Shown here: positions 1-28,729 of the stretch, in pieces
Position numbering within the stretch: the stretch's first letter is position 1
How the letters are laid out: each line of letters starts with the position of its first letter
Source of the DNA: Candidatus Saccharimonadales bacterium
Lineage (GTDB): Bacteria; Patescibacteriota; Saccharimonadia; Saccharimonadales; JBDTJP01
Reading direction: 5' to 3'
Assembly (NCBI GenBank): GCA_039935755.1
Contig: JBDTJP010000081.1
Span: 1-28,729 of the forward strand
Length of the DNA stretch: 28,729 nucleotides
Made by a program: the position numbers and the translations under genes
The notes under the pieces: model-generated
Seen by the model: the letters and a program-made list of their open reading frames with translations, nothing else
Databases searched by the model: none
Told to the model about the DNA's origin: nothing

Positions 1-1050
1 GATAGCGCAAGTACATCTACCAATGTAGATATTACTGCTCAGACAGGTATCGCGTCGGCCGATATTGATAGTAAAATCGTTCCAGGTTACGTAAAGACTA
101 TCAAAAAGACTGATACCGAAAAGGTGGTTGCAACCGGACAACGCGATGACGGCACTAAGGCAACCGGTAAACTAACCCTACAAGTCACTGACTGTGCTCA
201 ATCTCAAGTAACCGTACCTGCCGGAACGACCGTATCAGCAAATGGCCTTAATTTTATCACTCAGTCCGATGTAACGCTTGAGACTATACGGATAGGGAAC
301 AAATGTAGGAATAGCGATTTCCCTGACGTATCCTCGGGTACTGTTAGCATGACTGCCAGCAGCGCGGGTGATAAGTACAATTTGGCTGCCCAGACATATG
401 CCGTTGCCGGTTTTTCTAATGTTACAAGCAAGGGCAGCGATACTACTGGTGGAACTAGTAAAATTACCCAGATTGTTAGCCAGACAGATGTCGATAATGC
501 CAAACAAAAGATACTGGACAGGCTTAACGCTGCTGCCACCTCCGACTTTAAGTCACAATTTTCTGCGGATAACATTACTGCCCTAACAGATACACTAAGT
601 TCCGATGAGCCAGCTGTAGCTAGCACTCCTAACGTAAACGACCCCGGCAGTGAAGTAACGGTATCGTTAAGCGCTAACTTTAGCCAAATGGGCGTTAAAT
701 TAGATGATCTAAAGAAGATTGTCGAAGTTGAAGCTAAAAAGAGCATCGATACCAGCAAGCAAGCAATATCTGACTATGGACTTGCCAATGCAGTTTTCCG
801 GGTTAGCAATAAATCAGCAACTAGTGCCAGTTTTAATCTACAAACCTTGGTTAAAACCGGTCCACAACTTGATGCAAATAATTTAAAAAAGGAAATTGCC
901 GGTAAAAAGAGGGGTGAGATAATCAGCAGCCTAGAGTCGAGGCCCGGTATTACTAATGTCGAGGTTAAGTACAGCCCGTTTTGGGTCCACTCAACACCTA
1001 AGAATATCAAGCACATTACCATAATATTTGATAAGCCCAATGAGAAGTAA
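1..1050 (+). CDS. Baseplate J/gp47-like domain protein, 5' truncated by the window edge
   Basis: Frame 1 is open from base 1 (DSASTSTNVDITAQ...) into the listed 124..1050 ORF. The segment ATGKLTL...TVPAGTTVSANGLNFITQSDVTL...MTASSAGDKYN resembles the baseplate-J pattern (GT-x-V...F-x-T...A-x-x-x-G-x-x-x-N). Family call is from recall, not a search. Confidence 0.65.
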   Translation, partial: DSASTSTNVDITAQTGIASADIDSKIVPGYVKTIKKTDTEKVVATGQRDDGTKATGKLTLQVTDCAQSQVTVPAGTTVSANGLNFITQSDVTLETIRIGNKCRNSDFPDVSSGTVSMTASSAGDKYNLAAQTYAVAGFSNVTSKGSDTTGGTSKITQIVSQTDVDNAKQKILDRLNAAATSDFKSQFSADNITALTDTLSSDEPAVASTPNVNDPGSEVTVSLSANFSQMGVKLDDLKKIVEVEAKKSIDTSKQAISDYGLANAVFRVSNKSATSASFNLQTLVKTGPQLDANNLKKEIAGKKRGEIISSLESRPGITNVEVKYSPFWVHSTPKNIKHITIIFDKPNEK

Positions 1051-1462
1051 TGTTCTGGGATTGGACGTAGGATCTGAACGCGTAGGTGTTGCGTTAGTGA
1101 GGGGTGATGTCAGAATTCCGGTGGTTTTAACTACTCTGCAGCGTAAATCAGATGATTTTTGGGATCAATTACGCGAATTGATTAAGGAGCACGACGTTAC
1201 AACCTGTGTTTTGGGTCTGCCGAGGGGCCTAGATGGCCAGGAGACGCAACAGACGGCCTCTGCAAGGGCTTTTGGGTCAGAGCTGGCCAAATCCTTTAGT
1301 GGCACTATTAATTGGCAGGACGAGGCCCTGACGTCGGTAAAAGCTAAAGAATATTTAAACCTACAAGGTAAACCTTACCAAAAAGCTGACGTTGACGGTG
1401 TGGCGGCAACTATAATACTGAGTGACTACATAAACGACAATGAGGTTAATCATAGTGAATAA
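1040..1462 (+). CDS. ruvX: Holliday junction resolvase-like / pre-16S rRNA nuclease RuvX (YqgF)
   Basis: LGLDVGSERVGVA, VLGLP, QDEALTS and VDGVAATIIL match YqgF motifs. ATG at 1040 overlaps the end of the upstream gene. Confidence 0.93.
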   Translation: MRSNVLGLDVGSERVGVALVRGDVRIPVVLTTLQRKSDDFWDQLRELIKEHDVTTCVLGLPRGLDGQETQQTASARAFGSELAKSFSGTINWQDEALTSVKAKEYLNLQGKPYQKADVDGVAATIILSDYINDNEVNHSE

Positions 1463-2537
1463 GCATGATTTGCGCCTAAAAAGGCATAAACACGGCGCAG
1501 CCAAGCTGTGGCTGATTGTGGTAGCTGTTCTAATGTTATTTTTAGTGTCATCGGTCATCGTGATTCGAAACGTATACAACCGGAACTTGAAGCCGATTAG
1601 TTCATCGCAAAAGATTGTAATAGTAACAATTCCCAGCGGTGCCTCGGTAAGTCAAATAAGCAAGAAGCTACAAGATCAAGGAGTAATTAGGGCTTCATGG
1701 GCTTTTGAATGGTATGTACGCAACAAGAACTTCCGTGAGTCGCTGCAAGCTGGTACGTACAGCCTACGTCAAAATCAATCGGTGGCCGAAATCGTATCTA
1801 TATTAACTAATGGCAAAGTCGCAACAAATCTGCTAACTATACTGCCAGGGCAGCGGCTTGATCAGATCAAGAAGACATTTGTTAACTCCGGGTATTCGGT
1901 GGCCGAGGTTGATAAGGCGTTTGATCCGGCTTTATACGCAAACCACCCGGCACTAGTAGACAAGCCAGCTGGTGCAAGCCTAGAAGGTTATTTGTACCCG
2001 GATTCCTTCCAGAAGATATCTGAGACTGCTCCGGAGACGATTATTCGTGCTTCACTAGACGAAATGCAAAAGGCGCTCACCCCTGATGTCAGAGCCGGGA
2101 TTTTCAAGCAGGGGATTAGTTTGCAAGATGGAATAACTTTGGCGTCGATTGTGGAACAGGAAGTCAGCAATCCAAATGATAAGCCAACCGTAGCACAAGT
2201 GTTTTATAAACGACTTAGCATGGGCATGCCACTGGCATCTGATGTAACAGCCATTTACGGAGCGATAGTAGATGGCGTAAGCCTACCCGACAACCCTGCA
2301 CAGTACGCCGCCAAAGCCATAGCGTTTGATTCACCATACAATACGTATATACACGCTGGCTTGCCTCCTGGGCCCATAAGCAACGTATCTGTGGCATCCC
2401 TTAAGGCAGTGGCACACCCATCACCTACTGATTATCTGTATTTTGTAGCTGGCGACGATGGTATAACCCACTTTTCCCGTACATTCGAAGAGCACCAGGC
2501 GCTTATTAACCAACATTGTAAAAAGAACTGTGGCTGA
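1440..2537 (+). CDS. mltG: Endolytic transglycosylase MltG (YceG family)
   Basis: N-terminal TM segment, LEGYLYPDSF, ASIVEQE (catalytic Glu region), SPYNTY...GLPPGPISN, YLYFVA. An alternative in-frame start is GTG at 1455. Confidence 0.95.
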   Translation: MRLIIVNKHDLRLKRHKHGAAKLWLIVVAVLMLFLVSSVIVIRNVYNRNLKPISSSQKIVIVTIPSGASVSQISKKLQDQGVIRASWAFEWYVRNKNFRESLQAGTYSLRQNQSVAEIVSILTNGKVATNLLTILPGQRLDQIKKTFVNSGYSVAEVDKAFDPALYANHPALVDKPAGASLEGYLYPDSFQKISETAPETIIRASLDEMQKALTPDVRAGIFKQGISLQDGITLASIVEQEVSNPNDKPTVAQVFYKRLSMGMPLASDVTAIYGAIVDGVSLPDNPAQYAAKAIAFDSPYNTYIHAGLPPGPISNVSVASLKAVAHPSPTDYLYFVAGDDGITHFSRTFEEHQALINQHCKKNCG

Positions 2538-2572
2538 ATATCTCTTAACAGGGGTGGGCAGAACTTAGGTAC

Positions 2573-2601
2573 TTGCTATTGCTTGCTGACTTTGCTATAT
2601 T
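2573..2601 (+). promoter_or_regulatory. Sigma70-type promoter for the LysM/CHAP gene: TTGCTA-N17-TATATT with extended TG
   Basis: TTGCTA at 2573-2578, TG at 2593-2594, TATATT at 2596-2601. Implies a 5' UTR of about 185 nt. Confidence 0.6.
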
Positions 2602-2629
2602 AAATCTCGTAGTTATTTTGCTATAACCT

Positions 2630-2763
2630 CAGGTACTAACCTGTTAAGTATGGTAAAGAGCTACCCTGTTATTGTTTTCCAATATAAGTAGGGCGGTCGA
2701 ACTCCCTACATCATAAATTAAGACCCAATAACAGCGTTTCGTGTCGATTTCACAAGACACACG
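2630..2763 (+). ncRNA. Structured cis-regulatory leader RNA, candidate lysM-TM7-like motif
   Basis: Stems seen directly: CAGGT/ACCTG (2630-2634/2639-2643), GGTA/TACC (2652-2655/2662-2665), CTGTTATTG/CAATAACAG (2666-2674/2726-2734) enclosing GTAGGG/CCCTAC (2688-2693/2704-2709), and GTGTC/GACAC (2741-2745/2756-2760). Lies upstream of a LysM gene. Confidence 0.55.
2726..2737 (+). repeat. CAATAACAGCGT, copy 1 of a 12-nt direct repeat flanking the LysM/CHAP gene
   Basis: Exact match to 3935-3946. Confidence 0.85.
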
Positions 2764-2793
2764 GAGTAAATAATTCGTAGTCAAACATCTGTA

Positions 2794-3924
2794 GTGAGCC
2801 GAAAACTCACTACTCGAAGTAAAACAACCAGTAATGTTAGACGCCGTACAAAGCGTGTTTTCTTGCGTAGCCGGAAAAAGCTTATACGTTTGGCTTTAGT
2901 ATCCAGCAACTTGGCACTACTAGTTGGTGTTTTAGTTTTTGTTACTAGGGCTCCTAGTTCAGGCCAAGTTTCACTCCAGAGTGTAGTATCGAACAGCCAT
3001 GAGTCTAGCGAAGTTACTGGTCCAATGGATCAAGTATCGTCAGCTGATATCGCAGTTGATGTGGCCCGTACAATTGGTCTACCAGAATCTAACTCCGTAA
3101 CAAACCATGCCGACTCAGTGAATCTAGCTGTTGTTAGCACATCAGCCGATACCAGCGTTGTATCTAAACCACAGGTTATAGCCAGCGCATTACCAACCAA
3201 GAAAGACATACGTACCTACACTACCGCAGCCGGCGACACCATCAGTTCTATCGCCGCTAAAATGGGTGTTACATCCGACAGTATTCGCTGGAGTAACAGC
3301 ATTACAGGATCTAGAGACACTATTGCCGTCGGCAAACAGCTGATGATACCTCCAGCTGGCACAAGTGGGATTGTTTATGTCGTTAAAGCTGGTGATACAC
3401 CCGATAGCCTAGCCGCTAAATTCAACAGTAGCAAAGCCTCGATAGTCACCTTTAATGATGCAGAAATTGATGGCATAACTACAGGTGAGTCGATTCTTAT
3501 ACCGGACGGCTCTATTCAGGCTCCTGCCCAGACTACATCAGCTTACAGTTACTACGCATCCTCGTCATCTAGCCAGGGCTTTGCCTGGGGTGGCAGCTCA
3601 GCTATCTATGGACGCAATGGCTATGATTACGGCTACTGTACATGGTATGTGGCTAACCGTATAAATATGCCCGCTAACTGGGGTAATGCCGATACTTGGC
3701 CGCGTGGAGCAAGGGCTAGTGGCTGGACGGTATCAAACACTCCTCGCAAGGGCGCAATTGCCTGGGGAGCTCCTATACGCATGCACGTAGCGTACGTAGA
3801 GGACGTGTCGGCCGATGGTAGCATGGTTAAGTACTCAGATATGAATAACTTGGCTGGTTGGGGCCGACGCGGAGACAGTGATTGGGTCCCTGCTAGTTAC
3901 TTCCCAGGCTACATCTACCAGTAG
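2794..3924 (+). CDS. Membrane-anchored peptidoglycan hydrolase with two LysM domains and a C-terminal CHAP domain
   Basis: N-terminal hydrophobic helix. LysM repeats YTTAAGDTISSIAAKMGVT and YVVKAGDTPDSLAAKFNSS. CHAP catalytic motifs GYCTWYV (Cys) and HVAYVE (His). GTG start. Confidence 0.9.
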   Translation: MSRKLTTRSKTTSNVRRRTKRVFLRSRKKLIRLALVSSNLALLVGVLVFVTRAPSSGQVSLQSVVSNSHESSEVTGPMDQVSSADIAVDVARTIGLPESNSVTNHADSVNLAVVSTSADTSVVSKPQVIASALPTKKDIRTYTTAAGDTISSIAAKMGVTSDSIRWSNSITGSRDTIAVGKQLMIPPAGTSGIVYVVKAGDTPDSLAAKFNSSKASIVTFNDAEIDGITTGESILIPDGSIQAPAQTTSAYSYYASSSSSQGFAWGGSSAIYGRNGYDYGYCTWYVANRINMPANWGNADTWPRGARASGWTVSNTPRKGAIAWGAPIRMHVAYVEDVSADGSMVKYSDMNNLAGWGRRGDSDWVPASYFPGYIYQ

Positions 3925-3934
3925 AGTGTCGTCA

Positions 3935-3946
3935 CAATAACAGCGT
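3935..3946 (+). repeat. CAATAACAGCGT, copy 2 of the 12-nt direct repeat, 11 nt after the LysM/CHAP stop
   Basis: Exact match to 2726-2737. Confidence 0.85.
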
Positions 3947-3973
3947 GTCTATAGTGCTCATTCGTACTACCTC

Positions 3974-3982
3974 TGTTATAAT
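3974..3982 (+). promoter_or_regulatory. Extended -10 (TGTTATAAT) 7 nt upstream of the obg ATG, leaderless-type promoter
   Basis: TATAAT at 3977-3982, ATG at 3990, no SD in between. Confidence 0.65.
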
Positions 3983-3986
3983 CTGA

Positions 3987-5261
<1,275 letters not shown>

Positions 5262-5262
5262 T

Positions 5263-6714
5263 ATGGCGCTCAGTCTCTTCTTTTATGATCTAGAGACCTC
5301 GGGGATTAGCCCGCGTGAAGCTAGGATAATGCAGTTTGCTGGCCGGCGAACCGACTTAAATATGAAGCCAATCGGCGAACCATACAACTATCTGATAAAA
5401 ATGACTCCAGATATATTGCCAGATCCTGAGGCAATCCTGCTAACTGGCATAACTCCTCAGGCGACTATAGCCGATGGGCTAACCGAAGCTGAGTTCTTAA
5501 AAATATTTACTAAAGATATTGCTACAGCAGAAACTGTGTTTGTTGGTTACAACACGATTCGTTTTGACGATGAGTTCATGAGGTTTTTGCATTATAGGAA
5601 CTTCTACGATGCATATGAGTGGCATTGGGCAGATAAGCGTGGACGTTGGGACCTTTTGGATGTGGTTCGCATGACCCGCGCCTTGCGCCCTGACGGAATA
5701 AAATGGCCAGTTGATGATAACGGCAAAGCCACTAATACTCTTGTTGGCCTTAGTACTATGAATGATCTAGAGCATAGTCATGCCCATGATGCATTAAGCG
5801 ATGTTGACGCGACCATAGCGCTAGCAGCGTTATTACAAGCGCAACAACCGAAGTTATTTGAGTATTTATTTGCTCATAGAGATAAAAAATCAGTTGAGCA
5901 GTTAGTCCTTAACGATAAGCCATTTGTTTACACTAGTGGTAAATACCCGGCAGAATTCGATAAGACCACTGTAGTCCAGAGTGTCTGTAGCCATGAGAAA
6001 AAAGGCGGGGCTGTTGTTTATGATTTACGTCATGACCCTATCCCTTTTACTAAAATGTCACCAAAAGAACTTGCAGATATGTGGCAGCACTATTGCCGTG
6101 AATGGCCTTGCCCGCACCCAAAACTACCTGTTAAAACTCTGCAGTTTAACCGCTGCCCAGCAGTAGCACCGATTAGTGTTCTTAATGATGATAATCAAAA
6201 ACACATAGGCTTATCGATCGATACCATAAACAAAAACCTCGCTATATTAAACGCAAACCCAGAGTTTAAAAATAACATTAGCAAAGCTGTTGTGCTGATG
6301 GATGACAAGCGCCAGGCTTCTAGCGCCCAGCAAGAACCAGTTGATGTCGATAACCAGCTGTACGATGGCTTTGTTAGCGCGGCCGGTGATAAGACATCTA
6401 TGAGCGTAATTAGGGCAAGTAGCTTACTAGATATAGCCGAACTAGAGCCGGCCTTTAAGGATCAACGGTTAAATAACCTTTTGCCATTATACAAGGCTCG
6501 TAATTATCCTAGCGAATTGAGCACTGATGACATTATAAAATGGGATGAGTTCAGGCAGCAACGCTTGCTCGGAGCCGGTAACTCTAGCCGAGCGGCTAAA
6601 TACTTTGAAAAGCTAGGCAAGCTAGCTGAGGGCAGTAACTTAACACCCGAACGTCAGTTCATTTTGGAAGAGCTACAACTGTACGGCCAGAGTGTTCTAC
6701 CGACTATTGACTGA
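5263..6714 (+). CDS. sbcB: Exodeoxyribonuclease I
   Basis: DEDDh motifs FYDLETSG, GYNTIRFDDEF and HAHDALSDV, plus the ExoI-typical NRCPAVAP. ATG at 5263 lies 1 nt after the obg stop. Confidence 0.93.
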   Translation: MALSLFFYDLETSGISPREARIMQFAGRRTDLNMKPIGEPYNYLIKMTPDILPDPEAILLTGITPQATIADGLTEAEFLKIFTKDIATAETVFVGYNTIRFDDEFMRFLHYRNFYDAYEWHWADKRGRWDLLDVVRMTRALRPDGIKWPVDDNGKATNTLVGLSTMNDLEHSHAHDALSDVDATIALAALLQAQQPKLFEYLFAHRDKKSVEQLVLNDKPFVYTSGKYPAEFDKTTVVQSVCSHEKKGGAVVYDLRHDPIPFTKMSPKELADMWQHYCREWPCPHPKLPVKTLQFNRCPAVAPISVLNDDNQKHIGLSIDTINKNLAILNANPEFKNNISKAVVLMDDKRQASSAQQEPVDVDNQLYDGFVSAAGDKTSMSVIRASSLLDIAELEPAFKDQRLNNLLPLYKARNYPSELSTDDIIKWDEFRQQRLLGAGNSSRAAKYFEKLGKLAEGSNLTPERQFILEELQLYGQSVLPTID

Positions 6715-6898
6715 CGATAACTGTAGCTTCTACCTTAGACTCGGTAACCAGCTCGTTGATTTTTTTGTTTAATGAGTGGCGATGCTTTTTGGCAGTAAGT
6801 ATAAGCACATAGACCGCCATGGCAGCGATTATAATCTCGAAGAGGTTAAGTTGAGTGTTGGTCCCCGGTATTAAGCCCAGGACAATGAAATCCATCAT
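6704..6898 (-). CDS. Small single-pass membrane protein of unknown function
   Basis: MMDFIVLGLIPGT..., a hydrophobic stretch IIIAAMAVYVLILTA, then basic KKHRH. Start could be 6895, 6898 or GTG 6910. Confidence 0.5.
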   Translation of the reverse strand: MMDFIVLGLIPGTNTQLNLFEIIIAAMAVYVLILTAKKHRHSLNKKINELVTESKVEATVIVSQ

Positions 6899-6913
6899 AT
6901 ATAATCTCACAAA

Positions 6914-6941
6914 TAATGTAGTATAGTTTTATAATACATTA
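6914..6941. repeat. 28-bp imperfect palindrome (11/12-bp arms), possible operator or terminator
   Basis: TAATGTAGTATA-GTTT-TATAATACATTA. Contains TATACT on the minus strand (6920-6925) and TATAAT on the plus strand (6930-6935). Confidence 0.7.
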
Positions 6942-6970
6942 AATTGTAGATATGTCAATAAGGTCACATA

Positions 6971-7366
6971 CTATTTAAAATGCTTAAGCAATCTTTTAAG
7001 ACGCTCTCGGTTGCCTAGGAACAAACTAATTGCCAATATAATGATGCCAATTGCTAATCCGCGTACAAAATTACCGGTGACGTAGGCTAGCAGTATCACG
7101 CCACCTGTAAAGGCCAGAACGCTAATTGTATCTATAGCAAGTCGCCAGCCTGGGTGGTCGTTGAATACCCGTTTCGACAAGCTAAGTCCACTTTTCTGAG
7201 CTTTTTTAAGCCAGCGTCTAGCCCATTCATGATTGATGGACAGCAAGCTTAGCCCGGCTATAAATAGTGGTATTCCACCTGGCCCGGGTACCCAACCGAA
7301 TAATATGGAGCCAATAATTAGTAGAATTCCAGCGGTGTCCGTAGCTATTATTTTGAATAATCTCAT
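6971..7366 (-). CDS. PGPGW-domain-like membrane protein
   Basis: FGWVPGPGGIPLFIAGLSLLSINHEWARRWL matches the PGPGW family pattern, with four hydrophobic segments. ATG at 7366 is preferred because TGCTAGGCT (extended -10) ends 7 nt upstream. Confidence 0.75.
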   Translation of the reverse strand: MRLFKIIATDTAGILLIIGSILFGWVPGPGGIPLFIAGLSLLSINHEWARRWLKKAQKSGLSLSKRVFNDHPGWRLAIDTISVLAFTGGVILLAYVTGNFVRGLAIGIIILAISLFLGNRERLKRLLKHFK

Positions 7367-7460
7367 AGTATCTAGCCTAGCATAAAAGTCATGACTCAAG
7401 GCTTAGCGATTAATAAGCATAACCGGAACATCTAATTGTAGTTTTTACATTTTGATGGCA

Positions 7461-7500
7461 TAAGCCAGCAAGTTACGGTTCCGTATGATAATATGGCTTA
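7461..7500. promoter_or_regulatory. Nested inverted repeat overlapping the putative helicase promoter
   Basis: TAAGCCA (7461-7467)/TGGCTTA (7494-7500) encloses TACGG-TT-CCGTA (7474-7485). -10-like TATGAT at 7484-7489; SD-like AGAGAGGGA just before the ATG at 7520. Confidence 0.55.
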
Positions 7501-7519
7501 AGAAGAGAGGGAAATAAAA

Positions 7520-10165
7520 ATGACTGGTCGTCCATCACCTGATTTTGCAGCAAATAGAGTTTTAGCCGAGTCGGGCTTCCAGCATAGTCGTGGTGGCGGC
7601 GTTGAGCTTATGCCTCAGCCGTCTATGCCGGAATATTTAACTTTAGGCAACCCAGATCTACCTATCTACCCATATAGACGTATAATTGTAGATACAATCG
7701 AAGCCAATCCACTGACTATAATTATGGCAGAAACAGGAGCTGGTAAAACTACACAGGTGCCTCAGTTTCTACTAGATGCTGGACACACAGTTTCTATTAC
7801 GCAACCTAGACGGGCTGCAGCTAGAAATGATTATATCCGGACGTATGATGAAATTAGAAGTGTCTATGGGCAAGAGGTAGCCGAGGATTCAGTAAGCTAC
7901 AAAACCGCGGGTGAGCGCGAGGGCTCCGAGAATGCAGTCATAAATATATACACGGATGGATTACAAAAAGCACGCGAATTCCACGGCAATGGCCATAAAA
8001 AAAAGCGTGAAGTGTCAATATTGGATGAGGTTCATGAGTGGAATAAAAATCTAGAAATGTTGGTAGCCTGGGGCAAATTGGACCCTATCGCTAATCCTGA
8101 TCGTAGGCTCGTCATAATGAGCGCCACTATAGATGGCCAGGACTTAGCTAGATATTTTAGTGATGTATCCGATAAGCCAATACCTATTCTAGTAATACCT
8201 GGGCGCTCGTACGAAACCGAGAAATTTGAAAAGCCAGAATCTTCTGTAGTGGAAGAGGTCACCTCTATAGTTAAAGGGATAGTTAACGAAGACGGTACAA
8301 TACCAGAAGGACCGAATGACATACTTGTTTTTGTACCAGGCAAACAAGAGATTAGCGACACACTCCGTAATATACGTCGCGGCCTGCCGGACAACGCTAT
8401 GGATAACATTAGGTTATACCCGTTGCACTCAAAGACCCCTAAGAGTAGGCAACAGGAAGCCATGGAGCACTACCCAGGTAATATAAAAATCGTTGTAGCT
8501 ACTAATATTGCCGAGACAAGCCTGACAATACTTGGGGTCAAGCATGTAGTTGATAGCGGTCACAAACGAAATATGCTAATCGATGAAGAAGGTGCGGGCG
8601 GTCTTAGGCTAGAGGCCGTATCTCAAGCTGATTGTATGCAACGTGCTGGGCGTACCGGTAGAGTCTGCAGCGGTACTTATGTACTCACTAAGCTCAACAA
8701 TAAAACCCCACACACATCGCTTGATAAGAGGAACAAGTTCCCTGTACCGGAGATATTACGCACTGAACTATCCCGCGACACACTTACGTTAGGAACGATA
8801 GGCATAGATATCGCTCAGTTCGATTTGTACCACAAGCCTTCGAAGGATGTTATTGATCTCGCAAAAGCTAAATTAGTCGCTCTGGGTGCGTTTGATGATG
8901 CGGGAAGGATTACGCAAACTGGCTACGACATGGACCGTTACCCGGTTTGTACGTCATCGGCCCGAATTATGGCTGAGGCAGAACGTTACAAGGAGTCAGT
9001 TCGTTCATATTTATCGGCAATCGTGGCATCTAAGGAAGCTGGCGGATTGCAAGATTATAGTGATTCTGCCAATAAACACTGGAAGGAACTTAGCAACGAA
9101 GCTTCATCTGATTTGTTGGTACAGCTAGATATATTTATTGCAGCCCAAAAAATGACAAAGCAAGAGCTGATAGACAACGATGTTGATATAAATAACTTTT
9201 TGAGGGCTCAGGAACATTACGTAAAGGTAGCCAAGCTCGCCAAGGCGCCATTTGGTGAATTAGAGCCTCCAACAGAAGGTGAGCGTGAAGATATAAAAAG
9301 GTGTATCTACATGGGCTTTTTGGACTCAATATATAGACACGAGGGAGATGGTCTCTACGCGCATGCTGCTAAGCCAAATTATGTTAAGCGAGTAATCAGC
9401 AATAGGAGTTCATTAGTCGGCTATCCACCTCTCATTGTTGGTGATCCATACAATATTGAACTGGCTAAGGGTGAGCTGCGCACTATACAGAACGTAACTA
9501 CTCTAGACCCAATTACTTTAGGCGGGCTTACCGTAGCGCAGTCTGTTTGGCGTCCAGACGAATACATAAATAGGGGCGGAAAGTACGTGGAGAGAACCAA
9601 GCAATTACTTTTCGGTGTTGTTGATATTGGAATTGTTCGTGAAGTTGCAGCAGTAGCTTCACCACGACTACGAGCCGAAATTATTCAACATGCGCTAGAT
9701 AATCCCGGATCATTTCAAAAAGAGTTGAGGGCCATAAAAAAAGAGGTAGAAGGCTTTGCGCACCGTGCCAAGTCGCCAATTAAAGTTTTCACGCAGGATG
9801 ATTTGATGAATCTTATACATAGGGCTGCCCCTGATGATATTACAACTTCAGCTGGAATAGAAGACGGGCTTAGGGCTATTGTCTTAGCCGAAAACATATC
9901 TATCGACACCTACATAAGCCGAGAGGAGAGAGAATTGATTATCCAAAATTCGCCAGACGAAATAGTTGTGGATGGCACGAGACTGCTAGTTAAATACGTC
10001 AGTCGGAAGCCTCTGGTAGATTCCAATATGGCTCAAGCTTTAGCATTGCCTGGGGATAGTGTTTACTTAGAGGATGGCAGGGAAGTCTTGTTTGTTTATA
10101 GAAATCCAGGCGGTAAATCTAAAAAAGTCTCCTTGAAACACCTGAAGTCCCTGCTTAGGGGATAG
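7520..10165 (+). CDS. HrpA/HrpB-like DEAH-box RNA helicase
   Basis: Motif I AETGAGKTTQ, Ia TQPRR, II DEVH, III SAT, IV LVFVPG, V ATNIAETSLT, VI QRAGRTGR, and an HA2-like region. The C-terminal ~200 aa are not recognised. Confidence 0.9.
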   Translation: MTGRPSPDFAANRVLAESGFQHSRGGGVELMPQPSMPEYLTLGNPDLPIYPYRRIIVDTIEANPLTIIMAETGAGKTTQVPQFLLDAGHTVSITQPRRAAARNDYIRTYDEIRSVYGQEVAEDSVSYKTAGEREGSENAVINIYTDGLQKAREFHGNGHKKKREVSILDEVHEWNKNLEMLVAWGKLDPIANPDRRLVIMSATIDGQDLARYFSDVSDKPIPILVIPGRSYETEKFEKPESSVVEEVTSIVKGIVNEDGTIPEGPNDILVFVPGKQEISDTLRNIRRGLPDNAMDNIRLYPLHSKTPKSRQQEAMEHYPGNIKIVVATNIAETSLTILGVKHVVDSGHKRNMLIDEEGAGGLRLEAVSQADCMQRAGRTGRVCSGTYVLTKLNNKTPHTSLDKRNKFPVPEILRTELSRDTLTLGTIGIDIAQFDLYHKPSKDVIDLAKAKLVALGAFDDAGRITQTGYDMDRYPVCTSSARIMAEAERYKESVRSYLSAIVASKEAGGLQDYSDSANKHWKELSNEASSDLLVQLDIFIAAQKMTKQELIDNDVDINNFLRAQEHYVKVAKLAKAPFGELEPPTEGEREDIKRCIYMGFLDSIYRHEGDGLYAHAAKPNYVKRVISNRSSLVGYPPLIVGDPYNIELAKGELRTIQNVTTLDPITLGGLTVAQSVWRPDEYINRGGKYVERTKQLLFGVVDIGIVREVAAVASPRLRAEIIQHALDNPGSFQKELRAIKKEVEGFAHRAKSPIKVFTQDDLMNLIHRAAPDDITTSAGIEDGLRAIVLAENISIDTYISREERELIIQNSPDEIVVDGTRLLVKYVSRKPLVDSNMAQALALPGDSVYLEDGREVLFVYRNPGGKSKKVSLKHLKSLLRG

Positions 10166-10169
10166 CCAT

Positions 10170-10212
10170 CCACACTACCACACTAGTAAAAGTACATAAT
10201 TTAAGGTATAAT
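10170..10212 (+). promoter_or_regulatory. uvrA promoter region: CCACACTA tandem repeat and -10 TATAAT
   Basis: CCACACTA at 10170-10177 and 10178-10185, TATAAT at 10207-10212, ATG at 10224. Confidence 0.5.
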
Positions 10213-10223
10213 TGCCCGCGTTT

Positions 10224-13034
10224 ATGAATGGATTTATTGTAGTAAAGGGTGCCCGTGAGCATAATCTCAAAAATATTAGTGTTGAGATTCCTCGCAACAA
10301 ACTAGTAGTCATTACTGGTCTTAGTGGCTCTGGCAAATCTTCCTTAGCTTTTGATACTATTTATGCCGAAGGGCAACGCCGTTATGTTGAATCCTTAAGC
10401 GCTTACGCGCGTCAGTTTTTAGGGTTAATGGAAAAGCCAGATGTTGATCAGATTGATGGCTTAAGCCCTGCGATTAGTATTGATCAGAGATCAACAAGCC
10501 GTAACCCGCGCAGTACGGTTGCAACTGTAACCGAAATTTATGATTATTTGCGACTGCTATTTGCTCGCATCGGCGTACCGCATTGCCCAGTTTGTGGCAA
10601 GGCTGTGACGCGTCAAACTACTAACGCAATTGTCGATCAGGTTTCGGCATTACCAACTGGCCAACGGTTGATGATATTGGCTCCAGTTGTAATGGACAAA
10701 AAAGGTGCCTTTGAACATATACCAGAGCAATACATGCGAGCTGGCTTTGCTAGGGTCCGGGTAGACGGAGTCGTATACGCGCTGGATGAATTCCCCGAGC
10801 TCGACAAAAACTATAAGCACACTATCGAGATTGTCGCCGACCGAGTAGTTAACGATGAGCCTAGTCACGGACGATTAGCCCAGTCAATAGAACAAGCTTT
10901 AGATTTAGCCGAAGGTAAATTGATTGTCGTGCAGGTAGATAGTAGCCAAGAGCATGCGTACAGCCTGCAATATGCCTGTTTGGACCACCCCGACATTACA
11001 ATACCCGAGCTAGAACCACGCACATTTAGTTTTAACAGCCCTCACGGCGCGTGTCCCGTATGTACTGGTCTTGGCACCCGGCAAGAAATCGATCCAGAGC
11101 TGGTTATACCAAATGGTCGCCTTACTATTGCCGAGGGCGCGATTAGGCCATTTAACAGGGTTAATGCTGACGCTTGGTATATGAAAAAGATGCAGGCTGT
11201 CGCCGAAAGGTACAAGTTTTCTTTGCATACACCTACAGGGGAGCTTAAACAATCTGAGCTAGACAAGATATTGTTTGGTACTGGTGACGAAAAGTACCGA
11301 GTTAGCCTAGGATCAGGCCGGACTTTTGACACAACATACGAAGGAGTTGTGCCTAACCTTCAGCGTCGTCATAAAGAGACGGATAGTGATTTTATGCGCC
11401 GAGATATTGAACGGTTTATGCGTGAGAGGCCATGCAACGCGTGTAAGGGGCTTAGGCTAAAGCCCGAAGTGCTAGCCGTCACGGTCATGGGGCATTCTAT
11501 TATGTATATTTGCCAGATGTCCATTGACGAAGCCATCATATTTTTTGACAAAGCTAAGTTTAACGAAAAAGACGCACAAATATCCAATCAAGTTATCAAA
11601 GAAATACGCGCTCGTTTGGTTTTTATGCAAGACGTTGGACTCAACTATCTTAATTTGTTGCGTAGTGCGGCTACGTTGTCTGGTGGCGAAGCACAGCGCA
11701 TTAGGTTAGCCACCCAAATCGGTTCAGGCTTGCAGGGTGTTTTGTACGTCTTAGATGAACCTAGTATTGGTTTGCACCAACGAGATAACGAAAGGCTAAT
11801 AGCTACGCTGAAGCACCTGCGAGATCTAGGTAATACTGTCCTGGTAGTCGAACACGATGAAGAAACAATTCGTACAGCGGACTACCTACTTGATATTGGC
11901 CCTGGTGCGGGTATTCATGGTGGTCAGGTAATTGGCTCCGGCACGCCCGAGGAAGTTGCTAAAAATCCTAAAAGTATCACTGGGCAATACTTGCAAGGCA
12001 AGAAAAGCATAGCGATACCTAAAAAACGCCGCAAAGGTAACGGCAAATCTTTAATTATTGTTGGTGCCCGCGAGAACAATCTCAAAAATATAACTGCTGA
12101 GATCCCTCTTGGGGAGCTGGTAGTTGTCAGTGGTGTATCTGGCTCGGGCAAGTCGTCGTTAGTTAATGACATACTAGCTAAGGAGCTCTCTGCAAGGCTT
12201 ATGCGTGCACACGAGGTACCTGGCTCTCACGATGACATACAGGGCATTGATAACCTAGACAAGGCTATCATTATAGACCAGTCTCCAATCGGACGTACTC
12301 CTCGCAGCAACCCAGCTACCTATACTGGTTTGTTTACACCGATTCGCGAACTATTCGCTGATGTACCCGAGTCTAAGCTCCGTGGCTATAAAGCTGGCCG
12401 ATTTAGCTTCAACGTTAAGGGAGGCCGCTGTGAAAATTGTTCAGGCGATGGAATTATTAAGATAGAAATGCACTTTTTGCCAGACGTGTATGTATCTTGC
12501 GAGGTTTGTCATGGTAAACGCTATAACCGTGAGGCGCTAGAGATTCGATATAAAGGCAAGACTATTAGTGATGTATTAGCTATGACCTGCGAGCAAGCAT
12601 TGCACTTTTTTGAGAACATCCCGGCTATTGCTCGCAAGCTCCAGACTATTGTTGATGTTGGCTTAGGGTACATATCGCTTGGACAGTCAGCAACGACATT
12701 ATCTGGTGGCGAAGCCCAAAGGGTAAAGTTGGCTACAGAACTATCACGTAGGGCGACCGGTAGAACACTATATATCTTAGACGAACCGACTACAGGCTTA
12801 CATATGGCCGATGTAGATAAACTACTCGAGGTTTTACACGCTCTCGTTAATTCAGGTAACAGCATGATTGTTATCGAACATAACCTGGACGTTATAAAAA
12901 ACGCTGACTGGGTAATTGATATGGGCCCGGAAGGTGGCGAGGGCGGTGGTCAGATTATTGCCACAGGAACCCCAGAACAAATCGCCAAGAGTAAGGTTTC
13001 ATACACTGGTAAATTCCTAAAAAAGGTACTATGA
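10224..13034 (+). CDS. uvrA: Excinuclease ABC subunit A
   Basis: GAREHNLKN, two Walker A motifs ([16 protein letters not shown]), zinc-finger CxxC pairs, and two LSGGEAQR signatures. Confidence 0.99.
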
Positions 13035-13038
13035 GCAC

Positions 13039-13542
13039 ATGCCACACAAGAAAGGGCGTAGCCCTAAGTACAAAATAAGATCACTTGGTGGCCTTGCACC
13101 AAGTCTTGTAGATAGGGCTGTGGATGTTATGGCTGGCGTGACGGTTTATGATATTTTAACCAGACGCCCCCAGTTCAAGACAGACTTAATTCCAAACCAA
13201 GACCGTAATATAATTGAAAAAGACGTATGCTGCTTTGGCCTTTTATCGGCATTGGCACTCGGTATAAACAAGCCGCGTAACTTCAGGGCTGGCTTTATGT
13301 CATCACGACTTGTGGCGGCGGGTTACTCCCCGGAAATGTCTACTGGCCTGGCTCGCATAGTTATAGAGAATAGAACCGACAGTGGAATAGTTGATGATCT
13401 GGATTTTTTCGATGATCCAGAGCCAGACTACGGGTTGCTTATAGTCGAACGGGGTCGTGTGCAGGTTCATGAGCTTGATGAGGCAGCGTTTGTTATGGGT
13501 ATTTTATCGTTGGATAGAACAGAGCATCCACAGGCAGACTAG
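13039..13542 (+). CDS. Hypothetical protein with no recognised family
   Basis: A 167-aa ORF that fills the uvrA-dedA gap exactly, overlapping the dedA stop by 4 nt. TACTAT (13027-13032) lies 6 nt before the ATG. Confidence 0.55.
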   Translation: MPHKKGRSPKYKIRSLGGLAPSLVDRAVDVMAGVTVYDILTRRPQFKTDLIPNQDRNIIEKDVCCFGLLSALALGINKPRNFRAGFMSSRLVAAGYSPEMSTGLARIVIENRTDSGIVDDLDFFDDPEPDYGLLIVERGRVQVHELDEAAFVMGILSLDRTEHPQAD

Positions 13543-14141
13543 GCTTTCTTTCGTTTTGCTAGATATGCCTTTGCAAGGTGATATATCATTGGAGCAAAGC
13601 TGGCTGCCATTGCTAACAATATAACTGGTAATACGAAATGCTCAATGTTTGGGATACGGCTACCAACGAAATACCCTAGCAATGTCATACCGCCGCCCCA
13701 TAATATGCCACCCAGAACGTTATAAATCATAAATATTCCAAAATTCATCTCGGCCACGCCAGCCACGACGGCAGCAAATGTACGAACAATCGGTATGAAC
13801 CGCGCGAATAAGATTGTTTTACCGCCGTGACTCTCGTAAAACGCCTCGGCTTTATCAATGTATTCTTTCTTAAATAAGATACCATCAGTTTTCTTGAATA
13901 CCTTTTTGCCACTCTTTTTGCCGATGTGGTAGCCTACAACATTGCCCAATATACTCGCTAGCGCGACTGCAAAAATTGTTAACCCGATTGATAATTTACC
14001 TTGAGCGGCGAAGATACCGGCGCTAAGAAGCAGTGTGTCGCCAGGTAAGAAGAATCCAATTAGTAGGCCAGTCTCTGCAAAGATAATAGCGGTTATAAGT
14101 AGTAGTCCGCCACTTTCGATTAGATGGGTTGGATCGAGCAT
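13539..14141 (-). CDS. dedA: DedA/VTT family membrane protein
   Basis: FAETGLLIGFFLPGDTLLLSAG and ARFIPIVRTF are DedA hallmarks. Confidence 0.95.
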   Translation of the reverse strand: MLDPTHLIESGGLLLITAIIFAETGLLIGFFLPGDTLLLSAGIFAAQGKLSIGLTIFAVALASILGNVVGYHIGKKSGKKVFKKTDGILFKKEYIDKAEAFYESHGGKTILFARFIPIVRTFAAVVAGVAEMNFGIFMIYNVLGGILWGGGMTLLGYFVGSRIPNIEHFVLPVILLAMAASFAPMIYHLAKAYLAKRKKA

Positions 14142-14208
14142 ATGCCTTAAGCTTACAGAGTTATATGCGCATAGTCTAGCCTAATAACTGATATTTCACG
14201 AAGTTATC

Positions 14209-14247
14209 TGTTATACTATGTAAACAATTCTGATTACCTAAAGGGAG
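14209..14247 (+). promoter_or_regulatory. Extended -10 (TGTTATACT) and SD (AAGGGAG) for rplY
   Basis: TATACT at 14212-14217, AAGGGAG at 14241-14247, ATG at 14253. Confidence 0.6.
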
Positions 14248-14252
14248 CAACA

Positions 14253-14942
14253 ATGGTTAGTGATAAAATCGTGGTGGAATTACAAGAACGTTCAGTAGTG
14301 CGTAAAGGGCTCCGAAGCCTGCGCAAAGAAGGAATAATCCCAGCGGTTATACATAATCACGGCAAGGACTCTATACTTGTCAGTGGCAATCTCGTTACTC
14401 TTCAAAAAGTGTATGCCAAAGCTGGTATGCACCAACCAATCGAACTATCAGTTGGGGGCAAACAGCACCTAGCTCTTATCAAGGATGTTGACTTTGAGGC
14501 ATCCAAGCACCAAATGCGCCACATGGTGTTTCAGGCGATTAAGCAAAACGAAGAAGTTGATGCTATTGTACCTGTTGTGTTTACGGAAGGCGCCGAAATA
14601 CCAGCTGAGCGTGCAAGTCTGTTAGTACTAAAACAGCTCGACACAGTGCAAGTTAAGGCGCTGCCTAGAGACTTGCCAAACGAATTAGTAATTAGCCCTA
14701 GCACTCTGATTGAGATTGGTGATAGTTTAAGTGTAGCCGATTTGGTCGCACCAACTGGTGTAACTATTTTGACTGAACCAGAGACACAAATAGCTATTGT
14801 TGAGATGCCAAAAGACCAAATGGCTGAAGCTGATGCATCAGCTGCTTCGTTGGCCGAAGATGCTGGTGAGCCAGATGCTGTAGAAAGCACACCAGCCGAG
14901 CAGGCTGCTGAATCAACCGATGCTGCCGAAGCGGATAAGTAG
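14253..14942 (+). CDS. rplY: 50S ribosomal protein bL25 / CTC (long form)
   Basis: LRKEGIIPAVI N-terminal domain, V-x-A-L-P-x-D-L-P C-terminal domain, and an acidic Ala-rich tail. Confidence 0.93.
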   Translation: MVSDKIVVELQERSVVRKGLRSLRKEGIIPAVIHNHGKDSILVSGNLVTLQKVYAKAGMHQPIELSVGGKQHLALIKDVDFEASKHQMRHMVFQAIKQNEEVDAIVPVVFTEGAEIPAERASLLVLKQLDTVQVKALPRDLPNELVISPSTLIEIGDSLSVADLVAPTGVTILTEPETQIAIVEMPKDQMAEADASAASLAEDAGEPDAVESTPAEQAAESTDAAEADK

Positions 14943-14976
14943 ACCGTCAGCGCCCACTCCTACTTAGTCACTGTCT

Positions 14977-16758
14977 CTACTCTTCAATGAAACCACCAGA
15001 CTGATGTAACCAAAGTTTGGCGTATAGCCCTTTGTTTTTCAGTAGCTCATTGTGGCTGCCTTGTTCGGAGATATGCCCATTATCAATAACTATAATCCGA
15101 TCCATGTGTCTTAGCGTGGATAGACGATGAGCAATTGCAATGACTGTTTTGTCTTCCCATAGTAGTTCGAGTGCTTCTTGTACTAGGACTTCACTTTCGC
15201 TATCTAGAGCGCTAGTTGCTTCGTCAAGAATTAGTATAGGTTTGTCGTCTAAGAATGCTCGCGCTATAGAAATTCGTTGACGCTGGCCAGCCGACAGTTT
15301 TACTCCACGTTCACCAACCAGAGCATCATAGCCATCAGCTATGTTGACTATAAATTCATCGGCATTAGCTTGGGTGGCTGCATGTACTATGTCACTGTGT
15401 TCAACGTCTCTACTGGTTGCATACGCAATATTCTCCGAAACACTACGGTGAAATAGGCTAGTGTCTTGGGGCACGTATGATACGAGCTGTGATAGCGATT
15501 GTGTATCAATAGTTTGACCATCGAGCTCAATACTTCCGTTAGCAACGGGATAGTATCCGAGCAATAGTTTTGCCAGAGTTGACTTCCCACTACCACTCTT
15601 ACCAACTACCCCAATCTTTTCACCTTTTTGAATAACAATCGAAATATCTTTAAGCACTGTAGTATCTGCTTTGTCTGGATAATTGAATGATAGGTTATTT
15701 AGCGTGAGAGATTGTTCTATGATCGGGCCAGCAACACGCCTAGCGACTTCACTGGAGTGTTTTAACTTAACGGCTCCGAACAAATAGGTGTGGGCTTCTT
15801 CTACCCTAGCTAGTTTAAGGTTGAGTTGAGAAAACTGCCAAATTATATCCCAAATAGTTGACGAGAAAAGTAGTATTGTGGCCAGCAGAGTTGTTAGTTG
15901 TCCGATAGAAATCTGTCCGTTCAGGAACATGTGCACATTGAAAGCAATTGTAATTGGCCATATGAGATGACGGACAAAAAATGACATGCTACCCCAGAAG
16001 AAAATTGACCATGCAAAGGACTGATTCGCTGCCTTTATAGTTTTGGTTTGTTCTAATCTGATCGACTGTAGCTCTTGGAACTCTTTGTGGAATGCTTTTA
16101 CGCTTATGAAGTTTCCAATTATGTCGATGATTTTACCATTCTTAGTCGACACGACATCAGCGGCAATCCTTTCGTATTTGATACTATTACCAATAGTAAA
16201 CTTGCCGGCGATTGCCATTAGTATAATGCCGGATATAAATATGATACTAGTTTGCCAGTTTATGCTGCTTAATATGAAAATGATTGCCAGCAAATTTACG
16301 GCTTGTGAAATATAGTTATAGAAGAATGTCTCGGCCAATCCTCGCATTTCTTGGCTGATTGTACTTACGTAAGAAGCTAATTTGCCCGTAAACTTATCGA
16401 CGAAATATGGGTATGGCTTTGATATAACCTCGCTAAACAATATGTTCTCGTAGCTATATAGCAAAGGGTTAAGCAACTTCATGTATGCAATTTCTGCACT
16501 CCTCCATAAAATGTCATGCCCACTACTACACACTATTAAGGCCCAGACATATATGATAGCATTGCTTGTTTGGGGTGGGGTGGTCGCGAGTGCTCCAACC
16601 AGCTTTCCTATAAAAATGGGTATTATGGCTAGAAAGACGTTGGCTGCAACAAATAATGCTGCAACGATAAACATGCGAAGCTTGTAATTCGACAAATAAC
16701 TAACAAACGAGCGTATCGAGTATCGTGTGTTCTTGGCAGCATATTTTTTACTCTTCAA
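14977..16758 (-). CDS. ABC exporter, fused TMD-NBD (copy 2)
   Basis: Multi-pass TMD, Walker A GKSGSGKS, signature LSAGQ, Walker B LILDE, and AHRL. A TTG start at 16758 (MKSKKYAAKN) overlapping the upstream stop is preferred over 16803; GGTGG lies just upstream. Confidence 0.92.
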   Translation of the reverse strand: MKSKKYAAKNTRYSIRSFVSYLSNYKLRMFIVAALFVAANVFLAIIPIFIGKLVGALATTPPQTSNAIIYVWALIVCSSGHDILWRSAEIAYMKLLNPLLYSYENILFSEVISKPYPYFVDKFTGKLASYVSTISQEMRGLAETFFYNYISQAVNLLAIIFILSSINWQTSIIFISGIILMAIAGKFTIGNSIKYERIAADVVSTKNGKIIDIIGNFISVKAFHKEFQELQSIRLEQTKTIKAANQSFAWSIFFWGSMSFFVRHLIWPITIAFNVHMFLNGQISIGQLTTLLATILLFSSTIWDIIWQFSQLNLKLARVEEAHTYLFGAVKLKHSSEVARRVAGPIIEQSLTLNNLSFNYPDKADTTVLKDISIVIQKGEKIGVVGKSGSGKSTLAKLLLGYYPVANGSIELDGQTIDTQSLSQLVSYVPQDTSLFHRSVSENIAYATSRDVEHSDIVHAATQANADEFIVNIADGYDALVGERGVKLSAGQRQRISIARAFLDDKPILILDEATSALDSESEVLVQEALELLWEDKTVIAIAHRLSTLRHMDRIIVIDNGHISEQGSHNELLKNKGLYAKLWLHQSGGFIEE

Positions 16759-18535
16759 TGAACCCACCAGACTGGCGTGTCCACAGGCTCGCATACATAC
16801 CATTCTTCTGTATGAGCTCTTTGTGATTACCTTCCTCGATTATATTACCGTTGTCCAACACGAATATACGGTCCATTTTCTGTATAGTACTAAGCCTATG
16901 AGCAATAACAATGGCAGTTCGTCCTTCCATCAATTTCCAGAGGGCATCCTGTATTAGATCTTCACTTTCACTGTCTAGTGCACTAGTGGCTTCGTCGAGC
17001 AAGAGAACTCTGGAGTTCTTGAGCATTGCACGGGCGATTGCAACCCGTTGCCTTTGGCCGCCAGACAGCTTAATACCGCGTTCACCTACCAGGGTGTTGT
17101 ATCCCAATGGCAAGTCCTTGATAAACTCGTGGGCGTTAGCAAGTTTAGCTATAGCGATCACTGCTTCCATCGAGGCGTCTAGAGCGCCGTAGCGTATATT
17201 CTCGGCAATACTACGGTGGAACAACATAGGCTCTTGCGCTACGTAGGCAATTTGCTGTCGGAGCTCAATTTGGGTCATTTGGTCTATTGGTAGCCCGTCG
17301 ATGGATATAACACCCGAGTCAATATCCATAAATCTGAGCAGTAATTTCGTAAGCGTAGTCTTACCTCCACCGCTTCTACCGACCAGCCCAATTTTTTCGC
17401 CGGGCTTGATGCGTATATCCAGATTGCTGAAAAGTGTTACTTGTTTCTGTTCCTCTTTATACGCAAACGACACGTCCTTGAATTCAATACTACCCCGGAC
17501 TACCGTAGCGGGGATGGGGCTAGCTACGTCTTTAATGCTTGGTTCAATTTGTAGTATCTCGGTCATCTCGGTTGCATCGCCAAGCGAGCGGTTTATGTTT
17601 CTTACGATTCTACTAAACATCCATAAGCGATTTACGATGCCACCGGTGTAGCTGATTATAAGGTATAAAGTACCGGCATTGGCGTTAAGGTTCGTAATCG
17701 CAAAAAGCCCAAAGAATAGAGCAATAATATGAAATCCATTGGTCTGTATGTGGCTTATAAACTCAGATTTTAGTACTTCGACTGATAGCTTGCGGTAAGC
17801 TTTGTAGGTTGTATCGACTACGCCGCCAAACCTTTCAAGCTCGTGGTCCTCGTGACCAAACGCTCTAATGGTACCTGTGTTCGTAATCGCGTCAGCTAAA
17901 GCTGCAGTTTGGGCACTCTCTGCTTCAGCCTCTACTACGTTGTAGGGCATTTGTTTGCGCATGCGTCTGAACATGATTGCTATATATACTATCGTCACTA
18001 TTAAAAGTACCAGAGCGTACTTGTAGGAGACAGCGAACAGTACTCCAAGCGAGAAGAGCAATGCAGTTACGCCGGATACAATACTCCAGGTGAATTCATC
18101 CATCAAACGTTCGTAGGCGCCCATAAACTTGTTAGTTTGTGATACTAGTGCTCCACTGAACCTGTCTGCATGGAAACGCTGGCTTTGTCGTTGTAGGTGG
18201 TCGTATACCTTGATGGCTATGTCTCGGCGGGCAGATATTTCGTATTGCCAAACGAAGTATGATTGGATTCTCCAAAGGACGACACCAAGTAATAACGCAA
18301 CTGTATATGCCCAAAAATAAGGCATGAATGTTTCTAGATGTAGAGATGCATGAACGGCATAGTCAGACTGTAGCTTGCTAAATAGCCGAGACACTATAAA
18401 TGGGGGTATTATGTCTTGGACAATAACACCAAGAGCTGATCCGGTAGTGCCTATCCAGAAATATCTTTTGTATTGTTTAGTGAAGCCCCAAAAAATACTC
18501 AGGGTTTTCTTAGTTGTAGAATTATTGTTTTTCAT
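16748..18535 (-). CDS. ABC exporter, fused TMD-NBD (copy 1)
   Basis: Multi-pass TMD, Walker A GRSGGGKT, signature LSGGQ, Walker B LLLDE, and AHRL. Confidence 0.95.
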   Translation of the reverse strand: MKNNNSTTKKTLSIFWGFTKQYKRYFWIGTTGSALGVIVQDIIPPFIVSRLFSKLQSDYAVHASLHLETFMPYFWAYTVALLLGVVLWRIQSYFVWQYEISARRDIAIKVYDHLQRQSQRFHADRFSGALVSQTNKFMGAYERLMDEFTWSIVSGVTALLFSLGVLFAVSYKYALVLLIVTIVYIAIMFRRMRKQMPYNVVEAEAESAQTAALADAITNTGTIRAFGHEDHELERFGGVVDTTYKAYRKLSVEVLKSEFISHIQTNGFHIIALFFGLFAITNLNANAGTLYLIISYTGGIVNRLWMFSRIVRNINRSLGDATEMTEILQIEPSIKDVASPIPATVVRGSIEFKDVSFAYKEEQKQVTLFSNLDIRIKPGEKIGLVGRSGGGKTTLTKLLLRFMDIDSGVISIDGLPIDQMTQIELRQQIAYVAQEPMLFHRSIAENIRYGALDASMEAVIAIAKLANAHEFIKDLPLGYNTLVGERGIKLSGGQRQRVAIARAMLKNSRVLLLDEATSALDSESEDLIQDALWKLMEGRTAIVIAHRLSTIQKMDRIFVLDNGNIIEEGNHKELIQKNGMYASLWTRQSGGFIEE

Positions 18536-18612
18536 AACTGCGAGGCTCCGGCTCGCTTATCGTTTATACCTAATAGGTTTATTGTTTAATGAGTAGTTTT
18601 TTGCAAAGGCGG

Positions 18613-18666
18613 CTAACGTGCCATAGGAACGGCAGCAACTTTTGTAAATAAGACTAATTGATACAT
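18613..18666 (-). CDS. Putative leader peptide MYQLVLFTKVAAVPMAR upstream of the ABC exporter pair
   Basis: ATG at 18666, TAG at 18613-18615, preceded by AAGGAAAGGA (18678-18687) and GGTGA. An overlapping alternative uORF, GTG-AAA-AAA-TGT-ATC-AAT-TAG, spans 18654-18674. Confidence 0.45.
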   Translation of the reverse strand: MYQLVLFTKVAAVPMAR

Positions 18667-18692
18667 TTTTTCACCGTTCCTTTCCTTTATAT

Positions 18693-18727
18693 TTGTGACA
18701 ATCGTAGCATTATATCACTTGTGTCAA
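18693..18727 (-). promoter_or_regulatory. Extended -10 (TGATATAAT) for the ABC operon, flanked by two TTGTG(A/T)CAA boxes
   Basis: Minus-strand TATAAT at 18709-18714. Boxes TTGTGACAA (18693-18701) and TTGTGTCAA (18719-18727) read on the plus strand. Confidence 0.55.
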
Positions 18728-18787
18728 GGGTACGCCAGAGTAGAAGGTATCGTCTTATCTGTTATTGAATGGTAAAATAACAGTTAT

Positions 18788-20446
18788 ATGGAACATTCAC
18801 CCAATTTTGGCCCTGACTATAGCTCACTCGAGGAGAGCCCCCAAGATTCAGATGATGACGTGATAGAGACCAAAACCACTAAAAAGTCCAAAAAGAGTTC
18901 AGGCGGTGAATTATTTGATAAAAAGCCCCCCAAACTCGACACGCCAGAAGCACGGATTGAAAAGTTTGAATCCAAAGCTGAAAAAGAACCACCAATAGAA
19001 GCCTTGGCTGATGATGAAAAGCGACTTGTCGCCCAGGAGTATGTTGATGATCGCGGCAATCAAGTTAAACAAGAGTTAGCAGATCCTAAGCTTGATGACG
19101 CTTCCGAGGCAGCTGCTCTAGCTAACGCAGCTTTCATTGAGAATGTACAAAACCAGCTTGATGAAGGAGGACCAGTCACCCCAGAAGCACTAGACGCGGC
19201 TTTAATCGCTGCTGCCAGTGAGCTTGGAATTGATGAGGACGATCCTGTGGATACTGAGCTTTTGTCTGACGACCCAGAACCAATTGATGATTTGGACGAG
19301 GCCACGCCACTACCTGCTGCTGTCCCCCTTGCTGGTATAGGCGGCGGAATACCAGCCGCACCAGCGCCCCTTAAAGCACCTGCCGCTGTACCACCGGCTG
19401 GGTCGCCGCCTGCACCACCTGCAGGTGGCGGTATCCCTATGCCACCTTTACCTCCCGCACCAATGGGTGGCGCCGCGTTACCGCCAGTTCCACCGATTGG
19501 CGTAGGCGTACCGGCAGCCTTTAATCGCGTACCAAATGTTTTGCAAAACACATCCGAACAACCCCACTCTCACATACAATACGTACTCGCCGGTGGCATA
19601 GTTGGCTACCTGATTGGTCGGCGGCGTGGGCGTATCAAAACAGAGAAGCGTTTATTGCCAGTTCAAGAGAAACTCCAGAAGGAAGTCAGTGAGCTCCAGC
19701 AGGGTATAATTGCGCGTGAACAAAAAATACGTACGTTAGCTAGAGAAAGGGTAATTGCTAACCCAGCATTCAAACAGGAACTTGATAAGAAGTTAGAACT
19801 GCGTCAAGAGGACGAGATTGTAAAACAGGAAACAGTTGCAGAATCGACGAACGAGGTGCTGGATAAGCAGCAAAAACGAGAAAAGCTGGGTGGGCTAGTT
19901 TTACAGTCCGAATTGAGGCCCGATACAGTAAAGTCCAGCCCAGAGCAGACCGTTAAAACAGTCGAATCTATGAATAATCAACAGTTGCTAACAATAGCTG
20001 CCGGTATAGAGATTGCAGGAACTAGCATTAAGCACCTGTTCGAGATGAAGCAGATAAACGAAGTTGGCTTGCGTAAAATTGTTCTGGCTTATGCAAGAGG
20101 TGAACGTTACGAAAGGGTTATTCAGGAAGAATTACGGAGTCCAAATAAGCCTAGTCTAGATAACGAAAAACGCCAAAGCATAGATAAATCAACAGATCAG
20201 GATGTAAGTAAAAATATACGTAATGACATAGTTCTGGAGACTACACCGCAGCCTCTGCCTAGTGCCCAGCAGCGACCCATAAATATGAACGCGTCAACGA
20301 TTAATCAGATTGTAAGTACGGTTAATAGTGACTACTCTAGCGACGGTGCTAGCAATCGTAGCGGCACAAACAAATCATTTCTTACTGCCACGCTCATATT
20401 TGTAGCCTGCGTTATTGCCGCATTAGTATGGGTTATCGCAAGGTAG
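18788..20446 (+). CDS. Acidic, Pro/Gly/Ala-rich membrane protein of unknown function
   Basis: Acidic N-terminal third, low-complexity PPAPPAGGGIPMPPLPPAP tract, Gly-rich hydrophobic helix YVLAGGIVGYLIG followed by RRRGR, a coiled-coil-like segment, and a C-terminal TM helix. Confidence 0.8.
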   Translation: MEHSPNFGPDYSSLEESPQDSDDDVIETKTTKKSKKSSGGELFDKKPPKLDTPEARIEKFESKAEKEPPIEALADDEKRLVAQEYVDDRGNQVKQELADPKLDDASEAAALANAAFIENVQNQLDEGGPVTPEALDAALIAAASELGIDEDDPVDTELLSDDPEPIDDLDEATPLPAAVPLAGIGGGIPAAPAPLKAPAAVPPAGSPPAPPAGGGIPMPPLPPAPMGGAALPPVPPIGVGVPAAFNRVPNVLQNTSEQPHSHIQYVLAGGIVGYLIGRRRGRIKTEKRLLPVQEKLQKEVSELQQGIIAREQKIRTLARERVIANPAFKQELDKKLELRQEDEIVKQETVAESTNEVLDKQQKREKLGGLVLQSELRPDTVKSSPEQTVKTVESMNNQQLLTIAAGIEIAGTSIKHLFEMKQINEVGLRKIVLAYARGERYERVIQEELRSPNKPSLDNEKRQSIDKSTDQDVSKNIRNDIVLETTPQPLPSAQQRPINMNASTINQIVSTVNSDYSSDGASNRSGTNKSFLTATLIFVACVIAALVWVIAR

Positions 20447-20461
20447 GCTATAATACATCTA

Positions 20462-21349
20462 ATGAATAAGGTGATTTTATACTATAAGTTTGTTCCAGTA
20501 GCTGACCCGGCGATTACCATGCGTTGGTTGCGCGAGGTATGTACTCGTCTAGATTTAAAAGGTCGTATTATTGTTGCAAAACAAGGTATAAACGGTACGC
20601 TCGGTGGTGACATAGAAGCGCTGCGTGAATACAAGCGTGAAATGAACCGCTCAGTTTTATTTAAAGGGATTACTTATAAGTGGAGCGATGGTAGTGGGCA
20701 GGAATTTCCAAAGTTATCAGTTAAAGTTCGCGACGAGCTGGTCGCATTCAAGGCCAACGATGAATTAGTTATCAGTGATCGTGGTATAGAAAACGGCGGA
20801 GTCCATCTAAAACCCGAACAAGTTCATAAATTGATTCAAGAACGAGGTGATGAAGTTATATTCTTTGATGGCCGCAACGCTTATGAAGCACAAGTTGGCC
20901 GATTTAAAGACGCTATTATACCCAACGTTAAGACGACTCCAGATTTTTTAAAAGAATTAGAAGATCCCAAATACGATGCAATAAAAGATCGACCAATTAT
21001 TACTTATTGTACTGGTGGAGTGCGCTGTGAAATATTGTCGGTTCTTATGAAGAACCGTGGATTTAAGGAAGTCTACCAAATTGACGGCGGCATAGTAAAG
21101 TATGGTGAAAAGTTTGGTGATAATGGTTTCTGGGAAGGTAATTTGTATATATTTGATGGCCGCATGAACCATACATTTAGCGCTAACGCTAAAGATATTG
21201 GCGAGTGTGTACACTGCCAGTCTAAAACTAGTAATTTTATCAATTGTGTCGACAAGTCATGCAACAAGTTGATACTTGTTTGTGATAAATGCTCGGTAGA
21301 GTCAAACTGCCCTGCCCATGAACTCGCTTTATTACCGGCTAGAGTATAA
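20462..21349 (+). CDS. trhO: Rhodanese-related protein, TrhO/YceA (UPF0176) family, putative tRNA uridine(34) hydroxylase
   Basis: KGRIIVAKQGINGTLGG, DGRNAYE, YCTGGVRCE, GGIVKY, and a C-terminal Cys cluster. Confidence 0.88.
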   Translation: MNKVILYYKFVPVADPAITMRWLREVCTRLDLKGRIIVAKQGINGTLGGDIEALREYKREMNRSVLFKGITYKWSDGSGQEFPKLSVKVRDELVAFKANDELVISDRGIENGGVHLKPEQVHKLIQERGDEVIFFDGRNAYEAQVGRFKDAIIPNVKTTPDFLKELEDPKYDAIKDRPIITYCTGGVRCEILSVLMKNRGFKEVYQIDGGIVKYGEKFGDNGFWEGNLYIFDGRMNHTFSANAKDIGECVHCQSKTSNFINCVDKSCNKLILVCDKCSVESNCPAHELALLPARV

Positions 21350-21392
21350 CTACGAATACGTTTAAGTTGGCCGGAGTCGTATAATAATAACC

Positions 21393-22922
21393 GTGAACAA
21401 GCAATTACAAACTAGCTTAAACAACTTACCAAAAACACCAGGCGTATATTTCCACAAGAATACCGATGGTGAAATTATTTATGTTGGCAAGGCTGCTGTT
21501 TTGAACAACCGCGTAAGGCAATATTTTCAAAATAGCAGAGGCCGAGACGCTAAAACCCAGGCGCTCGTCACTGAAATTGCTGATGTTGATTGGATGGAAG
21601 TAGATAGTGAACTCGAAGCTTTATTTTTAGAAGCAGAGATGATTAAGCGATACATGCCGCGCTACAATATCCTGCTGCGTGATGACAAGTCAATGGCGTA
21701 CATAAGGATTGATTATGACAGCGACTATCCTACGGTGGGTACCACGCGTAGACCGTTAGACGATGGCGCCCGATACTTTGGGCCGTACTTAAGCGTCGGT
21801 GCAGTGCGCCAAGCGCTCAAGCTATTACGGCATGCCTTTCCATACGCAACGCGGCAGATATCTAATCAAAAACGAGCCACACTCCACTACCATTTAGGAC
21901 TAGATCCAGGACTCGAGGAGGGAAAGACTAGTTTACTTGAGTATAGGTCGAATTTGCGCAAACTGATTGCTGTTATAGAGGGGAAACGCAAAACCATAGA
22001 ACATGAAGTAGAGAAAGAAATGAACCAGTACTCTAAAACTCAGGAGTTTGAAAAAGCCGCGCTGGCGCGTAATCAGCTCCACTCGCTTAGGCGCTTAAGT
22101 AACCACGTTATATTTAGTGACAAAGAATTTATGGATATTAGCAAAGATCATGCGCTTAGTGAACTGGTGGATTTGTTAAGCCTAGATAAATTCCCACGCC
22201 GGATTGAAGGCTATGACATATCGCATATGAGTGGGACTGACGTGGTGGCAAGCATGGTAGTTTTTGCAAATGGTGTTAGTAATAAGAGTGAATACCGAAA
22301 GTTTAAGACGAAGAAAGATCAGAACAACGATTTTTATAATATGTATGAGACTATCAAGCGTCGTTTAAGTGACAAGAACCGTAAGGCCTGGGGAGTACCG
22401 AGCTTGGTACTGATTGATGGCGGCAAAGGACAGCTTGATGCAGCAATCAGGGCCAGAGATGAGGCTGGTCAAAACATGCTGCCGTTTATAGGTCTAGCTA
22501 AGCGCGAAGAACAGATAGTTATCAAAAAACCCGTTACTACCGACAATGCAATTGGCGCTAGTAACGTTAGCCTGAACTTGAAAGCTGTGCGCAAACTAGG
22601 CGGCTATGAAACTGAGTCAGACGATTTTATATTAGTAAATATTCCACATACAACCAATGTTGTTAAGTTATTGCAGCGTATCCGTGATGAGTCACACCGG
22701 TTTGCGGTTACGTATCACTCAGTCCTTAAGGTTAAGCGCCAGACCGCAAGCGAGCTAGATGACATACCGGGAATCGGTCCGGTAGCACGCAAAAAACTAC
22801 TTAAGGCATTCGGTAGTGTCCGCGGCATCGCTAATGCCAAAGAATCTGAGCTGAAGCCTGTTTTGGGTCAGGCCAAAGCTCGATTGGTGTTTGGCTACTT
22901 CAAGCCAGCTTCGAAAGAGTAA
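21393..22922 (+). CDS. uvrC: Excinuclease ABC subunit C
   Basis: GIY-YIG (GVYF...IYVGKA), UVR segment, RIEGYDISH, LIDGGKGQL, RIRDESHRFA and HhH (IPGIG). TATAAT (21380-21385) lies 7 nt before the GTG. Confidence 0.97.
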   Translation: MNKQLQTSLNNLPKTPGVYFHKNTDGEIIYVGKAAVLNNRVRQYFQNSRGRDAKTQALVTEIADVDWMEVDSELEALFLEAEMIKRYMPRYNILLRDDKSMAYIRIDYDSDYPTVGTTRRPLDDGARYFGPYLSVGAVRQALKLLRHAFPYATRQISNQKRATLHYHLGLDPGLEEGKTSLLEYRSNLRKLIAVIEGKRKTIEHEVEKEMNQYSKTQEFEKAALARNQLHSLRRLSNHVIFSDKEFMDISKDHALSELVDLLSLDKFPRRIEGYDISHMSGTDVVASMVVFANGVSNKSEYRKFKTKKDQNNDFYNMYETIKRRLSDKNRKAWGVPSLVLIDGGKGQLDAAIRARDEAGQNMLPFIGLAKREEQIVIKKPVTTDNAIGASNVSLNLKAVRKLGGYETESDDFILVNIPHTTNVVKLLQRIRDESHRFAVTYHSVLKVKRQTASELDDIPGIGPVARKKLLKAFGSVRGIANAKESELKPVLGQAKARLVFGYFKPASKE

Positions 22923-22963
22923 AGGACATTATTTAAAAAGTTTGCTATACTTGTTCATTGACT

Positions 22964-24187
22964 ATGGATACTAAATTAACCGCGGAGTTTTTCCGGGGTA
23001 ATCGTGAACGTTTACGAGAACTATTTACAGGTAGAGCCCCAATTGTACTAACTGCGGCCGGTTTGCTGCAAAAAAGTACAGACACGCCCTACCCATTCTT
23101 TCAGGATGGTAATTTTTGGTATCTAACTGGAATTGATGAGCCTAACATTGTGCTTGTTATGGACAAGGGCAAAGAATATCTAATTGTGCCCGAGTTAAGC
23201 GCTAGTCGTGAAGCATTCGACGGTGCCTTGCCCCTAGAAGCCATGGCAAAGATCAGTGGCGTTAGCGAGGTTTTGACGGAAAAAGAAGGCTGGAAGCGGC
23301 TAGGATCAAGAATAAAGCGAGTCAATAGCGTTGCCGTATTGCCAGCTGCAAATTCATATATCGATGCGCTAGGTATGTACACTAACTCTGCTCGCAGGCG
23401 ACTAGTTCGCGAGATTAAACACTTCAACAGTGAGATTACTCTGCTTGATCTTCGTTTGCACTTGCAGCGTATGCGCATGGTTAAGCAACCGGGCGAATTG
23501 CAGGCTATACAACGAGCTGTTGACGCTACGGTGGATTCGTTAAAGTTCATAGAGAAGAAATTTTATGCTGGTAAATATACTAATGAATTCGAGATTGAAC
23601 ATGACTTAACTAAGCAATTTTGGAAAAATAACGCCTCAGGCCACAGCTTCGAGCCAATCGTAGCCGCAGGCAGTAAGGCCACGACTATACACCCGACTGG
23701 CAACACCGGACCTGTAAGTCCCACCGGCCAGTTGCTTATGGACGTCGGTGCATCGTACGATCACTATGCGGCAGATATTTCACGTACCTGGATGGTAGAG
23801 CCTAGCAAGCAGTTTATCTCTGTGCGTAGCGCAGTGGTGGAGGTGGCTGATTACGCCATGAGTTTATTAAAACCCGGAGTTGTCCTAAGAGCTTACGAGC
23901 AGGATATCGAGCAGTTTATGGGAGAGAAGCTACGAGAACTCGGTTTAATAAAAACAATCGAGCACGATAGTGTTAGACAGTATTTCCCTCATTCGACGTC
24001 ACATTTTCTGGGTATTGATGTTCACGATGTAGGGGATTACGATCACCCACTTGAGCCAGGCGTCATCTTAACAGTTGAGCCAGGTATATATATTCCAGAT
24101 GACGGTATAGGTGTGCGAGTCGAGGATGACGTGCTGATAACCGAAACAGGCTGCACAAATTTAAGTGCTAAGTTGGAGCGCAATTAG
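22964..24187 (+). CDS. pepP: Xaa-Pro aminopeptidase (M24B)
   Basis: N-terminal AMP_N-like region FFQDGNFWYLTG. Metal-binding motifs DVGA...ADISRT, HSTSHFLGIDVHD, TVEPGIY and GVRVEDD. An alternative TTG start is at 22958. Confidence 0.92.
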   Translation: MDTKLTAEFFRGNRERLRELFTGRAPIVLTAAGLLQKSTDTPYPFFQDGNFWYLTGIDEPNIVLVMDKGKEYLIVPELSASREAFDGALPLEAMAKISGVSEVLTEKEGWKRLGSRIKRVNSVAVLPAANSYIDALGMYTNSARRRLVREIKHFNSEITLLDLRLHLQRMRMVKQPGELQAIQRAVDATVDSLKFIEKKFYAGKYTNEFEIEHDLTKQFWKNNASGHSFEPIVAAGSKATTIHPTGNTGPVSPTGQLLMDVGASYDHYAADISRTWMVEPSKQFISVRSAVVEVADYAMSLLKPGVVLRAYEQDIEQFMGEKLRELGLIKTIEHDSVRQYFPHSTSHFLGIDVHDVGDYDHPLEPGVILTVEPGIYIPDDGIGVRVEDDVLITETGCTNLSAKLERN

Positions 24188-24204
24188 TGGTACAATATAA
24201 ACTA

Positions 24205-24570
24205 ATGAAACGGGGACCTTTTGGGCGATTTATATTAAGATGGTTCGTTTGCGGACTAGGCTTCTGGGTGGCTGCGGGTATTCTGGGCGAGCGTATAAGC
24301 TATGATCAACGTCTCGGTGTCATTATTGTTGCAGCTTTCCTGCTCGCTCTACTAAACGTAATAATTAAGCCAATTGTGGTTATATTATCACTGCCAGCTA
24401 TATTGTTCAGCTTAGGGTTATTCATGATTGTTATTAATGGCCTTATGGTAACACTGGTAAGTTGGCTTTATTCGCCGTTAAAAGTGACAAATTTTGGAGC
24501 AGCTATGCTAGCAGGTATGGTCATAGGCCTAGTCAATTATTTAGTAACTACAATCTTGGAGGAGAAATAA
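24205..24570 (+). CDS. YvlD-like 4-TM 'phage holin family' membrane protein
   Basis: LNVIIKPIVVILSLPAILFSLGLFMIVINGLM matches the YvlD/DUF360 pattern. TGGTACAAT ends 8 nt before the ATG at 24205. Confidence 0.85.
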   Translation: MKRGPFGRFILRWFVCGLGFWVAAGILGERISYDQRLGVIIVAAFLLALLNVIIKPIVVILSLPAILFSLGLFMIVINGLMVTLVSWLYSPLKVTNFGAAMLAGMVIGLVNYLVTTILEEK

Positions 24571-24783
24571 ATGACAATTTATAATTACGTAACGCTAGTT
24601 TCTGTGGTTATTGTAACAATACTTATCTTAGTACAAACTAGAGGCGCAAGTCTGGGCGCTGGTCTTGGTGGTGGTGGTGAAGTTAACACCGTGCGTCGTG
24701 GTTCCGATAAAACACTACACCAAATAACGATCATAACAGTTATTATATTTATAGCCTCGCTCTTACTGGGCATTGTGTCTTAG
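24571..24783 (+). CDS. secG: Preprotein translocase subunit SecG
   Basis: LILVQTRGASLGAGLGG, RRGSDKTL and two TM helices. SD GGAGG upstream. Confidence 0.92.
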   Translation: MTIYNYVTLVSVVIVTILILVQTRGASLGAGLGGGGEVNTVRRGSDKTLHQITIITVIIFIASLLLGIVS

Positions 24784-24799
24784 GCCCCAATAGCTAACT

Positions 24800-26587
24800 A
24801 TGATTAACCGGACTACTAAACTCCGATGGCGTCGCAAGTTCAGGCGTCGCCGCCGACAGGTCGAGGATATGGGCTTTCAAGCCGAAGATAATCTAGAAAA
24901 ACACTTTTTTAGACGTATGGCCAGGCTATTTAATGTCAGGCGTTTTGTTATCGGCTGGGTAACACTACTTGGTTTACTTATATTTGCAGTCACGATACAA
25001 ATAACATCATTGAAGGGATACTACCAAGAGCTTCAGCCAACAACAGGCGGCACGTATACGGAAGGTATGGTCGGCTCATTTACGAACGCTAATCCAATTT
25101 ACGCGGTCGGTCCAGTAGACACGTCTGTGTCCAGACTTATATTCGCAGGACTGCTAAAGTATGATAATAAAAATAAACTGACTGGTGACTTAGCCCAAAA
25201 GTGGGATATCAGTGCAGACGGAAAAACATATACAGTGGTGCTTAAACCAAATTTGACTTGGCAGGATGGTCAGCCTCTAACCGCTGACGATGTTGTCTTC
25301 ACCTATAAGACTATCCAGAACCCTGACGCTGCCTCTCCGTTCTTGCGCAGTTGGCAGGGAATTGAGGTTAAGGCGCTAGACAAGCAGACGATAACTTTCA
25401 CGCTACCAAATATATTAGCGCCGTTTCTTGATAGTCTAACAGCCGGGATTGTGCCTAAGCATAGCCTTGATCGCATTAACGTAAGCCAACTACGCTCAGC
25501 ATCATTTAATACCAGTAAGCCAATAGGCTCCGGTCCGTTTATGTGGGATGTGATTGAGGTAGTTGATACAAAGTCGTCATCGAGTGAACAGCATATAGGT
25601 CTCAAAGCATTTAGCGGCTATAACGGTGGAAAACCGAAGCTTCAGAGTTTTGTAATTAAAGCTTATCCGGATGAACAACGGCTCATAACGAGTTTTAAGC
25701 GCAAGGAAGTTGACGCTTTAGTTGGACTAGATAGACGACCTGATGAGCTTGAAAAAGCCAGCAATGTAAACTATATGAACATACCATTGACTGCCGAAGT
25801 GATGGCATTTTTGAGGACTGATAGTGCTATGCTAAATGAGGCAAAGACTAGGCAGGCCTTATTGCAGTCCATCAATATTCCTGAAATGCTAAAAGGGCTA
25901 TCGTATCCAGTAGTTGCAGCCGATGAGCCGTTTCTGAGATCCCAATTTGCTTATGATGCCAAGCTTAAACAATACGGTCTTTCAGTGGAGAGGGCCAAGC
26001 TTTTACTGGCTTCAGCTGGCTGGGATAGAAAAACACCAAAAGCAACCGTAGCAAAGGGCGACGCTAAGTTAGTCATAAAACTTGTAGCTCAAAACACTCC
26101 AGATTACGCGTACATTACACAAAAACTTCAAAAGGCTTGGTCGGCGATTGGTGTAGAGACTCAAGTTACTCTGCTCGGTAATACGGACTTACAAACAGCA
26201 ATTAGTAATCGTGACTATGACGTTTTACTTAACGGTGTATCGATTGGTTCAGACCCAGATGTGTTCGCATATTGGCATAGCTCTCAAGCCGACCCTAGGT
26301 CTGGGTCTCGCCTTAACTTTTCGAATTATAAGTCTGAAGTTGCGGATAAGTCTCTCGAAGCCGGTCGTAGCCGTCTAGGGGATCAACTCAGAACTATAAA
26401 ATACCAGCCATTCTTACAAGCGTGGCACGACGACACCCCAGCGATAGCGCTATACCAGCCAAGATTTTTGTATATAACCAGAGGGCAGCTCTCCGGATTG
26501 GATAGCCGATCTATAAATACCGCAACAGACCGTTACGCGAATGTCCAAAACTGGATGATTCACGAAACTTATTCGTCCAAAAAATAA
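24800..26587 (+). CDS. Family 5 (OppA/DppA-like) extracellular solute-binding protein with an N-terminal TM anchor
   Basis: DLAQKWDISADGKTYT, TWQDGQPLTADDVVFT and PIGSGPF are family 5 motifs. Arg-rich N-terminus plus TM helix; no lipobox seen. Confidence 0.9.
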   Translation: MINRTTKLRWRRKFRRRRRQVEDMGFQAEDNLEKHFFRRMARLFNVRRFVIGWVTLLGLLIFAVTIQITSLKGYYQELQPTTGGTYTEGMVGSFTNANPIYAVGPVDTSVSRLIFAGLLKYDNKNKLTGDLAQKWDISADGKTYTVVLKPNLTWQDGQPLTADDVVFTYKTIQNPDAASPFLRSWQGIEVKALDKQTITFTLPNILAPFLDSLTAGIVPKHSLDRINVSQLRSASFNTSKPIGSGPFMWDVIEVVDTKSSSSEQHIGLKAFSGYNGGKPKLQSFVIKAYPDEQRLITSFKRKEVDALVGLDRRPDELEKASNVNYMNIPLTAEVMAFLRTDSAMLNEAKTRQALLQSINIPEMLKGLSYPVVAADEPFLRSQFAYDAKLKQYGLSVERAKLLLASAGWDRKTPKATVAKGDAKLVIKLVAQNTPDYAYITQKLQKAWSAIGVETQVTLLGNTDLQTAISNRDYDVLLNGVSIGSDPDVFAYWHSSQADPRSGSRLNFSNYKSEVADKSLEAGRSRLGDQLRTIKYQPFLQAWHDDTPAIALYQPRFLYITRGQLSGLDSRSINTATDRYANVQNWMIHETYSSKK

Positions 26588-26598
26588 CAAGCAAAGCT

Positions 26599-28188
26599 CT
26601 AAAGAGTCTTTACAACGTTACCCAATATATATTTAGCTTGAATCGGTCCGAATGATCTTGAGTCAACCGAGTTAGGTCTGTTATCTCCACACACGAACAC
26701 TTCGTCTGCCTGGAGCGTTATGTCTATCGTTGATGGGCTCATTATGCCATCGTCGAGATGCATGGTTTTTTGCCAAGTTGATCCGGAGTCTGGCTCGTAT
26801 CCAGTAAGGTGCAGTTTGTTGTATATAGTTACGTGTGCGCCTTTTACGACTACGCGCTCGCCAGGTAGCCCAATTACTCGTTTAATTAAGAACTCCGAGC
26901 TTCCACTTGCCTGTGGCTCCATTGCATTCAGTATTCGATTAAGTATCACAACTTCTCCCCGTTTAGGGGTGTAGCCTTTGTTTGTTAATCCGCCCCAGGT
27001 TTGGCCAAGTCGATTTACAACTACCATTTCGCCACTAGCGAATGTAGAGTCCATACTAGGGCCGTCTACTTGCTTGAGGCTCATCCCATAATTATTAACC
27101 AGAACTATAATAGCCAACGACACGAAGGTAATCGGAACTAAGTATGACAATACCTTAATTCCACTTGTTAGCTTGCTGCCTCCCTTATTTATTAATGGGT
27201 GAGTGTGTCTAACTATGAAGGATTGTATACGCTGGCTTAGTAAGGGCTTGTTTGTATAGCTGATTAAGTGGTTTCGTTTCCATAGAGCCCGCTTGTGAAC
27301 TAGACGTATAATTTTTACGAAACTCATAATAACGACTAATACCAAGGAAACTATAAATAAACGCTGAAGTATACCTTTTTGCCCATAGAACATATATATG
27401 AAGAAGTTCTTAGAGTCAAAACTTAACCAGTCTTTGTCGACGTTTTTGGTAACCACAACACGTTGTCCGGATTCGTAGTGAAGTATTGCATTCAAGCTGT
27501 GCTTACCAGGGCTTACGTATCGCATATCAAACGGCCTATAGTCGGTTTTTGCGTATGCCAGATTATTGTCTACGTAATACTGCACTTGATTAAGTGTGTC
27601 GTCGTTAGGGTTGACCGCCCTAACCACAAACAGCGTGTCGCTGCTCCCACTTATAGTGTCTGCGCGTACTGCACCTTGGGCCCCGTTTATTGATACATAA
27701 CATTCGGTTGTAGGCAGGCATGCTGGTTTAGTTTGTGAAACCAAAAGTATGCTTGGCTGGTTAAAGCTTTGTATTATCCCAGAAGATAATGCGGCTAACT
27801 GGAAATTTCCTTTGTCATGTCCGCTGACATTTGCATCGTATGATCCTACTTTCGTCCAGGAGTCACTTCGCAGGACTTGCCTGCCAATATGCAAACAGTC
27901 TTGACTTGTACCGGGCTTAACATATAAATCATCGGTTTCAGTTTCGGATGTTGATCCTAGCCGTGCATAAACATCATAAACATCTTTTTGTACGGAAAAG
28001 CTCGCATTACTACTAAAGCCGACGTTACCACAGCTAGTAGCGGTACCTTGTCCATCCATTGCTGGTGCGTCTGGAAAAGTTTGCGCATATACGGTGACCC
28101 CAAGTAATAAGATGTATATACCCATCAATATGGGTATGAGTAGATATTTTGATTGTCGCTTTTTGGTTTTGTAATTAACGGTAAACAT
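26599..28188 (-). CDS. Signal peptidase I (S26) with a large N-terminal extracellular extension
   Basis: C-terminal S26 motifs VDGPSMDST (Ser), LIKRVIGLPGERV (Lys) and GDNRPNSVDSR. N-terminal signal-like helix, about 230 aa of beta-rich sequence, and two TM helices. Confidence 0.9.
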   Translation of the reverse strand: MFTVNYKTKKRQSKYLLIPILMGIYILLLGVTVYAQTFPDAPAMDGQGTATSCGNVGFSSNASFSVQKDVYDVYARLGSTSETETDDLYVKPGTSQDCLHIGRQVLRSDSWTKVGSYDANVSGHDKGNFQLAALSSGIIQSFNQPSILLVSQTKPACLPTTECYVSINGAQGAVRADTISGSSDTLFVVRAVNPNDDTLNQVQYYVDNNLAYAKTDYRPFDMRYVSPGKHSLNAILHYESGQRVVVTKNVDKDWLSFDSKNFFIYMFYGQKGILQRLFIVSLVLVVIMSFVKIIRLVHKRALWKRNHLISYTNKPLLSQRIQSFIVRHTHPLINKGGSKLTSGIKVLSYLVPITFVSLAIIVLVNNYGMSLKQVDGPSMDSTFASGEMVVVNRLGQTWGGLTNKGYTPKRGEVVILNRILNAMEPQASGSSEFLIKRVIGLPGERVVVKGAHVTIYNKLHLTGYEPDSGSTWQKTMHLDDGIMSPSTIDITLQADEVFVCGDNRPNSVDSRSFGPIQAKYILGNVVKTL

Positions 28189-28230
28189 AACTATTTTTAC
28201 ATTCTAGCTTATATTCCTTGACCAACGAAA

Positions 28231-28259
28231 TTGATTACTTGCAAATCTCATGTTATTAT
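28231..28259 (+). promoter_or_regulatory. Sigma70-type promoter TTGATT-N17-TATTAT with extended TG
   Basis: TTGATT at 28231-28236, TG at 28251-28252, TATTAT at 28254-28259, ATG at 28291. Confidence 0.55.
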
Positions 28260-28290
28260 CAATTTAAATAACTAAACTTAAGGGTTTAAA

Positions 28291-28729
28291 ATGCAAGATA
28301 CAAACAATAATGAAAATAATATTGACACTGATAGTGCCACAGACAACACAAGTACAATTCAAGAACCTATACTATCAAGTGCTGATAAAATAAACCAAAA
28401 GTGGCCAAATTCCTTGTTTAAAAAGATTCGCATGCCTAGCTCACCTAAGAACAAGAGGATTTTTGTTGGCACAAGCGTTGTGTTAGTCGTTCTTGTCGGT
28501 TCTACCGGCTGGTTCTTGTGGCAAAAACACAACAACAACGTCGCTACCCACGCAGCTACAACTAACTATTATGCCTCTACCTGCCGCAAAACCACTAGTG
28601 TAAAAACTAATACTGGTGTAAAAACAGTGAACTCAGACAAATACCTATCATGCATAGATCACTCAGTAGAAGCTAAACTAACTCGTTTATATCTTGGTGC
28701 TTTTAACCGCCAACCAGACGCAAATGGTC
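28291..28729 (+). CDS. Membrane-anchored DUF4214-like surface protein, 3' truncated by the window edge
   Basis: Not in the supplied ORF track. Hand translation gives MQDTNNNENN...KRIFVGTSVVLVVLVGSTGWFLW (TM)...TRLYLGAFNRQPDANG, open to the end. RLY-x-x-x-F-x-R-x-PD-x-x-G is the DUF4214-type motif. Confidence 0.75.
   Translation, partial: MQDTNNNENNIDTDSATDNTSTIQEPILSSADKINQKWPNSLFKKIRMPSSPKNKRIFVGTSVVLVVLVGSTGWFLWQKHNNNVATHAATTNYYASTCRKTTSVKTNTGVKTVNSDKYLSCIDHSVEAKLTRLYLGAFNRQPDANG

What the first reader, a model, noticed from the sequence alone, without database searches (positions are those of the whole stretch)
2608..2793. Multi-hairpin 5' leader upstream of the LysM/CHAP hydrolase, a candidate riboswitch or cis-regulatory RNA
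Seen: a well-spaced promoter (2573-2601) gives a ~185-nt leader containing five stems: 5 bp, 4 bp, a perfect 9-bp helix enclosing a 6-bp helix, and a 5-bp helix with an alternative register (CGTGT 2740-2744 with ACACG 2759-2763). Known: a lysM-TM7 RNA motif of unknown ligand has been described upstream of LysM genes in Saccharibacteria, and c-di-AMP riboswitches control wall hydrolases in other phyla. I could not see c-di-AMP consensus elements here. Inference: a regulatory RNA controlling autolysin expression.
Basis: partly seen in the sequence, partly recalled or inferred. Interest (0 to 1): 0.7.

Follow-up and report, generated by a model that had tools for sequence, protein, structure and literature searches.

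The report
Uncatalogued lysM-TM7-like leader, AUU start
The stretch in front of this soil Saccharibacteria cell-wall hydrolase gene is a real, evolutionarily conserved folded RNA leader, an uncatalogued structural variant of the orphan "lysM-TM7" motif, and it ends at a strong ribosome-binding site followed by a conserved rare AUU start codon; what it senses is still unknown.

Summary
Window 2607-2772 is a structured 5' leader with four helices (P1-P4). A covariance model built only from seven other families finds it at 67 bits. In 54 distinct orthologous leaders, 91% of cells pair and all 31 pairs show compensatory changes, against 33-46% pairing in slid controls.

Rfam release 15 finds nothing here: no ydaO/c-di-AMP match, and none to lysM-TM7 (RF03005) even at E<=10.

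- **Resemblance to lysM-TM7:** same orthologous gene, same order, a GGUCGA apical loop, an AAGA junction, and a hairpin abutting GGAG.
- **Spread:** my model hits 61 of 151 sampled Saccharimonadales genomes, once each. RF03005 hits 12. The two sets do not overlap.
- **Start codon:** the leader is about 165 nt, not 185. The gene starts at AUU 2773 (SD GGAG 2763-2766; in-frame stop 2767-2769), not GTG 2794. ATT/ATC is conserved in 70 of 80 loci.
- **Upstream box:** a conserved DNA box, TTAACAGGGGTGG (2545-2557), lies upstream of the promoter.
- **Not found:** no terminator, and no Shine-Dalgarno occlusion beyond the genome background.

The ligand and mechanism remain unknown. Earlier agents in this scan reached the same reading on other Saccharibacteria genomes.

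Verdict: a new variant of a known orphan motif, of moderate interest.

The parts
2545..2557 (+). Conserved DNA box TTAACAGGGGTGG, about 17 nt upstream of the -35 element. It is probably an operator or activator site and is not part of the transcript made from the predicted promoter.
   Evidence: The ACAGRGG core is present upstream of the promoter in 46 of 55 class loci, and also upstream of RF03005-type loci. The PWM consensus equals the window sequence. In G000, 6 of 7 AACAGGGGT sites are intergenic.
2573..2601 (+). Sigma-70-type promoter: -35 TTGCTA (2573-2578), 17-nt spacer, extended -10 TGcTATATT (2593-2601). The predicted TSS is around 2607-2609.
   Evidence: Found by the consensus scan. 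Its position relative to P1 is conserved in 51 of 55 orthologous leaders. The TSS is not mapped, and no RNA run was listed.
2609..2664 (+). P1 domain, a 5'-terminal long hairpin. The basal helix is 2609-2614 with 2659-2664 and 2616-2618 with 2655-2657. The apical sub-hairpin is CAGGU 2630-2634 with ACCUG 2639-2643.
   Evidence: Seen in the MFE fold and the model alignment. The basal helix is 94% paired, and all 7 pairs show compensatory changes in 54 sequences.
2666..2734 (+). P2-P3 domain.
- P2: CUGUUAUUG 2666-2674 with CAAUAACAG 2726-2734.
- P3: 2688-2693 with 2704-2709, plus G2695-U2703 and G2696-C2702.
- Apical loop UCGAA 2697-2701, within the conserved GGUCGAAC.
- 3' junction 2710-2725, ending in the conserved AAGACC 2720-2725.
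   Evidence: Model alignment. P2 is 92.8% paired with 9 of 9 pairs compensatory, and P3 is 91% paired with 6 of 6. Conserved unpaired nucleotides are listed. A DNA search found this core in two other families.
2741..2760 (+). P4 hairpin, GUGUC 2741-2745 with GACAC 2756-2760, ending 2 nt before the Shine-Dalgarno sequence.
   Evidence: Seen in the MFE fold. The homologous helix is 94% paired with 4 of 4 pairs compensatory and a free sequence. The model mis-registers this helix in the window row itself. No U-run follows, so it is not an intrinsic terminator.
2763..2766 (+). Shine-Dalgarno sequence GGAG.
   Evidence: Conserved in at least 90% of 54 sequences. It lies 6 nt before AUU; the spacing is 5-8 nt in 70 of 80 loci.
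2773..3924 (+). LysM + CHAP membrane-anchored peptidoglycan hydrolase gene, starting at AUU 2773. This is 7 codons upstream of the GTG 2794 that ORF callers pick. The block AUUCGUA 2773-2779 is at least 90% conserved.
   Evidence: - Pfam finds LysM and CHAP domains.
- TAA 2767-2769 is in frame, so no start further upstream is possible.
- ATT is the start in 54 of 55 class members.
- There is no in-frame stop for 50 codons.
- The third codon position is the most variable from codon 5 onwards.
- The next canonical start lies 3-46 codons away and is not conserved.

Best explanation
Window 2607-2772 is the transcribed 5' untranslated leader of the LysM/CHAP hydrolase mRNA of a soil Saccharimonadales bacterium.

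**Shown.**
- It folds into a conserved four-helix architecture. P1 is a long hairpin right at the predicted 5' end. P2 encloses P3, whose apical loop carries the conserved GGUCGA. An A-rich 3' junction ends in AAGAYC. P4 is a hairpin of free sequence that abuts the ribosome-binding site.
- The helices are maintained by compensatory changes across many families of the order.
- There is one copy per genome, always in front of the orthologous gene.
- Translation starts at a conserved AUU, 5-7 nt after a conserved GGAG.

**Inferred.**
- The element is a diverged structural variant of the orphan lysM-TM7 motif.
- It acts in cis on expression of the hydrolase. The most likely level is translation initiation, or mRNA stability, because it has no terminator.
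- The P2-P3 junction domain is the sensing or binding module. P4-SD-AUU is a constant output platform.
- The AUU codon keeps basal translation low and makes it dependent on start-codon discrimination (IF3), as in infC.
- The 5'-terminal P1 hairpin probably protects the mRNA end.

The signal, whether metabolite or protein, is unknown. A separate DNA box upstream of the promoter probably adds transcriptional control.
For: **Not chance.** z = -3.87 against shuffles.

**Independent detection.** Model R1 was built from seven leaders of other families, without the window. It hits window 2607-2779 at 67 bits, E about 6e-14.

**Covariation.**
- 29 sequences: 93% of cells paired, and 29 of 31 pairs have changes on both sides.
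- 54 distinct sequences: 91.4% paired, 31 of 31 pairs compensatory, and 543 double-change cells against 154 +/- 14 in shuffles.
- Slid controls give 33-46% pairing.

**Strand.** Abundant G-U pairs, for example 30 of 54 at the inner P3 pair, fit the gene's strand only.

**Distribution.** R2 hits 61 of 151 order genomes. Each has one hit, directly upstream of the P0001 orthologue.

**Promoter.** Its position is conserved.

**AUU start.**

**Link to lysM-TM7.**
- The Rfam consensus carries GGUCGA, an AAGA-containing junction and a hairpin followed by GGAG.
- RF03005 gives sub-threshold full-length alignments at exactly this position in two class members.
- Loci that RF03005 hits significantly (two above the gathering score, ten below it) lie upstream of the same gene, with GGAG followed by ATT or ATC.

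**No terminator.**
Against: - No transcript data: no RNA run was listed, so the TSS and the leader's existence as RNA rest on comparative evidence.
- RF03005 does not score the window at all.
- My R2 model does not significantly hit RF03005 loci; the best is 19 bits, E 0.075. Homology of the two classes is therefore argued from position and shared signatures, not shown statistically.
- No expression platform is evident. Predicted SD accessibility is 0.30, the same as for 45 control genes of the genome at 0.35.
- Several close class members lack the GGUCGA loop (L018, L021), and some families keep only P1 plus the SD and start codon (ATT or ATC), with P4 short or absent (L014, L022). A strictly required ligand pocket in P3 is therefore doubtful.
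- The model-fitted alignments lean towards the structure.
Confidence: 0.62

Rival explanations
1. The leader is a metabolite-binding riboswitch. The P2-P3 junction, with the GGUCGA loop and the AAGAYC junction strand, forms an aptamer for a cell-wall-related or host-derived small molecule, and ligand binding changes initiation at the AUU codon. This is a sharper version of the best explanation.
For: - The stems covary while the conserved nucleotides sit in loops and junctions.
- There is one copy per genome, upstream of one gene family.
- Weinberg et al. 2017 (PMC5737381) list lysM-TM7 among likely cis-regulatory motifs upstream of genes that c-di-AMP riboswitches control elsewhere.
Against: - Few unpaired positions are at least 90% conserved.
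- The GGUCGA loop is lost in close relatives.
- The middle domain is replaced or absent in other families of the order.
- No alternative pairing that hides the SD was found.
- The authors saw no c-di-AMP binding for these motifs.
Confidence: 0.3
2. The leader is a protein-binding or purely structural element with no small-molecule sensing. P1 protects the 5' end from exonucleases. P2-P4 set mRNA half-life or bind a regulatory protein. The AUU codon simply holds synthesis of a dangerous autolysin low.
For: - P1 begins within a few nucleotides of the predicted TSS in nearly all loci.
- The invariant parts across all leader classes are P1, the SD and an AUU or AUC start codon. P4 is present in most classes but not in the minimal one, and the middle domain varies.
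- No SD occlusion beyond background was found.
Against: A stabiliser alone does not explain the conserved GGUCGA loop and AAGAYC junction across dozens of families. It also does not explain the synonymous-site conservation of AUUCGUA.
Confidence: 0.3
3. The conservation reflects DNA-level control only: the region consists of operator sites for a transcription factor, and the RNA folds are incidental.
For: - The TTAACAGGGGT box is conserved upstream of the promoter in 46 of 55 loci.
- It recurs inside the transcribed region at +16 to +45 in 21 of 55 leaders, in either orientation. Either-orientation use is typical of DNA sites.
- In G000, 6 of 7 copies are intergenic.
Against: - Operators do not produce compensatory base-pair changes in four helices whose sequences are otherwise free.
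- The window's own leader has no significant second box yet keeps all the helices.
- G-U pairs are strand-specific.
Confidence: 0.05
4. The hairpins are chance structures in an AT-rich intergenic region.
For: Short stems are common in AT-rich spacers. Only one promoter-like site was found, against 1.5 expected.
Against: - z = -3.87.
- Detection by an independent model at E about 6e-14.
- 31 of 31 pairs covary.
Confidence: 0.01

Closest known systems
lysM-TM7 RNA motif (Rfam RF03005; Weinberg et al. 2017, Nucleic Acids Res 45:10811, PMC5737381)
   Same: - It is a 5' leader of the orthologous LysM-domain hydrolase gene in Saccharibacteria.
- An outer helix encloses a hairpin whose loop carries GGUCGA.
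- An AAGA-containing 3' junction strand is present.
- A sequence-variable hairpin ends 1-3 nt before GGAG.
- GGAG is followed by an ATT or ATC start.
- It is an orphan motif with no known ligand.
   Different: - The Rfam model gives no hit in the window at E<=10 or in the whole genome.
- Class members reach at most 20.5 bits against a gathering score of 61.5.
- Here the GGUCGA sits in a tight 5-nt apical loop instead of a loop of about 40 nt.
- The second small hairpin of RF03005 is absent.
- A long 5'-terminal P1 domain is part of the conserved unit.
- The two models hit disjoint sets of genomes: 61 against 12 of 151.
c-di-AMP riboswitch (ydaO/yuaA, Rfam RF00379)
   Same: It works in the same kind of place, the leaders of cell-wall hydrolase genes (LysM, NlpC/P60, Rpf) in other phyla.
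   Different: - No match even at E<=10.
- There is no pseudo-twofold architecture.
- Weinberg et al. report no c-di-AMP binding for the lysM motifs.
AUU-initiated, IF3-discriminated genes (infC, pcnB of E. coli; established knowledge)
   Same: A strong SD is followed by a conserved AUU initiation codon, so output should depend on start-codon discrimination.
   Different: The gene family is different (an autolysin). The AUU is preceded by a large conserved structured leader. IF3 dependence was not tested here.

Membership tests
lysM-TM7 (RF03005) | Score at or above Rfam's gathering threshold (61.5 bits) with the family covariance model | tested here: not met
   - No hit at the gathering threshold.
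- No hit at E<=10 on 2450-2950.
- No hit in G000 at E<=0.01.
lysM-TM7 (RF03005) | Located in the 5' UTR of a lysM-domain gene in Saccharibacteria (TM7) | tested here: met
   - Pfam finds LysM and CHAP in the downstream gene.
- Relatives are titled Candidatus Saccharibacteria or Saccharimonadales.
- Of the 12 RF03005 matches at E<=0.01, nine run into GGAG followed, 5-9 nt on, by ATTCGTA, ATTAGTA or ATCAGTA, the words that open the orthologue where frame was checked; L024, L028 and L029 differ, and frame and orthology of these 12 loci were not checked.
lysM-TM7 (RF03005) | Conserved GGUCGA in the loop of the hairpin enclosed by the outer helix | tested here: met
   GGUCGAAC lies at 2695-2702 within P3. 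The Rfam consensus is shown.
lysM-TM7 (RF03005) | Second small hairpin between the GGUCGA hairpin and the AAGA junction strand | tested here: not met
   The window has an unpaired 16-nt junction at 2710-2725 instead. The class consensus has none.
lysM-TM7 (RF03005) | 3' hairpin immediately followed by GGAG | tested here: met
   P4 at 2741-2760 is followed by GGAG at 2763-2766. The homologous helix covaries.
c-di-AMP riboswitch (RF00379) | Match to the family covariance model | tested here: not met
   cmscan of all 4227 Rfam families returned nothing at E<=10.
   The window scores 67 bits with R1, which was built without it. It scores 96 bits with R2. Covariation is shown.
Intrinsic-terminator attenuator | GC-rich hairpin followed by a U-run before the start codon | tested here: not met
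   No terminator-like site was found in 2300-3100. P4 is followed by GGAG.

The most novel reading that the evidence does not exclude
The LysM/CHAP leader of Saccharimonadales may be a modular riboregulator. The constant frame is a 5' hairpin, an SD and an AUU start. Into it fit at least three interchangeable middle domains: the window type found here, the Rfam lysM-TM7 type, and a third type with AAACGUC...AGAGUA. There are also minimal versions.

On this reading, all of them sense the same unknown cell-wall or host-derived signal. They gate translation of the main autolysin from an IF3-discriminated AUU codon, which would link wall hydrolysis to growth state in these epibiotic bacteria.
Probability: 0.2. 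Interest if true: 0.8.

Novelty: new variant of a known kind. Interest (0 to 1): 0.5.

Why it matters
**The family is wider than catalogued.** lysM-TM7 is an orphan candidate riboswitch with no known function. In Rfam it looks rare: above threshold in 2 of 151 sampled Saccharimonadales genomes and significant in 12. The window type described here is in 61 of the same 151 and is invisible to the Rfam model. The leader family is therefore much wider and more variable than catalogued, which gives far more sequences for ligand hunting and structure work.

**The annotation is wrong at the start.** The conserved AUU start means that ORF callers set the start too far downstream (GTG 2794 in this window; the next canonical codon lies 3-46 codons beyond the AUU in relatives), which cuts off the true N-terminus.

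**It suggests a control point.** The AUU start points to translational control through start-codon discrimination of the one LysM/CHAP hydrolase that nearly every member of the order keeps (385 of 401 genomes). That is relevant to how these ultrasmall epibionts control wall remodelling.

Tried and rejected
- **Rfam, all families, including ydaO and lysM-TM7.** No hit.
- **Intrinsic terminator.** None found.
- **SD sequestration.** The predicted unpaired probability of GGAG is 0.30 in 55 leaders against 0.35 in 45 control genes of the same genome. There is no special occlusion.
- **Pairing of the P3 loop CGAA with UUCG of AUUCGUA.** It is only 4 bp, and the two do not covary: RF03005-type loci combine GGUCGAC with AUUAGUA, and L077 does the same. 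Rejected.
- **Pseudoknot GGUC (loop) with GAYC (junction).** Most of the class has GAAC, which mismatches. Not supported.
- **Bridging to RF03005 with my own models.** Only weak cross-hits: R1 on L027 at E 0.025, and R2 on L035 at E 0.075.
- **Leader words repeated after the stop codon (CAATAACAGCGT at 2726 and 3935).** The repeat is real in this window. It is not conserved: the mean longest shared word is 7.1 against 7.0 for controls over 72 loci.
- **RNA-seq support.** No RNA run was listed, only soil DNA metagenomes.
- **Genome-wide enrichment of ACAGRGGT.** 41 were found against about 32 expected by hand, so there is no clear excess at that length. The 9-mer AACAGGGGT is mostly intergenic.
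- **Literature.** Nothing was found on this variant or on an AUU start in Saccharibacteria.

Full report
**Context.** The window is contig C81 of a 627-kb, 68%-complete genome. Relatives found through the downstream protein are all titled Candidatus Saccharibacteria or Saccharimonadales. The only runs that hold the sequence are soil metagenomes. The gene order is ruvX (1028-1462), yceG/mltG (1440-2537), a 235-nt spacer, a LysM+CHAP protein with an N-terminal membrane anchor, then obg (3990-5261).

**Observation.** The promoter TTGCTA-17-TATATT at 2573-2601, with a TG extension, is there.
- a 9-bp helix, 2666-2674 with 2726-2734;
- the enclosed 6-bp helix, 2688-2693 with 2704-2709;
- a 5-bp helix, 2741-2745 with 2756-2760, plus its alternative register.

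The fold of 2608-2800 is more stable than every one of 200 dinucleotide shuffles (-48.4 kcal/mol, z = -3.87).

**Rfam.** No family reaches its gathering score anywhere in the window. None reaches E<=10 on 2450-2950. This excludes the c-di-AMP (ydaO) riboswitch and also membership of lysM-TM7 by Rfam's own criterion.

**Orthologous leaders.** A DNA search of one genome per family of the order found the 47-nt core 2688-2734 in two other families, again between yceG and the LysM/CHAP orthologue. The protein is nearly universal in the order: 385 of 401 sampled genomes at E<=1e-20. That tally includes four genomes flagged as unpublished (G262, G307, G340, G342), and no other claim here rests on them. 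I collected upstream regions from 20 genomes and 80 further loci.

**Independent model and covariation.**
- A covariance model built from seven leaders of other families (R1) does not include the window. It finds window 2607-2779 at 67 bits, E about 6e-14.
- On 29 matches, 93% of cells form standard pairs and 29 of 31 pairs carry changes on both sides.
- A second model (R2) was aligned to 54 distinct sequences. It gives 91.4% pairing, and all 31 pairs are compensatory. There are 543 double-change cells against 154 +/- 14 in column shuffles, and 33-46% pairing when the 3' partners are slid by 1-3 columns.
- These alignments are fitted to the model, which favours the structure. The margin is large, and every helix (P1, P2, P3, P4) is supported on its own.
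- Frequent G-U pairs fit only the gene's strand.

**Anatomy in the window.**
- **P1:** 2609-2614 with 2659-2664, continuing inwards.
- **P2:** 2666-2674 with 2726-2734.
- **P3:** 2688-2693 with 2704-2709, plus G2695-U2703 and G2696-C2702, closing the loop UCGAA.
- **3' junction:** 2710-2725, ending in AAGACC.
- **P4:** 2741-2745 with 2756-2760.
- **SD:** GGAG 2763-2766.
- **Start block:** AUUCGUA 2773-2779.

The most conserved unpaired positions of the class are in the P3 loop (ggUcga), the A-rich 3' junction, GGAG and AUUCGUA.

**Promoter.** Its position is conserved. In 51 of 55 loci a -10-like hexamer ends 3-10 nt (mode 5) before the model's first position. 43 have the TG extension, and 48 have TTG in the -35 zone. 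The transcript should therefore begin at the foot of P1. This is comparative evidence only, because no RNA run was listed.

**Start codon.** ATT 2773 is in frame with GTG 2794. It lies 6 nt after GGAG and directly follows an in-frame TAA at 2767-2769.
- In 70 of 80 loci an in-frame ATT (59) or ATC (11) follows GGAG by 5-8 nt. Two loci have ATA, and eight show no such signal.
- Within the class, 54 of 55 have ATT.
- None has an in-frame stop in the next 50 codons.
- From codon 5 on, the third position is the most variable. Codon 8, for example, is Leu in 39 of 55 with entropies of 1.74, 0.50 and 1.95.
- The next canonical start lies anywhere from 3 to 46 codons downstream.

The leader is therefore about 165 nt, and the protein is 7 residues longer than the ORF call. 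The second codon, CGU, is conserved at its synonymous site, so AUUCGUA is also constrained as RNA.

**Relation to lysM-TM7.** Weinberg et al. 2017 described lysM-TM7 upstream of lysM genes as likely cis-regulatory. They grouped it with motifs on genes that c-di-AMP riboswitches control elsewhere, and they saw no c-di-AMP binding.

The Rfam consensus has an outer two-part helix, a hairpin with GGUCGA in its loop, a second small hairpin, an AAGA-containing junction, and a hairpin followed by GGAG.
- RF03005 aligns full-length at exactly the homologous position in two class members, but at only about 20 bits against a threshold of 61.5.
- In 151 order genomes it is significant in 12 and above threshold in 2. 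Nine of those 12 matches run into GGAG and then ATTCGTA, ATTAGTA or ATCAGTA, the words that open the orthologue where frame was checked; the other three (L024, L028, L029) differ. The box is recognisable upstream of about half of them. I did not check frame or orthology for these 12 loci.
- R2 is significant in 61 of the same 151 genomes, once per genome. Wherever coordinates can be compared, the hit is directly upstream of the orthologue.
- The two hit sets are disjoint, and cross-detection is only marginal.

I read the window type as a diverged structural variant of the same leader. It has the same gene, the same order, the same signatures and the same output platform. It is not a member by the family's model, and it lacks the second hairpin.

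Other families carry further versions. One has AAACGUC...AGAGUA in place of the GGUCGA domain. A minimal one has only P1, the SD and the start codon (ATT or ATC).

**Mechanism.** There is no terminator. The predicted accessibility of the SD (0.30) is the same as for 45 ordinary genes of this genome (0.35). Neither transcription attenuation nor simple SD masking is therefore indicated. Two candidate tertiary pairings were checked against sequence variation and dropped: loop CGAA with UUCG of the start block, and loop GGUC with junction GAYC.

What remains is inference:
- a cis-acting leader whose P2-P3 domain binds something;
- a 5' hairpin that probably stabilises the mRNA;
- an AUU start that keeps output low and dependent on initiation fidelity.

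A true metabolite riboswitch and a protein-binding or purely structural leader each get about 0.3.

**The DNA box.** TTAACAGGGGTGG (2545-2557) sits about 17 nt upstream of the -35 element.
- Its core is present in 46 of 55 class loci, and upstream of about half of the RF03005-type loci.
- It is sometimes present as 11-nt tandem copies or as palindromes.
- A second copy lies inside the transcribed P1 region in 21 of 55 leaders, in either orientation. Either-orientation use points to recognition as DNA.
- In this genome, 6 of 7 AACAGGGGT copies are intergenic, several of them within promoters.

The box is probably a transcription-factor site acting alongside the RNA. It does not explain the covarying helices.

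**Earlier notes of this scan.** These were read after my analysis. On other Saccharibacteria genomes they reached the same reading: a divergent lysM-TM7 leader, an AUU start and a promoter box. This is a repeat find within the scan. I found nothing on it in the searched literature or in Rfam 15.

**Verdict.** This is a new variant of a known orphan motif. Interest is moderate, because function and ligand remain unknown.

Noticed in passing
window 2545-2557; also G000 contigs C4, C37, C52, C59, C85: The box TTAACAGGGGTGG is conserved upstream of the LysM/CHAP promoter across the order. In some genomes it appears as 11-nt tandem copies or as palindromes. In this genome 6 of 7 AACAGGGGT copies are intergenic; two lie in spacers that I read by eye as promoter spacers, one of them ahead of what looks like a tRNA gene (not checked with a tRNA finder). 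It looks like the site of a DNA-binding regulator with a small regulon.
   Followed up: partly
window 3926-3979: The spacer after the LysM/CHAP stop codon repeats words from the leader: GTGTCGTCACAA, CAATAACAGCGT (also at 2726-2737), ATTCGTAC (3960-3967) and CCTCTGTTAT (3970-3979). The repeat is real here but is not conserved in 71 other loci.
   Followed up: partly
window 3977-3992: The obg ATG at 3990 lies only 7 nt after a perfect TATAAT (3977-3982), with no Shine-Dalgarno sequence. This may be a leaderless obg mRNA.
   Followed up: no
loci L047, L051-L053, L057, L061, L063, L065, L066, L069, L070, L078, L079, L090, L100, L103 (about 60-30 nt before the ATT or ATC start): There is a different middle domain in the same leader position in other Saccharimonadales families. 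It has conserved AAACGUC and AGAGUA words and no GGUCGA. Other families (L014, L022, L038, L041) keep only P1, the SD and the start codon (ATT or ATC).
   Followed up: no
window 124-1050: The ORF upstream of ruvX has a weak Pfam Baseplate_J match (E 6.8e-5, 22.7 bits against a cut-off of 21.1). It overlaps ruvX by 23 nt.
   Followed up: no

What the first reader, a model, noticed from the sequence alone, without database searches (positions are those of the whole stretch)
18536..18717. Leader-peptide attenuator-like architecture upstream of the ABC exporter pair
Seen on the minus strand: an extended -10, then a strong purine tract AAGGAAAGGA, then two overlapping uORFs (MKKCIN from GTG, and MYQLVLFTKVAAVPMAR). 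About 75 nt later a hairpin GCGAG-CCGGAGC-CTCGC (18540-18556) contains the only SD-like GGAG and ends 4 nt before the exporter ATG. The strongest SD in the region serves the uORFs, not the transporter. Known: ribosome stalling on leader peptides induces antibiotic-resistance genes (ermC, cat, msrD). Inference: a translation-sensing switch controlling an efflux operon, which I do not know to be described for this lineage.
Basis: partly seen in the sequence, partly recalled or inferred. Interest (0 to 1): 0.7.

Follow-up and report, generated by a model that had tools for sequence, protein, structure and literature searches.

The report
Conserved mini-gene leader before exporter
A 17-codon mini-gene and two conserved RNA hairpins sit ahead of a two-gene ABC export pump in most soil and host-associated Saccharibacteria examined, most likely forming an undescribed ribosome-dependent control element that does not work like the textbook attenuators.

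Summary
Comparison of 135 orthologous ABC-exporter loci from the order Saccharimonadales shows the layout is conserved: 94-99 loci have a strong SD (GAAAGG), an ATG mini-ORF (mode 17 codons), a G-poor spacer of about 50 nt, and a hairpin holding the exporter's GGAGG.

The uORF's own SD pairs with uORF codons just before its stop, and this pairing is strongly supported by covariation. The GTG mini-ORF (MKKCIN) is not conserved.

A covariance model finds one copy per genome. In all 38 hits that could be checked it lies upstream of this exporter. It found none elsewhere in Patescibacteria and no Rfam match.

This is not a hairpin-swap or terminator attenuator:
- There is no terminator.
- No upstream segment is complementary to the exporter hairpin.
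- Simulated ribosomes on the uORF do not change exporter RBS accessibility.
- Rho and CsrA were not found in 41 genomes.

Peptide sequence evolves neutrally, so translation itself appears to be what matters.

Verdict: a real, undescribed translated leader whose output step and inducing signal are unresolved. This scan noted the same family earlier in another genome (e1-1076283).

The parts
18709..18727 (-). Promoter: TTGACA (18727-18722) directly upstream of the extended -10 TGATATAAT (18717-18709). The predicted TSS is near 18702.
   Evidence: sequence. A -10-like hexamer is found in 86/93 leaders, 57 of them with a TG extension, mostly 35-45 nt before the uORF ATG. The TSS is inferred, not mapped.
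18696..18702 (-). ATTGTCA box at the predicted transcript start. TGTCA (18700-18696) is the inverted partner of TGACA (18726-18722), so this may be an operator.
   Evidence: A similar box is found downstream of the -10 in 36 leaders. Its function was not tested.
18678..18688 (-). SD1, the purine tract AAAGGAAAGGA that serves the uORF.
   Evidence: Duplex with the 16S tail is -12.2 kcal/mol. The 16S 3' end reads ...ACCUCCUUU(cu) in two relatives. Median spacing from SD core to ATG is 10 nt across leaders.
18673..18681 (-). P1 5' strand (AGGAACGGU). It overlaps SD1 and its 3' flank.
   Evidence: MFE pairs it with 18633-18625; core helix 92.7% paired, all 7 pairs show compensatory changes, 0/500 shuffles reach this; cognate pairing beats non-cognate, p = 2e-15 and 2e-13.
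18613..18666 (-). Leader ORF of 17 codons, MYQLVLFTKVAAVPMAR, plus its TAG stop (followed by C).
   Evidence: In 99 leaders the start is ATG in 96 and the length mode is 17 codons. The base after the stop is C in 53% against 25% genome-wide, and the penultimate residue is Ala in 43%.
18654..18674 (-). GTG mini-ORF MKKCIN. It overlaps the uORF start and is probably not functional.
   Evidence: Present. It has no counterpart in the orthologous leaders. Its GTG lies only 4 nt after the GAAAGG core.
18625..18633 (-). P1 3' strand (GCCGUUCCU, codons Ala-Val-Pro). It pairs with SD1 and its flank.
   Evidence: It ends a median 7 nt before the stop across leaders, so it lies inside a ribosome that is at the last codons.
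18611..18622 (-). P2, a small hairpin GGC-ACGUUA-GCC that encloses the stop codon.
   Evidence: 3 pairs, 82% of cells paired, compensatory changes present. It is weak and not universal: the register is present in 24/93 by a strict test.
18557..18612 (-). G-poor, A/C-rich unstructured spacer. The window copy has 5 G and 12 C in 56 nt.
   Evidence: counted from sequence. Family-wide G is 6.6%, C 23% and A 42%, with C>G in 93/99. NTG start codons number 34 against 55 expected. CAAAAC is enriched 10-15 nt after the stop.
18540..18556 (-). P3, the hairpin GCGAG-CCGGAGC-CUCGC with the exporter SD (GGAG, 18549-18546) in its loop. It ends 4 nt before the ATG.
   Evidence: SD2 is enclosed in a hairpin in at least 74/89 leaders. 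On a sequence-only alignment, 60.7% of cells pair against 44.9% in shuffles, 0/500. Opening cost is 7.4 kcal/mol here and 10.3 on average.
16748..18535 (-). ABC exporter subunit 1 (595 aa; ABC_membrane plus ABC_tran).
   Evidence: Pfam; closest solved relatives are ABCB-type exporters and TM287/288-like half-transporters; start codon.
14977..16803 (-). ABC exporter subunit 2 (608 aa as listed; the true start may lie further downstream).

Best explanation
The region is the 5' leader of the exporter mRNA and belongs to an undescribed family of translated leaders specific to Saccharimonadales.

Shown:
- A promoter lies at a conserved distance upstream.
- A very strong SD (GAAAGG, complementary to the 16S 3' tail) drives a roughly 17-codon ORF. 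Its start, length and stop position are conserved but its peptide sequence is not.
- That SD plus its variable 3' flank base-pairs with uORF codons about 3-6 from the stop (helix P1). The uORF's ribosome-binding site is therefore self-sequestered. It is free only before P1's 3' strand is transcribed, or while a ribosome covers that strand at the last codons.
- A spacer of about 50 nt follows that is nearly free of G, so it is unstructured and poor in start codons and SD-like sequences.
- The exporter's GGAGG sits in the loop of an autonomous hairpin (P3) that costs about 7-10 kcal/mol to open.

Inferred:
- Exporter synthesis is gated by ribosome traffic on the uORF.
- The most likely route is long-range translational coupling. 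Ribosomes or 30S subunits released at the uORF stop stay on the G-free track as a standby or sliding pool and capture the hairpin-locked RBS.
- Ribosome occupancy near the 5' end may also protect the mRNA from RNase J.
- A ribosome slowed at the end of the uORF keeps P1 open and lets further ribosomes load, so flux through the leader would report translation status.

The direction of the response and the inducing signal (ribosome-targeting antibiotics are the obvious candidate) are not established.
For: - Conservation: 99/135 orthologous loci carry the layout, or 94/135 when the uORF is chosen without using P1.
- uORF features: ATG in 96/99 and lengths clustered at 16-19 codons. SD-to-ATG spacing has a median of 10 nt. 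The 16S tail reads ACCUCCUUU.
- P1: cognate duplex -15.9 kcal/mol against -12.6 non-cognate, p = 2e-15. The unbiased set gives -17.0 against -13.4, p = 2e-13. In the CM alignment 92.7% of cells pair, all 7 core pairs show double changes, 0/500 shuffles reach this, and slide controls give at most 53%.
- Peptide: close pairs differ by 10 synonymous and 40 non-synonymous codon changes with no third-position excess.
- Spacer: G 6.6%, with C>G in 93/99. Start codons are depleted beyond what composition explains.
- P3: present in at least 74/89 leaders and shows covariation on an alignment not fitted to the structure. Its opening cost is high.
- Specificity: one CM hit per genome in 50/151 order genomes. 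All 38 hits whose exporter coordinates were listed lie 45-165 nt upstream of the exporter on the same strand (searches compared).
- RNase J is present in 41/41 genomes.
Against: - There is no transcript, ribosome-profiling or reporter data. No RNA run was listed, so the TSS and translation are both inferred.
- The coupling step has no direct sequence signature. A 77-nt gap is long for bacterial reinitiation.
- No conserved read-through or frameshift frame reaches P3.
- Thermodynamic modelling shows no communication between the uORF and P3. P3 could therefore be regulated independently.
- About a quarter of orthologous loci lack the uORF but keep an SD-like box, the spacer and P3 (types B and C). 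The uORF is thus dispensable in some lineages.
- The window's own P3 is among the weaker ones (-6.8 kcal/mol).
Confidence: 0.62

Rival explanations
1. Classic hairpin-swap attenuator, as the first reader proposed (ermC/cat-type translational attenuation or bmrB-type transcriptional attenuation). A ribosome stalled on the leader peptide would break one pairing and free an alternative one that exposes the exporter SD or removes a terminator.
For: A leader ORF is present and the exporter SD sits in a hairpin. The functional analogy to bmrB-bmrCD holds (PMC4191407). The uORF tail is rich in Ala/Ser/Thr, with Ala penultimate in 43%. This fits the context rule for PTC-targeting drugs (10.1101/2021.08.10.455846).
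Against: There is no intrinsic terminator on the minus strand, and P3 is followed directly by the ATG. Cognate versus non-cognate tests find no specific complementarity between P3 and the uORF tail, the post-stop region, the SD1 region or the spacer. Masking four ribosome positions changes the RBS opening cost by 0.1 kcal/mol or less on average. The uORF stop lies 77 nt from the exporter start.
Confidence: 0.07
2. RNA-level element in which translation of the ORF is incidental. One version is a 5' stabiliser of the STAB-SD kind, where a strong SD near the 5' end binds 30S and, together with the P1 hairpin, blocks 5'-to-3' decay. Another is a binding site for an unknown protein.
For: SD1 lies about 15 nt from the predicted 5' end. 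RNase J is present in 41/41 genomes. Type C relatives keep GAGGCGGC plus an A-run but have no ATG or uORF. Peptide sequence is unconstrained.
Against: ATG is kept in 96/99 leaders at proper SD spacing. ORF length is tightly clustered and the stop sits at a fixed place relative to P1. The weak stop context (C after the stop) is enriched. CsrA, the known reader of GGA-in-loop sites, was not found in 0/41 genomes.
Confidence: 0.15
3. The mini-ORF encodes a functional small peptide, either a substrate such as a pheromone or bacteriocin, or a partner of the adjacent exporter. On this reading it is not a regulatory leader.
For: It is always adjacent to an ABC exporter. Cys is enriched 4.6-fold and the tail is Ala-rich, often ending in Cys.
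Against: There is no purifying selection on the peptide: 10 synonymous against 40 non-synonymous changes and no third-position excess. At 13-21 residues it has no leader or cleavage motif and is too short and too weakly hydrophobic to span a membrane. The tail residues are explained by the P1 and P2 nucleotide pairings. The RBS is self-sequestered, which is unusual for a product gene.
Confidence: 0.08
4. tnaC-like Rho-dependent attenuation. The G-poor, C-rich spacer next to the uORF stop would be a rut site that a ribosome paused at the stop codon masks.
For: Spacer composition is C 23% against G 6.6%, starting right after the stop. The weak stop context is enriched.
Against: The Rho RNA-binding domain PF07497 was not found in any of 41 Saccharimonadales genomes, 35 of them at least 90% complete. 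The same search rang in 9 control genomes.
Confidence: 0.02

Closest known systems
bmrB leader of bmrCD, Bacillus subtilis (PMC4191407)
   Same: A short translated ORF immediately upstream of a heterodimeric ABC exporter pair. Its translation, rather than its product, controls exporter expression. It is co-transcribed from one promoter.
   Different: bmrB contains an intrinsic terminator and three alternative stem-loops, and it acts on transcription. Here there is no terminator and no alternative pairing. The uORF's own SD is sequestered by the uORF, and a 77-nt G-poor spacer separates the uORF from an autonomous SD hairpin. The exporters are generic ABCB-type relatives and were not shown to be BmrCD orthologues.
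ermC / cat / cmlA translational attenuation leaders (from general knowledge)
   Same: A leader peptide is present and the downstream gene's SD is held in a hairpin. The Ala/Ser/Thr-rich peptide tail resembles stall contexts of PTC inhibitors (10.1101/2021.08.10.455846, PMC9303264).
   Different: In those systems the stalled ribosome physically melts a strand that otherwise locks SD2. Here the hairpin is about 50 nt away and is insensitive to ribosome position in modelling.
tetA(L) leader of B. subtilis (regulation by translational reinitiation) and ribosome standby sites such as tisB (from memory, not checked in a paper here)
   Same: An efflux gene with a structured RBS whose translation depends on ribosomes that first engage upstream, either on a leader ORF or on a single-stranded standby region.
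   Different: The distance is much longer and the track is G-free. The self-sequestered uORF RBS (P1) has no counterpart in those systems. None of this is tested.
tnaC-tnaA leader of E. coli (from general knowledge)
   Same: A uORF whose stop codon is followed at once by a C-rich, G-poor tract.
   Different: tnaC requires Rho, which was not found in this order.
STAB-SD 5' mRNA stabiliser of cryIIIA (GAAAGGAGG; from memory)
   Same: A near-identical polypurine SD close to the 5' end in a lineage with RNase J. Type C relatives have the SD without an ORF.
   Different: Here the SD is followed by a conserved ATG ORF and is itself base-paired.

Membership tests
Ribosome-mediated transcription attenuator (bmrB / trp type) | Translated leader ORF upstream of the regulated genes | tested here: met
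   A conserved SD plus ATG plus roughly 17-codon ORF is found in 94-99 of 135 loci. Translation is inferred from sequence only.
Ribosome-mediated transcription attenuator (bmrB / trp type) | Intrinsic terminator (GC hairpin plus U-run) between the leader ORF and the structural gene | tested here: not met
   One search finds no terminator-like site on the minus strand. P3 is followed by AGUUAUG. The only hit is the P3 palindrome read on the plus strand.
Ribosome-mediated transcription attenuator (bmrB / trp type) | Mutually exclusive antiterminator and terminator pairings overlapping the leader ORF | tested here: not met
   No cognate complementarity to P3 exists anywhere upstream. Ribosome masking has no effect.
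Translational attenuation (ermC / cat / cmlA type) | SD and start of the regulated gene sequestered in a hairpin | tested here: met
   P3 is present in at least 74/89 leaders, shows covariation, and costs 7-10 kcal/mol to open.
Translational attenuation (ermC / cat / cmlA type) | A ribosome stalled in the leader frees that SD by displacing its pairing partner | tested here: not met
   The mean change in opening cost is 0.1 kcal/mol or less for four simulated ribosome positions. The stop is 77 nt from the exporter start. The modelling excludes pseudoknots.
Translational attenuation (ermC / cat / cmlA type) | Drug-dependent stalling at a defined peptide motif | not testable with these tools
   Only a lead is available: Ala is penultimate in 43% of leaders, the peptide is rich in A/S/T, and Gly is depleted. 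Nucleotide constraints of P1 and P2 can explain this.
Rho-dependent leader-peptide attenuation (tnaC type) | C-rich, G-poor rut tract adjacent to the uORF stop | tested here: met
   C is 23% and G 6.6%, with C>G in 93/99 leaders.
Rho-dependent leader-peptide attenuation (tnaC type) | Rho factor encoded by the organism | tested here: not met
   PF07497 gave 0/41 genomes, 35 of them at least 90% complete. Controls were positive.
Any curated RNA family (Rfam 15) | Match to a covariance model | tested here: not met
   No relevant hit at E up to 10 in the window leader. None at E up to 0.1 in 20 orthologous leaders.
CsrA-controlled leader (GGA in hairpin loop over the SD) | CsrA encoded by the organism | tested here: not met
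   PF02599 gave 0/41 genomes. Controls were positive.

The most novel reading that the evidence does not exclude
This would be a terminator-, Rho- and hairpin-swap-independent kind of leader control.

- The uORF's ribosome-binding site is locked by the uORF's own 3' codons.
- It can therefore be loaded only co-transcriptionally, or while a preceding ribosome lingers at the last codons. That makes it a self-latching 'pioneer-round' gate.
- Ribosomes released at the uORF stop are handed along a G-free, start-codon-free track to a hairpin-locked exporter RBS about 50 nt away.

Exporter synthesis would then read out ribosome availability or speed through long-range translational coupling, a mechanism not described for bacteria at this distance.
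Probability: 0.22. Interest if true: 0.8.

Novelty: new variant of a known kind. Interest (0 to 1): 0.6.

Why it matters
Candidate Phyla Radiation bacteria have tiny genomes and few recognisable regulators, and almost nothing is known about how they control genes. This is a cis-acting, ribosome-dependent leader conserved across an order, attached to its main multidrug-type exporter. These organisms live on antibiotic-producing Actinobacteria.

The architecture combines a self-sequestered uORF RBS, a G-free track and an autonomous SD hairpin, with no Rho and no terminator. It does not fit any textbook attenuator, so working it out could reveal a further way in which translation of a mini-ORF is coupled to a distant gene.

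It also provides a ready covariance model for annotating these leaders and their unannotated mini-ORFs in Saccharibacteria genomes.

Tried and rejected
- RNAalifold on MAFFT alignments predicted no pairs, because helix registers differ between sequences. This was replaced by cognate versus non-cognate duplex tests, a hand-seeded CM, and explicit pair counting.
- The search for related loci on genome contigs returned only four true orthologues. It did name the lineage as Candidatus Saccharimonadales / Saccharibacteria.
- Rho-dependent model: rejected, no Rho found.
- CsrA model: rejected, no CsrA found.
- Hairpin-swap relay: rejected.
- Stop-codon read-through or frameshift carrying ribosomes into P3: not supported. 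Only about 27% of leaders per frame stay open that far.
- Post-stop anti-SD pairing with SD1 or SD2: the pyrimidine motif is present in only about 30% of leaders, and there is no cognate signal.
- Three CM hits outside the order were ordinary gene starts or coding sequence, so they are false positives.
- RNA-seq: no RNA run was listed for this DNA. Only soil DNA metagenomes hold it.
- The genome-wide comparison of start-site structure is noisy, because gene starts were called crudely.
- Literature searches found no paper linking Saccharibacteria with a uORF, leader peptide or attenuator. The Weinberg 2017 motif list has only lysM-TM7 for this phylum.

Full report
**What is in the window**

All features were read on the minus strand.
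- TTGACA lies at 18727-18722, directly followed by an extended -10, TGATATAAT, at 18717-18709.
- An ATTGTCA box lies at 18702-18696.
- The purine tract AAAGGAAAGGA lies at 18688-18678.
- A GTG mini-ORF (MKKCIN) spans 18674-18654.
- The ATG uORF MYQLVLFTKVAAVPMAR starts at 18666-18664 and stops at TAG 18615-18613.
- A 56-nt tract at 18612-18557 contains only 5 G.
- The hairpin GCGAG-CCGGAGC-CUCGC at 18556-18540 has GGAG in its loop.
- The exporter ATG is at 18535, four bases after the hairpin.

The downstream genes are two ABC_membrane plus ABC_tran half-transporters. Their closest solved relatives are ABCB-type exporters and TM287/288-like proteins. Upstream, on the other strand, is a 552-aa ORF with no Pfam domain, so the 252-nt gap is a divergent intergenic region.

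Taken alone, the leader does not fold better than shuffles (z = -0.8), and Rfam has nothing there.

**Lineage**

The genome is a 0.63-Mb, 68%-complete assembly. Its best named relatives are Candidatus Saccharimonadales / Saccharibacteria MAGs. The DNA is held by soil metagenomes.

**Conservation**

I collected the gene orthologous to exporter subunit 1 from the order. It was found in 297 of 401 genomes at E <= 1e-100. That tally includes four unpublished genomes, G262, G340, G342 and G352. No sequence from them was fetched or used in any leader analysis.

I read the upstream DNA of 135 loci. Ninety-nine carry the same layout:
- a strong SD;
- an ATG (96) or GTG (3) uORF of 13-29 codons, with mode 17 and 82 of 99 between 15 and 20;
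- a TAA or TAG stop (one TGA);
- a median of 70 nt from the stop to the exporter ATG.

When the uORF is chosen from SD plus ATG alone, 94 of 135 qualify. The 16S 3' tail of two relatives reads ...ACCUCCUUU(cu). GAAAGG is therefore a genuine SD, and its median spacing of 10 nt to the ATG is appropriate for pairing with the distal tail. A -10-like hexamer lies mostly 35-45 nt before the uORF ATG; in the window the distance is 42 nt. This places the uORF inside the transcript. The GTG mini-ORF has no counterpart elsewhere.

In nearly every leader, the SD and the 4-7 variable bases after it are complementary to uORF codons shortly before the stop. In the window this is AGGAACGGU (18681-18673) pairing with GCCGUUCCU (18633-18625), at -15.8 kcal/mol.
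- Cognate strands pair better than strands taken from other loci: -15.9 against -12.6 kcal/mol, p = 2e-15.
- In a set chosen without reference to P1 the values are -17.0 against -13.4, with cognate better in 77 of 88, p = 2e-13.
- A covariance model was seeded from five gapless leaders and realigned on 67 leaders. In it, 92.7% of cells in the 7-pair core are paired, every pair shows compensatory double changes, none of 500 shuffles reaches this, and sliding the partner drops pairing to 53% or less. That alignment is fitted to the structure, so the duplex tests are the independent support.

The uORF's ribosome-binding site is thus self-sequestered. The loop is about 36 nt and holds the ATG. The 3' strand ends a median 7 nt before the stop, inside the footprint of a ribosome decoding the last codons.

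A small hairpin around the stop (P2) has weaker support.

**Translation, not peptide**

Among seven disjoint pairs of closely related leaders, codon differences are 10 synonymous and 40 non-synonymous. There is no third-position excess in the N-terminal part. The peptide sequence is therefore unconstrained, while start, length and stop are kept.

The tail is Ala-rich: Ala is penultimate in 43% of leaders, and in 29% even where P2 is not formed. The base after the stop is C in 53% of leaders against 25% genome-wide, and TGA stops are almost absent. These features could reflect slow termination, or the Ala(-1) context rule of PTC inhibitors (10.1101/2021.08.10.455846; PMC9303264). They are also largely explained by the nucleotides of P1 and P2, so I treat them as leads only.

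**Spacer and exporter hairpin (P3)**

The spacer is 42% A, 28% T, 23% C and 6.6% G, with C>G in 93 of 99 leaders. The promoter region of the same loci has G roughly equal to C at about 16%. NTG start codons are rarer than composition predicts, 34 against 55. A CAAAAC motif is enriched 10-15 nt after the stop.

The exporter SD is enclosed in a short hairpin in at least 74 of 89 leaders. On a sequence-only MAFFT alignment, the eight proposed pairs are 60.7% paired against 44.9% in shuffles, with 155 double-change cells against 82 (0/500). Opening the RBS costs 10.3 kcal/mol on average and 7.4 in the window.

**How it does not work**

- There is no terminator on the coding strand.
- No upstream segment shows cognate-specific complementarity to P3. 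The SD1 region, distal uORF, stop region and spacer were all tested.
- Forcing the uORF single-stranded at four ribosome positions changes the RBS opening cost by 0.1 kcal/mol or less on average.
- Read-through or frameshift frames reach P3 in only about 27% of leaders.
- The spacer looks like a rut site, but the Rho RNA-binding domain was not found in 41 genomes of the order while positive controls rang.
- CsrA, which reads GGA in hairpin loops, was likewise not found.
- RNase J is present in all 41 genomes.

**Specificity**

The second covariance model hits the window's genome once, at 18604-18692 on the minus strand. It hits 50 of 151 genomes of the order at E <= 0.01 under strict filters, never twice in one genome. 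For 38 of these hits the exporter coordinates were listed. All 38 lie 45-165 nt upstream of the exporter on the same strand. Among about 143 other Patescibacteria genomes, the three weak hits are ordinary gene starts or coding sequence. Twenty orthologous leaders have no Rfam match.

**Most likely mechanism**

Shown: the anatomy described above.

Inferred: ribosome traffic on the uORF gates exporter synthesis. P1 lets ribosomes load only before its 3' strand is made, or while a ribosome sits on that strand. A slow or paused ribosome at the uORF end therefore promotes further loading. The G-free tract offers an unstructured track, poor in start codons and SD-like sequences, between the uORF stop and the locked RBS. 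That fits standby or sliding delivery of post-termination ribosomes. Protection of the 5' end from RNase J may also contribute.

I put 0.62 on 'translated cis-regulatory leader of the exporter'. I put about 0.2-0.3 on the specific coupling route. The sign of the response and the signal remain open.

**Rivals**

- An RNA-only stabiliser or protein site (0.15). Type C relatives that keep GAGGCGGC plus an A-run without an ATG support this reading.
- A functional exported peptide (0.08).
- The classic hairpin-swap attenuator (0.07).
- Rho-dependent control (0.02).

**Comparison with what is known**

Functionally the nearest case is bmrB-bmrCD (PMC4191407): a leader peptide controlling a heterodimeric ABC exporter. 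The defining terminator and alternative stem-loops of that system are absent here. ermC/cat-type attenuation shares the SD hairpin but not the relay. tnaC shares the composition after the stop but needs Rho. I found no paper linking Saccharibacteria to such a leader.

This scan had already noted the same layout in another Saccharibacteria genome and reached a similar verdict (e1-1076283). My analysis was done before I saw that note and agrees with it. It adds P1, P3 covariation, the G-free spacer, and the Rho, CsrA and RNase J checks.

**Limits**

- All genomes are MAGs or unnamed representatives.
- Relatives are not independent, so p-values overstate the evidence.
- Thresholds for 'type A' are mine.
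- Folding models ignore pseudoknots and kinetics.
- No expression data exist for this organism.

Noticed in passing
window 18709-18727 (-); genome contigs C36:3302-3320 (+), and motif offsets 6172 and 3379 on the reverse-complemented strands of C37 and C43: The 19-nt motif TTGACAnnnGTGnTATAAT occurs four times without mismatch in this 0.63-Mb partial genome, and the same box precedes many orthologous leaders. TTGACA sits only 7 nt before the -10, so it is not a normal -35. Two of the other copies have an ATG 7-9 nt after the -10, which suggests leaderless mRNAs. All three other copies precede ORFs that were not characterised here.
   Followed up: partly
window 18696-18726 (-): An inverted repeat TGACA-N21-TGTCA brackets the -10 box. 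Perfect TTGACAA / TTGTCAA versions occur in L099 and L110, and an ATTGTCA-like box follows the -10 in 36 leaders. This may be an operator for an unidentified repressor acting on top of the leader.
   Followed up: partly
L003, L088, L132, L142, L150, L169, L170 (upstream of the exporter): Type C leaders keep GAGGCGGC plus an A-run, a G-poor tract (often AAAAACCTTAAAAC) and the SD hairpin. They have no ATG and no P1 3' strand, so the uORF has been lost in some families.
   Followed up: no
L004/L031, L089, L100, L133, L135, L144, L161, L186 (upstream of the exporter): Type B leaders replace the uORF/P1 module with a short conserved hairpin, (G)ATCGG-ACGNG-CCGAT(C), followed by CTATAG or CAATAG. 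This may be a collapsed P1 and is of unknown meaning.
   Followed up: no
41 Saccharimonadales genomes (G000-G040): The Rho RNA-binding domain and CsrA were not found in any of them, while positive controls rang. RNase J was found in all 41. This is useful background for any RNA-regulation model in this order.
   Followed up: yes
window 18788-20446 (+): The divergently transcribed 552-aa ORF has no Pfam match. In other families the gene divergent from the exporter leader is a different one.
   Followed up: no
window 16748-16803 (-): As listed, the ORF of exporter subunit 2 overlaps the end of subunit 1 by 56 nt. Its true start is probably further downstream.
   Followed up: no
window 18540-18556 (+): The only terminator-like site reported by the scan is the P3 palindrome read on the plus strand and followed by a T-rich run. 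It would face antisense to the exporter and is probably meaningless.
   Followed up: no
window 18596-18612 (-) and orthologous leaders: Just after the uORF stop there is a pyrimidine-rich stretch (CCGCCUUUG in the window). An anti-SD-like core is present in about 30% of leaders. It is followed by an enriched CAAAAC motif at +10 to +15. The role is unknown.
   Followed up: partly
G027:C5:79868-88855, G032:C2:73073-78387 and others: Several relatives carry three to five tandem ABC exporter genes downstream of a single leader.
   Followed up: no

Follow-up and report, generated by a model that had tools for sequence, protein, structure and literature searches.

The window, by which is meant the whole stretch of 28,729 nucleotides that was analysed, is contig JBDTJP010000081.1 (positions 1-28,729) of Candidatus Saccharimonadales bacterium, assembly GCA_039935755.1, a soil Saccharibacteria genome of 627 kb in 90 contigs (68% complete). 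It carries a minus-strand gene for a type I signal peptidase (SPase I) whose catalytic domain lies behind a long N-terminal ectodomain (Table 1). A preliminary description of this DNA had noted an uninterrupted frame and a length well beyond that of the usual SPase I. Both points hold: the open reading frame and its translation are continuous over the whole gene, and the product compares with 222 aa for the separate canonical SPase I of the same genome, which has one transmembrane (TM) helix. The ATG at 28188 is the sole start that gives the N-terminal hydrophobic segment, because just five more codons are open upstream.

Table 1 Features of the accessory signal peptidase locus (positions of the window)
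Feature	Position	Strand	Basis
Accessory type I signal peptidase gene, with N-terminal ectodomain	26599..28188	-	ORF, 529 aa; stop codon 26599-26601
Signal peptide, aa 1-35; basic n-region, core 15-33, predicted SPase I site VYA-QT	28084..28188	-	Hydropathy, charge counts
Ectodomain module 1, ~aa 53-151; predicted beta-sandwich with conserved C53 and C98	27736..28032	-	AF2 model, Cys conservation
C157-x5-C163 loop and ectodomain module 2, ~aa 157-252; Big_7-like Ig fold (predicted)	27433..27720	-	Weak Big_7 match, phmmer, model strands 187-252
TM2, aa 279-297; outside to inside (predicted)	27298..27354	-	Hydropathy 2.59; model helix 271-307
Cytoplasmic basic loop (predicted), aa 298-345 (48 aa)	27154..27297	-	10 K/R, 0 D/E
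TM3, aa 346-364; inside to outside (predicted), anchor of the catalytic domain	27097..27153	-	Hydropathy 2.58; model helix 338-368
S26 catalytic domain, aa 369-529	26602..27084	-	Pfam/TIGRFAM, invariant columns, fold
Catalytic Ser378	27055-27057	-	Invariant, 64 homologues
Catalytic Lys436	26881-26883	-	Invariant, 64 homologues
Divergent neighbour ORF, cut by the contig end; candidate client	28291..28728	+	ORF listing

By every sequence and fold criterion tested, the protein is a P-type S26A signal peptidase. Peptidase_S26 (PF10502) matched aa 350-526 with E 3.4e-27 (95.9 bits, cut-off 22.9), and the signal peptidase I model TIGR02227 scored 89 bits (cut-off 47). A word-based search returned 64 full-length relatives with 28-52% identity and 86-99% coverage, all containing PF10502 and about 480-580 aa long; one of the homologue records, from Candidatus Saccharibacteria bacterium, is labelled 'signal peptidase I'. 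Across these 64 sequences G501, N503, R504, S507, D509, S510 and R511 of box E show no variation, while D502 is kept in at least 90%. Ser378, in the box B motif G-x-S-M, and Lys436, in the box D motif K-R-V-I-G-L-P-G, are shared with the canonical clade. Foldseek matched the catalytic fold to SpsB (4wvh) and LepB (1t7d) with E ~1e-6 and probability 1.0. The S26 domain is predicted to cleave signal peptides at A-x-A sites, and a normal, active enzyme forms part of the best explanation of the locus.

Three other kinds of S26 protein were considered and ruled out. An enzyme of the SipW/ER type does not fit, as the general base, Lys436, is invariant and is not His. An inactive chaperone of the SipA/LepA type does not fit either, since the catalytic Ser and Lys are both present and invariant. 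The model for conjugative TraF signal peptidases (TIGR02771) gave 33.7 bits against a cut-off of 100.25.

Hydropathy analysis gave three membrane segments, at aa 15-33, 279-297 and 346-364. The N-terminal tail before the first has five K/R and no D/E, and an A-x-A-type site follows this first segment in most of the 64 homologues, as judged by eye. The basic loop starts with a conserved juxtamembrane motif, R..H.R..W.R.H, in which H307 is at least 90% conserved in the fused proteins. The predicted topology therefore has the N-terminus inside, the ectodomain outside, the basic loop inside and the catalytic domain outside; an outer-face catalytic domain directly after its membrane anchor is consistent with both hydropathy and the positive-inside rule. 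It is plausible that the peptidase removes its own putative signal peptide. The anatomy first read from the sequence was correct: a signal peptide and a beta-rich, Cys-containing ectodomain, then a pair of TM helices flanking a basic loop, and last an S26 domain that is intact.

In AF2 models the ectodomain (about 220 aa) forms two beta-sandwich modules, at approximately aa 58-151 and 164-252. The whole protein was modelled with pLDDT 81.7 and pTM 0.73, and the ectodomain alone with pLDDT 91.5 and pTM 0.87. Among the 64 homologues C98, C157 and C163 do not vary, and C53 is kept in at least 90%; C53 probably forms a disulfide with C98, and a second would close the C157-x5-C163 loop.

The N-terminal 300 aa gave no significant family in Pfam or NCBIfam. 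When the PDB was searched with a sequence profile of the whole family, S26 chains were matched exclusively, and Foldseek with the whole model gave PDB matches limited to S26. With the ectodomain model alone, Foldseek found nothing in the PDB at E <1e-3 and only generic beta-sandwiches. The Ig-like segment of the preliminary description (VQYYVDNN...) lies inside module 2, and its assignment stands in part: the region matched a protein with four Big_7 repeats by phmmer (E 2.8e-11), whereas the direct Pfam match to Big_7 was weak (E 0.16, 13 bits, gathering cut-off 24.1).

These likenesses suggest one possible role for the ectodomain, in which a carbohydrate-binding (CBM) and an Ig-like module would bind the cell's own wall polymers or a host surface and focus cleavage there, for example in the host-contact zone. 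The language-model neighbours of the ectodomain, which are CBM6/CBM35 plus PKD or Big_7 proteins, point this way, as do its structure neighbours, wall enzymes with Big_7, the link of module 2 to Big_7 repeats and weak matches to Golvesin_C in five members. The CBM6/35 likeness of module 1 is, however, a weak language-model lead, its atlas score of 0.81 being reached by shuffled sequences one third of the time. Module 1 gave no Pfam CBM match and no PDB fold match at E <1e-3, and residues that would bind sugar were not identified. Such a glycan-targeted peptidase is considered improbable.

As the ectodomain and the S26 domain might have been joined artificially, the integrity of the gene was examined. 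The ORF is tiled by contigs from an independent assembly, made from a soil metagenome run (depth about 12). The junction between ectodomain and S26 domain, 27156-27405, lies inside a single contig of 512 nt at depth 12, without an indel or a joint; the one difference in that contig, at 27289, is synonymous and falls on the third position of an Arg codon. An exhaustive phmmer search with the ectodomain alone gave 135 cluster representatives, and 79 of the 106 aligned were of the fused form (450 aa or longer). Counted at 50% identity, no fewer than 79 clusters, drawn from many independent assemblies, have the full architecture, which the preliminary description had asked to be looked for in other genomes. 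A whole-protein alignment scan of genome contigs returned mostly generic S26 genes.

About 23 of the ectodomain clusters are stand-alone proteins of 298-331 aa without an S26 domain. In them a signal peptide and the ectodomain are followed by a single TM helix and a short tail of basic character, whose motif, R..H.(K/R)..(Y/W).R..HG, is the one that the fused proteins have after TM2. All 8 of the 8 loci of this kind that were examined, five in genomes and three metagenomic, have an S26 gene of 174-248 aa directly next to the split ectodomain gene, with the two genes convergent and their 3' ends touching or overlapping. The constant adjacency of the two genes argues that the two proteins work together. 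The relation between the split and fused forms is a Rosetta-stone link between the ectodomain and the S26 part.

The split state occurs in four sister families. This bears on the preliminary description, in which homologues with two separate genes were to be taken as a sign of mis-assembly or of a lost stop codon. Separate genes do exist in these sister lineages, which is the one point in favour of an artefact, but they are convergent, so that readthrough of a stop codon could not fuse them, and the fused form is conserved. Convergent genes cannot be fused by stop loss, and the fused form is therefore a true rearrangement. With independent contigs crossing the junction without indels, a continuous frame and full-length homologues of the fused form, mis-assembly or a lost stop codon was rejected, its probability being close to nil. 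The fused gene would have arisen by fusion of two neighbouring genes, or else the pair by fission of a fused gene. Fused and split loci have a neighbourhood in common, comprising RuvX, YceG, LysM/CHAP and Obg, followed by ExoI and UvrA, which suggests that they are positional orthologues. No operon partner is conserved across the whole family; the context varies save for the YceG-Obg-ExoI block and a group of small proteins described below.

Within the same order, 301 genomes were sampled and 62 matched the ectodomain profile. Some 30 of the 62 matches were strong, about 19-20 of them fused and 9-10 split, the split ones belonging to four families. When 401 genomes from across the phylum were sampled, strong ectodomain matches were confined to that order.

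The preliminary description had called for a search for a separate canonical lepB, and one is generally present. Besides the 222-aa enzyme of this genome, a separate canonical signal peptidase of about 200-260 aa was found in nine of ten other carrier genomes checked; in the tenth, G447, the fused copy alone was found, without a separate canonical enzyme. Bit scores in carrier genomes were about 120-140 for the canonical and about 93-114 for the accessory protein. A mini form is usually present too, and in this genome it is an extra S26-like ORF of 97 aa.

In a maximum-likelihood tree of S26 sequences, whose outgroup was not monophyletic when rooting was attempted, the fused, split-adjacent and canonical sequences each fell on one side of a branch, with support of 100/99, 97/95 and 94/85 respectively. 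The grouping of fused with split-adjacent sequences was weakly supported (73/68). The earlier idea of a specialised peptidase is borne out to the extent that the protein is a second paralogue beside a canonical enzyme, forms a clade of its own and carries the ectodomain as a partner module. In the fused clade a median of 14 residues separates the catalytic Ser from the end of the hydrophobic anchor; for canonical and split-adjacent sequences the median is 9. When the fused and canonical clades were compared, no column was found in which the two hold different residues each kept at 80% or more. Nothing in the active site therefore points to a changed specificity.

This last result is what would be expected of a redundant housekeeping paralogue, that is, a signal peptidase of general use that does not prefer particular clients and whose ectodomain is a stalk or stabiliser, for example a spacer for a thick envelope. 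Its catalytic core would be the same as that of the canonical enzyme at conserved positions, as is observed, and the variable gene context and the lack of support for the predicted interfaces (see below) agree with it. It would be surprising, however, for a spacer to be maintained as a membrane protein in its own right, invariably encoded next to an S26 gene of its own. Nor would four conserved cysteines and a conserved cytoplasmic tail motif be expected of a spacer over at least 100 clusters. Redundancy of this kind is considered unlikely, though more likely than the other alternatives.

The explanation that we favour, and regard as probable, is that the protein is an accessory SPase I of Saccharimonadales-type Saccharibacteria that is active and has a dedicated outer-face partner permanently attached. 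The Sec machinery would insert the protein into the membrane, and its signal peptide would be cut at the VYA-QT site, whether by the housekeeping enzyme or by a second molecule of the accessory one. This would leave the disulfide-stabilised, two-module ectodomain outside the cell, tethered by TM2, while the basic loop would remain in the cytoplasm and TM3 would place the Ser378/Lys436 catalytic domain on the outer face beside the ectodomain. There the ectodomain may act as a built-in accessory subunit, either to recruit or retain some of the exported proteins or to position the enzyme in the envelope.

For the first of these functions the ectodomain would have a role in choosing substrates. 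In the preliminary description the ectodomain selects substrates or senses a ligand, and this claim gained no support from the analysis: there was no family or fold match, the complex scores described below were under the mark, and the catalytic pocket is like that of the housekeeping enzyme.

The best candidate clients would be small secreted proteins that have a basic leader and end in Cys, and that are often encoded next to the peptidase. This family, found beside many of the loci, comprises proteins of about 160-190 aa with a very basic N-terminus, one hydrophobic segment, the motif ..S-L-K-A-x-A.., in which the two Ala are nearly invariant, an A-C-K motif and Cys as the last residue. Two Cys are conserved. 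The predicted A-x-A site is unusually far from the hydrophobic core (about 8-15 residues, by eye). The gene is usually divergent from the fused gene, whereas in split loci it lies upstream of the S26 gene, and it is often present in two or three tandem copies. No Pfam, PDB or atlas assignment was obtained for the small proteins. Their profile matched 28 of the 301 genomes, 21 of which also have the ectodomain, against a baseline of 62/301, these counts being raised by shared ancestry and not phylogenetically independent. A copy directly adjoins the locus in about 14 genomes, under half of the strong carriers. The clear homologue in the present genome is on another contig, where it adjoins a sortase-like gene. 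The small Cys-ending proteins are put forward as candidate substrates of the accessory peptidase.

In the window itself, the neighbouring ORF at 28291-28728 encodes an acidic N-terminus, a basic patch, a TM helix, the motifs 'VATHA' and 'STCRK' and the first residues of a DUF4214-looking motif. It had no Pfam match, and DUF4214 had no match in the 68%-complete genome. Its leader is comparable in form to that of the small proteins, and its match to their profile was not significant (E 0.081). The case for its product as a client of the accessory peptidase is only suggestive.

A complex of the ectodomain with the soluble catalytic domain was predicted with a score of 0.01, which counts neither for nor against binding. 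A full-length homologue, P0012, together with its neighbouring small protein scored 0.22, below the mark of 0.32 and obtained without controls, and this likewise counts neither for nor against binding. In this sub-threshold model the segment H-S-L-K-A-K-A-S-G of the small protein is set against the residues around Ser388 and Lys447 of P0012, which correspond to Ser378 and Lys436 of the protein described here. Docking of this sort might occur with any signal peptide in any SPase model.

The arrangement of an ectodomain protein, a peptidase and small secreted proteins recalls the tapA-sipW-tasA operon of Bacillus subtilis. As in the present case, SipW is an extra, dedicated peptidase genetically linked to a beta-sandwich accessory protein and to small secreted subunits. 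It belongs to the ER type, with Ser and His as catalytic residues, and its accessory protein TapA is a chain of its own; here the base is Lys and the accessory module is fused or encoded convergently. The likeness is one of functional analogy. The logic of tapA-sipW-tasA provides the nearest such analogy (bioRxiv 10.1101/2022.04.22.489182).

By analogy with it, the locus would be a three-part surface assembly, with the ectodomain as a TapA-like anchor, the S26 enzyme as leader peptidase and the small Cys proteins as subunits of a fibre or layer. Adjacency of the small proteins in about 14 genomes, often as tandem copies, fits such an assembly; yet more than half of the carriers lack it, and the ORF at 28291-28728 is not significantly related to the family. 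The A-x-A and two Cys conserved in the small proteins, and the sortase-like neighbour of this genome's homologue, are in keeping with it too, but the small proteins have no family or fold match and no TasA (PF12389) was found in the 68%-complete genome. The placing of the A-x-A segment at the catalytic Ser and Lys, which would also favour it, comes from the uncontrolled model with a score under the mark, and might be seen with any signal peptide. No relation of the neighbours of the accessory locus to TasA or TapA was detectable. An assembly of this kind is very unlikely. A related reading, to which we give a small but somewhat larger chance, is a previously unrecognised, Saccharibacteria-specific surface-assembly module made up of the ectodomain protein, its own peptidase and the small Cys proteins. 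In such a P-type counterpart of tapA-sipW-tasA the ectodomain would capture the small proteins and the fused peptidase would release them into a structure that serves the epibiotic lifestyle. The distant A-x-A site of the small proteins belongs to this picture, as does the catalytic Ser of the fused peptidase, which lies about 5 residues further from its anchor than that of the housekeeping enzyme.

The accessory peptidase that we favour can also be set beside other S26 proteins. E. coli LepB and S. aureus SpsB, both P-type S26A, have the same Ser-Lys dyad, boxes B, D and E and fold. Their catalytic domain is held outside by a preceding TM helix, as is predicted here, and in LepB it follows a TM-cytoplasmic loop-TM unit, again as predicted here. 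The accessory enzyme differs from both in some 260 extra N-terminal residues, which contain a predicted cleavable signal peptide and the two-module ectodomain, and in being a second, lineage-restricted paralogue beside a canonical enzyme. To our knowledge no characterised SPase I has such an ectodomain of two beta-sandwiches. SipA/LepA, the pilus polymerisation factor of Streptococcus pyogenes (PDB 4n31), is an S26-fold paralogue used in surface assembly and was a structural neighbour in the fold search. SipA is without catalytic residues and acts as a chaperone, whereas the accessory enzyme retains all of them.

The Saccharibacteria live as ultrasmall epibionts, and their genomes are reduced. 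That about one fifth of one order keeps a second signal peptidase with a dedicated outer-face partner, fused or adjacent, implies that export includes a specialised step. For attachment to the host, surface and secreted proteins should be important, and a dedicated route for processing them would be worth knowing. The split/fused pair provides a clean, testable bacterial case of a signal peptidase with an accessory subunit, and its context singles out a set of small secreted proteins that may be its clients. With at least 100 clusters, the ectodomain makes up a domain family that lacks annotation, and the databases label the proteins plainly as 'signal peptidase I'. No description of the fused architecture was found in the literature searched; for the cultured strain TM7x, two SPase I genes are mentioned in generic terms (PMC10768705).

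The locus encoding the ectodomain and the S26 peptidase is recurrently adjoined by genes for a family of small secreted proteins, the candidate substrates of the fused peptidase, which are unannotated, about 160-190 aa long and commonly present in tandem copies. Their layout is a basic N-terminus, a TM helix, SLKAxA, ACK and a Cys as the final residue. A member also lies upstream of the fused ectodomain-peptidase genes in G665, where the fused gene occurs twice in tandem. The genome containing the window has a homologue of 218 aa (E 9.7e-9), and directly downstream of it lies an ORF of 392 aa in which ..S-L-I-T-C-D-P-P-G.. resembles a sortase motif.

Next to a split-form ectodomain gene in G151 is a gene whose product has a type IV prepilin-like motif at its start, G|F-S-H-F-E, then a hydrophobic helix. 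The ACK motif is also present in this product, which was placed in alignment A6 by eye. Two-component systems (response regulator and HisKA kinase) adjoin the fused or split locus in 4 loci.

Features at the loci studied (window, the 28,729-nt stretch containing the fused gene; L, other loci)
Feature	Position	Strand	Remark
Small-protein family member	L069:5216-5743	-	Alignments A4 and A6
Small-protein family member	L069:4536-5066	-	Alignments A4 and A6
Small-protein family member	L068:5269-5826	-	Alignments A4 and A6
Small-protein family member	L006:5337-5879	-	Alignments A4 and A6
Small-protein family member	L012:1676-2653	-	Alignments A4 and A6
218-aa homologue	L076:1489-2145		G000, contig C75
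392-aa ORF	L076:2300-3478		G000, contig C75
Protein with prepilin-like motif	L062:7692-8324	+	G151
Tandem fused genes	L075:2672-4138, L075:4199-5746		G665, contig C71
Two-component system	L008:5376-7320		Adjoins fused or split locus
Two-component system	L013:2835-4540		Adjoins fused or split locus
Two-component systems	L066, L067		Adjoin fused or split locus
Region upstream of fused gene	window 28189-28230	-	
Divergent ORF	window 28291-28728	+	
Holin-family gene and 70-aa ORF	window 24187-24783	+	
97-aa mini-protein	L003:1342-1635		G000, contig C64

In the window, the region ahead of the fused gene's ATG at 28188 has no clear Shine-Dalgarno sequence. As a TAGAAT box lies ~13 nt upstream of this ATG, the transcript may be leaderless or begin a very short distance ahead of the start codon. 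Divergent from the fused gene is an ORF ended by the contig edge, encoding in order an acidic N-terminus, a basic patch, a TM helix, 'VATHA' and a DUF4214-looking motif, the last of which was not confirmed by profile searches.

Elsewhere in the window lie two genes for membrane proteins, the first encoding a 127-aa member of the Phage_holin_4_2 family (E 8e-23) and the second, after it, a 70-aa product with two helices. This pair is flanked by genes for an M24 aminopeptidase and an SBP_bac_5 solute-binding protein, and no phage context was seen around it.

The genome containing the window also encodes an S26/S24-like mini-protein of 97 aa, which lacks a TM helix (motifs G-H-S-M ... G-D-H-S..S-Q-D-S-R). 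Open frames of ~100-145 aa with similar S26 matches were found in most of the order's genomes that were checked.
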